Of a stretch of DNA of 64,000 bases, positions 1-64,000 are shown one piece after another. Below the pieces are notes generated by a model that saw nothing but the letters and a program-made list of their open reading frames with translations, was not told the origin of the DNA and searched no databases. The DNA comes from an uncultured Acidobacteriota bacterium (GTDB taxonomy: Bacteria > Acidobacteriota > Thermoanaerobaculia > Gp7-AA8). The stretch is from NCBI GenBank assembly GCA_963822445.1, contig CAWGHO010000002.1, positions 1,088,001-1,152,000 of the forward strand, in the 5' to 3' direction. Within the stretch, counting starts at the first letter, position 1. Every line of letters begins with the position of its first letter. The translations under genes and the position numbers were made by a program.

Positions 1-467
1 CGGGACCATCCCTTCAGCCGGCAGCCGCGGAGGATGGCCGCATGCTCGCCGGAACAGCAGTGGTACCAGCGCCGCGGCCGGCGCACCTGCCGGCCGAACT
101 GCACGAGCGGCACGTCCAGCGGCGCCTGCATCATGCCCCACTCACCTTCGCGCAGGATCGAGCGCGCGGTCGCGACATGTTCGGCGTCGCCGTTGTGTGA
201 GGCCACGCTGATGGCCTGCTGATCGCCGGTCAGCGCGCTCGCGAACTCCTTCGCGAACACTTTCATCATGATCGGCTTGACCATCGAGCGGCCGTAGACC
301 TCGACGTTCCCGCCGAACGAGTAGATGAGGTTGCGGCCGGAGACCCAGGAGACCGCGCCGTGAATCGTGTTCTCGGCGACGCCGTTGCGGCGGTACTCGA
401 CCAGCGGCTGCCAGTTGGGCATGACCCGCGCGAAATTCGGTGCGGCGGCTTCGTCGAAGGTCGTCAT
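1..467 (-). CDS. L-asparaginase II (class 3)-like protein, runs off window edge
   Basis: Absent from the ORF track; hand translation MTTFDEAAAP...YRRNGVAENTIHG...YGRSMVKP...ASHNG...HCCSGEH matches the RSxxKP / SHxG / NCSGKH motifs. ATGA overlap with the upstream gene. Confidence 0.75.
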   Translation of the reverse strand, partial: MTTFDEAAAPNFARVMPNWQPLVEYRRNGVAENTIHGAVSWVSGRNLIYSFGGNVEVYGRSMVKPIMMKVFAKEFASALTGDQQAISVASHNGDAEHVATARSILREGEWGMMQAPLDVPLVQFGRQVRRPRRWYHCCSGEHAAILRGCRLKGWS

Positions 468-1171
468 GACTTCCTCAGTTTCAGGAGCTCGTTGACGGTC
501 ACCAGCTCGTAGCCGTTCGCTTTCAACCGCTCGATGATCAGCGGCACCGCCGCGCGAGTGCGCTCGCGGCCCGAATACCACGGGTGCAGCAGCACGATCG
601 AGCCGGGACGGACTCGTTCGACGACGTGAGCGACCAGCGAATTCGTGTCGCGATCGATTTCAGGGAACGACTCCGGCTCCACATCAAAGGTGACGTGAAC
701 GCGGTCGTTCTTCGCAAAGTACCAGGGCAGCGCGACGAGTTTCTTGCAGTACGGCGCCCGGACGTGAATCGGTCCCTGATACCCGGCGGCGCGAATCACC
801 GCGTCGGTCCGCTCGAACTCTTCGCGCATGAACGACGGCGACTTGAACCACATCCGCTGATGCGACCAGCTGTGATTTCCGAGCTCGTGGCCCGCTGTGA
901 CCAGTTTCGCCGCGGCCGCGGGATGATCGCGGATCTGCGCGCCGCAGACAAAGAAGGTCGCTTTCACGTTCGCGCGAGAGAGCGGCGTGAGGATCTCGTC
1001 GACGGTGTCGCTTTGCGGACCGTCATCGAAAGTCAGCGCGACGACTTTGCGATCGGTCTCCACGCGGGGAACGATCTCGCCGAAGAGCTGGAACGTTCGC
1101 GAGCGGCCCAGGGTGCGGATGCCCCAGAGCACGGCAAACAGCAGCAGGACGGCGATGGCGACTTTCTTCAT
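464..1171 (-). CDS. Polysaccharide deacetylase (CE4/NodB), N-terminal anchor
   Basis: LTFDDGP, GNHSWSH, RAPY and IVLLH motifs. Confidence 0.92.
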   Translation of the reverse strand: MKKVAIAVLLLFAVLWGIRTLGRSRTFQLFGEIVPRVETDRKVVALTFDDGPQSDTVDEILTPLSRANVKATFFVCGAQIRDHPAAAAKLVTAGHELGNHSWSHQRMWFKSPSFMREEFERTDAVIRAAGYQGPIHVRAPYCKKLVALPWYFAKNDRVHVTFDVEPESFPEIDRDTNSLVAHVVERVRPGSIVLLHPWYSGRERTRAAVPLIIERLKANGYELVTVNELLKLRKS

Positions 1172-2355
1172 GCGAACCGCGGCGCCACTTTGTTCATGAA
1201 ATCGGCCATATTTTTCATGACTCGTTTCGAGTCATGATTATTGAAGTCGAACCAGAGCATGAGCCGGTCCTCGGCATCGAACCGCTTCTTCATCTGTCCG
1301 GCGATGATCTCCGCGTCGCCAACCAGGGCGTTGTTCGTGGCCCGGCGCACTTTCTCTTCGTCGAGTGTGCCTTCCAGCGCGCGCCAGTAGTTCGACAGCG
1401 CATCGCGCGCCTCTTCGGCCGCTTTGGCCGGATCGTCGTTGATGAACACCAGCACCGTGCGCGGCATCAGTCGCCGTTTCCAACCTCCGCCGGAGGGATG
1501 GTAGTGCTCGCGCATCCGCTCGTTGGTTTTCTCGATCTCGTCGCCCGGCGTGATGGACAGATTGAACACGCCCACGGGCATGATCGTGTTGGCGAAGATC
1601 TGCGTCCCCGGATCGTGCGATCCGATGGACAGCCGCAGCAGATCCATCCGCGATTCCTGCGGGATGATCTTGAGGTTCGGGAAGACCCACCGAGGAGCGA
1701 GCGGCACTTCGTCGATGTCCTGCCCGAAGGCCTCCTGCACTTTCTTCCAGTCGGCATCAGTGCGGAAATCCGCACGGCGCAGCGGACGCGGCGCGATCAT
1801 CGTCGAGTTGAGCGTCTCTCCCTGCAGCAGGCGCAGAAAGATCTCCGTCGCCTCTTCGAAGATCTTGTTCTTCACCACCGGCCACGCCGCCGACTCGACC
1901 GGATTCCGCGGCACGATTCCGTACGGAACGTTGATGAACGGAAAACGGCCCGACGCGAAACCGACGGTGAGAAGGCGCTTCTCGTCCGGATCGAGGCCGT
2001 GCAGGGCGAGGAAGGTCTTGATGCGCTCCGCGGCGGCGATCGGACCGCCGTTGCAGAGGATGTTCATGATCGCCGAGCCCATCCCGATCCGCTTCGTGCG
2101 CGCGAACACACGATGCGCGAGCTGGAGGATGTCCGTGTTCAATCCGATCTCCCCGACGAAGTGAGGGATCACCGCGCCGGGATTGGTCTTCTGAACCTCG
2201 GTCGAGAGGTGGCTCTCCGCGACCCAGGCCGTGCCGAACCCGAGCTGGTCGGCGAGCTCCACCTGCTCGAAGAAGTTGGCGAACATCGTCCGCTCGTCCG
2301 GCATGTAGCCGTTCACTTCGGTCTGGCAGATGGAGAAGAAGACGTCGAGCTCCAT
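1168..2355 (-). CDS. Luciferase-like (LLM class) flavin-dependent oxidoreductase
   Basis: Start at MELDVFFS; ADQLGFGTAWVAESH, TKRIGMGSA, ALVGDAE, FMNKVAP. Confidence 0.85.
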   Translation of the reverse strand: MELDVFFSICQTEVNGYMPDERTMFANFFEQVELADQLGFGTAWVAESHLSTEVQKTNPGAVIPHFVGEIGLNTDILQLAHRVFARTKRIGMGSAIMNILCNGGPIAAAERIKTFLALHGLDPDEKRLLTVGFASGRFPFINVPYGIVPRNPVESAAWPVVKNKIFEEATEIFLRLLQGETLNSTMIAPRPLRRADFRTDADWKKVQEAFGQDIDEVPLAPRWVFPNLKIIPQESRMDLLRLSIGSHDPGTQIFANTIMPVGVFNLSITPGDEIEKTNERMREHYHPSGGGWKRRLMPRTVLVFINDDPAKAAEEARDALSNYWRALEGTLDEEKVRRATNNALVGDAEIIAGQMKKRFDAEDRLMLWFDFNNHDSKRVMKNMADFMNKVAPRFA

Positions 2356-2371
2356 GGAGCGCGACTCTAAC

Positions 2372-3895
2372 TCACTCGCCGCGCGGGCGTGATGCCGTGG
2401 TGCTCTCGATGAACGCGAGCCCGTCGAAATCCCGCCGCAGCACGAACGGCTGCACCCACTGCGGCGCCGCCCACTGCTCCGAAAAGATCGCGCCGACCCA
2501 ATGCATGGCGTGCGGCGCCTGCAGCCATTCGGCGATTCGCGGATCGGAAGGAGGCGCGTGGCGAAGGTCGACGAATGCGTCGCCACTCGTGGCTTGCGCG
2601 AGGAACGAGTCGACGGTGCCCTCGGTGGATGAGATCGAGAACGTGCGGATGCTCGGCGGCGACACGCCGGCTTTCTGGGCGAGGAACGAGCCGCGATCGA
2701 AGCTCGTGGCAATGGCGTAATAGCCCGCGCCGAACGCCTTGCGCAGGAAACCGCCGAGAGGCGGATAGGAACCGGTCTCACGCGCGGCGATGTGGCTGTT
2801 GTGAGCCCAGACAATCGCTTTCTCGCCGGGTTTCATGGCCAGGAACAGGTGATCGGCCATGGCCTGATCGCGCGAGCCGTTGCCGCTGTTGAACTCGCCG
2901 AACTGCGCGAATTGCCGCGCGTATCCGAGGGCTCGGTCGTAATCGCGCTGTGAGGTGCGGCGCACGAGATCGCCCTCGTGAAGCACAAGAAAGCTCACCA
3001 GGCGATACAGGCCTTGCAACGTCTCGGGAGTGATCTCCGTGCGCTCGAAACGGAGGGCATTCGCGTCCTGCACGCGAATGGTGGCCAGGAGCGCCGTGAA
3101 CTCGGGGCGTTGCACGAAATCGCGCACGAAATCGAGCGCCCTTCCGCTCCCTTGCGGATCGATCCCCACGATCCGCATCGATTTCCCATTTGCGCGCAGC
3201 CACTCGATCACCGACAGGAACTCCTCCGTATCGAGGATCCACGTGCAGTCTTTCAACGCGGCCAGCATCGAGCGGCGATCACCGCCGCCGTGGACGTACT
3301 CGTTGATGACTTCCATCGCCGAAACGCTGGCTTCGACGGCGAGCAGGGTGTAGCCCTCGCCGGCGAGAAACTCCACCATCCGCTTCTTGAACTGCACGAT
3401 CTCGCGGCTGCCATGGGTTGCTTCGCCGAGACCGACGACGCGCACGCCATCCAACGCGGGCCGTAACTTCGTGAGGTCGCCGAGCGGAATCGCGCGCGCG
3501 GCCATCCACTGCACGACGGCGGCATCGCGGGCCTTCTCCGCCGCGAGCCGCTTCTGATACTCGCGTCTCGTGAGCCGCTCTTCGACGCGAATCTGGTACT
3601 TGCCCGGCGCCGCTTTCGCGTCGAATGAGCGCACTTCGATGCGGTAAGGACCGGTGGTAGTCGCCGCGATCGGCACAGGCTCGGGGCCGTTCGCGCCATT
3701 CGGACTGTCGACCTCCGCGAGCTTTGCGCCGCCGGGTGCGAAGGCGGTGGCGATGACGTCGATGCCGCGCTGGTCAACGGTCACCATCGCGAACTCGCCG
3801 GCCTTCAGCTCGATCGCGTATTCGTGACTCTCGCCGCCGCGAAGCTCGCGCTCGACGGGCGTTACGAGAAGGAGCGCGGCAAGGAGAAGGTTCAT
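2372..3895 (-). CDS. Erythromycin esterase family protein with N-terminal PPC-like domain
   Basis: Signal peptide; VVGLGEATHGSRE, RDQAMA, IVWAHNSH, FDGLAFI. Confidence 0.88.
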   Translation of the reverse strand: MNLLLAALLLVTPVERELRGGESHEYAIELKAGEFAMVTVDQRGIDVIATAFAPGGAKLAEVDSPNGANGPEPVPIAATTTGPYRIEVRSFDAKAAPGKYQIRVEERLTRREYQKRLAAEKARDAAVVQWMAARAIPLGDLTKLRPALDGVRVVGLGEATHGSREIVQFKKRMVEFLAGEGYTLLAVEASVSAMEVINEYVHGGGDRRSMLAALKDCTWILDTEEFLSVIEWLRANGKSMRIVGIDPQGSGRALDFVRDFVQRPEFTALLATIRVQDANALRFERTEITPETLQGLYRLVSFLVLHEGDLVRRTSQRDYDRALGYARQFAQFGEFNSGNGSRDQAMADHLFLAMKPGEKAIVWAHNSHIAARETGSYPPLGGFLRKAFGAGYYAIATSFDRGSFLAQKAGVSPPSIRTFSISSTEGTVDSFLAQATSGDAFVDLRHAPPSDPRIAEWLQAPHAMHWVGAIFSEQWAAPQWVQPFVLRRDFDGLAFIESTTASRPRGE

Positions 3896-3924
3896 GCGGT
3901 CTGCGGAACGATACGATTGCGGCG

Positions 3925-4590
3925 ATGAAACGTTTCCGATGCCTCACCGCGATCCTCTTCATCGCCGCCTGCGCGGCCACGAATCCTCACGGTCTCACCG
4001 TCCTCGACCGCGCTGGTTATGTCCGCACGAGTCAGGCGGACGCGGACAAGGAGCTCATCGATCTGGCCGCGATCGGCATCCCTCTCGACATCCGCTACGC
4101 GACGCCGAACAACTTCATGAAGAAGACGCTGTATCCGGCCGCAAAGGCCTACCTTCGCGCGCCGGCGGCTCGCGCGCTCATGGACGTCCAGCGCGAGCTC
4201 GAGAACCGCGCCCTCGGCATCAAGGTCTTCGACGCCTATCGCCCGTATCGCGTGACCGTGGCCATGTGGGAGCCGATCAGGAATCCCGACTACGTGGCTG
4301 ATCCCGCGAAAGGCTCGCGGCACAACCGCGGCGCGGCCGTCGATCTGACGTTGATCGATCTGAAAACCGGCCAGGAGCTGGCCATGCCCACGCCGTATGA
4401 CGACTTCACGTCACGCGCGGCGCATGCGTTCGAGGAGCTGCCGCAGGATGTGCGCGCGAATCGCGCGGTGCTTCGCGAGGTGATGACGAAGCACGGCTTC
4501 GAACCGCTCCCATCCGAATGGTGGCATTACGACTTTCGGGGCTGGGAGCGGTTCGAGTTGATGGACGTGGGGCTGGAAGAGCTGCCTTAA
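3925..4590 (+). CDS. D-Ala-D-Ala dipeptidase (M15D, VanX/DdpX-like), probable lipoprotein
   Basis: FDAYRP, SRHNRGAAVD, EWWHY; lipobox IAAC. Confidence 0.9.
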   Translation: MKRFRCLTAILFIAACAATNPHGLTVLDRAGYVRTSQADADKELIDLAAIGIPLDIRYATPNNFMKKTLYPAAKAYLRAPAARALMDVQRELENRALGIKVFDAYRPYRVTVAMWEPIRNPDYVADPAKGSRHNRGAAVDLTLIDLKTGQELAMPTPYDDFTSRAAHAFEELPQDVRANRAVLREVMTKHGFEPLPSEWWHYDFRGWERFELMDVGLEELP

Positions 4591-5978
4591 AACCGCGTCA
4601 CGAACGAGATCGAGCCGACCTTGTAGTTCTCCGCGGTGTCATACGCCGCGTCGATCTGGAAGCGCGGCCACGCCAGGCCGGCACCGATCGACATGTGGTT
4701 CTGCGACTCCCCTTCCGGATAGAGCATCGCCTCGGCGATGAAATCGGGGCGGTTCAGCGGTCCACGCCATTCCACACTGTGCGCGGGATCGCGCCAGAAG
4801 CCGGCGCGGAGCGCAAACGGGATCTTGGTCGTGAAGACGTACTCCGCACCGATGTGCAGCTCGATCACGTCGTCCGCGCCGAACGGATCCTCTTCGAGCT
4901 CGCGCACGTCGGCGACGGAGGCGACGAAGTCATCGACGAGATTCGAATACTTCACGTGGACCGCGTCGAGGTTGATCGTGAGCACGGGAATCGGTCGGAC
5001 CGAGACGCCGAGCCCGGCGACGTCGGGAATGTGGAACGTCGTGTCCGCGACCTGGAGGAACTCGTTGTTCGTCGCCGCGCCGGCGAAGAAAAGAGGCGCG
5101 GTGAACTGCGGCCCCATCTTGTACACGCCGCCGAAGCTGATCTTGTCGGTCGGCGACCACTTGAAGCCGGCGGCGAAGGTCGTGTCGGTCTCTTCGACGA
5201 TCTCGAGCTGGCCGTCGTCGCCTTCTTTCGCCGTCGCCTGCACGGAGATCGTGCTGGGGTCGAGGAACTGGGTGAAGCGGAACGTGAACGCCGCTTCCTG
5301 GAAGCGCTGATGGCGCGCGGTCAGGCCGATCGAGAACTTCGGATGGATCTGCCAGGCGCCGGAGATGCCGATCGTGCGCATGCGGACGTCCAGCGCCGAG
5401 GTAAACGGATCGAGGCGGAACTCGACGCAGGCGCCGGGGTTGTTGGTCTGGCGGCGCAGGGCTTCGCATTCGAGCTCAGTGATCGGCGATCCGCCGCCAC
5501 CCGGGAGAAAGAAGTTCGGTCCGAGCGTGATCAGATCGCCGGTGAACTCGTCATAGCGCGGCGCGACCACGCCGCCGCCCTTGTTGTTCAGCGGCTCGTG
5601 AAAGTACGCGCCGAGGGTGAAGTTCTTGATGGGATAGACGAAGCTGGCGAAGCTGACCACGGCGCGATCGCTGTAGTGCTTGAACGGCGTGCGCTCGAGG
5701 TCCGGGTACGTTCCGCCGGTCGTGAAAACCTGGTTCTCGAGGTAATTGCGGCCTTCGACGCTGATCTCCGGCTTGCGCAGGATGGTCAAACCGGCCGGAT
5801 TGGCCTCGGCCGCCGAGGCGTCGTCAGCCAGCCCCAGAAACGCGCCGCCCATGCCGAGCGACCGCGCGCCGGGATTGCCGAAGTTGAACTGCAGACCCGA
5901 GAGCGCCTCGATGTCGACGTTCTGGGCCGCCATTGGAAGAGTCAGGAGCACAGCCAGAACGATGGAGAGTTTCCGCAT
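4587..5978 (-). CDS. FadL/OmpP1/TodX-like outer membrane beta-barrel
   Basis: Signal peptide; GARSLGMGGAF..ADDASA..ANPAGL; C-terminal Phe. Confidence 0.85.
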   Translation of the reverse strand: MRKLSIVLAVLLTLPMAAQNVDIEALSGLQFNFGNPGARSLGMGGAFLGLADDASAAEANPAGLTILRKPEISVEGRNYLENQVFTTGGTYPDLERTPFKHYSDRAVVSFASFVYPIKNFTLGAYFHEPLNNKGGGVVAPRYDEFTGDLITLGPNFFLPGGGGSPITELECEALRRQTNNPGACVEFRLDPFTSALDVRMRTIGISGAWQIHPKFSIGLTARHQRFQEAAFTFRFTQFLDPSTISVQATAKEGDDGQLEIVEETDTTFAAGFKWSPTDKISFGGVYKMGPQFTAPLFFAGAATNNEFLQVADTTFHIPDVAGLGVSVRPIPVLTINLDAVHVKYSNLVDDFVASVADVRELEEDPFGADDVIELHIGAEYVFTTKIPFALRAGFWRDPAHSVEWRGPLNRPDFIAEAMLYPEGESQNHMSIGAGLAWPRFQIDAAYDTAENYKVGSISFVTRF

Positions 5979-6015
5979 GTTGTTCCTCCGATTGGACTTC
6001 AGGAAGGATAGTCGG

Positions 6016-6098
6016 AAAGGCTCAAAGGCTCAAAAGCTCAAAGAAGAGCGATGCAGCGGTTGACCTTTGAGCCTCTGCGCCTTTGAGCCTTTAAGCCT
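6016..6098. repeat. Inverted octamer tandem-array element (AAAGGCTC)n...(CTTTGAGC)n
   Basis: Left arm 6016-6043; complementary right arm 6065-6098; ends next to the proS stop. Confidence 0.85.
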
Positions 6099-6101
6099 CC
6101 G

Positions 6102-7815
6102 TTATCCCCGCGCCGCCCTCACCGCCTCGATGATCCCCGCCACGACCTCGTCCGGCGCGCCGAGCTGCTTCGCGCGGTCCTTCCGCGAGCTCCACTCGAT
6201 CTGACCGTTGGCGAGGCTCTTGGCGCCGACGGCGATGCGCAGCGGGAAGCCGATCAGGTCTGCATCCTTGAACTTCACGCCCGGGCGTTCGTCGCGGTCA
6301 TCGAACAACACGTCGATCCCCGCGGCCAGGAGCTGCTCGTAGACCTGCGTCGCGGTCTGGGCCACGCTTTCTTCCTTGCCGATCGACGTCACCACGACCT
6401 CGAACGGAGCGATCGGCATCGGCCAGATGATGCCGTCCGTCGTCGTGACTCTGCTCGATCGCCGCGGCGACCGTTCGTCCGATGCCGAGGCCGTAGCAGC
6501 CCATGATCATCGGCACGCGCGCGCCGCTCTCGTCGAGAAACTCGCAGTGCATCGACTCGGAGTACTTCGTCCCGAGCTTGAACACGTGCCCGACTTCGAT
6601 GCCGCGGTAGATCTCCAGCTTCGTTCCGCAGCGAACGCAGGGGTCGCCGGCGAACACGGTCGTGAAATCGCCGTACTCCGGCTCCGGAAAATCGCGCCCG
6701 GGCACGGCGTAGTCGATGTGGTGGTCTTTCTTGTTCGCGCCGACGATCCAGCGCTTCCGCCCCTGCAGCGAGTAGTCGGCGAGGACGCGCGCGCACTTCG
6801 TTCCGACAGGACCGCAATAGCCGACCGGTCCGCCCGTGGCTTCCTCGAAACGCTGCTCGCCGATCATTTCCAGCACCTGCGCGCCGAGGTGGTTCTTGAT
6901 CTTGACCTCGTTGCCTTCGCGGTCGCCGCGCACGAGAACCATGACCGGGCCGAGGTCGGTATCGAAGACCAGCGTCTTGACCAGCTCGGAGGTCGGCTTG
7001 TTCAGAAACCGGCCCACGTCGTCGATGGTCTGCGTGCCGGGCGTGTGAAGCTGGGCGATCGCATCCGACGGCGGCGGCTCGACCTCGTCGTCGAAAAACT
7101 TCGAAGAGGCCTTCTCCATGTTCGCGCCGTAGCGGCAGTTCGGGCAGCTCACCACGGCGTCTTCGCCCGACTGGGCAAGGACCATGAACTCATGCGATGC
7201 CGAGCCGCCGATGTTGCCGGTATCGGCTTCGACGGGAACGTGGTCTAACGCACAACGATGAAAGATCCGGCTGTAGGCCTCCCGCATCGCCTCGTACGCC
7301 TCGTCGAGCGATTCCCGCGTCGCGTGGAAGGAGTACGCGTCCTTCATGATGAATTCGCGGCCGCGCATCAGGCCGAAGCGGGGGCGAACTTCGTCGCGGA
7401 ACTTGGTCTGGATCTGATAGAGGTTGACCGGGAGCTGGCGGTACGAGCTGATCGAGTCGCGGACGGTCTCGGTGATGACTTCCTCGTGGGTCGGGCCGAA
7501 GACGAAATCGCGGTCATGGCGGTCTTTGATCCGCAGGAGCTCTTTCCCGTACTTCTGCCAGCGTCCGGATTCCATCCAGAGCTCGGCCGGCTGGATGGCG
7601 GGCATGAGCAGCTCGGTCGAGCCCGCCCGGGTCATCTCCTGGCGGACGATGTTTTCCAATTTTTGGATGGACCGCAGGCCGAGGGGCAGGTAGGTATAGA
7701 TGCCCGCGGCGACCTTGCGGATCATGCCGGCGCGCATCATCAGCTTTTGACTGATCACGTCCGCGTCGGACGGAACTTCTCGCAGTGTGTTGATGAAATA
7801 ACGGCTCCAGCGCAT
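6102..7815 (-). CDS. proS: Proline--tRNA ligase (frameshift near 6438)
   Basis: WMESGRW, GPTHEE, FRDEVRPRFGLMRGREF, MGCYGLG; anticodon domain DDRDERPGVKF lies in a second frame. Confidence 0.96.
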
Positions 7816-7845
7816 AAGGGCGTGGATTGTAGCCGGTAGAAACTA

Positions 7846-8301
7846 ATGAAAGACGACAAGGTCCTCGTATTCGAGCGTCCGCCGGTCTCGCGGATCGTGT
7901 CCTGCGCGGCGGCGTTCGGGTCGGCGGCGATCTTCTTTCAATACCTGGCCGACCATCCCCACGACTACCAGCCTCTCCCGATCATCGCCCTGATCCTCCT
8001 CTTCCTCGGCACGCTGGCCGCCGCGGTCGTGCAGTACGGCGATCACATCTACTTCAGCGAGATCGGCGTGAAGTACGAGAACGCTTTGCTCAAGCTCTTC
8101 GGCAAGCGCGGGAGCTGGATGCGCTGGGAGGACATCGTCGAGGTCCGCGAGGTCAAACAGAAGGTGCTGATCCTGCTGTCGAGCAACGGACAGCGCATGC
8201 TCGTCGACGCGATTCTTGGCTATGCGATTGCACGCGCGGAGATCCTCAGGCGGGCTCCGCAGGCGATCCTCTCGGGAACGCTCGCCCGAGACGATTCTTG
8301 A
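7846..8301 (+). CDS. Hypothetical 2-TM protein with PH-like soluble tail
   Basis: Two hydrophobic segments followed by MRWEDIVEV; overlaps the next start. Confidence 0.65.
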   Translation: MKDDKVLVFERPPVSRIVSCAAAFGSAAIFFQYLADHPHDYQPLPIIALILLFLGTLAAAVVQYGDHIYFSEIGVKYENALLKLFGKRGSWMRWEDIVEVREVKQKVLILLSSNGQRMLVDAILGYAIARAEILRRAPQAILSGTLARDDS

Positions 8302-10731
8302 AGCGCAAGCAGGTTTTCCTCATCGCCGCGGGCGTTGTACTCCTCGCACTGGCCGTCGTTTCCATCGTGCTCGTACGCGGGCGCGTGCGGCGGCATCGCG
8401 TCTTCCGGCCGGCCGCGGGGGAAAGCAAACCGAAGCCGCCCGAAGCCATCCCGCCGGTCGAGCAGTGGACGGCGACGTTTCAGCAGCTTTCCGGTGAGCC
8501 GCTGGAAGAGTTGCTCGAAGCGATCGAGAACAAGCATCCCGATCTCTACGCAAAGTACTCGCTGGCCTACCTGCACGGACGCGTGCTCGCGGAGAACAAC
8601 GAAAAGGCCGAGGCTGCGGCGAAGCTCGCGCCGTTTCTGGAGAAGGGCAATCCCTATCGCGAGCTCGCGCTGTACCACCGCGCGTCGATTGCCGATGGCG
8701 AAGAGGCCAGCCGTTACCGTCTGGCGCTGATCACCGAGCATCCGCAATCGCCGTATCGCGATGAAGCGATCGACGAGGAAATCGAATATCTCGCCGAGCG
8801 GGACGAGCCCCAGCCTCTCGTCGACTTCGCGGCGAAGATCGCGCCGTCGGCATCGACCGAGCGCCGTCGGGAGATGAGCGCGCGCGTCGTCGAGGCGCTG
8901 ATCGATCGCGACGTGAATGCGGCGATGACGCGCGGACTCGCGCTGCTGAACGGGGGAACGGGCGACGATGCCGCCGATCGCGTGGTTCGCGCGCTCGACA
9001 AGCCGGAGATCACGCGCCGCCTGAGCGATGCGCACCTGGCGACGTTCGGAGAGACGTTCCAGCAGCATCGCCACTACGATCGCGCCGTCGCGTATCTGCA
9101 GCTCGCCATCGCCCGGGTGAGCCCCGCGCCGCAGAAGGTTGCCGCCGCTGCGGCGGTCTCGAAGAAAAAGAAGAAAGCGCCGCCGAAGAAGAAGCCCTCG
9201 AAGAAAGCCGCGGCGAAACCCGCGCCTCCCCCACCACCACCCAACCCCCGAGCGCGCCTCGACGAGCTCCAGTTCGCCCTCGGCCGCTGCTCACTTCGGC
9301 GCCGAGCAGTATGTCGACGCGCAGCGCGTCTACCTCGCCGGCGCGCGGGCCACGCCGCACCTGCCGCAGAAGACGACCTTCCTCTGGCATGCCGCACGCG
9401 CGGCGCAACTCCGCGGCGACGACAAGGCCGCGGAACAGTTGATGACGGCGGCGATCGCGGTGAAAGGCAAGCACCCGTCAACCGTGCCGGCGCTGACGCA
9501 ACGGCTGCGAACGCGACTCGAGCAGCGGCGGTTCGCCGAAGCCGGAGCGGATCTCGCGCTGCTGCGGAAGATGGCGCCGAATGAACGCGCCGTGCTCGAA
9601 GGCTCGCTCGCTTACGCCGTGGGGATGCTCGCCGCCGGAAACCGGAACGCCGCGCTCTCCGCGCTGAACTCAGTGCCCGCGGCGCTGCTCAACGATTACG
9701 ACGACGCTGAATTCGCGTACTGGCGCGCTCGCGCATCGGGCTCGATCAGCGATTACCTGGCGGTGCTGCGCTCCACGACGCCCACACACTTCAACTACTT
9801 CGCGAGCCAGCGTGTGGCGTCGATGAAGATCGATCAGGAACTGAACGTCCGCGAGGCGCAGGTCGCGAATCTGATCGCCAAAAAGCAGTGGGACCTGGCG
9901 AAGCGCATCCAGACCGATCGCGTTCTCCTTCGTCCCGACGACGCGCAACTGAAGAAGCTCGAAGCGATTTACCGCGAGCTTCCCGCGTACCGCGCCGTGC
10001 TCGAGCTGAAGCCGCATCCGCTACCGAAGTTCCCCTTCGACACAAACGATCGCGACGCGCTGCTCATGGCCATGGGTCTGCACGACGAGGCGGTCAACGC
10101 GATCGAGAAACGGTGGCCGCTCAAGCCCGCGCGCGAAGGCCTGACCCGCTCACTGGCGCTGAACCAGGGCGCGGCGTCGCGCGAATCGATCTACGCCATC
10201 GAAGTGATGATGAAGTCGGTGCCGAAGGACTTTCATCCCGCATTGCTGCCCGAGACCGTGCAGCGGCTGCTCTATCCGCGGTACTTCTATCCGTTCATCG
10301 CCGAGGATGCGAAAAAGTACGAGGCCGATCCGGCGCTGGTGCTGTCGATCATGCGCGAGGAATCGCGCTTCAACCCGCGCGCGAAATCTGCCGCGGCCGC
10401 GCGCGGCCTGCTGCAGTTCATCATCACCACCGCTCGCGACATCGGCCAGCAGGTCGGCCTCGTCGACGTCGAGCCCGAAGACCTCTACGACCCCCGCGTC
10501 ATCATCCGCCTCGGCGCGAAATACATCGCCGAGCTCGCGGAGCAGTTCGGCGGCAACCGCTACCGCACCGCCGCCGCATACAACGCCGGCCCGAAACAGG
10601 TCGCGCTGTGGGCGCGGCTGCAGCCAGCGGAGGGGGACGACTACTTCATGACCGCGGTGAATTTCGACGAGACGAAGCACTACGTGCGGAAGGTGATGAA
10701 TTCGTACGAGAGGTACTCGGCGATTTACTAG
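8298..10731 (+). CDS. Slt-type lytic transglycosylase with helical repeats (frameshift near 9290)
   Basis: N-terminal anchor; MREESRF, ARGLLQ, AAYNAGP, ETKHYV. Confidence 0.88.
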
Positions 10732-10830
10732 TACGGCGGGCGTCCCGCCCGCACCCTGACGGGCATCCTGCCCGGCAGCTCGGCGCCGGGCGCAACGCCC
10801 GGCGCTAAGCGAGCGGGACGCTCGCCGTAC
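10731..10830. repeat. REP/REPIN-like nested palindrome between convergent genes
   Basis: GTACGGCGGGCGTCCCGCCCGC ... GCGAGCGGGACGCTCGCCGTAC (22-nt arms, 2 mismatches); internal hairpin GCGCCGGGCG-CAA-CGCCCGGCGC. Confidence 0.75.
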
Positions 10831-10831
10831 G

Positions 10832-11947
10832 TCAGGAACCAATAACCCGCTCGTACAGCGCGCGGTACCGCGGCACGATCCAGCTCTCGTCGAACTCCTT
10901 CACCGCCACTTCCCGCGCGCGCTTGCCCATCCGCTTCGCCACCACGGGATCGCGCAGGATCTCGATCGCGCGCGCGGCCATCGCGTCGACGTCACCGACC
11001 GGCAGGAGATAGCCGGTCTCGCCATCGACGACGACTTCCGGCAGACCGCCGGAGCGCGTGGCGATGACGGGGATTTCCGAAGCCATGGCCTCGAGTGCGG
11101 CCATACCGAACGACTCCGTCTCGGAAGGCAGCAGGAACAGATCGCAGCCGCCGAGGACCTCCTCGAGATTGGGAACGTTGCCGAGGAAGAAGACGCGGTC
11201 GCGCAGCTCGCGCTCGCGGATGTACGCCTCGGCGCGCGAGCGCTCCGGCCCGTCACCGATCATGATCAGCCGGCTGGGAACCTCCCGCGCCACGCGCTCG
11301 AAGGTCATGACCACGTCCATGATCCGTTTCACCGGCCGGAAGTTCGAGACGTGGCAGAGCAGCTTGTCGCCGGGCGCGCCGTAGATGTTGCACACCTTCG
11401 AGTCGCGCTTGAAGCGCGCCGGGTCGACGAAGTTGGGGATCACGTCGATCTCCTTCGACGTGTTGAAGTGCATCACCGTCTCGTCCTTCAGCCACTGCGA
11501 GACCGCGGTCACGCCGTCCGACACTTCGATGCCGAACTTCGTGATCGGCAGATAGCTCTCGTCGCGGCCGACGAGAGTGATGTCCGTGCCGTGCAGCGTG
11601 GTGATCACCTTCAGCTTCGAGCGCATGATCTGCTTCGCGAGATACGCGCTGATGGCGTGCGGAATCGCGTAATGCACGTGCAGGATGTCGAGCTTCTCGT
11701 ACGCCGCCACCTCGGCCATCTTCGTCGCCAGCGCCAGCGTGTACGGCGGATAAGGATCGAAGAGCGGATACGGCGTGACGTTGACCTCGTGGAAGTGCAC
11801 GCGCTCGTGCAGCACGTTCAGGCGCGAGGGCATCGCGTAGCTGATGAAGTGCACGTCGTCGCCGCCCTTGGCCAGCGCCAGGCCGAGCTCCGTCGCCACG
11901 ACTCCCGAGCCGCCGAAGGTGGGATAGCAGGTGATCCCGATCTTCAT
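10832..11947 (-). CDS. bshA: N-acetyl-alpha-D-glucosaminyl L-malate synthase
   Basis: MKIGITCYPTFGGSG, HVHYAIPHA, TTLHGTD, SNFRPVKR, ESFG. Confidence 0.95.
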   Translation of the reverse strand: MKIGITCYPTFGGSGVVATELGLALAKGGDDVHFISYAMPSRLNVLHERVHFHEVNVTPYPLFDPYPPYTLALATKMAEVAAYEKLDILHVHYAIPHAISAYLAKQIMRSKLKVITTLHGTDITLVGRDESYLPITKFGIEVSDGVTAVSQWLKDETVMHFNTSKEIDVIPNFVDPARFKRDSKVCNIYGAPGDKLLCHVSNFRPVKRIMDVVMTFERVAREVPSRLIMIGDGPERSRAEAYIRERELRDRVFFLGNVPNLEEVLGGCDLFLLPSETESFGMAALEAMASEIPVIATRSGGLPEVVVDGETGYLLPVGDVDAMAARAIEILRDPVVAKRMGKRAREVAVKEFDESWIVPRYRALYERVIGS

Positions 11948-12669
11948 GACACTTCGCGTCCCGAGTACGCCGCAATCACGTCGTCGATCTTCGGTGGCTG
12001 CTTCGTCACGAACGCCTCGCCGTACTGGGCGCCGATCAGAGCCCCGAAATGCTTGCCGCGGGCCTCGATCATGTCCAGGAATTTCGGGTCGGAGATGAAG
12101 GTGTTCGGCTCTTTCGAGTTCGGATCGAAGAACTGCGACTTGTACGCGGCTACGGCCTTCATCTTCGTCTTCCAGTGCTTCGTCACGTCGACCACGAACG
12201 ACGGCGGAAACATGTAGTTCTGCAAGTAGTACGCAACGGTTTGCGGCCGATGCGCGGGTCTGTCCGTCTTCAGCGACTTCAATCCCGCGTAAAACGAAGC
12301 CTCGGTCACGATCCGCCCGGTGCGGGTGTGATCGGGATGGCGATCGTCGGGATAGGGCGCGATGACGAAGCGGGGCTTGCGGACGCGCAGGATCTCGATG
12401 ATCTGCAGCTCTTCCTCGCGGCCGGTGCGCAGGTTGCCGTCGCCGAAATCGAGCGACTCGCGGAACGTTGCGCCGAGGGCTTTCGCGGCCGCGGCGGATT
12501 CTCGCTTCCGCGTTTGCGGCGTGCCGCGCGTGCCCATTTCGCCGCGGGTCAGATCGACGATGCCGATGCGAAAGCCGTCCTTCACGAATTTCGCGGCCGC
12601 GCCGCCCGCGCTGAGCTCCACGTCGTCCGGATGCGCGCCGAAGAAGATGATGTCGACTGTATCTGTCAT
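11944..12669 (-). CDS. bshB1: Bacillithiol biosynthesis deacetylase
   Basis: AHPDDVE, DLTRGEMGTRG, RHPDH, YKSQF, YGEAF. Confidence 0.92.
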   Translation of the reverse strand: MTDTVDIIFFGAHPDDVELSAGGAAAKFVKDGFRIGIVDLTRGEMGTRGTPQTRKRESAAAAKALGATFRESLDFGDGNLRTGREEELQIIEILRVRKPRFVIAPYPDDRHPDHTRTGRIVTEASFYAGLKSLKTDRPAHRPQTVAYYLQNYMFPPSFVVDVTKHWKTKMKAVAAYKSQFFDPNSKEPNTFISDPKFLDMIEARGKHFGALIGAQYGEAFVTKQPPKIDDVIAAYSGREVS

Positions 12670-14186
12670 AAGCTCCACGATTCTGAAGTGATCCGAATCC
12701 GGCTCGATCTCCTCGACGATGCGATCGAGAAGATGCGAGCCGTAGACGCACCAGTAAGCGAACCAGCCCACAACACGGTCCTGCACGTGGCGGTCGGGGT
12801 AAAACGTGGCCACGAGCTCGCGCGCCGCGGCGAAGCGCTCGCGGTCCTTGCGGACGAGGCCCTTGATCGCGCGCTCGGCCAGTTTCTCGAAGTGAAATTC
12901 GAGATGACCGATCGAGCGCTGAATCGATCCGGCCAGTGAATGATCGGCGGGCAGAGACAATTCGCCGATCTGCTCGATGCGCTTCATCAACTCCCGCTTT
13001 CCTTCCGCCTTCAGCGCGTGGATCTTCGCGACGCCCTCCGGCTCGCGCTCGGTCGAGCAACGCTTCCGGTGACGCGAAGACTTCCGTCGGATCGATCTCG
13101 TACCGCTCGAACATGCGCGTGACGCGTTTCGGCGCAACGAGCACATGACCGCGCAACGCGACGCGAGGCATCGTGACGCCGAGAAGGTCGTGCAACGTGC
13201 TCAGTCTGCGCGTAGTACGCGACTTCCGCGGGACCGCCGACGAAGATGTCCGGGCGGAGGACGAAATCCTGCAGCAGCGGACGGGTGAGGGCGGAGGTGG
13301 AGATCCTCTCGGGATCGGGAAGGCGCGTCAGCGGCACGCGGTGGTTGTTCGCGTCGAGCTCGTAGAGCAGCGTGTACTCGTCGCCGTCGCGAGCGATGAT
13401 CTGTTCGCTGTACCCGGCGGCCTTCAGCTCATCGCCGCGGTCGTTCAGCGCGGCCTGAATCTCGTCGCGCCGCGCGTGGATCTGGCCGAAGAGCGACGCG
13501 CCGGCGCGGCGAAGCTCGGGCAGCAATGCATCGACGAGGATGACTTCGCCGCCGGCGACGCTGGCGATCAGTTCAGCGAAGGAATCGCGAAAGGTGATGC
13601 CCGCGCGGAGCCAGTTGGGGCGGGGGATGTCGAAGAGGGCGAGGAGCTGGGTGATCAGCGAATCGGGAACGGGAAGCGATCCGACGGCGGCGCGACCATC
13701 CGCCCCACGGATCGCGCGCATACAGACCAGGTCGAGCTGGCGGTTGACGTCTTTCTGCGGCGCTAGTGTCGACACCGGCACATTCAGCTGCGCCACTTCA
13801 TCGAAGTCATGATCCTCGGTCGCCAGCCAGAAGAACGCCGTGACCGGCGTGCCCTGCGCTTCGAAGTCGCGCTTCATCTTGATGAGCGTGGCCAGCTTCG
13901 CGAGGGTGTACAGCGGGCCGCCGGCGAAGCCGACCTGCTGGCCGGCGACGATGGTGAGAGTCTCGCCGCGCTGCCATTTCTCGATCGGTTCGCGGGCGAA
14001 GATGCCCCAGTGGCGGTTGCTGTTCTGGACTGCGGCAGCAAAGCTGCCGCTCTTAGAGCTGCGGCTCTGCCGCAGCAGTCCAGAGGGGTTACGCGGCACG
14101 AATTGCGTCGCGTTCTTCTCGCCCGCCAGCCAATCGAGCACGAACCTGTTCATGCCCGGGTACTGCGTCAGCGGCACGCGCGTCAT
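12666..14186 (-). CDS. bshC: Bacillithiol cysteine-adding enzyme (two frameshifts; 3' end in frame with bshB1)
   Basis: AGQQVGFAGGPLYT..K, FWLATEDHDFDE, GGPAEVAYYAQ, C-terminal P..HVQDR. Confidence 0.9.
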
Positions 14187-14900
14187 CAGCGTTTGCTCCC
14201 GACCAGGATCAGGCGCGGCGAGGTGCGGTCGAAGGCCGAGCCGTCGAAGTCGCCGAACGCGGCGCGGATGATCAGATTGCTGGACGCGAACATGGCCGAG
14301 ATCTCGTCGAGATCGTAGCCTCGTACGCGCTCCAGCTAGCGCTTTTGACCGATCGTCATCCGTTTGTTGATCGATCGGTCCGATCGGTCGAACCACCTCT
14401 CTATGAACACGTCGCCGAGGGGTGTCGTTCGCGTCTCGCGCTGGACGAGGTTCTCCAGCTCGCGGTGGACGTTGAGATAGTCGAAGAGGAACATGGCGCC
14501 GGAACGCGAGCACGCGGCTCATCTCCCGGACGACCTGCGCGTTCTCATCTTCGGTGGAGAAGTAGCCGAAGCTGGTGAAGAAGTTCACCAGGGCCGCGAA
14601 CACACCGTCGCAGAAAGGCAGATGGCGCATGTCCGCGCGCGCGACCGGCATCGCTCCATATTCGCGAACGCCGGTGCGCAGCAGCGTGTAGGAAAGGTCG
14701 CAGCCGACGCGCGTGATAGTCCGAGGGCCTGCAGTTCCTGGATGTGGCGGCCCATTCCGCAGGCCAGGTCGAGCACCGGGCCGTCGACGCGTCCGGCACT
14801 GGTCGCTGAAGAACGCCACCTGCTGGCGCGCCTCGTTCTCGTCGCGGTGGGAGTAGAGCTCGAGATACTCCTCGCCGAACCATTCCTGGTACCAGGCCAT
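14186..14900 (-). CDS. Class I SAM methyltransferase, NmbA-like (several indels)
   Basis: MAWYQEWF..YLELYSHRDENEA, VLDLACGMGRH, ADMRHLPF, FFTSFGYF; TGATG overlap with bshC. Confidence 0.82.
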
Positions 14901-14924
14901 GAATCGGGGAGTGTATACGGGCCG

Positions 14925-15941
14925 TCAGACCCGGCGATTCTCGATGATGCGCACGTTCTCCCGGGCGCGCTCCAGCGCCGCCTCCAGGCTGGCCACGAGC
15001 GCCTTCGCGTTCGCGAGCAGCTCCTGCATCTCCGCCTGTTCCGCGCCGGCGTCGTGAATCTGCGCGGCGGGCTCGGCGAACGGATCCTCGAAGTCGTCGA
15101 CGGTGACCTCCGGCTCGGCGACGGCGACGTCGGCGAACGGATCGTCCTCGACCTCGACGGGATGCTCACCGGTGTCGAACGGAGAGATCGCCGCCCCGAA
15201 CGGTGACTGCTGCAGGACGGGGGGAGCGGGAGGAGCCGCGGGCGCGGCCTCGCTCTTCATCGACAGCTTCGGCGTTCCCGCCGAATGCGCGGCCACGCCC
15301 GATCGCTGGGTCATGTCCGGCGCGGTCAGCTCCGGCTCTTCATGCAGCGTCGTGTCGACGTTGTTCTTGAGGTTGTCGAGAATTTTCGACACCGCCGCGC
15401 GCAACGTCGCGGTAACCCCGACGCCGGTTTTGGCCGACGCCTCGATGACCGGCGCGTTGCCCGGCTGCAGATAGGCGGACATGTCCTCGACCGTGTCGAC
15501 ATTGGGTAAATCGCGCTTGTTGTACTGAAAGACGATCGCGACTTTCTCCGGATCGAGGCGATTGAGGCGCAGGTTGGTCTTGAGATTTTCGAGGCTGTCG
15601 AGGTTCGAGGCGTGCATGGTGTTCTGCGAATCGGCAACGAACACCACCCCATCCGCCCCGCGCAGCACGAGCTTGCGCGTGGCGTCGTAAAACACCTGGC
15701 CGGGCACGGTGTAGAGCTGCACGCGGACCTTCTGGCCGGCAATGGTGCCCAGCTCCATCGGCATGAAGTCGAAGAAGAGCGTGCGGTCCGTCTCCGTCGA
15801 CATGGAGATCATCTTTCCCTTGTTCTCGAGCTTCGGATTTCCGTAGATCTTCTCGAGATTGGTGGTCTTGCCGCACAGGCCCGGCCCGTAATAAACGAGC
15901 TTGACCGTGACTTCGTTGATGGCCTTGTTGATCAGAACCAT
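14925..15941 (-). CDS. MglA-family small GTPase with long acidic/Pro-rich C-terminal extension
   Basis: YYGPGLCGKTTN, DRTLFFD, TVPGQ, QYNKRD. Confidence 0.9.
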   Translation of the reverse strand: MVLINKAINEVTVKLVYYGPGLCGKTTNLEKIYGNPKLENKGKMISMSTETDRTLFFDFMPMELGTIAGQKVRVQLYTVPGQVFYDATRKLVLRGADGVVFVADSQNTMHASNLDSLENLKTNLRLNRLDPEKVAIVFQYNKRDLPNVDTVEDMSAYLQPGNAPVIEASAKTGVGVTATLRAAVSKILDNLKNNVDTTLHEEPELTAPDMTQRSGVAAHSAGTPKLSMKSEAAPAAPPAPPVLQQSPFGAAISPFDTGEHPVEVEDDPFADVAVAEPEVTVDDFEDPFAEPAAQIHDAGAEQAEMQELLANAKALVASLEAALERARENVRIIENRRV

Positions 15942-15994
15942 GGATTGTTTCCTCTCGGGGACCGACCGTCGAATCTTACTAGAATAGGGATCAC

Positions 15995-18274
15995 ATGCTC
16001 GTGCCGGGGTCGCGCGTCGGTCCATACGAAGTGCTCTCTCTTCTCGGCGAAGGCGGCATGGGCCAGGTCTATCGCGGCCGCGATCCCCGCCTCGGACGCG
16101 ACATCGCCATCAAAGTCCTGGCGAAGGACTCCTCGCAGGACGCCGACGCCATCGCGAGGCTCGAGCGCGAAGCTCGTGCGATCGCGGCGCTCTCCCATCC
16201 GAACATCGTCGCCGTGCATGACGTCGGGCGCGAAGACGGCAACTTCTACGTCGTCACGGAGTTGCTCGAGGGCTTGACGTTGCGCGAGCAGATTCACGCC
16301 GCGCCTCTGACCTGGCGCCGCGCCGTCGAAGTGGGTGCGGAAGTCGCGGAAGGCCTCGCGGCCGCGCACGCGAAGTCGATCGTCCACCGCGACCTCAAGC
16401 CCGAAAACATCTTCCTCACCAGCGACGGGCGGGTGAAGGTGCTCGATTTCGGGCTCGCGCAAACCGATCCGCTGCTGATGCAGCGCGACGAGATCAACAT
16501 CCCCACGACGAAATGGTTCCAGACCCATCCGGGAACGGTCATCGGAACGCTCGGCTACATGGCGCCCGAGCAACTTCGCGGCGAAGCCGTCGACCCCAGC
16601 GCGGACATCTTCGCCCTCGGCTGCATCCTCTACGAGATGGTCACGGCCAAGAAACCGTTCCATCGCGAGTCTGGCGCGGCGACGATCGCCGCGATTCTCA
16701 AAGAAGAGATTCCGCGCGCGTCGCTGACTTCGAAGGTGCCGCCGGAGTTTCAGCGGATCATCGAAGGCTGCGTGGAAAAAGTCGCGGCGATGCGCTTCCA
16801 GTCGGCGCGCGATCTCGCCCTCACCCTTCGCGCCATCGGCAGCAGCGCGTCGAATCTCGACGAGAATCTGATCCGCCACATCACCCGGCCGCGGAAATCG
16901 AAATCGATCGACTCCATCGCCGTCCTGCCGCTCAGCAACGCCACGAACGACCCCGACACGGAGTACCTGAGCGACGGCATCACCGAGAGCCTGATCAACC
17001 GCCTCTCGCAGTTGCCGAAGCTGAAGGTAATGGCCCGCAGCACCGCCTTCCGCTACAAGAACCGCGACGCGGATGCACAAGCGGTCGGCCGCGAGTTGCG
17101 CGTGCGGGCGGTACTGACCGGTCGCGTACAGCACATCGGCGAGCGGGTCGTCGTCAACGTCGAGCTGGTCGATTCGCTCGACGGCTCCCTGCTCTGGGGC
17201 GAGACTTACAACCGCGAGCTCGCCGATCTGCTCAAGCTGCAGGAAGAGATGTCCGCGGAGATCGCCGACAAGCTGCGCCTCAAGCTCACCGGCGCGGACA
17301 AGAAGAAACTGCGCAAACGCGCGACGCAGAACAGCGAGGCCTATCAGCTCTACCTGAAAGGCCGCTATCACTGGAACAAGCGGACCGGCGAGAGCGTCCG
17401 CCGCGGCATTCAACTGTTTCGCGAGGCCATCGAGGTCGATCCCACGTTCGCGAGCGCCCACGCCGGTCTCGCCGACAGCTTCATCACCCTGGCCACGAAC
17501 ATCCCTCTCCCGCCGCATGACGCCATGCCCAAAGCAAAAGCCTCGGCGATGCGCGCCATCCAGATCGACGACGGACTCGCCGAAGCCTGGGCGTCGCTGG
17601 GGGCGGTGCGGTGGTGGTTCGACTGGGATTGGGACGGCGCCGAGGAGGCGTACAAGCGGGCGATCGAGCTCAATCCGAACTACGCGACGGCGCACGACGG
17701 CTACGCGATGCTGCTTGCGGCGCGCGGCCGTTTCGGTGAGGCGATCGAGCAGAACACGAAGGCCGCCGATCTCGATCCGCTCTCGCTGATCGCCGCTGTG
17801 CACGCGGGATGGCCCTTCTACTTCGCGCGCGATTTCGAATCGGCCATCCGCCGCTTTCGCAAGGCCCTCGATCTCGACGAGCACTTCATCCCCGCCCACG
17901 GCTGGCTGGGAATGGCCCTCGGCCAGCAGCGCCGCTACGACGAAGCCATCGATGCATTCGCCCGTGCGCTGGAAGTCGATCGCATACCCATTCTCATGGC
18001 CATGCTCGCCCACACGCACGCGATTGCCGGCCATCGCGATCGCGCCGAAGAGCTGCTGGCGGATCTCGTGGCGCAGTCGCAGAGCCGGTACATCTCGCCT
18101 TACGACATCGCCGTCGTGCACGCCGGCCTGGGGAACACGAGCGAAGCGCTGAAGCACCTGCGCGATGCCGTCGAGGACCGGTCGGCGTGGCTCGTGTTCG
18201 TGAACGTCGATCCGCGGTTGGATTCGTTGAGGGGAGAGGTGGGATTTGGGGAGATCGGGACGGCGTTACACTAG
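15995..18274 (+). CDS. Hanks-type Ser/Thr kinase with TolB-N-like and TPR domains
   Basis: [23 protein letters not shown]; SIAVLP; TPR-like repeats. Confidence 0.95.
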
Positions 18275-18281
18275 CCTCCTC

Positions 18282-18959
18282 ATGTCCCGGAAAGAACTTC
18301 TGGCCCGAGTCCAGACCGAACAGATCATCGGCGTCGTCCGCGAGAACACCGTCGAGGCGGCGCTGGCCGTCGCGCATGCGTATGCGCAGAACGGCATCCG
18401 CATCCTCGAGATCACACTCACCTCACCCGACGCCATCGAGCTGATCGCCACCGTCGCCCAGCAATACGCGGGCGAGATCGTCGTCGCCGCGGGAACCGTG
18501 CGCAGCACCAACGACGCGGCCATGGCCCGGCGCGCAGGCGCGGAAGTGATCGTCTCGCCGCACACCGACCCGCACGTCATCGAATACGCGAACGAAAACG
18601 ACCTGCTCTGCGTCGCCGGCGCGGCAACCTGCACGGAGATCATCCGCGCGTGGGAGCTCGGCGCGGACATCGTCAAGGTCTACCCCGCCCATCACCTCGG
18701 CGGCCCCGACTTCATCCGCACCATCCGCGGTCCCATTCGCGACGTGTTGATGCTCGCCGGCGGACCGGTGCCGCTCGACGAGATCGACGCCTACCTCGAT
18801 GCCGGTTGCGTCGCTGTCAATCTCGGCGGATCGCTCGCCGTTCCGGACCTCGTGCGCGACGAGCAGTGGGAAGAGATCGGACGCCGCGTGGTTCTGGCGA
18901 CGTCGATCGTGGCGTCGCGGCGCGCCATCGCAGAGTCCATCGCCCCCTATGTTCACTGA
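18282..18959 (+). CDS. eda: KDPG/KHG aldolase family protein
   Basis: LEITLT, AGTV, VSP, TEI..A...GADIVKVYPA. Confidence 0.8.
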   Translation: MSRKELLARVQTEQIIGVVRENTVEAALAVAHAYAQNGIRILEITLTSPDAIELIATVAQQYAGEIVVAAGTVRSTNDAAMARRAGAEVIVSPHTDPHVIEYANENDLLCVAGAATCTEIIRAWELGADIVKVYPAHHLGGPDFIRTIRGPIRDVLMLAGGPVPLDEIDAYLDAGCVAVNLGGSLAVPDLVRDEQWEEIGRRVVLATSIVASRRAIAESIAPYVH

Positions 18960-19484
18960 CATGCCGGCCACCCTCCTCGCCATCCTGCTCTTCACGACCT
19001 CTTTCCCCTCGGCGAGCCTGACGTCGTGGATGCGCCCGGAGGCGTTCCATCTGCGCATCGGAATGGATCGCGGCGAGGCCGTGCGCGCGCTCGCGGCGTG
19101 GCACCCGAAGCCCGGCAAGGATAAGAACGAGATCGTCGTCGACTACACCGGCGAGAAAGCGCTGACGCTCGACTTCCGCGACGACCGCCTGCACTCGATC
19201 CGCTTCGAGCTCTTCGCGTTCCTTCCCCAGGTCCGCAAAGCGTTCACGAGGAGAACGAGCGGCTGAAGGAGAAACGAGGCGCGCCGCGGAAGAGCACGAA
19301 AGCAGTGCTGATCTACGACCAGGCACTGCCGAACGTCATGGTCGTACTCGCGGACGATCCGAAGACCAAGCAGGGCATGCAGGGCATCGGCATGCTGGCG
19401 GTGCGCTACTACGACCCGGCCGCTACTTCGATCCCGAATCCGCCGGCGCCAGCTGCGCCCGCGACTCCCCAGGCTTCGCAGTGA
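18949..19484 (+). CDS. Hypothetical secreted protein (frameshift near 19248)
   Basis: Signal-like start; reading continues in another frame as EENERLKEKRG...LAVRYYDP. Confidence 0.55.
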
Positions 19485-21361
19485 GCCGGCGGGCCTTCCC
19501 CTCGTAAACGAAGACGCCTTCGCCGAGGGTGCCGACGTAGTAGCGATTGCGGGCGAAGGGATCGGGCGACACCGCGGTCACCTCGGTATTGCGCGACGGA
19601 AGGGTGAGCTCGCTCCACTCCGGCTCGGTCGGCTCGCCGATGAGGATCTCCCGTTGCTGCCGCGAAGTCAGAAACAGCATCTGACCTCCCGCGCGGCTGC
19701 TGCCATGCACGACCGCGTACTGCGCGTCGGGCGCCTCGGCGGGCTGCCAGCGGCGGCTCGCGTCGATGATGCCCGCCTTCACGCCCTGCGATCCGGCGAC
19801 GAACACCAACTCCGCGCCGCCCGCGGTTCTGACGGCGATGGTGCGGCCCTTTTCCGGCGCGCCGGCGATCGTGCTCCAGGCCTGACCGTCGAACACTTCG
19901 ACGCCGACGGCGGTCAACGCGTACAGCGCGCGATTGCTGTCGATCGAGCCGAGGGCGATGTCGACGGCGCGGTTTTTCGCGCCGGCCAGGCGATACCAGC
20001 TCTTGCCGCCGTCGCGAGTGGTGAACACGCCCTCCGTCGTTGCGGCGAAGGAGCGCTGCCGGTTGAAGCGGATGACCTTCCCGACGCGAATGGGGAAGCT
20101 CGAAGGCTCCGCCTGAGTCCACTCCACGGCGTCATTGCTCCAGAAGAAACCCTTTTCCGTACCGGCGATGAACTTCACCTCTGCATCGGCTTCGGAGGCG
20201 ATGGTCAGTGAGAGCACTTCCGGAAGCGCGACGCGGCTGGCTTTTTCCCAGGTCTTTCCGGCGTCGTCCGAGCGATAGATGCCCGACGCCGCGCCGCCGA
20301 AGACGACCGCCGCGTAAACGCGATCTTTCTCGAACGGATCGGGAGCGACGGTGGTGATGCGCAGGTTCTGCAGGCCGGCCGATGTGCGCTCGAACGTTTT
20401 TCCGCGATCGTGCGAGATGTAGACGCCATCGCCTTCGATGCCGAGGACGATGCGCTTCGGACGCTGCGGATGAAGGACGACCGAGTTGATGACCAGTCCT
20501 TCATCGGAGAGCACGTACCAGCTCTTGCCCTTGTCCTCCGAGCGATACAGACCAGCGACCGAGCCCGCGTAAACCGTGTCTTCATCGCACGGGTCGATCT
20601 CGACGTCATGAATGCGGCGGTTGTTGAAGCCGTCGCGGTAGCGCGTCCAATTGTCGCCGCCGTTCACGCTGTTGTAGACCCAGCCGCACGTTGCGACCCA
20701 CATGTTGTCGGGCTGCTTCGGGATCGATGGTGATCGAGAACATGTCCGTGTCGAGGACCATCCCGTCGGCGATGTGCTTCCACGACTTGCCGCCGTCGTC
20801 CGTGCGCCATCCCTGGCGCCACGTGCCGACGTAGATGCGATCTTTCGAACGCGGATCGATGGCCAGCGACTCGACGTTGATCTGCTCGGAAATCTTCTCC
20901 CACGTGCGGCCGGCGTCGGCGGTGCGATAAACGCCGGTCAGGCCGCCGACGACGAGGTAGCCGGCATCGTTCGGATCGATGGCGATGGCGCGGACGGAGA
21001 AGTCTTCGAGGCCCGCATCGCGGCGCTCCCAGGTCTTGCCGCCGTCGGGAGAAACGGCGATGACGCCGCCACCCCACAGACCCCAGCAGGCCGCCCAGAG
21101 ATTGCCCTCGCGATCGAGGAGGAGGTTGTCGACGATGTAGTTGGGAAAGGGGATGCCGTTCCGTGGGCTGACCCAGCTCTTCGCGCCGTCACGGGATACG
21201 TAAACCTCGCCGCCGCTCGTGCCGAGGAAAAACGTCTCGGGATCACTCGGATCGACGATCAGAGCCCGCACATCCGCGCCGAACAATCCGGCCCGCCGCC
21301 ACTGGGCGGCGAGGGGGGAGGTGAGAAGGCAAAGAGTGAGGAGAATCAGAAGTTTACGCAT
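19423..21361 (-). CDS. Secreted BNR/Asp-box beta-propeller protein (frameshift near 20715)
   Basis: Signal peptide; many SxDGGxTW repeats. Confidence 0.88.
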
Positions 21362-21421
21362 GGCCGCCCGTTGGAATGTAGTTTTACCACAGGCGGCCTA
21401 AGCAAACGGGCCGCCACTACC

Positions 21422-21528
21422 AGTCGTTAGTGGTTAGTCGTTAGTGATTAGTAGAACCGGGCGCCGAGCGCCGGTCGTCGTGGCCGGGCGGGGGCCGACT
21501 AACGACTAACGACTAACCACTAACGACT
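21422..21528. repeat. Inverted heptamer tandem-array element (TTAGTSG)n...(CSACTAA)n
   Basis: Left arm 21422-21452; right arm 21496-21528; GC-rich spacer. Confidence 0.9.
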
Positions 21529-21551
21529 CCGTCAGGTATTCTTCGCACCGA

Positions 21552-22481
21552 ATGGGCTTGTTACGCACGTGCGTCTTCCCCTGCGCGGGCTTCGGAACCC
21601 GGTTCTTTCCGGCCACGAAAGTCGTTCCGAAGGAAATGCTTCCGCTGGTGGACAAGCCGATCCTGCAGTACGGGATCGAGGAGGCCCGCGATTCCGGCCT
21701 CGACAAGCTCATCATCGTGACGTCGAAGGGGAAGGACTCGATCCTCGACCACTTCGACCGCACGGCCGAGCTCGAGCGCTCGCTGCGGGAGCGGGGGAAG
21801 ACAGACCTGCTCGCGGAAGTGGACAACGTCAGCCGGATGGTCGACCTCATCTCCGTCCGCCAGAAAGAAGCCCTCGGCCTCGGCCACGCGGTGCTGACCG
21901 CGCGCGATGCCGTCGGCGGTGAGCCCTTCGCGGTCGTGCTCCCTGACGACGTCATCCTCGCCGACGAACCCTGCCTCAAACAGATGCGGCGTGTATTCGA
22001 GGAAACCGGACGCCCCGTGATCGCGCTGATGGAAGTGTCGCAGGAAGAAACGGCGCGATACGGCGTGGTCGCCGGCGACCTGCTCGGCCACCGCCGCTTC
22101 CGGGTGAAGGACATGGTCGAGAAGCCGAAGATCAATCCGCCTTCGCGATACGCGATCATCGGCCGCTACATCCTTCCGCCGGACATCTTTCCGCTGCTCG
22201 AGAAAACGGAACGCGGCGCCGCGGGCGAGATTCAGCTCACTGACGCACTGCGCGAGCTCGTTCGCCAGGGCGACTTTTACGGCTACGTGTTCAAGGGCCG
22301 CCGTTACGACGCGGGCGAGAAGCTCGGCTACCTCAAGGCCACGGTCGATTACGCGTTGCGCCATCCCCAGCTCGGCGCCGATTTCCGCTCGTACATCGAA
22401 GAGATCGTCGAGCACGGCCACGAGGATGCCGATGCCGACGCGACGACGCCCCGCGGTCCCCGTCCCGTCGTGGCGTCGTGA
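21552..22481 (+). CDS. galU: UTP--glucose-1-phosphate uridylyltransferase
   Basis: AGFGTRF.PATK..PKEMLP..DKP, VEKP, GEIQLTDA. Confidence 0.96.
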   Translation: MGLLRTCVFPCAGFGTRFFPATKVVPKEMLPLVDKPILQYGIEEARDSGLDKLIIVTSKGKDSILDHFDRTAELERSLRERGKTDLLAEVDNVSRMVDLISVRQKEALGLGHAVLTARDAVGGEPFAVVLPDDVILADEPCLKQMRRVFEETGRPVIALMEVSQEETARYGVVAGDLLGHRRFRVKDMVEKPKINPPSRYAIIGRYILPPDIFPLLEKTERGAAGEIQLTDALRELVRQGDFYGYVFKGRRYDAGEKLGYLKATVDYALRHPQLGADFRSYIEEIVEHGHEDADADATTPRGPRPVVAS

Positions 22482-22738
22482 AGCGCATCGATCTTCTCGA
22501 CCTGCCCGAGGATGCGCGCGATCTGGTGCGTGAATGCGAGGCCAAAGGCGAGCGGACCCTTTTCGAGCGCGGCGGCCGGCCCGTGGCCATGCTGGTGTCG
22601 TATGACGAATACCTCGCCTTGCGCGAGACCGTCGACATCATGAACGCGCCGCTGCTCTACGCCAGAATCGAGACCGCCGAAGAGGAAGTGCGCCGCGGGA
22701 AGATGATGCTGGTCGAGGATTTACTGGATGTGGAATGA
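22478..22738 (+). CDS. Phd/YefM-like antitoxin
   Basis: RGGRPVAMLVSYDEY..LRETVDIM; overlaps the toxin gene. Confidence 0.75.
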   Translation: MKRIDLLDLPEDARDLVRECEAKGERTLFERGGRPVAMLVSYDEYLALRETVDIMNAPLLYARIETAEEEVRRGKMMLVEDLLDVE

Positions 22739-22976
22739 CCGCCTGCGCATCGCCGAGTCGCTGGAATCGGACTGGAAATCGCTGTCATTTTCCGAGCGCG
22801 AGATCGCACTAGCCGCGTTGCAGCGAATCGACGACGATCCGATCGCCGGCGCGCCATTGTTCGAGCCGCTCAAGGGCCTGTGGAGCTACCGCAGCGGCGA
22901 TCTGCGCGTCATTTATCGCGTCGTTGCCGAAGGACGCTTCGTGGCCATCCTCAGCATCGCCAGAGTGACCGCATGA
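22728..22976 (+). CDS. RelE/ParE-like toxin
   Basis: P.AG.PL..PLKGLWSYRSGDLRVIYRV. Confidence 0.75.
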   Translation: MWNDRLRIAESLESDWKSLSFSEREIALAALQRIDDDPIAGAPLFEPLKGLWSYRSGDLRVIYRVVAEGRFVAILSIARVTA

Positions 22977-23557
22977 AGTTCATCCTCGCTTCCGCTTCCC
23001 CCCGCCGCCGCGAGCTCCTGACCATGATCGGGCTGGAGTTCGAGGTCATCCCCAGCCACGTCCCCGAGGTTCACCAGCCGGGCGAGGCACCGGAGGAGTA
23101 TGTGGCCCGGCTGTCGCGGGACAAGGCCAACGCCATCGCCGCCGAGCATCCCGATCGCTGGGTGATCGCCGCCGACACGACGGTGTTCTACGGGGATCAG
23201 TTGCTCGAAAAACCGGTCGACGCCGCAGATGCCGAGCGGATGCTGGCGATCATCGCCGGCCGCACGCACATCGTTTACACCGGTGTGACAGTCGTGAACG
23301 CCGCGCAGGACTGGCGCGAGACGCGGGTGACCGAGTCGGAGGTGCGCATGCTGCCGATGTCGGAGCGCGATATCGCCTGGTACGTCGGCACCGGCGAGCC
23401 GCTCGACAAAGCCGGCGCGTACGCCGTCCAGGGCAAGGGCTCGATGTTCATCGAGTCCGTCCACGGCAACTACACGAACGTAGTCGGACTGCCCCTTGCT
23501 ACGCTTTTTCAGATGTTGCGAAAAGCGGGAGTGGACCCGCTCGGGAGTAACCAATGA
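22973..23557 (+). CDS. maf: Maf-family nucleotide pyrophosphatase
   Basis: ILASASPRRRELL, ADT, KP, DKAGAY, NVVGLP. Confidence 0.94.
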   Translation: MKFILASASPRRRELLTMIGLEFEVIPSHVPEVHQPGEAPEEYVARLSRDKANAIAAEHPDRWVIAADTTVFYGDQLLEKPVDAADAERMLAIIAGRTHIVYTGVTVVNAAQDWRETRVTESEVRMLPMSERDIAWYVGTGEPLDKAGAYAVQGKGSMFIESVHGNYTNVVGLPLATLFQMLRKAGVDPLGSNQ

Positions 23558-25101
23558 CACCAGCAGCAAAAGTCGGAATCGTCATGCTGATCGCCCTCGC
23601 GGTGCTCGGCTACTTCGTCCTCAGGATCGAGGACATCAGCCTGAGCCGCTCGCGCACGACCCGCGAGATCAAAGCCGTCTTCGACGACGTGGCCGGCCTC
23701 GACGACGAATCAGCGGTCCGCATCGCCGGCGTGCGCAAGGGTCACGTGACCGACATCAAAGTCCGCCCCGACGGCAGCGCCGAAGTGACGATGACCGTCG
23801 ACGACGACGTGCCCCTCCACTCCGACGCCACCGCCCGCGTCGCCAACCTCGGCCTCCTCGGCGAGAAATACATCGAGCTCGAGCCGGGAACGGGCACGAA
23901 GCCCGTGCTGCCGCCGTCACAGACCGTGGTCATTCGCGGGTCGCAACCCGCGTCCTTCGACGACGTCACCTCGCAGGTCTCCGCGATCGCGGAAGATGTG
24001 AAGGCGATCACCGCGTCGCTCCGCGCCGTCGCCGGCGGCCCGCAAGGCCAGCAGCGTCTCGACGAGATCGTCGAAAACGTCCGCGGCATCACCGCGGAGG
24101 TGCGCCTGCTCATCGCCGCGAATCGCGGCAACGTCGACGCGACCATGGCCAACACCCGGGCCATCACCGAGCACCTGCGCACCGAGATTCCGCGGCTCGC
24201 GGCAACCCTCGATCGCGTTGCCAATCAGCTCGGCAGCCAGATCGGCGGAACGGTCGGCGAGAACCGCGAGGACATCCGCGTCGTCGTGGAAAACCTCCGC
24301 GGCCTTTCCTCCGACCTTCGCACGACCGCCGACAACCTCAACGAAGTCACCGGCCAGGTTCGCAGCGGCGAAGGCACGGTCGGCAAGCTGCTCTACAGCG
24401 ACGAAGCGCACACGAGGCTCACCAACGCGCTGTCGTCGGTGGAAGGCGGCGTGAAGTCACTGCAGGACACGCTCGGCCGCGTCGGCAAGATCCAGATGGA
24501 CCTGGGGATCAAGGCCGATTACTACGCCGGGCTCTCGCCGACCGAAGTCGGCGGAGTGGAAACGTCCGATGGTGCTGCGCGATCGGCGGTGGGCCTGCGG
24601 CTCGTTCCCGATCCGGCGAAGAACCGCTTCTACAACATCGAGCTGGCCGACGATCCGCGCGGCAGCAAGCGGGACAAGGTCCACGTCGAGACGCGCACCG
24701 ATCCGGCCACCGGACAGTCGCAGACGATCATCACCGAGACCACGAAGTACGATCGCGATTTCGTCATCTCCGCGCAGGCGGGATGGGTGCTCGACGATCT
24801 CGCCGTCCGCGTCGGCCTCTTCGATTCGACCGGCGGCGTCGGCGCCGACTACCAATGGAACGACCGCATCCGCGTGACCGGTGAGGCGTTCGACTTCGGC
24901 GGAAAGCGCGACGACCAGCCGCACCTGAGACTGTTCGGCGAATACGTCGTGCGGAAAGAGAAGCCGCACACGCCGCTGCTCTTCATCACCAGCGGCGTGG
25001 ACAACCCCCTGAACGACATGGCCGTGACCATCGGCGGCGGGATCCGCTGGCGCGACGAGGATCTGAAATATCTGCTGGGCAGCATCCCGACCGGCCGCTA
25101 G
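23554..25101 (+). CDS. MlaD/MCE protein with helical stalk and C-terminal beta-rich region
   Basis: TM, FDDVAGL...VRIAGV..G.V, GLLGEKYIEL.PG, GEGTVGKLL. Confidence 0.88.
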   Translation: MTPAAKVGIVMLIALAVLGYFVLRIEDISLSRSRTTREIKAVFDDVAGLDDESAVRIAGVRKGHVTDIKVRPDGSAEVTMTVDDDVPLHSDATARVANLGLLGEKYIELEPGTGTKPVLPPSQTVVIRGSQPASFDDVTSQVSAIAEDVKAITASLRAVAGGPQGQQRLDEIVENVRGITAEVRLLIAANRGNVDATMANTRAITEHLRTEIPRLAATLDRVANQLGSQIGGTVGENREDIRVVVENLRGLSSDLRTTADNLNEVTGQVRSGEGTVGKLLYSDEAHTRLTNALSSVEGGVKSLQDTLGRVGKIQMDLGIKADYYAGLSPTEVGGVETSDGAARSAVGLRLVPDPAKNRFYNIELADDPRGSKRDKVHVETRTDPATGQSQTIITETTKYDRDFVISAQAGWVLDDLAVRVGLFDSTGGVGADYQWNDRIRVTGEAFDFGGKRDDQPHLRLFGEYVVRKEKPHTPLLFITSGVDNPLNDMAVTIGGGIRWRDEDLKYLLGSIPTGR

Positions 25102-25121
25102 GCCGGCAAAAGGACATCACG

Positions 25122-26201
25122 ATGAACGCTGTCCTGCTCTTCGGCGGCCGTTCCGCCGAGCATGAAGTCTCGATCCTTTCCGCGCGATCGGTCGCCGCGG
25201 CCGCGCCTGCCGATCGCGTGACCATGACCCCGATCTGCATCGCCCGCGACGGCCGTTTTGTCGGACCGGAACGGAGCGCGCGCATCCTCGCCGGCGACGA
25301 AAAGAGCACCACCGGCGACAGCGGATTCTCGTTCGAAGAATGGGTCGCGAACGAGAAGACGGACATCGTCTTTCCGCTCATTCACGGCACCGGCGGCGAG
25401 GATGGATCGCTGCAGGGATACCTGGAAATGCTCGGCCTTCCCTACGTCGGCAGCGGCGTCACCGCCTCGGCCGTGGGCATGGACAAGGTGCACATGAAGC
25501 AGGCCTTCGCCGCGGCGAAACTGCCGATGGTCGATTACGTCCCGCTGCACGAGCACGACTGGCGGCACGAGCGGGAGCGGGTCACGCGCAAGATGATCAA
25601 CGCCCTGCGCCTCCCCTACTTCGTGAAGCCGGCCAACGGCGGCTCGTCGGTCGGCGTGACGAAGGTGAAGAACGACAACGACCTCGCCGCGGCCATCGAG
25701 CACGCGCTGCGATTCGACGAGAAGGTCCTCGTCGAGCGCGGCGTCGACGCCCGGGAGATCGAAGTGGCCGTCCTCGGCAACGACAAGCCGGAAGCATCGG
25801 TCGCCGGCGAGATCGTCGCGGGACGCGAGTTCTACGACTACGCCGACAAATACGTCGACGACAAGTCGCAACTGGTCATCCCCGCGAAACTGGCGAAGGA
25901 CAAGGCCGAGGAGTTCCGGCGGATGGCCATCGCCGCGTTCCGGGCCATCGGCGCGTCGGGATTCGCGCGCGTCGACTTCTTCCTCGAGCGCGGCACGAAC
26001 CGCCTCTACCTCAACGAGATCAACACCATCCCCGGCTTCACCAGCATCTCCATGTACCCGAAGCTTTGGGAAGCGACGGAGATCAAGTACCCGCGCCTGA
26101 TCGAGAGGCTTTTGCAACTCGGCCTCGAACGCTCGAAAGGGCGGGCGGCGCGAGCGGAAAGCACGATGAAGTGGTTTTTAGAGGTGAAGTCGATCACGTG
26201 A
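25122..26201 (+). CDS. ddl: D-alanine--D-alanine ligase
   Basis: GGRSAEHEVS, HG..GEDG, KP..GGSSVG, FYDY..KY, NEINTIPG. Confidence 0.96.
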   Translation: MNAVLLFGGRSAEHEVSILSARSVAAAAPADRVTMTPICIARDGRFVGPERSARILAGDEKSTTGDSGFSFEEWVANEKTDIVFPLIHGTGGEDGSLQGYLEMLGLPYVGSGVTASAVGMDKVHMKQAFAAAKLPMVDYVPLHEHDWRHERERVTRKMINALRLPYFVKPANGGSSVGVTKVKNDNDLAAAIEHALRFDEKVLVERGVDAREIEVAVLGNDKPEASVAGEIVAGREFYDYADKYVDDKSQLVIPAKLAKDKAEEFRRMAIAAFRAIGASGFARVDFFLERGTNRLYLNEINTIPGFTSISMYPKLWEATEIKYPRLIERLLQLGLERSKGRAARAESTMKWFLEVKSIT

Positions 26202-27853
26202 TCTGGCCGCTGCGGCTCGCTGTCGCCAAACTCCGTCCCTTTACCGTCGCGTCGATTCTGCGGACGGCCATCGTCGCCATGGTCTTCCTCGCCTTTCTCT
26301 TCGGCGACTTTGCTCTCTTCGCCAGGCTCTTCGAAGCGACCGCGGAAATCGAAACGGAGACGCCGTTCTTCGCCGTGGCCCTCCTGCGCAATCTCCTGGC
26401 GATGGTGTTTCTCGTGGCCACGGTGGTGCTGTTCTCTTCCTCGATGACCGTGGCCATCGGATCGTTCTTCACCGACCTCGACCTGGATGTGCATCACGCC
26501 GCACCGCGATCGAAACTGCGCATCGCGCTGGCGCGGTGGGCCAAGACCCTCTTTCAAAGCGCGACGATCGTCTTCCTCTTTCTGATCCCGCTGTTCATCG
26601 CCTTCGAGCGGCAGTATCCAAAGCCGTTCGAGTTCTACCCCGCGATCCTTCTGAACCTCGCGCTACTGCTCAGCATCCCAGTCAGCCTCTCGTCGACTGT
26701 GATCCTGCTGCTGGTGCGCTGGTTTCCGGTGCAGCGCGTTCATCAGATCGTCGCGTCGCTGGCCGTGCTGATCCTGACCATGGTCGTGGTCGCGTTTCGC
26801 ATGAGCCGTCCTGAGCGGTTCTTCACCGAGGTCACGACCGACGACGTTGCCAAGGTCCTGCAGTCGATCGAATTGCCGGCCATGAGCATCTACCCCGGCA
26901 CATCGCTGGCCACGGTGATGACCCGCGACGCTTCGTTCTGGCTCGCGCCGCGGATCGTCATCATCGCCGCGATCGCCTTCGCGCTGTTCGTGCTCGTCGC
27001 GAAGGCCTGGTACTTCAGCGCATTCGTCCGAGCGCGCGAGAGCATGGCTCCGGTGGCGATCGGCGCCGCGCCGGCGACGCGACTCCTCGATCGCCTCGTC
27101 TCGCGCGCCCATCCTCAATTGCGGGCGATGCTCTCGAAGGAAGTGCGAACGGTGACGCGCGACGTCGCGCAGTGGTCGCAGGTCTTCCTGACCGTGGCCC
27201 TGCTCTTCATCTACCTCTACAACATCCGCATGCTGCCCCTGGGCGGCGACGCCCGCGCGACGATCATCGCCTACGCCAACATCGGCATGGCCGGCTTCGT
27301 GATCGCCGCGATCTGCCTCCGCTTCGCCTACCCCTCGGTCTCATCGGAAGGGAAGGCGTTCTGGATCGTGCAGACCGCACCCGTGTCCTACCGCCACTTC
27401 CTCATCGTGAAGGTCCTCGTGTACGCGGCGCCACTTACTCTGTTTTCACTGCTGCTCACCGCATTCGCGAACGTGATCCTTGCCGCGAACGCGGTGGTCT
27501 GGACGTTCACGCTGATCGGCTCCGCGCTGCTCGCGGTGACGCTCGTCAGCCTCGGCGTGGGGATGGGAGCCTGGTCGCCGAACTTCAACGCCGAGAATCC
27601 GCTGCAGGTCGGCCTTTCCCTCGGCGGCTTCGCCTACATGGCCGTGTCGATGAGCTACGTCGCGGCGATGATGCTGCTCATGGCCCGTCCGGTGATGAAG
27701 TTCTTCGTCGAGCGCGTCCTCGGCGAGCGCGACGCCGGCGGCATCGCCACGGCGACCGCAATCGTGATTGCGCTCACGCTCTCCGCTGCCGTCGGGGTGA
27801 TACCTCTCTTCGCCGCCGAACGACGCCTGACCCACCTGAATGAAAACGATTAG
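26198..27853 (+). CDS. Polytopic membrane protein, putative ABC exporter permease
   Basis: GTGA overlap with ddl; many TM segments; KE....RD..QWSQ, RFAYPSVSSEG.AFW. Confidence 0.75.
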   Translation: MIWPLRLAVAKLRPFTVASILRTAIVAMVFLAFLFGDFALFARLFEATAEIETETPFFAVALLRNLLAMVFLVATVVLFSSSMTVAIGSFFTDLDLDVHHAAPRSKLRIALARWAKTLFQSATIVFLFLIPLFIAFERQYPKPFEFYPAILLNLALLLSIPVSLSSTVILLLVRWFPVQRVHQIVASLAVLILTMVVVAFRMSRPERFFTEVTTDDVAKVLQSIELPAMSIYPGTSLATVMTRDASFWLAPRIVIIAAIAFALFVLVAKAWYFSAFVRARESMAPVAIGAAPATRLLDRLVSRAHPQLRAMLSKEVRTVTRDVAQWSQVFLTVALLFIYLYNIRMLPLGGDARATIIAYANIGMAGFVIAAICLRFAYPSVSSEGKAFWIVQTAPVSYRHFLIVKVLVYAAPLTLFSLLLTAFANVILAANAVVWTFTLIGSALLAVTLVSLGVGMGAWSPNFNAENPLQVGLSLGGFAYMAVSMSYVAAMMLLMARPVMKFFVERVLGERDAGGIATATAIVIALTLSAAVGVIPLFAAERRLTHLNEND

Positions 27854-27892
27854 AATCGGGCGACTTCACAACATCGCACGCAAGGAGAACAG

Positions 27893-28354
27893 ATGAGCGA
27901 GATTCCTCCGCCCACCGTACCCCCAGCAACCCCGCCGCCCCCCGGCGGAGGCTCGTACACGCCTCCTCCACCTCCGCCCCTTGGCGGTGGCACCGGTCCC
28001 GGTGGTCCCGGTGGTCCGGTGAGCTCTGACCGATCGCTGATGATCGCGTTGTCGTACCTGGGCATCCTGGCCCTGATCCCCTACCTCACGAAGAAGAACG
28101 ATCCCGACCAGGAAGTGCGCTGGCACTCGAAGAACGGCATGGGCCTGTTCATCGTGGACATCGTCCTGTGGATCGCGTTCTTCGTGATCGGGATGGTCCT
28201 GCGCAACTCCGCGATCGGCTGCGGCATGGGCGTGGTGCAATGCGTGGTGTGGCTGGCCCTACTCGGCCTGCACATCTACTGTCTGATTCAGGCCATCAAC
28301 GGCAAGCGCGTTCGCATTCCGGTTGTCACTGATTTCGCAGAGAAGAGCCTTTAA
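27893..28354 (+). CDS. DUF4870-like 3-TM protein with Pro-rich N-terminus
   Basis: SD AAGGAG; ALSYLG, EVRWHS.NG, A.NG....IP. Confidence 0.75.
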   Translation: MSEIPPPTVPPATPPPPGGGSYTPPPPPPLGGGTGPGGPGGPVSSDRSLMIALSYLGILALIPYLTKKNDPDQEVRWHSKNGMGLFIVDIVLWIAFFVIGMVLRNSAIGCGMGVVQCVVWLALLGLHIYCLIQAINGKRVRIPVVTDFAEKSL

Positions 28355-28363
28355 GGAGAACGC

Positions 28364-28732
28364 ATGTCTGAAATGAATCCTCCGGGTTCCTACACGCCAC
28401 CGCCGCCCCCCACGCCTCCCACGCCGGGAGGCGGAGCCCCCGTCGGGCCGGGCGGCGGCGACCTCGTCTACCCGACCGCACCGCCGAAAGATCCGATCCT
28501 CGTCCTCGTCCTGAACCTGCTCCTGGCCGGCGGCGTCGGCTACATCATCATCGGCCAGAAGACGAAGGGCATCGTGGCGATCGTCGCGTACGTGATCCTG
28601 CTGTTCGTCACGTGCGGCGCCGGCAGCGGCCTCGTGGCCATCGTGGCCGCGATCGACGGCTACCTCCAGGCCCAGCAGCTCCAGCAGGGCAAGCCTGTTG
28701 GACAGTGGACCTGGTTCAACGATCACCGATAA
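28364..28732 (+). CDS. Small TM2-like membrane protein with Pro-rich N-terminus
   Basis: SD AAGGAG; PKDP....LNLL..GGVGY..IGQ..KG. Confidence 0.7.
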   Translation: MSEMNPPGSYTPPPPPTPPTPGGGAPVGPGGGDLVYPTAPPKDPILVLVLNLLLAGGVGYIIIGQKTKGIVAIVAYVILLFVTCGAGSGLVAIVAAIDGYLQAQQLQQGKPVGQWTWFNDHR

Positions 28733-28734
28733 AC

Positions 28735-28777
28735 CAGTAGGCAGTGGGCGGTAGGCAGTGGACCTACCGCCTACAGC
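28735..28777. repeat. Short inverted heptamer element (GCAGTAG family)
   Basis: CAGTAGGCAGTGGGCGGTAGGCAGTG, then CCTACCGCCTACAGC, between convergent stop codons. Confidence 0.75.
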
Positions 28778-29124
28778 ACGTTCCTCAAGATCCACCAGCC
28801 GATCACCACCACCACCGCCCCCCACCCGAACCACGGCTTCAGTACGAACGCGGGCTGACGTCCGCGCGCGAGGCTTGGCGCGGCGAAGACTCCGAAGGCG
28901 CCGAGGGCGAAGAGCAGGGGATTGAGGCGGAAGGCTTCGGCGAAACGGCCGTGCAGCGCGTGGTGTGACGCGCGCGTAAGACCGCAGCCCGGGCAATCGA
29001 GCCCGGTCAGCATCTTGAAGGTGCAGCGCGGGTAAAACGTGTGCTCGCCGGGCGGGTACGTGTAGAGCACCCACGCACCGGCGAGCACCGCAATCGCAAG
29101 CGCGCTAGCTGAAATTACCTTCAC
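28771..29124 (-). CDS. DUF2752 membrane protein
   Basis: C.FK.LTG.DCPGCG.TRA.H..LHG....AF..NPL; start uncertain. Confidence 0.9.
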   Translation of the reverse strand: MKVISASALAIAVLAGAWVLYTYPPGEHTFYPRCTFKMLTGLDCPGCGLTRASHHALHGRFAEAFRLNPLLFALGAFGVFAAPSLARGRQPAFVLKPWFGWGAVVVVIGWWILRNVL

Positions 29125-29536
29125 GGATGGCCTGAGCGATGGCCGCTCCCCAGACCGTCATCATGATGATCCAGACCAGCAGACCGGTCCCGAGTGCGAT
29201 CCAGGTCCACATCTTCGCTTTGCGCGACGACTCGAGCGCGCCGGCGCGGTCGCCCGCGGCGAGCTTCGAGTTCACCTGCGCGGCGAAGATGATCGCCACG
29301 ATGCCGAACGGCAGGCAGCAGCAGAACGTGACCAGGATCGACTGGATGAGGTAGTTCGGAATCGTCGGTCCGGTTGCCGCCGCGGAAGATGCTCCTCCGT
29401 ACGGGGCCGACGGCGGGGGCGGTGTGTACGACTGAGTCAAGGGCGGTGTTTCGGGTGCGGGACCGAGCGAGCGGCCGCAGTTGATGCAGATCGTGGCGTT
29501 GTCGAGGTTCGAGGTTCCGCAGTTCGGACAGTTCAC
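29105..29536 (-). CDS. Zinc-ribbon + CD225/dispanin protein
   Basis: CPNC..CINC; NYL..SIL.TFCCCLPFGIVAIIFA.QV.....GD..GA..SS.KAK. Confidence 0.9.
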   Translation of the reverse strand: MNCPNCGTSNLDNATICINCGRSLGPAPETPPLTQSYTPPPPSAPYGGASSAAATGPTIPNYLIQSILVTFCCCLPFGIVAIIFAAQVNSKLAAGDRAGALESSRKAKMWTWIALGTGLLVWIIMMTVWGAAIAQAIREGNFS

Positions 29537-29549
29537 GTCGTCTCCTTAC

Positions 29550-29873
29550 TTAATCGAGGAACGTCACAAGAGCACCGCCGGCGCCAAACGTCAACAGGCC
29601 GGTGATGAATGCGATGAAAGCCCAGGTGCGCGCGGTCTGCGCCGAGCTCTGCGCGCCGGCCACGTCGCCCGCGGCCAGTTTCGAGTTCACCTGCGCCGCA
29701 AAGATCAGCGAAACGATCCCCAGCGGCAGGCAGCAGCAGAGCGTCGTGAAGATCGCGAAGCCGAGGTGGTTCTGAATGGGCGGCGGTGCCGGAAAGTACG
29801 GAATTGCCCGTCCGCATGACGGACAAACGGTCGCTCCGGCCGCGTGCGCCGTGCCGCAGCTCGTGCAGTACAT
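29550..29873 (-). CDS. Zinc-ribbon + CD225/dispanin protein (paralog)
   Basis: CTSC..CPSC; LCCCLPLGIVS..FA.QV.....GDVAGA. Confidence 0.9.
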   Translation of the reverse strand: MYCTSCGTAHAAGATVCPSCGRAIPYFPAPPPIQNHLGFAIFTTLCCCLPLGIVSLIFAAQVNSKLAAGDVAGAQSSAQTARTWAFIAFITGLLTFGAGGALVTFLD

Positions 29874-30431
29874 CTACGGCCGAGCTCCTTCCGGATACTG
29901 CACGAACGAGCCGTTGGCGAAAACGATGTCGCGATCGAAGGAAACCGTGCCGTCATTCGAGTACTCGTCGAGCGACTCGTACTCGAACTCCTTGTCCTTC
30001 CCGGCGCTGACGATGCCGTAGCCCGCGCACGGCCTTTCCGCGTCCGGAATGCACTCGTACCGCATCGGATAGCCCCAGCCGTCATTCGTCGTGGGCAAGT
30101 CGAGCACGGCCAGACTCTCCGGATACGACCCTTTCGAAACGCGGTGCCGCTCGATCTCGTGCGAGATGGTGCGCATGTCGGCCATGGTGCGCTTCTGCTT
30201 CGCGCGCTGCATCGCTGTCACGAGATTGGGAATGGCAATCGCGGCGACGATGCCCATGGCCGGGATGGCGAGAAACGCCAGGATCATGGCCACGACAGCG
30301 ATGATCGCCGCGTTCGTGCCGCCGGTGCCGAGCTGCGGTTTCGGCGCCCCGTTCGCTGGATTGCCGCACGACGCGCAAGGTCTGTACGAGACCTCAGCGA
30401 CCTGATTACCGCAGTGCGCGCAGAACGCCAC
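29874..30431 (-). CDS. Zinc-ribbon-fused GspG/pseudopilin-like protein
   Basis: CAHC..CASC; GIVAAIAIPNL..A.QRAKQKRT.ADM; DGWG; SAGKD. Confidence 0.75.
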   Translation of the reverse strand: MAFCAHCGNQVAEVSYRPCASCGNPANGAPKPQLGTGGTNAAIIAVVAMILAFLAIPAMGIVAAIAIPNLVTAMQRAKQKRTMADMRTISHEIERHRVSKGSYPESLAVLDLPTTNDGWGYPMRYECIPDAERPCAGYGIVSAGKDKEFEYESLDEYSNDGTVSFDRDIVFANGSFVQYPEGARP

Positions 30432-30458
30432 GAACGGAGATTGTAGCTGGGTGACAGC

Positions 30459-31004
30459 TCACCACATCATGCCGAGCTGCAGCCGCGCCGCCTCGGACAT
30501 CATGCTGCGATCCCAAACGGGATCGAACACGACCTCGACATCGGCGTTCTTCACGCCGGGCAACGCTTCGATCTTCGACTTCACGTCCGTCGCCAGGACA
30601 GGTCCCATGCCGCAGCCAGGCGCGGTCAGCGTCATCTTGATCTTCACCTGTTTGCCGGCCTCGGTCTCCTCGAGCTCGCAGAGATAGACCAGGCCGAGGT
30701 CGACGATGTTCACGGGGATCTCGGGGTCGTAGCAGGTCTTGAGCGCGCCCCAGACCAGTTCTTCGAGCTTCTCCTGGGTCACCTCTTCCGGTTTCAGCTC
30801 GACGGCCTCGTTCGGCGTCTTGCCGATGGCCTCGACTTCCGGACCGGACACGCGAACCATGAGTCCGCGATCGGTGATCAGGGTGTAGGCGCCGCCGAGG
30901 GACTGCGTGATCGTGGCCTGGGCTCCCTTCGGAACCAGGACCTTCTCCCCGCTGGGGATCATGATCGCTTCGGCGTTGCGCTCGAACGTCACTTCTTCTC
31001 TCAT
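30459..31004 (-). CDS. sufT: Fe-S assembly protein SufT (DUF59)
   Basis: YDPEIPVNIVDLGL, MTLTAPGCGMG, W...MMSEAA. Confidence 0.9.
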   Translation of the reverse strand: MREEVTFERNAEAIMIPSGEKVLVPKGAQATITQSLGGAYTLITDRGLMVRVSGPEVEAIGKTPNEAVELKPEEVTQEKLEELVWGALKTCYDPEIPVNIVDLGLVYLCELEETEAGKQVKIKMTLTAPGCGMGPVLATDVKSKIEALPGVKNADVEVVFDPVWDRSMMSEAARLQLGMMW

Positions 31005-31453
31005 TCGGTGGTCACCTTTTCCTGCTTCCCCTCCAACGCAGTTCGTAGCGTATGCCACGCCAACGTTGCGCACTTCACGCGCGCGGGAAACTCACTCACC
31101 CCTGAAAACGCGGCCAGACGGCCCAGATCTGCCGCGCTGAGGCCGCTCTGATCGCCGGTGACGAGTTTGTGAAAGGTGTCGAAGAGGCGATCGGCCTCTT
31201 CCTTTGATTTCCCTTTGAGCGTCGAGCTCATCACGGACGCGGACGCTTTCGAGATCGCGCAGCCGCTACCGGTAAAGCTGACGTCGTCGATCGTTCCGCC
31301 GTCGTCGAGCTTGAGGTAGACCGTGTAGTGATCGCCACACAGCGGGTTGTAGCCCTCGACGTGCGACGTCGCGTCCGCCATCTCGTGATAGTTCCGCGGA
31401 TTCTTGTTGTGATCGAGGATGACCTGTTGGTAGAGCTCGCGTAAGTCCGACAT
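31001..31453 (-). CDS. sufU: SUF system NifU-family protein
   Basis: LYQQVILDH, NPLCGD, GCAIS.AS, RVKCATL.WH. Confidence 0.93.
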   Translation of the reverse strand: MSDLRELYQQVILDHNKNPRNYHEMADATSHVEGYNPLCGDHYTVYLKLDDGGTIDDVSFTGSGCAISKASASVMSSTLKGKSKEEADRLFDTFHKLVTGDQSGLSAADLGRLAAFSGVSEFPARVKCATLAWHTLRTALEGKQEKVTTE

Positions 31454-32697
31454 CACCCAAAAACCTCGATCACTTTCTGCAAACCCTCCACCAGCAGATC
31501 GGCCTCTTCCTTGGTGTTGTAGAGGCCGAACGAGGCGCGTCCCGTCGCGGGAACGTTGAAACGCAGCATCAGCGGCTGTGCGCAGTGATGTCCGGTGCGG
31601 ATGGCGATTCCTTCCTGGTCGAGGATGGTGCCGATGTCGTGCGGGTGAACGCTTTCGAGCACGAACGAGATCACCGCGGCCTTTTCGCGCGCGGTTCCGA
31701 TCAGACGCAGACCGGGAATCTCGAGGAGGCGCTTCGTCGCGTATTGCTCGAGCTCGTGCTCGTACGCGGCGACGTTCTCCAGCCCGATCGAGCCGATGTA
31801 ATCGAGCGCCGCGGCCAGTCCGACCACGCCTTCGATGTTCGGCGTGCCCGCTTCGAATTTGTAGGGCAGCGCGTTGTAGGTCGTCTTCTCGTACGACACC
31901 GACAGGATCATGTCGCCGCCGCCCTGCCACGGCGGCATCGCGTCGAGCAGCGCTTCGCGTCCGTACAGCACGCCGATGCCGGTCGGGCCGTACACCTTGT
32001 GTCCGGAGAACGCGTAGAAATCGCAGCCGATGTCCTGCACGTCGACGTGGGTGTGCGGCATGCCCTGCGCGCCGTCGATGAGGATCAGCGATCCGTTCGC
32101 GTGAGCCGCGGCAACCATCCGCTTGACGGGATTGATCGTGCCGAGGGCGTTGGAGGCGTGGCCTACCGCGACCAGTTTCACGCGCGGATTCAGCATCCGC
32201 TCGTACTCGTCGATCAGCAGCTCACCGGCGTCGTTGACGGGGATGATCCGCAGCGTGGCGTTCTTTTCGGCGCAGAGCATCTGCCAGGGAACGATGTTCG
32301 AGTGATGCTCGATGGCGGAGATGAGGATCTCGTCCCCTTCGCGCACATTCGCCCGGCCCCAGGCCTGAGCGACGAGATTGATCGACTCGGTCGTCCCGCG
32401 CGTGAAGACGATTTCCTTCTCGTCGTTCGCGTTGATGAACCGCCGCACGAACCCGCGCGCGTTCTCGTACTCCATCGTCGCCACCTCGGAGAGGTAGTGA
32501 ACGCCGCGATGAACGTTTGAGTTCTCTTCCGAGTAGTAGCGGACGATGCGGTCGATGACTGCCTGAGGCTTCTGTGTGGTGGCGGCGTTGTCGAGATAGA
32601 CCAGACGCTTGCCGCGCGCGGTGCGAGACAGGATCGGGAAATCGCGGCGGATGCGCTCGACGTCGTAAGTCAGGCGTGCTTCGGCCAGGGCGCTCAT
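31453..32697 (-). CDS. sufS: Cysteine desulfurase
   Basis: YLDNAATTQKP, FSGHK, RTGHHCA. Confidence 0.96.
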   Translation of the reverse strand: MSALAEARLTYDVERIRRDFPILSRTARGKRLVYLDNAATTQKPQAVIDRIVRYYSEENSNVHRGVHYLSEVATMEYENARGFVRRFINANDEKEIVFTRGTTESINLVAQAWGRANVREGDEILISAIEHHSNIVPWQMLCAEKNATLRIIPVNDAGELLIDEYERMLNPRVKLVAVGHASNALGTINPVKRMVAAAHANGSLILIDGAQGMPHTHVDVQDIGCDFYAFSGHKVYGPTGIGVLYGREALLDAMPPWQGGGDMILSVSYEKTTYNALPYKFEAGTPNIEGVVGLAAALDYIGSIGLENVAAYEHELEQYATKRLLEIPGLRLIGTAREKAAVISFVLESVHPHDIGTILDQEGIAIRTGHHCAQPLMLRFNVPATGRASFGLYNTKEEADLLVEGLQKVIEVFG

Positions 32698-33880
32698 TTC
32701 GTGGCTCTCCGTTCTGGCAACCGCTCCGGCAGCGTGCGGAACAAGGCGCGGCGGATCTGTTCGCGAACCGGCTCGATCTTCATCCGGTCGATGATCTGGC
32801 CCGCGAAGGCGAGGACGAGCAGATTGCGGGCCTCGTCTTCACTGATGCCGCGCGATTGCAGGTAGAACAGCTGCTCGGCGTCGATCTGTCCGATGGTCGA
32901 GCCGTGATTGCACTTCACGTCGTCGTTGTGAATCTCCAGCGTCGGTTTCGAGTCGACGATCGCCGTCTCGGACAGCAGCAGGTTGCGGTTCTCCTGTTTC
33001 GACACGGTCTTCTGCGCATCGGGCCGTACGATGATCCGTCCGTCGAAAACGCCGCGCGCGGTGTCGTCGAGGATGCCTTTGTAAAGCTCGTAGCTTTCGC
33101 AGTGCGGCTTGATGTGATCGATCACGGTGCGGTTGTCGAGATGCTGGCTTCCCGCTCCGACGAACAGACCATCCAGAACGATCGACGCACCTTCACCGGC
33201 GAGAGCAACATGCGTCTCGCTGCGCGCGAGTGCGCCGCCCACCATCACCGACCGCGAGGTCACACTGGCCGCGCGCTGCTGGTCGATGAAGACGTTGCCG
33301 ACGTGAAACGCGCTCTGCGACTCGCACTGGAGGCGGTAGTGATCGACGATCGCGTTCTCGCCGGCGATGATCTCCGTGACCGCGTTCGTGAAGTACGAGC
33401 CCGATCCGACATACGACTCGACGATCGTGACCTGGGCGTTATCGCCGACGACGATCACGTTCCGCGGATGCGACCAGATGCCGTCTCCTTGTCCAACGAA
33501 GAGGAGATGGATGAAGCCTTCCACGATCGCGTTCGCGGGAATCTCGATGCGCGCGCCGTCCTGCGCGTTCGCTGTATTGAGCGCGACCATGGCGTTGCGC
33601 TCCCAGTCGGCGATGCTGACGCGGTCCGGCGTTGCGAACGGCGATTCGCCGCTCTGCACGACAAAGCGCCCGTTGACGAACAGCAGCTCCAGCACGTTGC
33701 GACCGGCGAGCGTTGCCGTCGAATCGACGGCTTTCGGAGCGTCATCGATCCGCCAGTCGATCTTCTGCACCGGCGCGAGATTCGTGTAGCGCCACTCTTC
33801 GATCCGCGTGGTCGGCCAGCCGAGCTTTTCGAAGGTCTCGGCCGCGCGTTCGCGGAGGCTCGCAGGCATGGTCCCAACGG

Positions 33881-33884
<4 letters not shown>
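32694..33884 (-). CDS. sufD: Fe-S assembly protein SufD
   Basis: [26 protein letters not shown]. Confidence 0.93.
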
Positions 33885-36068
<2,184 letters not shown>

Positions 36069-36096
36069 AGCTTTTTCATCTCGAGCCGCAAGCGGC

Positions 36097-36555
36097 TCAA
36101 GAGGCCACCAGATGTTTCTTGTCGATCACGGGGATCGCCATTCCGCCACGCGCCAGGTCGGCGAGCGTGACTTGTTCGAAGGCGCCTTTGATTGCCCGGT
36201 TGATACCGAACATGAAGCGCCGGGAGGGGCAGGCGATCCTGATTGCACAGGTAGCGTCGCCATGGTCGTCGAGGGTCTCGCACTCGGTCAGGTCCCAGGG
36301 GCCTTCGAAGGCCTCGATGAGGTTGCCGAGGGTGACCATTTCGGGGTCACCGTTGAATGTGTAGCCGCCGCCCACGCCTCGATGCGAGCTGATCAGCGCC
36401 GCGTGCTGCAGCGTCTTCAGGACCTTCGTAACTACCGGCAAAGGCAGGTGATAGAACGCGGCGATCTCGCGGGCGGAGGTCACCTGTCCCGCGTGGCGGG
36501 CCAGGTAAACGGCGGCAAGAAGGCCGTAGTCGGTGAGTCTGGAGATCTTCAGCAT
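36097..36555 (-). CDS. Rrf2-family regulator of the suf operon
   Basis: SRLTDYG, S.RG..GGY, EGP; three Cys in the C-terminal cluster region. Confidence 0.9.
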   Translation of the reverse strand: MLKISRLTDYGLLAAVYLARHAGQVTSAREIAAFYHLPLPVVTKVLKTLQHAALISSHRGVGGGYTFNGDPEMVTLGNLIEAFEGPWDLTECETLDDHGDATCAIRIACPSRRFMFGINRAIKGAFEQVTLADLARGGMAIPVIDKKHLVAS

Positions 36556-36591
36556 CGGTGTGAAACCCTAAGGCGGGTTCGCGAGGGAGCG

Positions 36592-36616
36592 AAACCGTAC
36601 CACAGTGGTACGGTTT
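36592..36616. promoter_or_regulatory. Perfect 12-1-12 inverted repeat, candidate Rrf2 operator
   Basis: AAACCGTACCAC-A-GTGGTACGGTTT, 36 nt upstream of the rrf2 ATG. Confidence 0.7.
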
Positions 36617-36789
36617 ACACAACCGATGCCTGAATGGGGGTAATCCCTGCGGGCTCAGCGGATGGGGGAGATGACGCGCGGACCGCGCGGAGGGTAAGTC
36701 GAAGCCGCGAATCAGATGCGCTTAGTCAGGAATCGGTCTCGCCATCATCGTCTCCGGTCTCGTGATTCTAAGGACTTACGTCCGCTCCG

Positions 36790-38262
36790 TCAAACAGTTG
36801 CAGCCGGTGAGCCAAGGGCGGGCGTCGTTCCGGCATACGCGTGCAACTGGGTCCCGAGGTTCCGCAATTCCTCCGACCGCGAGCCCGACAGGTGGGTGGC
36901 GAGACGCCTGCTCTCCGTTACGTCCAGCGGATCCTGAGCCGGATACCAATGCTCGTATGGACGGTTCATCTCGAACTCGGTCACCAGCGCGAACACCTCG
37001 AAGACCGGGACGATCGGGTCGAACGAATCGAGGTGCTCGTCGAAGATCGCCCGCATCTCCTTCACAGGCTCCTGGTTCATCACCGCCTCCCGGTATTCGG
37101 CGTAGGAAGCGCGCGGCGGCATGAGCTTCGTGCACGCGTCGCGGACCCCGCGGGTGAAGGTCTCATCGCACCAGTCGACAATCGTGGTCCACGCCAGGTC
37201 GACGAGTTTTTCGCCCGCGCGGTCCTTGAAATAGAAGCCGCCGATGGCCTGAGTCATCCGGCGCATGCGGGCGAGAAACTGTAGCAGTGAGAAGAAGGTG
37301 AGCTCGCGCAACGACTCGTCCGCGCGATCGGGGACCTTCGAGAGGTCTTTCCAGTACTCCACGATGCGGCCGGCCGTTCCGGCGAGTGGCATGTAGTGAC
37401 GCTCGGCGTTCTGATGGCTCTTGAGGAGCATCAGGTTCCAGGTCTGCTGCGTTTGCGCCGTTTTCTCGGCAGCAGCTTTCCGCTGCTCGATCCGCGCGTC
37501 CTCCTCCTGGCGGCGCTGCTGCGCGCGCGCCTCTTCCTCTTCGCGGCGGCGGCGCGCGCGATCCTCTTCTTCCTCCTTCCGTTGCTGGGCTCGGGCGTCT
37601 TCTTCCTGTTTCCGCTGGTGCGCGCGCGAGTCTTCTTTTTCCTTCAGCCAGAAGCCGACGAACGCCAATGCCAGCGGAAGCGCGAGATCCTTGAGGAAGC
37701 CCTGCAGCGCGCGTAGAAAGAGAAGGGTCTTGCTCCAGATCGGATGCTCGATGGTGATCGCCCGGAGGACCACAGGCTTTCGCCGGGTAATCGATGCGCC
37801 GACCTTCTGCCACGTGACCACCGACGAGATCGCGTAACGCCCGGAGTCCGCGGTCGCGCGGAGGTCGCCTTCGAACGTGAACGTCGCGCCGGCGTCGACC
37901 CGCACGGGCAACCTGGTCAGAGAGCGCGTGCTGCCGGAGCGCGTACAGACGGGCACGGAGCCGTTCCAGCACGGACCGATGCGTTTGAAGCCCGGCGTAT
38001 GAAAACTGGCGAAAGACACGAGGACCGGCGCGCTCGTGGGGTTGTGGATGCCGACCCAGAACGACAACTCGTCGCGATAGGACAGGCGGCTGGCGTCGGC
38101 CCAAACATCCAGGCGGAGATCCCCCGCGTCCGCGGCAGCGCTGCTGGAGCTGATCGCCGTCTGCGTGGACTGCGCCGACTCCTCCTGCACGGTCTGCCAA
38201 GTCCAGAGGGCGAGGAGGAAAATGGCGATTCCGCCCCAGACGAGCGCGTGTCGCGTGTTCAT
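36790..38262 (-). CDS. Hypothetical membrane protein with 11-residue charged repeats
   Basis: 490-aa ORF: signal anchor, beta-rich domain, TM, E/R-rich repeats, helical C-terminal domain. Confidence 0.7.
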   Translation of the reverse strand: MNTRHALVWGGIAIFLLALWTWQTVQEESAQSTQTAISSSSAAADAGDLRLDVWADASRLSYRDELSFWVGIHNPTSAPVLVSFASFHTPGFKRIGPCWNGSVPVCTRSGSTRSLTRLPVRVDAGATFTFEGDLRATADSGRYAISSVVTWQKVGASITRRKPVVLRAITIEHPIWSKTLLFLRALQGFLKDLALPLALAFVGFWLKEKEDSRAHQRKQEEDARAQQRKEEEEDRARRRREEEEARAQQRRQEEDARIEQRKAAAEKTAQTQQTWNLMLLKSHQNAERHYMPLAGTAGRIVEYWKDLSKVPDRADESLRELTFFSLLQFLARMRRMTQAIGGFYFKDRAGEKLVDLAWTTIVDWCDETFTRGVRDACTKLMPPRASYAEYREAVMNQEPVKEMRAIFDEHLDSFDPIVPVFEVFALVTEFEMNRPYEHWYPAQDPLDVTESRRLATHLSGSRSEELRNLGTQLHAYAGTTPALGSPAATV

Positions 38263-38286
38263 TCCGGCTTTCCGGCCGGAAGTCTA

Positions 38287-38463
38287 CTATCCTCGCGGTG
38301 CCTTGTCCGATCCGTTCCGCCGTCCCTCCCCGGGACGATCGCCCTTCACCGAGCGATCCTGGAGCTCCTCGCGGCTCTGCACCTTGCGGTTGTCACGGTC
38401 GGCGGTCGGCTCGTCTTTCGGGCTCTGGCTCGGTCCGCCCTGATTGTCGCGATCTTTGGCCAT
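38287..38463 (-). CDS. Small hydrophilic protein, 58 aa
   Basis: SD GGAGGA; MAKDRDNQGGPSQSPKDEPTADRDNRK...APRG, double TAG; below the ORF-track cutoff. Confidence 0.6.
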   Translation of the reverse strand: MAKDRDNQGGPSQSPKDEPTADRDNRKVQSREELQDRSVKGDRPGEGRRNGSDKAPRG

Positions 38464-38494
38464 GGTCTTCCTCCGCCATCCGGTAGTCGCAAAA

Positions 38495-38905
38495 TCAACG
38501 CCGGATGAACGTCCCGAGCATGGTCGCGACGACGCGCTCGTCGGACTCGATGTCCGCGGCGCAGACGCTCAGCGTTCCGCCCGAGCGGACCACGCGGCCG
38601 CGGGCGATGAGACGCCGCGCGAGCGCCGGCGCCAGCAGGTTGATCTTGAACTCGACACTCCAGACCTCGGCACCAGCAGGCATCAAGGTCAACGCCGCAT
38701 AGCCGCAGGCGGTATCGCCCATCGCCGCGAGGACGCCGGCGTGGAGAGCGCCGGATTGCTGGACGAGGTCGGCACGAAAGGGAAGCTCGAGATCGACTTC
38801 GCCAGGCGCGATACGGATGAGCGTGGCTCCAATGGAAGCCAGGAAAAGCTGCCGCGCAAAACTCTCGCGGACAGTAGTTTCGTAGCCCGGATTGGAAGGT
38901 CGCAT
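38495..38905 (-). CDS. PaaI-family thioesterase
   Basis: QQ.G.LHAG......D.ACG.AA, VEFKINLL.PA. Confidence 0.9.
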   Translation of the reverse strand: MRPSNPGYETTVRESFARQLFLASIGATLIRIAPGEVDLELPFRADLVQQSGALHAGVLAAMGDTACGYAALTLMPAGAEVWSVEFKINLLAPALARRLIARGRVVRSGGTLSVCAADIESDERVVATMLGTFIRR

Positions 38906-38955
38906 CCGCGGATTATGTGGCAAGCCGCTTGCGAAGGTTATTGGCAGCGGACCTT

Positions 38956-39531
38956 ATGAAAACCAAGCTGATTTGCTCACTGACGTTCCTGGTCGTGCTC
39001 GCCGCCTGCGGGAGCGACAAGGACAAGGCTACGGAACAGGCCAGCTACGAAACCGTGCAGGAAGGCTCCGCCGCCGGAGTGACGTCGACCATCCATGGAC
39101 CGGGCGAGACCATCCCGCCGATGACCGGCACGAACGCGGACACGACCACGGCCTTCGCCCTCAATCCGGCCGCGGTACCGGCCACCCAACCCACCGGCGG
39201 AACGTTCGCCGGCACGTTCCCCGATCCGACCGCGACCACGCCGCCGATGACCGGCACCTACCGCCCGCCGGTGCAGGCAACCCGCCCGGCGCCGGTGTAT
39301 CAACCCCCTGCGCAAACGCAAACCCAGCCCGATCCGCAATCGCCGCCGCCAACCGCGACGACCGATACGGCCGTGCCTCCGCCACCGACGGACACCACCA
39401 CGACCACCGCCACGCAGCCTCCGCCGCCCACGAACACAGCTCCTCCGCCGCCTCCGGCCGAAAAGCCGAAGAAGGAAGCCGAGGAACCGGAAGAGGGCGA
39501 ACAGACCGAGACCGCGCCGCCGCCGCCGCCC

Positions 39532-39543
<12 letters not shown>
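38956..39543 (+). CDS. Pro/Thr-rich lipoprotein
   Basis: Lipobox LAAC; low-complexity P/T tail. Confidence 0.75.
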
Positions 39544-39634
<91 letters not shown>

Positions 39635-39651
39635 TTTAGAATGCCCGCCCT

Positions 39652-40549
<898 letters not shown>

Positions 40550-40557
<8 letters not shown>

Positions 40558-42605
40558 GTACTTTTTCGAGCTCCTGACCGAAGAGATCCCGGCGTGGATG
40601 CTCCCGCATCCGCAACTGGAGGCGCGGCTCAAAGAGCTGAGCGAGAACATCACCATCAACTACTCGCCGCGGCGAATCGCCTTCGTCCTGCGCGACCTTC
40701 CTCTCAAACGTGAAGACGAGACCCAGGAGGTCAAAGGTCCGCCGAAACAGGCCGCGTACAAAGACGGCGCACCGACACCGGCGCTGCAGGGATTTCTGAA
40801 GAAGCGCAACGCGAAAATCGAAGACCTCATCGACAAAGACGACGCGTACGTCTGGATCCGCGAGACCGTCGCCGGGCGCCTGACCAACGATCTCCTCACC
40901 GAGACCATCCCCCAGATCATCGAAGGGCTGCGCTGGCCGAAGATGATGCGCTGGGGCACGGGCGAGCATTCCTACATCCGCCCCATTCACTCGATCATTT
41001 CGATTCTCGACGGCGAGCATCTGCCCATCGCGATCTTCGGAACGCGATCGGGAACAAGCACGGTCGGTCACCGCACCCTCGCGCCGCAACGATTCGAGGT
41101 CGCGTCGTACAACGACTACGTGACGAAGCTCGAGCTCGCGCGCGTGTACGTGGACGCCGATCGCCGCAAGCACGCCATGGCCGCGGCGGCGATCTCCCTC
41201 GCGAAAGAAGCGGAAGGCAAGCCCTCCGACGACGCGTCGATCTGGTCGCAGTGGCAGTACCTCACCGAGTACCCCGGCCTCGTGCGCGCGGAGTTCCGCA
41301 ACGAATATCTCGCTCTGCCCGAGGAGGTGCTGGTCACGGTGATGCGCGTGCATCAGAAGCAGCTTCCCGATCCGCGACGCGAACGGCCGGCTGACCAGCT
41401 CCTTCCTGGCGGTGCTCGACAACGAAGGCGATCCCGACGGCAACGCCGCGTACGGCAACTCGTTCGTCACCAACGCCCGCTTCGCCGACGCGCAGTTCTT
41501 CTACGACACCGATCGCCGGAAAAAACTCGAAGAACGCCTCGAGCAGCTCTCGCATCTGCAGTTCCAGGAGAAGCTCGGCGACTACCTCGACAAAACGAAG
41601 CGCATCGAGACACATCGCCGCCGCGCATCTGCGCGGAAGCAGGAATCGACGGAGCCGATGCCGCTGTCGCCGCGCGGCTCTGCAAGACCGACCTGGTCAC
41701 GGAGATGGTGAAGGAGTTCACCGATCTGCAGGGACAGATCGGCGGCATCTACGCGCGCGAGGAAGGGCTGCCGGAGACCGTCTGGCAGGCGATCTACGAT
41801 CAGTACCTGCCCGTCAATCTCGACGACGCGCTGCCGCGCAACCCGCTCGGGCGCCGTGGTCTCGCTCGCCGATCGCATCGACACGCTGGTCGGCTTCTTC
41901 TCCGTCGGCGCGAAACCGACCGGCTCGAAGGATCCCGTTCGGCCTGCGCCGCGCCGCTCAGGGCGTCGTGCAGATCCTGCTCAATCGCGACAAGCGCGAG
42001 ATCAAGGTCGGCATCGAGAAGCTGATCGACATCGGCATCGCCGCGTACGGCGAAGGTGCATCGCGCGTTCGACGAAGACCTTCTGGCCTTCTTCGCCGAG
42101 CGCGTCCGCACCATCCTCGAAGCGTCGGCATGGCAGCTCGCCTACGACGAGATCGCCGCGGCGATGGAAGCGGGATGGGCGACGTCGCTCACCGATCTCG
42201 TCGATCGCGTCAACGCCGTGAAGGCCATGCGCGACGAGGCGAACTTCCTCTCCATCCTCGACTCGGCGAAGCGCATCGCCAACATCACCGCCGGCCACAC
42301 CGCCACGCGCGTCGAGTCCGCGAAACTGGAGCAGGGCACCGAACGCCGTCTGGCCGAGCTGGCCGAGCTCGTGACCCAGCAGATCGACGAGCTGATCGCG
42401 CAGCGCCAGTACCGCAACGCGCTGGAGTCGTTCGCCGGTCTGGCCCCGGAGCTGGAGACGTTCTTCAAGGACGTGATGGTGAACGTCGACGACGAGGGCG
42501 TTGCGCGCAAACCGAATGTCGCTGCTGCGCAAAGTCGGCGGCGCAGTCATGAAGATCGCCGACGTCACGAAGATCGTCGTCGACCGCCGCGACTACCGCG
42601 CGTGA
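40550..42605 (+). CDS. glyS: Glycine--tRNA ligase beta subunit (several frameshifts)
   Basis: EL.TEEIP, PRR, KGPP, MRWG, ARFADA.FFY, K.DL.T.MV.EF..LQG, GSKDP, KRIANI. Confidence 0.93.
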
Positions 42606-43848
42606 ACCGTTCGCCGCCGCGCTCGTCCTCGCCTTCTCGCTCTCGCCGGCTGCCGCGGCGCTGAGCCGCCGCAGCAGCCCGCGGCGGCCAGAAGCGAACG
42701 GAGCAGGACGCTCCCGGAGCGACTCGAGAGCGACAATCTACTGAACATCGTCTACGGCGCGGCGGTCGTCGTCGCGCAGCGATGAGCTCGAGCTCGAGCA
42801 TTCGTGCGCGCACGCGCATCGACGGGACGCGGAGACCACCGTGGCGTCCCCGCGCGCCGGCGGCAAACAGATCGCGGTCTTCTCCCTCGCCGCACCGGCG
42901 CGCATTGACCGGCGTCGGCGTCATCGCCGCCCTGGAGCGCGACGATGCCGGCGAGGGTGCGCTTCTCGAAACCTCGCCCGACGGAACGACCTGGACGTGG
43001 CCGCGAAGTCGCCGCCTGAACCACGAAGATCACCGCGAGCCGCAACTCTCGAATGTGACGCCGGTCGTGCACACGCTACCTCCGCGTCAGCGCGATCGAG
43101 CCCGCGACCAGTACGCACATCCTCTCGCATCCTCGCCATACGGAACCGAGACCGCGCCGAGTCGCGCAGCCGTCGATCGAAGGCTGCTGGACGATCAACA
43201 GCGGCGTCCCCGCGCGTTTCGTCCGGACCGGCGCGCGCGTCACCGGCATGATCGGCCAGATGACTCACTCGACGGCGGCACCGACGGCCGCGTGTACCGG
43301 CTGATGTGGCTGGAGAAGATCGATGTGGGGCTACGCCGCGGTGAGCATCTCCGCCGACGGCCAGCATCTCAGCGGCGTGCGCTGGCACGAAGAGGTCAAT
43401 CCGAAGAACAGCGGCGACGGCTGGATCGGGACGCGCGTGCCCTGCGAGCAGACGGTCGCGATCAACACCGCGAAAGTCGTCGACGACATCATCCGCCGCG
43501 CCGCTGTGTGGCGGCTTTACGGCATTCGTCTCGATGCCCAGGACAGGATCGTCGCCGCCGAAAGCGCGAACGCGCTCGACCTCGCCGCGAAGGTGATCCG
43601 CGAACACCCGAACCACCGCTTCCGGATCGTGGCCCGCGAGTTTCGCGAAGCGACGGAAGAGAAGAATCGCGCGCGCTGCAACGCCAAGCTCACCGCGATC
43701 CGCGAGGCCCTCACCGCCCGCGGCACCGACCTCGCCCGCATCGACTTCGCGGTCGCCGGCAGCGAGCGCGGGACCGCTCTCCGTCGACTTCACCTCGCTG
43801 CACGTGATGGACAGCGGCGTCGAGCTGCAAGTCGTTCCGTCGCGATGA
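42602..43848 (+). CDS. Heavily broken secreted protein with OmpA-like C-terminal domain
   Basis: Fragments LETSPDGTTW, RLYGIRLD..SA.AL...AKVI.EHP..RFRI...A..L...G.D.ARI; many indels. Confidence 0.45.
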
Positions 43849-43862
43849 CATAATCCCGCGCG

Positions 43863-46627
43863 ATGAGCGAGGAAAAATACGTCTACTACTTCGGCGACGG
43901 CCACGCCGAGGGCAACGCCAAGATGAAAGACGTCCTCGGCGGCAAAGGCGCAGGCCTGGCCGAGATGACCAACATCGGCGTTCCCGTCCCTCCCGGATTC
44001 ACGATCTCCACCGGCGTCTGTACGTACTTCTACGAGCACGACAAGACCTATCCCCCCGAGCTGAAGAACGCCGTCGCGGAGAACCTCGCAAGAGTCGAAG
44101 AATCGGTCGGCCGCAAGTTCGGCGATCCGCAGCAAGCCTCTCCTCGTTTCCGTGCGCTCCGGCGCCCGCGCCTCCATGCCCGGCATGATGGACACGATCC
44201 TCAACCTCGGCCTGAACGACGAGACCGTGAAAGGTCTCGCCGAATCATCGGGCGACGAGCGATTCGCGCTCGACTCCTACCGCCGCTTCATCCAGATGTA
44301 CTCCGGCGTCGTCCTGGAGATCGACCGCGACCACTTCGAGCACGAGCTGGTCGCGCTGCGCGAAAGCGTCGGCGTCGAAGAACGACGCTGAGATTCCCGC
44401 GGAGTCGCTGCGCGAGCTCGTGACGACGTACAAGAAGACTCGTGCACGACAAGCTCGGCAAAGACTTTCCGCAGGATGTGCACGAGCAGCTCTGGGGCGC
44501 GATCGGCGCCGTGTTCAACTCCTGGAACAACCAGCGCGCCATCACCTACCGCAAGCTCAATCAGATCCCCGACGACTGGGGCACCGCGGTCAACGTGCAG
44601 TCGATGGTCTTCGGCAACATGGGCGACGACTGCGCGACCGGCGTCGCGTTCACGCGCAATCCCTCGACCGGCGAGAAGAAGTTCTTCGGCGAGTACCTGC
44701 CGAACGCGCAGGGCGAAGACGTCGTGGCCGGCATTCGCACGCCGCTGCCGATCTCGAAAGCCCAAGTTGTCGACGCCGGCCAGGCGTCATCATCAGTGGC
44801 TGAGAAGTCGCTCGAAGAGACGCTCCCCGAGGTTTACGAGCAGCTCGTCGATGTCTACAAGAAGCTCGAAGGCCACTACCGCGACATGCAGGACATCGAG
44901 TTCACGATCCAGTCGCGGAAGCTGTATCTGCTGCAGACGCGTACCGGAAAGCGGACCGGATTCGCGGCGGTGAAGATCGCCTGCGACATGGTCGACGAAG
45001 ACCTGATCTCGCACACCGAAGCCGTCGAGCGCGTCGAGGCCGGCCAGATCACACAGATGCTCGCGCCGGTCTTCGACGTCGAAGAAAAAGGGAAGGCGCT
45101 GAAGGGCGGACGATTGCTCGGCCGCGGACTTCCGGCGGGACCGGGCGCGGCCACCGGCCAGATCGCGTTCAGCGCTGAGAACGCCGTGCGTATGGCCAAA
45201 GACGGCGCGGTGATCCTCGTGCGCATCGAGACGTCACCCGAAGACATCGCCGGCATGCACAGCGCCGCCGGCATCCTCACCACGCGTGGCGGACTCACCT
45301 CGCACGCGGCCGTCGTCGCGCGCGGCATGGGCCGTCCGTGCATCGTCGGCGCGGGCGCGTTGCGAGTCGATTACGGCAAAGGCGAGCTTCGCAGCGAAGG
45401 ACACGAGCCGCTCGAGGAAGGCGACTGGGTGTCGATCGACGGCACGACCGGCGAAGTCATCGGCGGCAAGCTCGCTACGCGGCCTTCCGAGGTCGTGCAG
45501 GTTCTGCTCGAGGGATCGATGAAGCCCGAGGATTCCGAGGTTTATCGGAACTTCGATCGTCTGCTGAAATGGGCGGACGAGATCCGCACCCTCGGCATCC
45601 GCACGAACGCCGACACGCCGACCGATGCGCGAGTCGCGCGTCTCTTCGGCGCGCAGGGCATCGGTCTCTGCCGCACCGAGCACATGTTCTTCGCTGAAGA
45701 GCGCATCCTGCGCGTCCGCGAGATGATCCTGGCCCGCAACGAAGCAGGCCGCCGCCGCGCGCTCGACGAAATCCTGCCGTTTCAGAAGAGCGATTTCGAA
45801 GGCATCTTCCGCGAGCTGGCCGGGCTTCCCGTGACCATCCGCCTGCTCGATCCGCCGCTGCACGAGTTCCTTCCCGCAGAGCGAAGGGCAGATCTCGGCG
45901 ATGGCCCGCGACATGGGCTGGGGCTTCGTCGAGCTGCGCGCCAAGGTGAACCAGCTCCACGAAACCAATCCCATGCTCGGCCACCGCGGCTGCCGCCTCG
46001 GCATCACCTATCCCGAGATCTACGAGATGCAGGTCCGCGCGATTTTTCAGGCCGCATGCGACGTGAAGAAGGATGGGCTCGACGTGCATCCCGAGGTGAT
46101 GATTCCGCTGGTGGGAACGGTGAAGGAGCTGCAGCTCACCACCGAAATGACTCATCGCGTCGCCAAAGAAACCATGGCCGAGACGCGACGTGCAGATCGA
46201 GTATCTGGTCGGCACGATGATCGAGATTCCGCGCGCCGCGCTGATTGCCGACCAGCTCGGCGGGACCGCGCAGTTCTTCTCCTTCGGCACGAATGACCTG
46301 ACCCAGATGACGTTCGGCTACTCACGCGACGACGCCGGCTCGTTCCTGCCGGAGTACGTCGAGAAGAAGATCCTGCCGAAGGATCCGTTCGAATCGATCG
46401 ATCAGGAAGGCGTCGGCCAGCTCGTGCGACTCGGAACGGAACGCGGCCGCGCGGCGAACGAGAATCTGAAGGTCGGCGTGTGCGGCGAGCATGGCGGCGA
46501 TCCGGACTCGATCCGCTTCTTCCGTTCGTGCGGCCTCAACTACGTGTCGTGCTCGCCGTACCGCGTGCCGGTCGCGAGACTCGCGGCTGCGCAGGCGGAG
46601 CTGGAACACAAGGCCTACGAAGGCTAA
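43863..46627 (+). CDS. ppdK: Pyruvate, phosphate dikinase (about 4 frameshifts)
   Basis: [57 protein letters not shown]. Confidence 0.96.
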
Positions 46628-47199
46628 GTCGCTTCGCCTGCTTCTTCTTTCTTCTCCTTCCAGCGGTGATAGAGCCAGAAGGCGACCGCGACCACGATGA
46701 TCACGCCCAGCGCGTATTTTTCGATGTGCTCCACCCGTCCGAGCAGCGCTTCGATCGCGCGTCCGAAGTAGAAGCCGGCGAAGGTGATGGCCACCGCCCA
46801 CAACGCGCAGCTCAACGCCTCGTAGACCAGGAACTTCACCAGGCCGATCTTCGACATGCCGATGATCACCGCGCAGGTGATGCGCAGGCCGTAAATCCAC
46901 TGGGTGATGATGATCGCCGTCGCGCCGTAGCGCTCGAAGACGCGGATGCCTTTGCCGAAGTGACGCTTCATCCGGGGGAACCGGTCGAGCAGCTTCACGC
47001 CGTGCACCCGGCCGAGCCAGAACCAGAAGAGATGCCCCGCGTACGCGCCGGCGAACGCGACCACGGTCACGAGCGTCAGGCTGAGATAGCCGCGGGAGGC
47101 GAAGAACCCCGCGGCGATGAGGATGGCCTCGCCCTCCAGAAACGTGCCGACGAAAACGGCCAGATAGCCGAACTGTTCGAGCAACGCTTCCGCAGACAT
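46624..47199 (-). CDS. DedA-family membrane protein
   Basis: [22 protein letters not shown]. Confidence 0.9.
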
Positions 47200-47282
47200 C
47201 AGGCTCTTCCCCGTGCAAGATTCGGGACGCGCGTGAAATGCAGCCATGCCAGACTGGCATTACACGAACGGGAGAACGACAC

Positions 47283-47828
47283 ATGAAACGCGCCCTGACG
47301 ATCCTGGCCCTGGCCGCCGTGCCCGTTTTTGCTGACGAGCCGGCGAAGAAAACCGCTGCCGCTACCCAGACCGCTTCTGCAACCGAAGCCGCGCGGCCGA
47401 AGACCATCTCCGCGGCTCCCGCTTCCAGCGAGGACTCCCCGCTCGTCGCCGCGGCGCGCCGCACGAATCGCGCGAAGAAATCCAACGTCAAGATCACCAA
47501 CGCCAACCTCGGCAAGTACGGCTCGGGCTCGGCGCGCATCACCACGTCCTCGAATCAGGAGCCGCTGGTAATGCCCGCTCCGCTCCCTCCTTCGACGCCT
47601 CCGGCCGAGGTCAAGATCGTCGCGGCGCGTGAAGAGGCCCGCAAGGCCGCGCAGATCGAGGCGCAGAGGAAGAGCAAAGAGGAAGCGGAGCGCAGGCTCA
47701 AAGCTGCCGCTGCCGCGGAGCGTGCCGAGGAAGGGATGTACGGCGAGACGGATGCGGACGTCGGCTACGGCGAGGGCGAGCAGCAACAGGCACCGCGCCC
47801 GAAAGAAGAGAAGCCGCCTCAAAGCTGA
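47283..47828 (+). CDS. Hypothetical secreted protein
   Basis: SD GGAG; signal peptide; DSPLVAAARR..ITNANL. Confidence 0.7.
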   Translation: MKRALTILALAAVPVFADEPAKKTAAATQTASATEAARPKTISAAPASSEDSPLVAAARRTNRAKKSNVKITNANLGKYGSGSARITTSSNQEPLVMPAPLPPSTPPAEVKIVAAREEARKAAQIEAQRKSKEEAERRLKAAAAAERAEEGMYGETDADVGYGEGEQQQAPRPKEEKPPQS

Positions 47829-47837
47829 CGTCCCTGC

Positions 47838-48482
47838 TCACCGCTCTCCGCGGTGGGCACCCTCGCGTGCTTCCAGGGTGCGCAGGACCTTCTCCAGCAG
47901 CACCCACATCCGCTCGAGATTCTGTTCGATGCGCTCGAGCCTTTGATCGAGATCGCCGCTCTCCATCTCCGCGACGATGTCCCAGAAAATCGGATCGCTG
48001 GGCGAGTTGCGCTGCGGCCTTTGTCTTGCCGACAAGGTGTCTTCGCCGAGAACCGGTTCCGGGTAGCAGCGCTCGATCATCGTCGAGATCGAGCTCTCGG
48101 GCGCGATCAACGGCGTGACGGTCATCGCCGCGGCCGTCTCCAGTTTCTCGAGCACGTCCACATCGGTCGGATCGACCATCGCCACTTCGAGGCGGTCGCC
48201 GTCCATCCGCACGGGGATGGCCTTGCAGTCGATCACGACCGAGCGGGGGAGCTTGCGCAGGATCTTCTTGGGGATGTCGACATGGAGAAGGCTGATGCAG
48301 GGGATGTCGATCTGCTTGGAAAGGAACGCGGCGAGCACGTTCTCGTCGATGAACTTGAGGTCGACCAGCGTCGAGCCGAACCGCTTGCCCGTCCGCCGCT
48401 GTTCGGAGAGCGCGACCTGCATCTGAACTTCGTCGATCAGGTTCGCCGCCGTCAGCATTTCACCGAGGTTCTGCCGGTGCAT
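47838..48482 (-). CDS. Stand-alone MshEN/GspE-N-terminal domain protein
   Basis: LGEML...LI...Q...AL..Q...G.RFG..LV; AIP; VAM.DP; no ATPase domain. Confidence 0.8.
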   Translation of the reverse strand: MHRQNLGEMLTAANLIDEVQMQVALSEQRRTGKRFGSTLVDLKFIDENVLAAFLSKQIDIPCISLLHVDIPKKILRKLPRSVVIDCKAIPVRMDGDRLEVAMVDPTDVDVLEKLETAAAMTVTPLIAPESSISTMIERCYPEPVLGEDTLSARQRPQRNSPSDPIFWDIVAEMESGDLDQRLERIEQNLERMWVLLEKVLRTLEAREGAHRGER

Positions 48483-48494
48483 CGGCGCATCGTA

Positions 48495-48606
48495 GCAGTA
48501 GGCGGTTCGGCCGCCTTGCGGCGGCCTCGCAGTAGGCGGTAGGCAGGAGAAAAACGTTCAGAAACGATCTCCTCCACTGCCAACTGCCCACTGCCTACTG
48601 CCTACT
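48495..48606. repeat. Inverted heptamer element (GCAGTAG family) with embedded GC hairpin
   Basis: GCAGTAGGCGGT..GGCCGCC-TTGC-GGCGGCC..GCAGTAGGCGGTAGGCAG; right arm CCACTGCCAACTGCCCACTGCCTACTGCCTACT. Confidence 0.88.
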
Positions 48607-48754
48607 AAGCCGTCCGGTGGCGCTTGAGCGCCCGGTAACCGCCGATCAGTCCGATGACCATTCCGAGCTTGCCGAAGCCGAGCATGCGGGCCGCGCCGCG
48701 GGCGCATTTCTGACCGACTCGGAACACGAGAAGTTGTTTGATGAAGTTCCACAT
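48605..48754 (-). CDS. Small basic amphipathic protein, 49 aa
   Basis: SD AGGAGG; MWNFIKQLLVFRVGQK...GGYRALKRHRTA. Confidence 0.6.
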   Translation of the reverse strand: MWNFIKQLLVFRVGQKCARGAARMLGFGKLGMVIGLIGGYRALKRHRTA

Positions 48755-48810
48755 AGCGCGGTTCCTCCTGCCTCCAAATAGTGCAAGGCGAAGGCCACTC
48801 AATCTACGGC

Positions 48811-50247
48811 TTAAACTGCTGATTTGACGTGGGTTAGCCGCTCATGTAGGGCGTGGGCGGCAACGTAGCCGTAGCCGCTCACGAAGAGGGCCAGGAAGGG
48901 CAGAGACACCCAATGCTCGCGTGCGGCGAATGTTGCCACCGCGGCGATGAAAAGCAGGGTGAGGGCGATCTCCAGCCACGGCATGCGCGGCCGCCCGTCG
49001 CTCACGCGCGACGCGTGGTCGCCCTGCTTCGGCGTGCGGCGGAAGTAGCCGCCGGTGTGCACGAGCCCTTCGAGCACGGCAGCGGCGTTGCGGATCGACA
49101 TCCCCACGCCGACGGGCAACACCGCCAGCAATTCGCGAAGCGGCGGCAAGGGTCGTCCCGCCCAGCGTTGTCCTTCGCGATAGAAGAGCAGCACCGAGCC
49201 TGTCGATGCGGCGAAGAGAAAGAAGTCGGCGGTGAAGCTCCAGCCGAGGTCGTGGCGGTAGCGGATCAGCATCGAGGGGATGGAGAGGAACGCGAGCAGG
49301 ACGCTCAACAGGTACGCCGTGTTGTTCGTGAGATGAAAAACCGCCTCGGCCTTCACGCCCCTGCGCAGATCGTTGCGAAGAATCGATGGCAGCAGCTTGC
49401 GCGCGGTCTGGATCGAGCCTTTCGTCCAGCGATGCTGTTGCTCCTGAAAGCCGCTCAGCGCCGCGGGCAGTTCCGCCGGGACTTCGACGTCGGGCAGAAA
49501 CACGAACTCCCAACCCGCCAACTGCGCGCGATAAGAAAGATCGAGATCCTCGGTGAGCGTCGATGACGACCAGCCGCCCGCTTCCTCGATCGCCGCGCGG
49601 CGCCAGACACCGGCCGTGCCGTTGAAGTTGAAGAAACGTCCGCCGAAATTGCGCGCCGCGGATTCCACGGCAAAGTGCGCGTCGAGAAAAAGCGCCTGCA
49701 CGCGGGTGAGCATCGACGCCTCGCGATTGATGTGCGTCCAGCGCGCCTGCACCATGCCCACGCGCTCGTCGGCAAAGTACGGAACCATCTTCAGCAGGAC
49801 GTCGGGGCGCGGAACGAAGTCGGCGTCGAACACCGCGAACAGCTCGCTGTCGCTGCGGCGCATCCCTTCCGCGAGCGCGCCGGCCTTGAATCCGTCGCGC
49901 GACCCGCGCTGCACGTGCTCGACGCGAATGCCACGCGCGCGCATCGACGCGACCTGCATCGCCACGATCTCACTGGTGTGATCGGTCGAGTCGTCGAGCA
50001 CCTGAATGGACAGCGGGCCGGGATATTCGATGGCCGCGACAGCCTCCAGCAGCCGCGCGGCGACGTTTGGCTCGTTGTAAAGCGGAAGCTGGATGGTGAG
50101 CGGCGGAAAGACCTGCGCGGTGATGCGCGGCGGCTCCGGCGTGCGCCGTCTCAATCTGACAAGATAGAAACGATGGACGCTGTAGACGGCCAGGGCGCTG
50201 AGGACGGCGTAGTACAGCGCAAGGAGGACCGCTTCGACGGCGTTCAT
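48811..50247 (-). CDS. GT2 cellulose-synthase-like membrane glycosyltransferase
   Basis: QLPLYNE, DDSTD, KAG, DADF, TED, QQHRW. Confidence 0.93.
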   Translation of the reverse strand: MNAVEAVLLALYYAVLSALAVYSVHRFYLVRLRRRTPEPPRITAQVFPPLTIQLPLYNEPNVAARLLEAVAAIEYPGPLSIQVLDDSTDHTSEIVAMQVASMRARGIRVEHVQRGSRDGFKAGALAEGMRRSDSELFAVFDADFVPRPDVLLKMVPYFADERVGMVQARWTHINREASMLTRVQALFLDAHFAVESAARNFGGRFFNFNGTAGVWRRAAIEEAGGWSSSTLTEDLDLSYRAQLAGWEFVFLPDVEVPAELPAALSGFQEQQHRWTKGSIQTARKLLPSILRNDLRRGVKAEAVFHLTNNTAYLLSVLLAFLSIPSMLIRYRHDLGWSFTADFFLFAASTGSVLLFYREGQRWAGRPLPPLRELLAVLPVGVGMSIRNAAAVLEGLVHTGGYFRRTPKQGDHASRVSDGRPRMPWLEIALTLLFIAAVATFAAREHWVSLPFLALFVSGYGYVAAHALHERLTHVKSAV

Positions 50248-51354
50248 GGAGCGGCGCTGATTCTACTCGGCGCTGCGGTCGCCCTCGCGCCGGCGATCAC
50301 GGAGCGGTTCGGATTTCGCGGATTCGTTGCGGTTTACGCGATTGCGGCGGTGGCCTGGCTGCCGCTGCGCAATCGATCGATCCGGCTCGCGTACGCGATT
50401 GCCATCGCCGTCGCCCTTCGCGCCTTTCTGCTGTTTCCCGAGCCGCGTCTGTCCGGCGATGTCTATCGCTACCTCTCCGACGGTCGCGCGCTCGCGAGCG
50501 GGACGAATCCCTACTCGTACTACCCGACCGATCCGCGCATCAACCATCCGGAGATCCGCTCGATCTATCCGCCACATGCGCAACTGCTGTTCGCCGCCGT
50601 GCACGAGCTGCACTGGTGGCGCGTTCTGATCATCGCGTTCGATGTCGTCGCGATCGTCCTGCTTCGTAAGCGTGGACTCGCGTACGCAACCTGCCCGCTG
50701 GTGCTCTTCGAAGGGACGTGGAGTGGACACATCGACGTGATTGCCGGCGTGTTGCTCTTGATCGCGCTCACGCGACGGAACGGCGTGGCCGCGGGGATCG
50801 CGGCCGGATTGAAGATCATCCCGCTCGCGGCGGTTCCGGCGATCTTCGGCCGACGCGTACCGTGGACGTTCTTCATCGCCCTGATCGTGCCGGTCTTGTT
50901 CTTTCTCGGCGGTCCGATCATGCCCGGCTTCCGCGATTACGCGACGCGCTGGATCTTCAACTCGCCGCTGTACGACGCCGTGTTCAGCATCGTGGAACTC
51001 ATTCCGACGAAGACCATCTGGACGCATCACCCGCTTCGCTTCGAAGTGATCTCCGACTTCGTCTACCGCCACGTCTACCCCGATTTCGTGACCCGCGCGA
51101 TCATGGCCACGATCGCCATCGCCGCGATTCTTCTCGCGCGGCGGGCCTCCAGCGCGATCGCGGCTCTGCTTCTCTGCTCGCCGGCCATCCATCCCTGGTA
51201 CTGGCTCGCGCTCGTTCCCGCGGCGCTCGTGGAGAGGACGCGGTGGCTGTTGGTCGCGCTGGCAGCACCGGCGTCGTACCTGCTGTACGACAAGGCCCCG
51301 CCAATCCTCATCTACATCCTCTGCTACGCTCTCGCGCTTCGTCCGAACCGATGA
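50246..51354 (+). CDS. GT-C-like polytopic glycosyltransferase (start uncertain)
   Basis: LSGDVYRY..DG, G.NPY, IYPP, GH.D, HPWY. Confidence 0.7.
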
Positions 51355-53339
51355 AACGGATCATCCTCATTTTCCTGGCCGTCGCCGCGCTCTACACCGG
51401 CGCGGGATTCGTTCCTGGCCGCACCTTCGCGCCGCTCGATCTGCCGCTCGACGCCGGCGCGTGGAAAGCCGATCCGGCGCAGCGCGTGCGCGTCTCGAAC
51501 TCGCTCCTCTCCGACGTCATCACCCAGTTCATCCCCTGGGAGCGGCAGATGCGCCGCCTCCTCGGCCAGGGAGAATTTCCGTTCATCAACCCGTACGCCG
51601 GTGAGGGCGGGATGCTGTACGCCGATCCGGGCGCCGGCCTGTTCTCGCCGTTCACCTGGCTGCGGATTGCGTTCGATCTCGAGGGCTGGGCCATCGCGGC
51701 GTTTCTGAAGATTCTCATTGCGGCGATCTGCGCGTACTGGCTCGCGCGCGAGCTGGACATCACCCGCAACGAAGCGATTCTTTCCGCGCTCGTCTTCGCG
51801 ACGTGCGGCTACACGATCGCCTGGCTGCTCTGGCCGCACAGCAGCATCTTCGTGCTTCTGCCGGGCTTCGCCGCGGCCGCGATTCGCCTGATCAAACAGC
51901 CTCGCGCGCGGCACGCGGCGTTGGTCATCCTCTTCGCGGCGCTGTGCACCGGCGGCGGCCATCCGGAGACGCTGTTCGTCGGCATGGTCGGCATCTGGAT
52001 CTTTCTGATCTGGGAGTCGGAACGCCAGCCGGGTCTCAACCTGATGGCCCTGATTCCGTCGGTCGTCGGCGCACTGCTCGGCTTTCTGCTGCTCTTCGTG
52101 CAGCTCGTGCCGTTCTTCGTCGTGGTCAGCGAGTCGCACGCGGCGGTGAGCCGTCCCGGGATCGCGCACCCGTTCCGCATGTGGGCCGCGGCATCCCAGG
52201 TCCTTCCCGGAATCCTCGGCAGCCCGCTGCGCGGCGAGCTCGATCTCACCGTTTACGCGCACGGCGAGAGCTTCAATCACCGCGCTGGCGCGTTCATCGG
52301 CGCGATCGTGCTCCTGGCGATCATCGTCTCGTTTCGCTCGCTCACGCCGACTCTGCGCCGCGGCCTGATCATCGGCACGATCGCGCTCGTTCTCTCCTGG
52401 TATCCGCCCGGCGTCTGGTCGGTCTTCCGTCACGTGCCGGTCTTTCGCGTGCTCGCCCTCGAATATGGGGCGGTGCTCTTCGCGCTCTTCGGATCGCTCG
52501 CGGCGGGACCGGCCATCGCCATCCTCGCCTCGCGGCCGCGACGGAAGAGCGGCGCGATGCTCATCGTCGCCGGCCTGGTCATGATCGCCAGCGCCGCGAT
52601 TCCGCGAACAACGCTGACTCGCGCCGCTCGCAGCGGTATCGAAACGCTGAAATCGCGCGGCCATCTCCAGCAGCCCGCCGCGGTGTACGAGCAACGACTC
52701 GGCTACTACCTCGATGCCGGCCGCGCCACGGCCGTGCGTCGCGTCGCGCTTCCCGGCCTCTGCTTCGCTCTCGCCGGAATCGGCTTGCTTCGCGGCCGCA
52801 AGTCACTCGTCGCCGCGGCCGCGCTCGCGGAGCTCATCGCCTTCGGCTACGGCTACAACCCGGCGGTGAAGATGACCGACGTTCCGCCGGAGCCGCGCGC
52901 GATCGTGGAAGTGAAGCGCCTCGATCCTTCGAGCCAATACCTGGTCGCCGCGCCGGCCGAAACCTTCGCCGCAAACCTCGGCACGCTCTACCGCGTTCGC
53001 GACGTCATCGCCTACGACGCACTCAATCGGCGAGCACGCATCGAGCAGCTCGTCGCCGCCGGATACGACCCGCATCTTCATTCGTTCGGACCGTCGTTCA
53101 CGCCCGAGCAGACCCGCGTGCTGGCGACGCTTGGCGTGAGGTACGTGATCGACCGCACGGGCACGATTCAGGAGCTTCCCGACGCGACGCCGATCGCGCC
53201 ACCGCCGAACACGCCGCCGCGCGGAATCGTGGCAGGGGCGATCATTTCGATTCTCGCGGCGCTGGCGAGCGTCGGCTGGCTGCGGCTCTACCGGCTGCCG
53301 GCGGTCACGCAGCCTCCGCCTTCAACGCACGGGTCATGA
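51351..53339 (+). CDS. YfhO-like polytopic membrane protein
   Basis: D...QF.PW, GEFP..NPY..EGG, GHPET; many TMs. Confidence 0.7.
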   Translation: MKRIILIFLAVAALYTGAGFVPGRTFAPLDLPLDAGAWKADPAQRVRVSNSLLSDVITQFIPWERQMRRLLGQGEFPFINPYAGEGGMLYADPGAGLFSPFTWLRIAFDLEGWAIAAFLKILIAAICAYWLARELDITRNEAILSALVFATCGYTIAWLLWPHSSIFVLLPGFAAAAIRLIKQPRARHAALVILFAALCTGGGHPETLFVGMVGIWIFLIWESERQPGLNLMALIPSVVGALLGFLLLFVQLVPFFVVVSESHAAVSRPGIAHPFRMWAAASQVLPGILGSPLRGELDLTVYAHGESFNHRAGAFIGAIVLLAIIVSFRSLTPTLRRGLIIGTIALVLSWYPPGVWSVFRHVPVFRVLALEYGAVLFALFGSLAAGPAIAILASRPRRKSGAMLIVAGLVMIASAAIPRTTLTRAARSGIETLKSRGHLQQPAAVYEQRLGYYLDAGRATAVRRVALPGLCFALAGIGLLRGRKSLVAAAALAELIAFGYGYNPAVKMTDVPPEPRAIVEVKRLDPSSQYLVAAPAETFAANLGTLYRVRDVIAYDALNRRARIEQLVAAGYDPHLHSFGPSFTPEQTRVLATLGVRYVIDRTGTIQELPDATPIAPPPNTPPRGIVAGAIISILAALASVGWLRLYRLPAVTQPPPSTHGS

Positions 53340-54303
53340 GTTTCTGAATGGACCCGCGCACGCTCTCGTCTTCGTAGAGCACGCGATACATCTCCGAGGT
53401 GATGGGCATCTCGATCTGATGGTGATCGGCGAGCTGCTTCGCCGACTTCGAAGTCTTGATCCCCTCGGCCACGAACTTCGCGTCGCGCAGGATGTCCTCG
53501 AGCTTCTTCCCCTGGCCGAGGAGGACGCCGACGCTGCGATTGCGGGAGAGCGCGCCGGTACAGGTCAGAACCAGATCGCCCATGCCGGCGAGGCCGGCGA
53601 AGGTTTCCGGCCGTCCGCCGAGAGCGATGCCGAGCTTGGTGATCTCGTGCAGGCCTCGCGTGATCAGCGCCGCGTTCGTGTTCGCTCCGAGGCCGAGGCC
53701 TTCGAGGACTCCGGCGGCGATGGCCACGACGTTCTTCAGCGAGCCCGCGAGCTCGACGCCGATGACGTCGCTGGAGTGATACAGCCGGAACGTCGAAGAC
53801 GACATGGCCTGCTGCATCTGTTGCGCGAGCTCGAGATCCGTCGAGGCGATGACCGCCGCTGTGGGATCGGCGCGCGCGCATTCGAGAGCGAAGGTCGGGC
53901 CGGAGAGCACCGCGAAGGCGCGAAGGCGTTCGCCGAGGACGTGCGAGGAGATCTGCGACATCCGCTCGAGGGTCTCGTTCTCGATGCCTTTCGTTCCCGA
54001 GATCACGCTCACCGGATGTGTCAGGTGCGCGGCCAGGTTGCCCAGGACTTCGCGGTAGTGATGGCTGGGGACGACCATGAAGAGCGTGTCGCTGAACGTC
54101 GCTGCTTCGACGACGTCGTTCGTCGCGCGCACGTTGTCGCCGAGCTTCACGCCGGCGAGGTAGTTCGGATTCAGCCCCGTTTCGCGAATCCCCGCGGCCA
54201 CCTCGGGATCATGCGCCCACAGCAGAACGTCGTTGCCCGCGCGCGCCGCGGCCGCGGCCATGGCCGTGCCGAATGCGCCCGCGCCGATGATGGAGATCTT
54301 CAT
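53305..54303 (-). CDS. gpsA: NAD(P)H-dependent glycerol-3-phosphate dehydrogenase
   Basis: GAGAFGTA, TKGIE, SGP.FA, LKNV.AI, G.GDL.LTC...SRN. Confidence 0.96.
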   Translation of the reverse strand: MKISIIGAGAFGTAMAAAAARAGNDVLLWAHDPEVAAGIRETGLNPNYLAGVKLGDNVRATNDVVEAATFSDTLFMVVPSHHYREVLGNLAAHLTHPVSVISGTKGIENETLERMSQISSHVLGERLRAFAVLSGPTFALECARADPTAAVIASTDLELAQQMQQAMSSSTFRLYHSSDVIGVELAGSLKNVVAIAAGVLEGLGLGANTNAALITRGLHEITKLGIALGGRPETFAGLAGMGDLVLTCTGALSRNRSVGVLLGQGKKLEDILRDAKFVAEGIKTSKSAKQLADHHQIEMPITSEMYRVLYEDESVRGSIQKLMTRALKAEAA

Positions 54304-54953
54304 CGCTGGTCCTTCTTCTGTCCCATCCTGCGTTCCGTTCCACCGACGAGCCTGGCGATGTTCGAGTGATGCTTGGCGATGACGGCGATGGCAATGGCGA
54401 TGCTGGCCACGATGTGCCAGAACGGCGCGTCTGACACGAGAAAACGCATGAACAACGGGATCGACGCCGCGGTGACGATCGAGGCGAGGGAGACGAAGCG
54501 GGAGAGGATCACCACGATCGCGAACACGATCAGCGCGCCGGCGATGACGATCGGATTCATCGCCAGAAACACGCCGCCCGCCGTCGCCACACCTTTCCCG
54601 CCATGGAACCGCAGCCAGACCGGATACATGTGCGCGAGGACGGCGATCAATCCAGCCAGCGCAACCCAGAACTCCCGCGATTCCCACGGCGCGGTTCCGG
54701 CCGCGAACGGCCATCCCGGCTGCGCAACCATCCATCGCGCCATCGCCACCGCGGCATAGCCCTTGGCGATGTCGAGCAGCAACGCGATGATCCCCGGAAG
54801 CTTGCCCACCGTCCGCGCGACATTCGTCGCCCCGACATTCCGGCTGCCCTCTTCGCGCAAGTCCCGCCCCGCCACGAGACGAACCACGAGAAAGCTGAAG
54901 GGGATGGAGCCGACGAGATAAGCGCCGACGATCAGCGCGACCGGCCAGATCAT
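54300..54953 (-). CDS. plsY: Glycerol-3-phosphate acyltransferase
   Basis: YL.GSIP, GS.N.GATN, F.GGKGVAT, HHSNI.RL..G.E. Confidence 0.96.
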   Translation of the reverse strand: MIWPVALIVGAYLVGSIPFSFLVVRLVAGRDLREEGSRNVGATNVARTVGKLPGIIALLLDIAKGYAAVAMARWMVAQPGWPFAAGTAPWESREFWVALAGLIAVLAHMYPVWLRFHGGKGVATAGGVFLAMNPIVIAGALIVFAIVVILSRFVSLASIVTAASIPLFMRFLVSDAPFWHIVASIAIAIAVIAKHHSNIARLVGGTERRMGQKKDQR

Positions 54954-54960
54954 GCGGGGG

Positions 54961-55437
54961 CTATTGTAGTGACTCAACCGCGCGTTTGATGGCAGGGCGA
55001 TCCATCATCACGAGCTCGACCTGCTCGAGTGCTACTTCCTTCACGAGGAAACCGGCCTGCACCAACTTCCGCACATCGGCCAGGTCTTTGACGTGACCGC
55101 GTTCGAGCCTGGCCAGGGTCTGCGCATAGAAGTCGAGATGGTGAAATGAAAGATCGCCTTCCCGCGCGATGAACGCACTGCGCTCCTGCCAACCGGGCGG
55201 CGCGAAACGCGGCAGCTCGCGATCGACGTTGACCCCAAGCTCATCACGCAGGCTCACGGCTGCGCGCAAGACATTGTCGTCGTCGGTGATCAGGTCAATG
55301 TCGATTGCAACGACGCGTAAACCAAGCAGCAAGAGCGACGCGCCACCAGTAACGTAAACGCGTCCCGATGCGCCGGACCGGGTACCAAGCTCGCGCAGAA
55401 AGTGATGGAGGATCGTGGCGTCTACCAGCTGACGCAT
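54961..55437 (-). CDS. DUF6036-like nucleotidyltransferase-fold protein
   Basis: VYVTGGAS.LL.G.R....DIDL; RG..KD..DV. Confidence 0.7.
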   Translation of the reverse strand: MRQLVDATILHHFLRELGTRSGASGRVYVTGGASLLLLGLRVVAIDIDLITDDDNVLRAAVSLRDELGVNVDRELPRFAPPGWQERSAFIAREGDLSFHHLDFYAQTLARLERGHVKDLADVRKLVQAGFLVKEVALEQVELVMMDRPAIKRAVESLQ

Positions 55438-55703
55438 TCGGCGGTCGACTCGAAACTGGCAAGCCTGCGGATCAACGCGTTGTATTTCGAGTGTGCGCCG
55501 TCCCCGTGAACATCAGCGAGTAGCGCGTAAAGCCGATTCTCGGGATAGTCCAGGGAATCCGGCACCTCCAGGCCGAGACGGCGCAAGCGCGGCCCGCCTA
55601 CAAGAACGAGCATTGCCTCGACAGATTCGAGCCCGTTCGCAAGATCACTCAGTCCCTCGCGAATGAGATCCGCGCCCGGCAACCTGTCGTCGATCTCGCG
55701 CAC
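55422..55703 (-). CDS. Small partner protein of the nucleotidyltransferase
   Basis: 93-aa ORF overlapping the downstream gene; LPG.DL...GL.DL, AHS.YNALIRRL.SFE. Confidence 0.65.
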   Translation of the reverse strand: MREIDDRLPGADLIREGLSDLANGLESVEAMLVLVGGPRLRRLGLEVPDSLDYPENRLYALLADVHGDGAHSKYNALIRRLASFESTAECVSW

Positions 55704-55719
55704 GAATCCGAGTATAGGG

Positions 55720-56859
55720 TCACACCCCGTCGAACGCGTTCTCGAGGTCCGCGATGACGTCCTCGACGTCCTCGATTCCCACCGAGATCCGCACCAATCC
55801 CGGCGTGATGCCCAGGCGGTGGCGCATCTCTTCCGGAACCGACCCGTGGGTCATGCTGCTCGGGTGGGAGATCAGCGTCTCCACGCCGCCGAGCGACTCC
55901 GCGAGGGAGCAGAGACGGACGCAGTCGAGGAACTTCTTGGCGTTCTCGTACGAACCGAGCTCGAACGAGATCATCGAGCCGAAGCCGTTCATCTGCTTCC
56001 TGGCCAGCTCGTGTTGCGGGTGGTCGGGAAGGCCGGGGTAGAAGACCTTCTTCGCCTTCGGCTGCCTGGCGATGTAATCGGCCACGGCCCGGCCGTTTTC
56101 TTCGTGCGCCTTCATCCGCACGGCCAGGGTCTTGATGCCGCGCAGGACCAGCCACGAATCGAACGGCGAGAGGATCGCGCCGACCGCGTTCTGCAGGAAG
56201 CCGATCTGTTCCGCGATCGCGTCGTCATTCGACACGACCACGCCGCCGACCGAATCCGAGTGCCCGTTGAGAAACTTCGTCGTCGAGTGCACGACGATGT
56301 CCGCGCCGAGCTCGATCGGCCGCTGCAGGTACGGCGAGCAGAACGTGTTGTCGACGACGACCAGCGCTCCGCCTTCGTGCGCCACATCGGCGCACGCGGC
56401 GAGATCGGTGATGGTCATCATCGGATTGGTCGGCGTCTCCAGGAACACGATCCGCGTGTTCGGCTTCATCGCAGACTTCACCGCGCCGGCGTTCGACGTA
56501 TCGACGTACGTGAACTGCAGGCCGTACTTTTCGAGCACGCGGCTGAACAGACGATACGAGCCGCCGTACATGTTCTCGCCGGCCACCACGTGATCGCCCG
56601 ACTTCAGCAGCCGGAAAACGGTATCGGTCGCCGACATCCCCGACGCGAAGCAGTGTCCGTGCTTTCCTTTTTCCAGCGCGGCGATGTTCGCTTCGAGCGC
56701 CGACCGCGTCGGATTCTTCGTCCGCGCGTATTCGTATCCCTTGTGTTTGCCGAGCTCCGGCTGCACGTAGGTCGAGGTCTGGTAGATGGGGATCGTGACC
56801 GCACCGGTCACCGGCTCCGGCTCCTGGCCGGCGTGAATGCAATCAGTTGAAAAGGCCAC
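55720..56859 (-). CDS. Cystathionine gamma-lyase/synthase family PLP enzyme
   Basis: IYQTST, Y.RT.NPTR, ETPTNP, DNTF, HSTTKF.NGHSD, AESLGG.E. Confidence 0.92.
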   Translation of the reverse strand: MAFSTDCIHAGQEPEPVTGAVTIPIYQTSTYVQPELGKHKGYEYARTKNPTRSALEANIAALEKGKHGHCFASGMSATDTVFRLLKSGDHVVAGENMYGGSYRLFSRVLEKYGLQFTYVDTSNAGAVKSAMKPNTRIVFLETPTNPMMTITDLAACADVAHEGGALVVVDNTFCSPYLQRPIELGADIVVHSTTKFLNGHSDSVGGVVVSNDDAIAEQIGFLQNAVGAILSPFDSWLVLRGIKTLAVRMKAHEENGRAVADYIARQPKAKKVFYPGLPDHPQHELARKQMNGFGSMISFELGSYENAKKFLDCVRLCSLAESLGGVETLISHPSSMTHGSVPEEMRHRLGITPGLVRISVGIEDVEDVIADLENAFDGV

Positions 56860-57813
56860 TCAAGACTCCTTGCGCCAGCGCGAGTAGATCCCCTTCGACA
56901 TGTAGCGCTCCGCGGCGTCGGGGATGATGGTGACGACGCGCTTGCCTTTGCCGAGGCGCTTCGCCACCTGGAGGGCGGCGGTGACATTCGCGCCGGCCGA
57001 GGATGCGCCGAGGATTCCTTCTTCGACGGCCAGGCGCGCGACCATGTCGAAGGCGGGATCGTCGTCGACGCCGATCACGTCGTTTGCGAGAGACATGTCC
57101 AGTACCGGCGGCACGAACGTCGAGGCGCCGATCCCCTCCACTTCATGCGGGCCGGCCTCGCCGCCTTTCAGAATCGAGCCCTGGGGCTCGACGATGTAGC
57201 ACTCGACGGCGGGCAGGCGCTCGCGCAGATAGCGCGCCACGCCGGTGAACGTCCCGCCGGTTCCCGCGCCGGCAAGCCACGCATCGACGCGGCCTTCCAT
57301 CTGCTCGAAGATCTCCGGTCCGGTCGTCTCGTAGTGCGATTCGGTGTTGAACGGATTCGCGAACTGCTGCGGCACGTACGCGCCTTCGATCTCGCTCGCG
57401 AGCTCCTGGGCCTTGGCGATGGCCGCCTTCATCCCCAGGTCTTTCGGCGTGAGGATGACTTCGCCGCCGAGGGCCTTCATCACTTCGCGCTTTTCGATGG
57501 AGAAGTTCTCCGGGACGCAGAGGATGACCCGATAGCCCTTCTGCACGCCGGCCAGCGCGAGGGCAACGCCGGTGTTGCCCGCCGTCGGCTCGATGATCGT
57601 GCCGCCGGGCTTCAGCAGTCCGGCACGTTCCGCGCGCTCGATCATCCCGACGCCGATGCGGTCTTTGACCGAAAGGCCGGGACTCATGAACTCCATCTTC
57701 ACGAAGATGTCGGCGTCCTCCGCGCCGGCGATGCGGCGCAGGCGCACCATCGGCGTGTTGCCGATGAGATCGAGGACGGAGTCGACGACGGGAGGGGCGG
57801 AGCGGCGGGTCAA
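56860..57813 (-). CDS. Cysteine synthase / OAS-dependent cystathionine beta-synthase family
   Basis: GNTP, SVKDR, EPTAGNTG, GTGGT, EGIG. Confidence 0.92.
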   Translation of the reverse strand: MTRRSAPPVVDSVLDLIGNTPMVRLRRIAGAEDADIFVKMEFMSPGLSVKDRIGVGMIERAERAGLLKPGGTIIEPTAGNTGVALALAGVQKGYRVILCVPENFSIEKREVMKALGGEVILTPKDLGMKAAIAKAQELASEIEGAYVPQQFANPFNTESHYETTGPEIFEQMEGRVDAWLAGAGTGGTFTGVARYLRERLPAVECYIVEPQGSILKGGEAGPHEVEGIGASTFVPPVLDMSLANDVIGVDDDPAFDMVARLAVEEGILGASSAGANVTAALQVAKRLGKGKRVVTIIPDAAERYMSKGIYSRWRKES

Positions 57814-57832
57814 GCGGCGGGGATTCTAGCGG

Positions 57833-57866
57833 AAAAAACAAACGGCCCGCGTTTCCGCGGGCCGTT
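57833..57866 (-). terminator. Rho-independent terminator of the zinc-ribbon gene
   Basis: AACGGCCCGCG-GAAA-CGCGGGCCGTT followed by TGTTTTTT on the minus strand. Confidence 0.85.
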
Positions 57867-57897
57867 CACTCGTCGATTCGTTTTGTTGGGGGGATTC

Positions 57898-58218
57898 TTA
57901 CGCCCAGCTCGAAGGGCGGCTGTTCGAGCGGCGCTGGTTATAGCAATCGCGGCAGTACACAGGCTTCCCGCTGACCGGGGTGAACGGCACCTCGGTCGGG
58001 ATGCCGCAGCTGTCGCAGGTGACGCTCACCATCTGACGGGTGCGGCCTTCGCCGCCGTTTCCGTCGCGGGCGGTCTTCCGTTTGTCGCGGCAGTTCTTGC
58101 AACGCTTCGGCTCGTTGGTAAAGCCACGCTCGGCGTAGAACGCCTGTTCATTGCGGCTGAAGACGAACTCCTGACCGCAGTCGGCACAATTGAGGGACTT
58201 GTCGTTGAAAGTGTCCAT
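57898..58218 (-). CDS. Double zinc-ribbon protein (CxxC-x17-CxxC)
   Basis: CADCG.EF.F...EQ.FY...GF...PKRC..CR; CDSCG....VPF.P..GKPVYCRDC; SD AGGAG. Confidence 0.92.
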   Translation of the reverse strand: MDTFNDKSLNCADCGQEFVFSRNEQAFYAERGFTNEPKRCKNCRDKRKTARDGNGGEGRTRQMVSVTCDSCGIPTEVPFTPVSGKPVYCRDCYNQRRSNSRPSSWA

Positions 58219-58503
58219 GAAACCTTGATCTCCTAACGGTTTGTTGCGAGTGATGACGGGTGCCGCAGCGGGTAAGTCATGTGCGGGGGCCGCGACCTGC
58301 CCCGCTGTGTTGGTGAGGACAACGGTGCGTTACGAATCGACCCCCTTCCGAGCTACGGAAACAAAGCAATCCCCAAACGAACGCCGCTGTCCGATGTGGG
58401 GAAGTATTCGCATTGGTTTCCGGTGCTCGACTTTTAGCATAGCCACCTGGTCGAAGCAACGAATTACCGGCTTCTCAAAATAAGCATGTCAAGGTATTGA
58501 CCA

Positions 58504-59343
58504 TTGAAAAACGGCAACTCGATTCGCGTCGGGCCGGCGGGCTGGAGCTACACGGATTGGGAAGGAACCGTGTACCCGAAGCACGGCTCGAAGTTCGATC
58601 ACCTGGCCTATCTTTCGTCGTTCTTCGACACCATCGAGATCAACTCGCCGTTCTACCGGATCCCTCCTCCGTCGCATGCGAAGAGCTGGGTCCGCCGCGT
58701 CTCCGGCAACCCCGATTTCAAGTTCACGACGAAAGTCTTCCGCGGGTTCACGCATGACAAAGCGACATTCACCGCGACCGACATCAAGGCTTTCCGCGAC
58801 TATCTCGATCCGCTGATGGACGCGAATCGCCTCGGCGCGATCCTTCTGCAGTTCCCCTGGAGCTTCAAGAACTCGCCGGAAGCCTGCGCGAAACTGGAAA
58901 CGCTCTTCGACGCGTTCAAGGGATATCCGCGCGCGCTGGAAGTGCGGCATTCCACGTTTCAGAACGAGGAGTTCTTCCGCTTTCTCGACGAGCACGACGT
59001 CGCCTGGGTGAATGTCGATCAGCCGCTGTTCGACAACTCCGTCAAGCCATCGGACACCGTCACCGGCCCGCTGGCGTACGCGCGGTTCCACGGCCGCAAC
59101 TACGAGAAGTGGTTCGCGCACGAAGAGTCATGGGAGCGCTACAACTACCTCTACTCGGAGAAGGAGCTCGAGCCGTGGGTCGCGCGGATCGAGAACATGG
59201 CCAGGAGCAAGGAAACGTTCGTGATCACCAACAATCACTTCCGCGGCCAGGCCATCGTCAATGCCGGGGAGCTGAAGGAAGCGCTCGGGCAGGAAGGAAA
59301 GCTGCCGCCGCAGTTGAAAGAGGTCTATCCCGATCGCGGCTAA
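58504..59343 (+). CDS. DUF72 family protein
   Basis: G.AGWSY.DW, EINS.FY, LLQFP, EVRH, RFHGRN, NNH. Confidence 0.92.
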   Translation: MKNGNSIRVGPAGWSYTDWEGTVYPKHGSKFDHLAYLSSFFDTIEINSPFYRIPPPSHAKSWVRRVSGNPDFKFTTKVFRGFTHDKATFTATDIKAFRDYLDPLMDANRLGAILLQFPWSFKNSPEACAKLETLFDAFKGYPRALEVRHSTFQNEEFFRFLDEHDVAWVNVDQPLFDNSVKPSDTVTGPLAYARFHGRNYEKWFAHEESWERYNYLYSEKELEPWVARIENMARSKETFVITNNHFRGQAIVNAGELKEALGQEGKLPPQLKEVYPDRG

Positions 59344-60029
59344 CGTCCCACGAAATCGAAGATCTTTTCCGTCTTCGGCCCCAGGGGTGTCCGTTCCGGA
59401 TTGACGCCGCAGATCTCCTGCACCTGCTTCTTGAACCACATCGCGAACGGATCGGCGGCACGCGCAACGCGATCCGCTGTCTGCAACGGATCGGGCATCG
59501 CCCCGACGGCGATGGCGATCGGGCCGTGGTCGGTCTGCTGCACGTACCAGGCTGCGCGAACTCCCATCTGCTCGTAAAACGCGCGCGTCTCGTCGGGTCG
59601 CTGATGCAACTGATCGACGAGCTCTTCGATGGCCTCGCGGCTCTTCAGCGGATAGGCACGAACGACCAGCGGCTCGCCGTGACTGATGCGGGCGCCGCCG
59701 CCGGAGTCGAACACGAGGTCGGTTGGCGGTCCAAGCGGTGTGACGTTCGGGTCGACGCCGGTCACGTCCATGACGCGCTGTTTGAACCAGGCCGCGAATC
59801 CTTCGCGGGCCGCGGCGTACTCGTCCGCGTTCTCGCGCACCGGCTCCTGCGCCTCGGTCACACCGATGACGATGTCGCCGTAATCCCAGCTCTGAAAGAA
59901 CCAGGCCTCGCGGGTGATGCCGAAGCTGTCGAAGAACTGCCGGGCCTCGTCGGCCCGCTCGTTCAATTCGCGAGCGAACTGCTCGACTGCCGCGCGACTC
60001 CGAACGGAAAACGCACGCACGATCAGCAT
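59340..60029 (-). CDS. Hypothetical protein made of two tandem ~110-aa domains
   Basis: Both halves read VRA...SR.A.E...AW...F..WFK..V....GV.P..TPLGP. Confidence 0.75.
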   Translation of the reverse strand: MLIVRAFSVRSRAAVEQFARELNERADEARQFFDSFGITREAWFFQSWDYGDIVIGVTEAQEPVRENADEYAAAREGFAAWFKQRVMDVTGVDPNVTPLGPPTDLVFDSGGGARISHGEPLVVRAYPLKSREAIEELVDQLHQRPDETRAFYEQMGVRAAWYVQQTDHGPIAIAVGAMPDPLQTADRVARAADPFAMWFKKQVQEICGVNPERTPLGPKTEKIFDFVGR

Positions 60030-60085
60030 CTGTGCCGGACCTCCACCTCTCCGGCGCAGTATCGCACGCGGTAGGATGCGCGGCC

Positions 60086-61966
60086 ATGCCTCGAAAGAAG
60101 CGCGTCGTGGGCACTGCCGGCCACATCGATCACGGCAAGACCTCTCTCGTGCGCGCGCTCACCGGAATCGACACCGACCGCCTTCCCGAAGAGAAGCGCC
60201 GCGGCATCACCATCGACCTCGGATTCGCGAGCTGGTTCACCGACGACTACCAGATCGGCTTCATCGACGTCCCCGGCCACGAGCGCTTCGTGAAGAACAT
60301 GCTGGCCGGCATCGGCGGCATCGACAGCGCGTTGCTCGTCGTCGCGGCGGACGAATCGATCAAGCCGCAGACGCGCGAGCATTTCGCGATCTGCCGCCTG
60401 CTCGGCATTCCCACGGGCGTCATCGCCATCACGAAGAGCGACCTCGTCGAGCGCGACATCCTCGAGCTGGTCCGGCTGGAGATCGAAGACCTCGTCGTCG
60501 GCAGCTTTCTGCATGGAAAGCCGATCGTGCCGGTCAGCAGCACCACCGGTGCCGGTCTCGACGATCTCCGCAAAGCGCTGCTCGAATCGGTGGCGGGCGT
60601 CGACGATCGCGATGCGACGACGCGCGTGTTCCGCCTCCCGATCGATCGCGTGTTCACGATGAAAGGCTTCGGCTCGGTGATCACCGGCACGACGTACAGC
60701 GGCCGGGTGAAAGTCGAAGACGAAGTGGAAGCGCTGCCGGGCAGCCTTCGCAGCCGCGCCCGGGCGATTCAGGTTCACCGCGAAGCGCGCAACGAGGCTT
60801 CGGCCGGCGAGCGCACGTCGATGAACCTCGCCGACATCGCGCTCGAGGACCTGCGCCGCGGCCAGCAGCTCGTGCACGTCGGGACGTTGCGTCCTTCGCA
60901 GATCATCACCGCCCGCGTCGATCTGCTGCACGACGCGAAACCGCTCGAAGAACAGACGCGGATTCGTTTCCACCACTTGTCGGCGGAGCTGCTCGGAACG
61001 CTGCGCTTCGTCGACGACACCGGCAAAGCCATTCAGCCCGGCACGAGCGCGTTCGTGCAGTTTCGTCTCGAGTCGCCCGTGGTTGCTGTGGCGGGCGATC
61101 GCTTCGTCATCCGCCGTTACTCGCCGGCGACGACGATCGGCGGCGGCCAGATTCTCGATGCGCACCTGCCCAAGCTCAGCCGCCGCACGCGCCGCGAATT
61201 GCTGGAAACGCTCGAAGACGGCTCCCTGCCGGCGCGCGTGGAGCTCATGGCGAAGCTGCAGGGACTGCGCGGATTGACGATGGAGGAAGTGCAGGTGCGG
61301 ACGGGCATCCGCACGGCGACGCTCGCGAAAGAGCTGAAGAAGGTGCCGAACGTTGCCGACGTCGGCGGCGCGCGCTGGATTCACAACGACGTTCTCACCG
61401 ACTTCCGCCGCCGCTCGATGGACTTCCTCGAGAATTACTTCAAGGAAAACAAGGTCGCCTCGAACGTGCCCAAGGGCGAGTTCGTGCAGAAGCTGATTCC
61501 CAGCGGCGCGCCGGTCAACTTCCTCCTCGCCGATCTCGCCAGCGAGCGCATTGCCGTCGTGCAGGGCGACGCCCTGGACATCCCCGGCCGCTCGAAAACC
61601 CTCGGCGGCGCGGAAGGTGAGCTGGCGCGGGCGATTGAATCGCGTTACGCCGAAGCCGGACTGCAGACGCCCGCGACCTCGGAGATCATCAAAGCGATTC
61701 CCCAGAAGCCGAAGGTGATCGAGGGCGTGATCGCCTACCTCGTGAAACAGGGAATCATCGTGCGACTCGCGGAAGGCGTGTACCTGCACCGGGACACGCT
61801 CAGCGCCGCGCGGGAGAAGCTGGCTGCGAAGAAGGGCGAGACGATCGACGTCGGCGAGTTCAAGGATTTTTTCGGAATCTCGCGGAAGGTGGCCATTCCG
61901 CTGCTGGAGTATCTCGATCAGCAGGGAGTGACGAAGAGGATCGGGGATTCACGAAAGGTCGTTTAG
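60086..61966 (+). CDS. selB: Selenocysteine-specific elongation factor
   Basis: [36 protein letters not shown]-terminal [12 protein letters not shown]. Confidence 0.96.
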
Positions 61967-62602
61967 TAGCGCCATCACGCGCTCCGTCACCCGATCGCAC
62001 CGCCCACTCCCGAACGGATACACCGCCTGCAACGTCTCTCCCGCGCGTCGCGCGATTCCATCGCGAACCATCGCTCGCGCGCGATGCAACCGCGTCTTCA
62101 CCACATCCTCAGAAACACTGAGCGCCTCCGCGGCCTCGGCAGTGCTCAACCCTTCGACATCGCGCAGCACGAGCACCGTTCGGTAAGTCGCCGGCAGTGC
62201 GGCCAGCTCCATCTCCATCACTTCGCGCATCTGGGACGCCTGGGCCTGTTGTTCCGGGTCGGGAGCGTTCGATTGCAGTTCCATGTCTTCGATTTCCCAC
62301 TCCGCGCGGCCCCGTTTGCGCAGACGCGCCAGCGCTTCGTTCACCGCGATCCGGATCAGCCACGTCGAGAACTGTGCGCGCTCGGCGAACTGGCCGAGGT
62401 GGGCGAAGGCGTTGAGGTAGGCCTGCTGCATTGCGTCTTCGACCTCGTCGTCCGTTCTCAGCACGGAGCGCACAGCGCGGTAAACCCGCTGGTTGTAGCG
62501 GCGGATGAGAATCTCGAACAGCGCCGTGTCGCCGTCGAGGACGCGCCGGACGACGTCCGCGTCGGAGAGCTGATCGGTGGCGATGGCTGGAAGAACGCTC
62601 AT
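61949..62602 (-). CDS. ECF sigma factor with C-terminal RCDR extension
   Basis: FSTWL.RIA.NE, LP..YR.V.VLRD.EG.ST.E.A, VKTRLHRAR, tail PFGSGRCDRV. Confidence 0.92.
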   Translation of the reverse strand: MSVLPAIATDQLSDADVVRRVLDGDTALFEILIRRYNQRVYRAVRSVLRTDDEVEDAMQQAYLNAFAHLGQFAERAQFSTWLIRIAVNEALARLRKRGRAEWEIEDMELQSNAPDPEQQAQASQMREVMEMELAALPATYRTVLVLRDVEGLSTAEAAEALSVSEDVVKTRLHRARAMVRDGIARRAGETLQAVYPFGSGRCDRVTERVMALLNDLS

Positions 62603-62610
62603 GACTGATT

Positions 62611-62664
62611 GGAGTCCCGCCGCGCGAAAAGGTGACAGGTCACCAAATCGCGCCCGTCCACTCT
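62611..62664. promoter_or_regulatory. Back-to-back candidate ECF promoters, GTCACC-N15-ACTC on both strands
   Basis: Central GGTGAC-AG-GTCACC; identical spacing to ACTC in each direction. Confidence 0.65.
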
Positions 62665-62688
62665 GATGGTGGCAGGAGGAAAAATCCA

Positions 62689-63084
62689 ATGAATCGACAC
62701 CTTGAGTCCGCATGGTGGACGCTGCGCATCGCGTTCGGGGCAACAGCTTTCCTGGCCGGTCTCGACAAGTTCTTCAATCTGCTCGCCGACTGGGAGGCCT
62801 ACGTGAGCCCGCTCATGACCAGCATCCTGCCGCTCTCGGCAGGCGTACTGATGCGGGTTGCGGGCGTGATCGAAATGATCGCCGGCATCGCCGTTCTCGC
62901 CGGTCTGACTCGCCTCGGCGGCTACGTGATCGCCGGCTGGCTCACGCTGATCGCCATCTCGCTGGTGACCACCGGACACTACTTCGACGTCGCGGTTCGC
63001 GACCTGGTGATGGCCGCGGGTGCGTTCACGCTCGCGCGGATCAGCGAGACGCGGGAGACTTCGCCGGCACCGGCTTCGGCGTGA
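62689..63084 (+). CDS. DoxX-like membrane protein
   Basis: SD AGGAGG; LR..FG....AGLDKF, G.IE, YFDVAVRD. Confidence 0.8.
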   Translation: MNRHLESAWWTLRIAFGATAFLAGLDKFFNLLADWEAYVSPLMTSILPLSAGVLMRVAGVIEMIAGIAVLAGLTRLGGYVIAGWLTLIAISLVTTGHYFDVAVRDLVMAAGAFTLARISETRETSPAPASA

Positions 63085-63772
63085 GATCGCGATAGTCGCG
63101 GGGAATGGTGAGCATCGCCTCCGGCACCTGCCGCGGGGCGATGCCGATGACCGCGCGGTCGATCACGCTCTTGCCCTTGCCGAACGGCAGCTCCGCCTTG
63201 TCGGCGAGCGGAAACCCGCGTGCGCGCAGCAACTCTTCATCGACGCGCTGCATGATCGGCGCGAGCGGCGACGCCGGCGGATCGCTGGCCAGCATCATCG
63301 CGAACAGCCCGTCGGGAATTGACGGGTGATCGCCGATCCAGAGCTCGCGGCGATACGCGCCGACCTCGATCACCGTCTGCTGCGCGTTCACGCCGTTCAT
63401 CGTCTTCCGCGAGCCGTGTGTCAGCTTCGCGCGCGGGTAGTGCGAGGGAATCGCCGCGGCGAGCGTGGCGCGGCGTCGATTGAGGAGCGTCTCCACTGAC
63501 TCCGTGCGAAAGGTCTTGTCGATGTCATCGACGAACGTGACGGTGTTCGCCTTCGTGTCGAAGAGCCGCCAGACGTCCTGCTCGCCGGTGCTGCGCGCGC
63601 GGCCGTTGGCGATGACGATCTCGTGATTCGTGGTCTGTTCGCCGATCGCCGTCCGGACGGTGACGACGGTCGCCGCAAGCTGCGGCCCGGCCCCCGGTTT
63701 TGGAGGCGGCTTCGGGGCGGGCTTGCACGCGATGGCGATCGCGAGGAGAAGTAGAAGAAGTCGGTGGCTCAC
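63041..63772 (-). CDS. Hypothetical lipoprotein
   Basis: Lipobox AIAC; GTGA overlap with polA; C-terminal IP.DY. Confidence 0.7.
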   Translation of the reverse strand: MSHRLLLLLLAIAIACKPAPKPPPKPGAGPQLAATVVTVRTAIGEQTTNHEIVIANGRARSTGEQDVWRLFDTKANTVTFVDDIDKTFRTESVETLLNRRRATLAAAIPSHYPRAKLTHGSRKTMNGVNAQQTVIEVGAYRRELWIGDHPSIPDGLFAMMLASDPPASPLAPIMQRVDEELLRARGFPLADKAELPFGKGKSVIDRAVIGIAPRQVPEAMLTIPRDYRDLTPKPVPAKSPASR

Positions 63773-64000
63773 TCTTTGGCGTCGTACCAGCTTTTTCCCC
63801 AGTGCGCGTCCACTGCCAGCGGCACCGCGAGCGGGAAGACGTTCTCCATGGTCTCCTTCACGATCCCCGCCACCTCGGCCGCGCTCGCCTCGGGCGTCTC
63901 GATGACGATCTCGTCGTGCACGGTCAGCAGCATGCGCGGACCGTCGCGTCGCGCGCCGAGGTTCTTCTCCAGCGCGATCATGGCCATCTTGAGGATGTCG
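63769..64000 (-). CDS. polA: DNA polymerase I, C-terminal end
   Basis: DILKMAM, LLTVHDEIV.E, L.VPL.V....G.SW..AK. Confidence 0.93.
   Translation of the reverse strand, partial: DILKMAMIALEKNLGARRDGPRMLLTVHDEIVIETPEASAAEVAGIVKETMENVFPLAVPLAVDAHWGKSWYDAKE

Follow-up and report, generated by a model that had tools for sequence, protein, structure and literature searches.

A tight chromosomal cluster of small membrane proteins around a CD225–DUF2752 gene pair in an uncultured Acidobacteriota bacterium

The window, a stretch of 64,000 nucleotides of an uncultured Acidobacteriota bacterium of the class Thermoanaerobaculia (assembly GCA_963822445.1, contig CAWGHO010000002.1, positions 1,088,001 to 1,152,000), contains six small ORFs between positions 27893 and 30431, all present where the first-pass annotation had placed them. 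Two are on the plus strand, namely g1 (27893..28354, 153 aa), with a Pro-rich N-terminus and a DUF4870 membrane domain, and g2 (28364..28732, 122 aa), with a Pro-rich N-terminus and a divergent two-helix domain of the TM2 type. The convergent unit on the minus strand consists of g3 (28771..29124, 117 aa), a DUF2752 protein with three predicted TM helices and the motif C-x9-CPxCG-x2-R; g4 (29105..29536, 143 aa), with a Zn-ribbon, an SYTPPPP linker and a CD225/dispanin domain; g5 (29550..29873, 107 aa), a second tandem copy with Zn-ribbon and CD225/dispanin domain; and g6 (29874..30431, 185 aa), with a Zn-ribbon, a TM helix and a predicted periplasmic domain of pilin fold. Where g4 ends and g3 begins, the two genes share 20 nt. 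A scan of positions 25000–34000 for promoters and terminators gave nothing useful. The two CD225 genes and the one DUF2752 gene are the only ones in the whole 6.0 Mb genome, and the gene order is kept in relatives; the six-gene arrangement is therefore beyond chance. The host is a soil bacterium, and its small membrane proteins are closely grouped here around relatives of the human antiviral IFITM proteins and a partner with a cysteine motif.

The CD225 domain (PF04505, cut-off 27.1 bits) was detected with 92.3 bits in g4 and 84.7 bits in g5, and Zn_Ribbon_1 with 32.2 and 26.2 bits, respectively. In g4 numbering, two hydrophobic segments (HD1, 62–84; HD2, 111–133) surround a loop (85–110) with a mean of 3.85 K/R, in keeping with the conserved positively charged loop of about 25–30 residues that marks CD225 proteins. 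The CCCLP and GxxxG motifs that had been read from both proteins are indeed seen in the translations (GDRAG in g4, GDVAG in g5). GxxxG does not hold as a general feature, however, since in an alignment of 40 CD225 sequences G95 and D96 are conserved at 90% or more and the second G at less than 90%, so that the motif is not kept across phyla. In the same alignment C73 is invariant and C74 is conserved at 90% or more.

IFITM proteins are much-studied antiviral factors thought to be of bacterial origin, and IFITM3 needs palmitoylation. Like the vertebrate proteins, g4 and g5 have a CD225 domain with two hydrophobic segments around a basic loop, a di- or tri-Cys in the first segment, a GD..G motif in the loop and an N-terminal head that should be cytosolic, given the fusions to Zn-ribbon, GYF and TIR domains in bacteria. 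They differ in that the bacterial CD225 gene is coupled in a predicted operon to DUF2752, that a Zn-ribbon and a poly-Pro linker replace the IFITM N-terminus, and that the second G of GxxxG varies between phyla. A close precedent is the mycobacterial IFITM homologues, which like g4 and g5 combine a bacterial CD225 domain with a di-Cys, were studied only in human cells (PMC4488726, Melvin et al. 2015) and are the sole bacterial CD225 members with any experiment found in our literature search. According to that paper their bacterial role had not been studied, and a search of it for the terms 'operon' and 'neighbor' found neither.

The gene pair CD225–DUF2752, in this order, is the solid core of the locus. 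That such neighbourhoods occur in bacteria had been stated beforehand, and the check agrees with it, as CD225 followed by a same-strand DUF2752 gene recurs across three phyla: 31 of 36 CD225 genes have one at most about 1 kb downstream, namely 14 of the 16 matches in 301 Acidobacteriota genomes, all 7 genes in 151 Bacteroidota genomes, one of which is the seed genome, and 10 of the 13 genes in 201 Actinomycetota genomes. CD225 was found in 13/301, 5/151 and 12/201 of these genomes, respectively, and DUF2752 is much commoner (182 versus 13 of the 301 Acidobacteriota genomes). Within the genus, DUF2752 and CD225 are present in the same 20 of 24 genomes, and among the relatives outside the genus DUF2752 is present in 13/16 and CD225 in 0/16. 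Since DUF2752 is widespread without CD225, it cannot depend on CD225, and its neighbours in genomes lacking CD225 are mixed (Yip1, an OPT transporter, unrelated enzymes). The 80 DUF2752 loci closest to g3 come from several phyla; a CD225 (50) or DUF4190-like (12) domain is encoded just upstream in 61 of them and neither in 19, numbers that are biased towards pairing because the loci are those most similar to a CD225-linked query. Neighbour genes were called by frame-checked seeds and frame-free HMM scans with a local CD225 HMM built partly from the same 80 loci; Pfam, applied to 77 picked upstream ORFs, found CD225 in 39 and DUF4190 in 8. The upstream proteins carry N-terminal heads of the Zn-ribbon, GYF_2 or TIR_2 type (Pfam), and Cys clusters lie in the first hydrophobic segment of CD225, DUF4190, TM2, Yip1 and DUF4870 partners. 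In the 17 genus loci examined g4 was always found, in each case adjoining DUF2752, and g5 in 12; in other phyla, too, CD225/DUF4190 genes can stand in tandem (L078, L098). In a tree of 118 DUF2752 sequences, built by a quick method, the partner types cluster (25 changes versus 48 in shuffles, 0/200 as low) and the Yip1-, OPT- and DUF4870-linked copies form separate deep clades, but this clustering is confounded by kinship and is given little weight.

The g3 protein matches DUF2752 (PF10825) with 69 bits against a cut-off of 27 and belongs to a family of about 27,000 sequence clusters, the name of which was absent from roughly 8.4 million full texts searched. In 47 DUF2752 sequences C34, C44, P45, C47, G48 and R51 are invariant; a near-invariant D accompanies the invariant R beside CPxC, and no His is invariant. 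The AlphaFold2 model of g3 (pLDDT 89.3) places CPxC at a helix N-terminus. Such a constellation would suit an enzyme acting on the membrane-embedded cysteines of the partner, either an S-acyl transferase, as a bacterial equivalent of the palmitoylation of IFITM3, or a CPxC thiol-disulfide oxidoreductase, for which the conserved C73 and C74 of CD225 and the Cys clusters of the other partners could serve as substrates; the di-Cys of a mycobacterial IFITM homologue is S-palmitoylated in human cells (PMC4488726). We consider the enzyme very unlikely, as the model resembles no known acyltransferase or oxidoreductase fold: Foldseek against the PDB returned no solved relative at E ≤ 0.001 (best E 2.5), and VIA-align against 48,161 chains none either (best Z 3.9). 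The absence of an invariant His, the small size of the protein and its topology, which is ambiguous by K/R counts, also speak against it; its cysteines may lie on the same side of the membrane as the di-Cys of the partner or on the opposite one. Moreover, CPxCG knuckles are well known as structural Zn sites. A search of the ESM Atlas brought up DUF2752 clusters and nothing else, and the best 150 sequences of a DUF2752 profile search are 111–277 aa long; no longer, fused forms were found, which is weak evidence. Prepilin peptidases have a Cys-rich N-terminal domain to which DUF2752 might have been homologous, but no Pfam match supports this.

As for the plus-strand unit, g1 lies just above the cut-off for DUF4870 (PF09685; 28.2 versus 25 bits), and g2 has no Pfam match even at E ≤ 10, TM2 (PF05154) included. 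In another family, L128 encodes a Zn-ribbon-TM2 protein (Pfam TM2, 46.6 bits) to which g2 aligns with 42% identity over 59 aa (BLASTP, pairwise E 3e-6), and jackhmmer started from this protein recruits g2 and all its homologues, although a search iterated over TM segments may drift. The domain assignments of the first-pass annotation thus stand by Pfam for DUF4870, DUF2752 and both Zn-ribbon-CD225 proteins; 'TM2-like' holds for g2 only as a divergent relative, as judged from sequence likeness, and g6, called a pseudopilin, has no prepilin motif. The bacterial TM2 proteins belong to the family of animal TM2D1-3/Almondex, whose genes are reported to act in Notch signalling and whose function as a family 'remains elusive' (PMC8714088); IFITM3 is in turn reported as a regulator of gamma-secretase (PMC7661164). 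A tie between the bacterial CD225/TM2 co-operon and these animal pathways is speculation.

The two convergent units are connected in three ways, which supports their being grouped together. The heptapeptide SYTPPPP has only three coding sites in the 6.0 Mb genome (reversed control, 0), one each in g1 (27953..27972, plus strand), g2 (28388..28407, plus strand) and g4 (29412..29431, minus strand), these being the only three genome matches to WSNTAYACNCCNCCNCCNCCN. In 31 genomes of the genus the coding motif gave 56 matches against 1 for the control, at least 40 of them on the mapped contig of the locus and 4 off it; the CD225 alignment gives the heptapeptide as the consensus for the CD225b linker in Thermoanaerobaculia, and some of the g2 homologues keep its site. 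In addition, CD225, Zn-ribbon-TM2 and DUF2752 genes form an operon in L128 and L129, and DUF2752 has a TM2 gene as its neighbour in L069, L073, L080, L115 and L124, so that TM2 occurs in or beside such units in other families and phyla, with Zn-ribbon, GYF or Pro-rich heads. Furthermore, g1 homologues directly adjoin DUF2752, without CD225, in two other families (L035, L037). These links argue against the alternative that only the CD225–DUF2752 pair, with g5 and g6, is functional and that g1 and g2 belong to a ddl/ABC_tran_2 unit and are neighbours by descent, with no six-gene system. We hold this alternative to be rather unlikely, although several observations favour it: in G007 (97% complete) g3–g6 are cleanly absent and sufT is directly followed by g2-g1-ABC_tran_2-ddl, L015 has the minus-strand unit with no g1 or g2 homologue beside it, the gap between g2 and g3 is widened by insertions of 0.7–2.2 kb in four loci (L008, L010, L017, L019), of the 80 loci from different phyla only those of Acidobacteriota yielded homologues of g1, g2 and g6, and g1 starts 39 nt past the end of ABC_tran_2. 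Local recombination, or an effect on translation of the EF-P type, could also account for the shared poly-Pro motifs without any common binding partner. Since G007 lacks g3–g6 and L015 lacks adjoining g1 and g2, the units are separable and the module is dispensable. The proposed single six-gene module is largely upheld as to its domains, the conservation of its genes and the links between its units, but it is not obligate.

The first-pass annotation had further proposed that the cluster blocks the entry of phage DNA or toxins. In this defence reading, IFITM-like proteins would stiffen or reorganise the membrane against phage genome entry or pore-forming toxins, which could be expected of members of the IFITM family, and the patchy occurrence of CD225 in the sampled genomes would agree with it; mycobacterial homologues restricted influenza virus when expressed in human cells (PMC4488726). 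No positive support was obtained for it here. None of the families in PADLOC-DB 2.0 matched the seven proteins (the six and the neighbouring ABC_tran_2) at E ≤ 0.1, and PHROGs gave no match for g2–g6. The flanks are suf and ddl in this genome and groEL, PBP1a, trpD or deoC in other lineages, core housekeeping genes in every lineage examined and not defence islands, and within the genus the synteny is stable and vertical. On mobile DNA the genes are almost absent: tblastn with g3 hit 2 of 72,556 plasmids and 1 of 50,697 phages, and 2.9 million viral contigs yielded one marginal DUF2752 locus and no CD225. The variable GxxxG points in the same direction. The cluster shares with anti-phage systems that it encodes small membrane proteins and that its relatives now and then show a TIR fusion or a SLATT neighbour, and differs from them by the missing PADLOC matches and the core rather than island-like context. 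Two TIR_2-CD225 fusions, in L096 (upstream of DUF2752) and L131, and a SLATT_1/DUF4231 gene convergent to the L096 pair are the only hints of a defence role, which we regard as improbable. The distance of 27 nt from sufT to the start of g6 had suggested a link with Fe-S assembly; this was set aside, as insertions of 1.3–2.3 kb separate sufT and g6 in L005 and L012 and the CD225–DUF2752 pair is flanked by different genes elsewhere.

The g6 protein matches T2SSG only marginally (21.4 bits versus a cut-off of 21) and stays below the GspG equivalog cut-off (NCBIfam TIGR01710, 29.5 versus 88.85). Its Zn-ribbon cysteines C4, C7, C19 and C22 are invariant. The AF2 model (pLDDT 86) has a helix of 60 residues, and the best matches in Foldseek are pseudopilins or pilins throughout, with GspG/EpsG first (E about 1e-2, prob 0.99, none at E ≤ 1e-3; for example 4lw9_A, E 1.3e-2, prob 0.99, and 3g20_A, TMt 0.58). 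Like GspG and type IV pilins, g6 combines a long N-terminal helix containing ...AAIAIPN... with a small beta domain; unlike them, it has a cytosolic Zn-ribbon of about 40 residues before the helix in place of the short leader. The class III signal (short leader, G-1, F/M+1, E+5) is absent: when G60...P68 N69 is placed on the helix of pilins, the positions −1, +1 and +5 of the canonical pilin numbering fall on V46, V47 and L51. As G-1, F+1 and E+5 are all lacking, g6 is probably not a cleavable prepilin, and cleavage by a prepilin peptidase and assembly into a fibre are unlikely.

Taking these data together, we tentatively assume that the cluster is a chromosomal module of small inner-membrane proteins in which DUF2752 is the common partner of Cys-bearing hairpin proteins, a reading that we consider the likeliest of those weighed but short of probable. 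What the data show directly is how the genes are linked, which domains they encode, which residues are conserved and that a motif is shared, and 'common partner' generalises from a subset of the DUF2752 loci. The conserved core would be a CD225 (dispanin) gene followed by a translationally coupled DUF2752 gene, the product of which may act as a membrane co-subunit or assembly factor for hairpin proteins: the two CD225 proteins here, and DUF4190, TM2, DUF4870 or Yip1 proteins elsewhere. We infer that the proteins bind physically and that the cysteines, those of the invariant three-cysteine motif C-x9-CPxCG of DUF2752 and of the Cys cluster of the hairpin protein, serve as a metal or thiol site. 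A complex prediction for the CD225 domain (g4 residues 55–143) with DUF2752 scored 0.01 against a mark of 0.32 and counts neither for nor against binding. The hairpin proteins would oligomerise in the bilayer and change or organise the local membrane, and their swappable heads, Zn-ribbon plus the SYTPPPP linker here and GYF_2 or TIR in other lineages, would connect the assembly to cytosolic partners. The convergent g1 (DUF4870) and g2 (TM2) would be members of the same guild, and the role would be a constitutive organisation of the membrane or envelope, not mobile defence. A bolder extension, to which we give little credence, is that DUF2752 is a dedicated cysteine-chemistry partner of dispanins, S-acylating the membrane-embedded di-Cys of hairpin proteins of the CD225, DUF4190 and TM2 types or bridging it via a shared metal site; the palmitoylation dependence of animal IFITM proteins would then descend from a two-gene bacterial module, the CD225 and TM2 co-operon would be an ancestral partnership of two families that both connect with gamma-secretase/Notch biology in animals, and action against phage entry would be possible. 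The pairing of CD225 and DUF2752 across many bacterial groups offers a route to the original role of IFITM-type proteins, with a testable handle in one conserved partner, three invariant cysteines, a conserved di-Cys, swappable heads and culturable genera that have the pair. If the pair is a functional complex, DUF2752 gains a role and the action of dispanins in bacteria is revealed, which may inform the action of IFITM and TM2D proteins in animals. Finally, in the Thermoanaerobaculia the Zn-ribbon-anchored g6, with its predicted pilin fold, may supply a periplasmic arm to the assembly; it was found in 14 of the 17 genus loci examined and in more distant Thermoanaerobaculia loci, and in L115 the protein encoded upstream of DUF2752 is a fusion of a pilin-like domain with GYF-DUF4190.

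The six open reading frames were found at exactly the positions of the first-pass annotation, two on the plus strand (g1, 27893-28354; g2, 28364-28732) and four on the minus strand (g3, 28771-29124; g4, 29105-29536; g5, 29550-29873; g6, 29874-30431). On the minus strand, g6 and g5 abut, a gap of 13 nt separates g5 from g4, and g4 overlaps g3 by 20 nt. Pfam recovered the domains proposed for four of them, namely DUF4870 in g1 (28.2 bits versus a cut-off of 25), DUF2752 in g3 (69 bits versus 27), and an N-terminal zinc ribbon with the dispanin domain CD225 in g4 (92.3 bits versus 27.1) and g5 (84.7 bits). However, g2 had no Pfam match even at E<=10, g6 reached T2SSG only marginally (21.4 bits versus 21), and NCBIfam gave no name for any of the six. 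Upstream of g1 lie ddl and a membrane gene, and the flank upstream of g6 is formed by sufT-sufU-sufS-sufD. The membrane gene (26231-27853, plus strand), located between ddl and g1, encodes a polytopic ABC_tran_2 (PF16949) protein of 540 aa, ends 39 nt before g1, and accompanies g1 and g2 in every locus of the genus where these are seen. On the other side, the sufT stop is only 27 nt away from the start of g6 (30432-30458, minus strand), so that read-through of the suf operon into g6 is possible; two loci (L005 and L012) have an insertion of 1.3-2.3 kb here.

The first-pass interpretation holds in part. The claim that CD225-DUF2752 neighbourhoods occur in bacteria was borne out, and the module is real. 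Each CD225 match above the cut-off was counted, with DUF2752 sought on the same strand at most ~1 kb downstream. Among 301 Acidobacteriota genomes, 13 carry CD225 and 14 of 16 matches are followed by DUF2752 (12 of the 13 genomes; the exceptions are on contigs G088:C61 and G108:C9); the figures are 7 of 7 matches for 151 Bacteroidota genomes (CD225 in five, one of them the seed genome) and 10 of 13 for 201 Actinomycetota genomes (CD225 in 12), giving 31/36 over the three phylum samples. For the reverse count, starting from DUF2752, one genome per species was scanned; this gave at least 595 relatives, of which the 80 loci with the highest similarity, spanning Acidobacteriota, Verrucomicrobiota, Bacteroidota, Actinomycetota, Gemmatimonadota and Kiritimatiellia, were kept. 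The directly upstream ORF, analysed with Pfam in 77 of these 80, carries CD225 in 39 loci, GYF_2 plus DUF4190 in eight and GYF_2 alone in three. A frame-free local-HMM scan (same strand, domain end within 1.2 kb upstream of DUF2752) placed CD225 (50) or a DUF4190-like domain (12) upstream in 61 of the 80 loci, a sample biased towards the CD225-linked query to which they are nearest, with a CD225 HMM partly built from those loci. What was found is best described as a widespread, functionally uncharacterised CD225(/DUF4190/TM2)-DUF2752 cassette, which in the Thermoanaerobaculia is extended by a pilin-fold protein, by members of the DUF4870 and TM2 families and by a poly-Pro motif specific to the locus.

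Among culturable bacteria, Sphingobacterium, Dysgonomonas and Mucilaginibacter have the CD225-DUF2752 pair, whereas Corynebacterium glutamicum, used as a control genome, has DUF2752 alone. DUF2752 is not dependent on CD225. It is above the cut-off in 182 of the 301 Acidobacteriota genomes (the unpublished genome G087 included), and in the class of the window, outside the genus, it is present in 13/16 genomes and CD225 in 0/16. Its neighbours in these class loci are Yip1-domain proteins (L027, L030 and L031), OPT transporters (L029, L034 and L038), a g1-type DUF4870 protein (L035) or, in L037, the genes of the order DUF4870-DUF4190-DUF2752-YidD; in the remaining loci it stands beside unrelated genes. 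The last gene in L037 (1320-1661, plus strand), directly downstream of the other three, encodes the membrane protein insertion efficiency factor YidD.

In the whole genome (6.0 Mb, three contigs), two CD225 domains and one DUF2752 were found, all at the locus in the window. DUF2752 is present in 20 of 24 other genomes of the genus and CD225 in the same 20 (the unpublished genome G002 is counted in these tallies), with neither in G007, G010, G015 and G019. When the window proteins were compared by tblastn with 17 loci of the genus (L004-L019 and L022), DUF2752 with an adjoining g4-type CD225 was found in 17/17, the second, g5-type CD225 in 12/17, g6 in 14/17, and g1 plus g2 convergent to the minus-strand unit in 15/17; L022 stops at a contig edge, and in L015 the minus-strand unit has no g1/g2 beside it.

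These data argue against a strict six-gene unit and for separable convergent units. In G007, which is 97% complete, sufT is directly followed by g2-g1-ABC_tran_2-ddl, so that g3-g6 are absent as a block and g1/g2 are retained. Moreover, 0.7-2.2 kb are inserted between g2 and g3 in four of the 17 loci, L015 lacks g1/g2 alongside, and among the 80 DUF2752 loci the homologues of g1, g2 and g6 are confined to acidobacterial ones. Nevertheless, three observations tie the two units together, and on these we say that they are related. First, the motif SYTPPPP is present in the N-terminal linkers of g1, g2 and g4, and a degenerate coding pattern for it has three matches on both strands of the whole genome, exactly these genes, versus none for the reversed control. 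Across 31 genomes of the genus the pattern matches 56 times (four of them in the unpublished genome G331) versus once in the control; at least 40 of the 56 are on a mapped locus contig, four are elsewhere, and 12 are in genomes with the locus unmapped. Second, L128 and L129, from another acidobacterial family, have the operon CD225 - Zn-ribbon-TM2 - DUF2752, and in L069, L073, L080, L115 and L124 the neighbours of DUF2752 include TM2 genes, whose heads are of the GYF, Zn-ribbon or Pro-rich type. Third, two other families have g1-type DUF4870 genes immediately adjacent to DUF2752. The f43 operon also contains a gene for a secreted or anchored SAM-methyltransferase-like protein (L128:1844-2635, minus strand), which overlaps DUF2752 at the 3' end of the latter.

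The TM2-like assignment of g2 holds by alignment, although a Pfam match of its own is missing. It shares 42% identity over 59 residues (pairwise E 3e-6) with the TM2 domain of the Zn-ribbon-TM2 protein of a related operon, which itself matches Pfam TM2 with 46.6 bits, and jackhmmer seeded with the latter protein recruited all g2 homologues; g2 is therefore, judged by sequence, a divergent TM2-type protein. As for g6, which had been called a Zn-pseudopilin, the zinc ribbon stood, a pilin-type fold is predicted and the prepilin residues are absent, and it scored 29.5 against the NCBIfam GspG equivalog, below the cut-off of 88.85. Its homologues (n=20) have four invariant N-terminal Cys, forming the ribbon, and an invariant segment G-I-x-A-A-I-A-I-P-N. 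In the AlphaFold2 model (pLDDT 86) a helix of 60 residues is followed by a small beta domain, and the best Foldseek matches of this model are all major pseudopilins of T2SS or type IV pilins (4lw9_A, E 1.3e-2, prob 0.99), none at E<=1e-3. We take the conserved segment to lie on the pilin helix with V, V and L at the canonical positions -1, +1 and +5, and therefore g6 would be a protein of pilin fold that is anchored in the membrane and has its Zn ribbon in the cytosol, not a cleavable prepilin. A link from g6 to the pair is seen in L115 of Verrucomicrobia, where a pilin-like domain is fused C-terminally to a GYF_2-DUF4190 protein (2508-3284, plus strand) that precedes DUF2752. A GYF-TM2 gene lies downstream, and the protein in effect fuses several components of the cluster.

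The partner proteins have interchangeable cytosolic N-termini: those of Acidobacteriota carry a Zn ribbon, those of Verrucomicrobiota and Bacteroidota carry GYF_2, L096 and L131 have TIR_2, and some loci lack such a head. The membrane part consists of two hydrophobic segments with a Cys cluster in the first, and DUF4190, GYF-only, Yip1, DUF4870 and TM2 partners likewise have a TM segment containing CC, CxC or CCC. In 40 aligned CD225 sequences (g4 numbering) C73 is invariant and C74, G95 and D96 are at least 90% conserved, but the second Gly of the GxxxG emphasised in the first-pass annotation falls below 90%. The ORFs upstream of DUF2752 in L062, L066 and L069 encode GYF_2 proteins with a C-terminal two-helix domain (PC..CC(C).GLP.GIW) that is neither CD225 nor DUF4190 in Pfam and might represent an additional family of DUF2752 partners, as yet without a name. 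DUF2752 itself (n=47) has invariant C34, G41, C44, P45, C47, G48 and R51; in its model (pLDDT 89.3; helices 2-22, 69-86 and 97-116) the Cys motif lies in a 46-residue stretch between the first two helices, K/R counting is ambiguous on the membrane side of this loop, and a search for solved structural relatives found none. When 1.84 billion cluster representatives were searched with a profile, 27,102 matched at E<=1e-3 and 12,911 still did so at the stricter E<=1e-10; the best 150 of the 27,102 are all 111-277 aa long.

The role in defence against phages or toxins at the envelope is unsupported, and we consider it improbable. PADLOC had no match among seven proteins (g1-g6 and the ABC_tran_2 neighbour) and PHROGs none for g2-g6. 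The flanks differ between lineages yet are core genes, suf and ddl here and groEL, PBP1a, trpD and deoC elsewhere. Furthermore, DUF2752 was found by tblastn in two of 72,556 plasmids and one of 50,697 phage records, and among 2.9 million viral contigs scanned with sequence patterns, DUF2752 had a single marginal locus and CD225 none. Hints of a conflict system are limited to two TIR-CD225 fusions and, in L096, one gene that is convergent to the pair. In this locus, from a Bacteroidetes MAG, a TIR_2-CD225 fusion and then DUF2752 face a SLATT_1/DUF4231 gene (L096:2669-3484, plus strand; L096:3862-4596, minus strand); the fusion in L131 (2261-3046, plus strand) is without DUF2752. In the literature, queries combining IFITM with phages led only to analogies within reference lists. 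The term DUF2752 was absent from the full texts searched, and a prior description in subscription journals or supplementary files is possible; DUF4190 gave one title, unrelated to the CD225/DUF2752 question. Melvin et al. (PMC4488726) show that a mycobacterial di-Cys is palmitoylated in human cells, and in papers on TM2D (PMC8714088) the function of that family is called elusive.

For the cassette as restated here, the mechanism that we infer as most likely is that DUF2752 would serve various hairpin proteins with Cys clusters as their shared partner in the membrane, with its Cys3/CPxCG motif as a metal site or a thiol site engaging the di-Cys of the partner. The hairpin proteins might oligomerise and locally shape or organise the membrane, and the cytosolic heads could recruit other factors. 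The poly-Pro linkers of this lineage and the GYF_2 heads of others suggest, as a lead only, a theme of GYF-proline recognition. The genome of the window has only two GYF_2 matches, both on contig C3. One, at ~1.45 Mb (L125:1447-2766 and L125:288-1373, both minus strand), is an SPFH (Band_7_1) protein with a C-terminal GYF_2, adjoining a Zn-ribbon membrane protein; it is a possible reader of the SYTPPPP linkers. The other, at ~1.44 Mb (L126:859-2286, plus strand), is a TIR_2 - GYF_2 - TM - DUF1036 membrane protein, the TIR head of which is closely similar to that of the L131 fusion from another genus of the same family.
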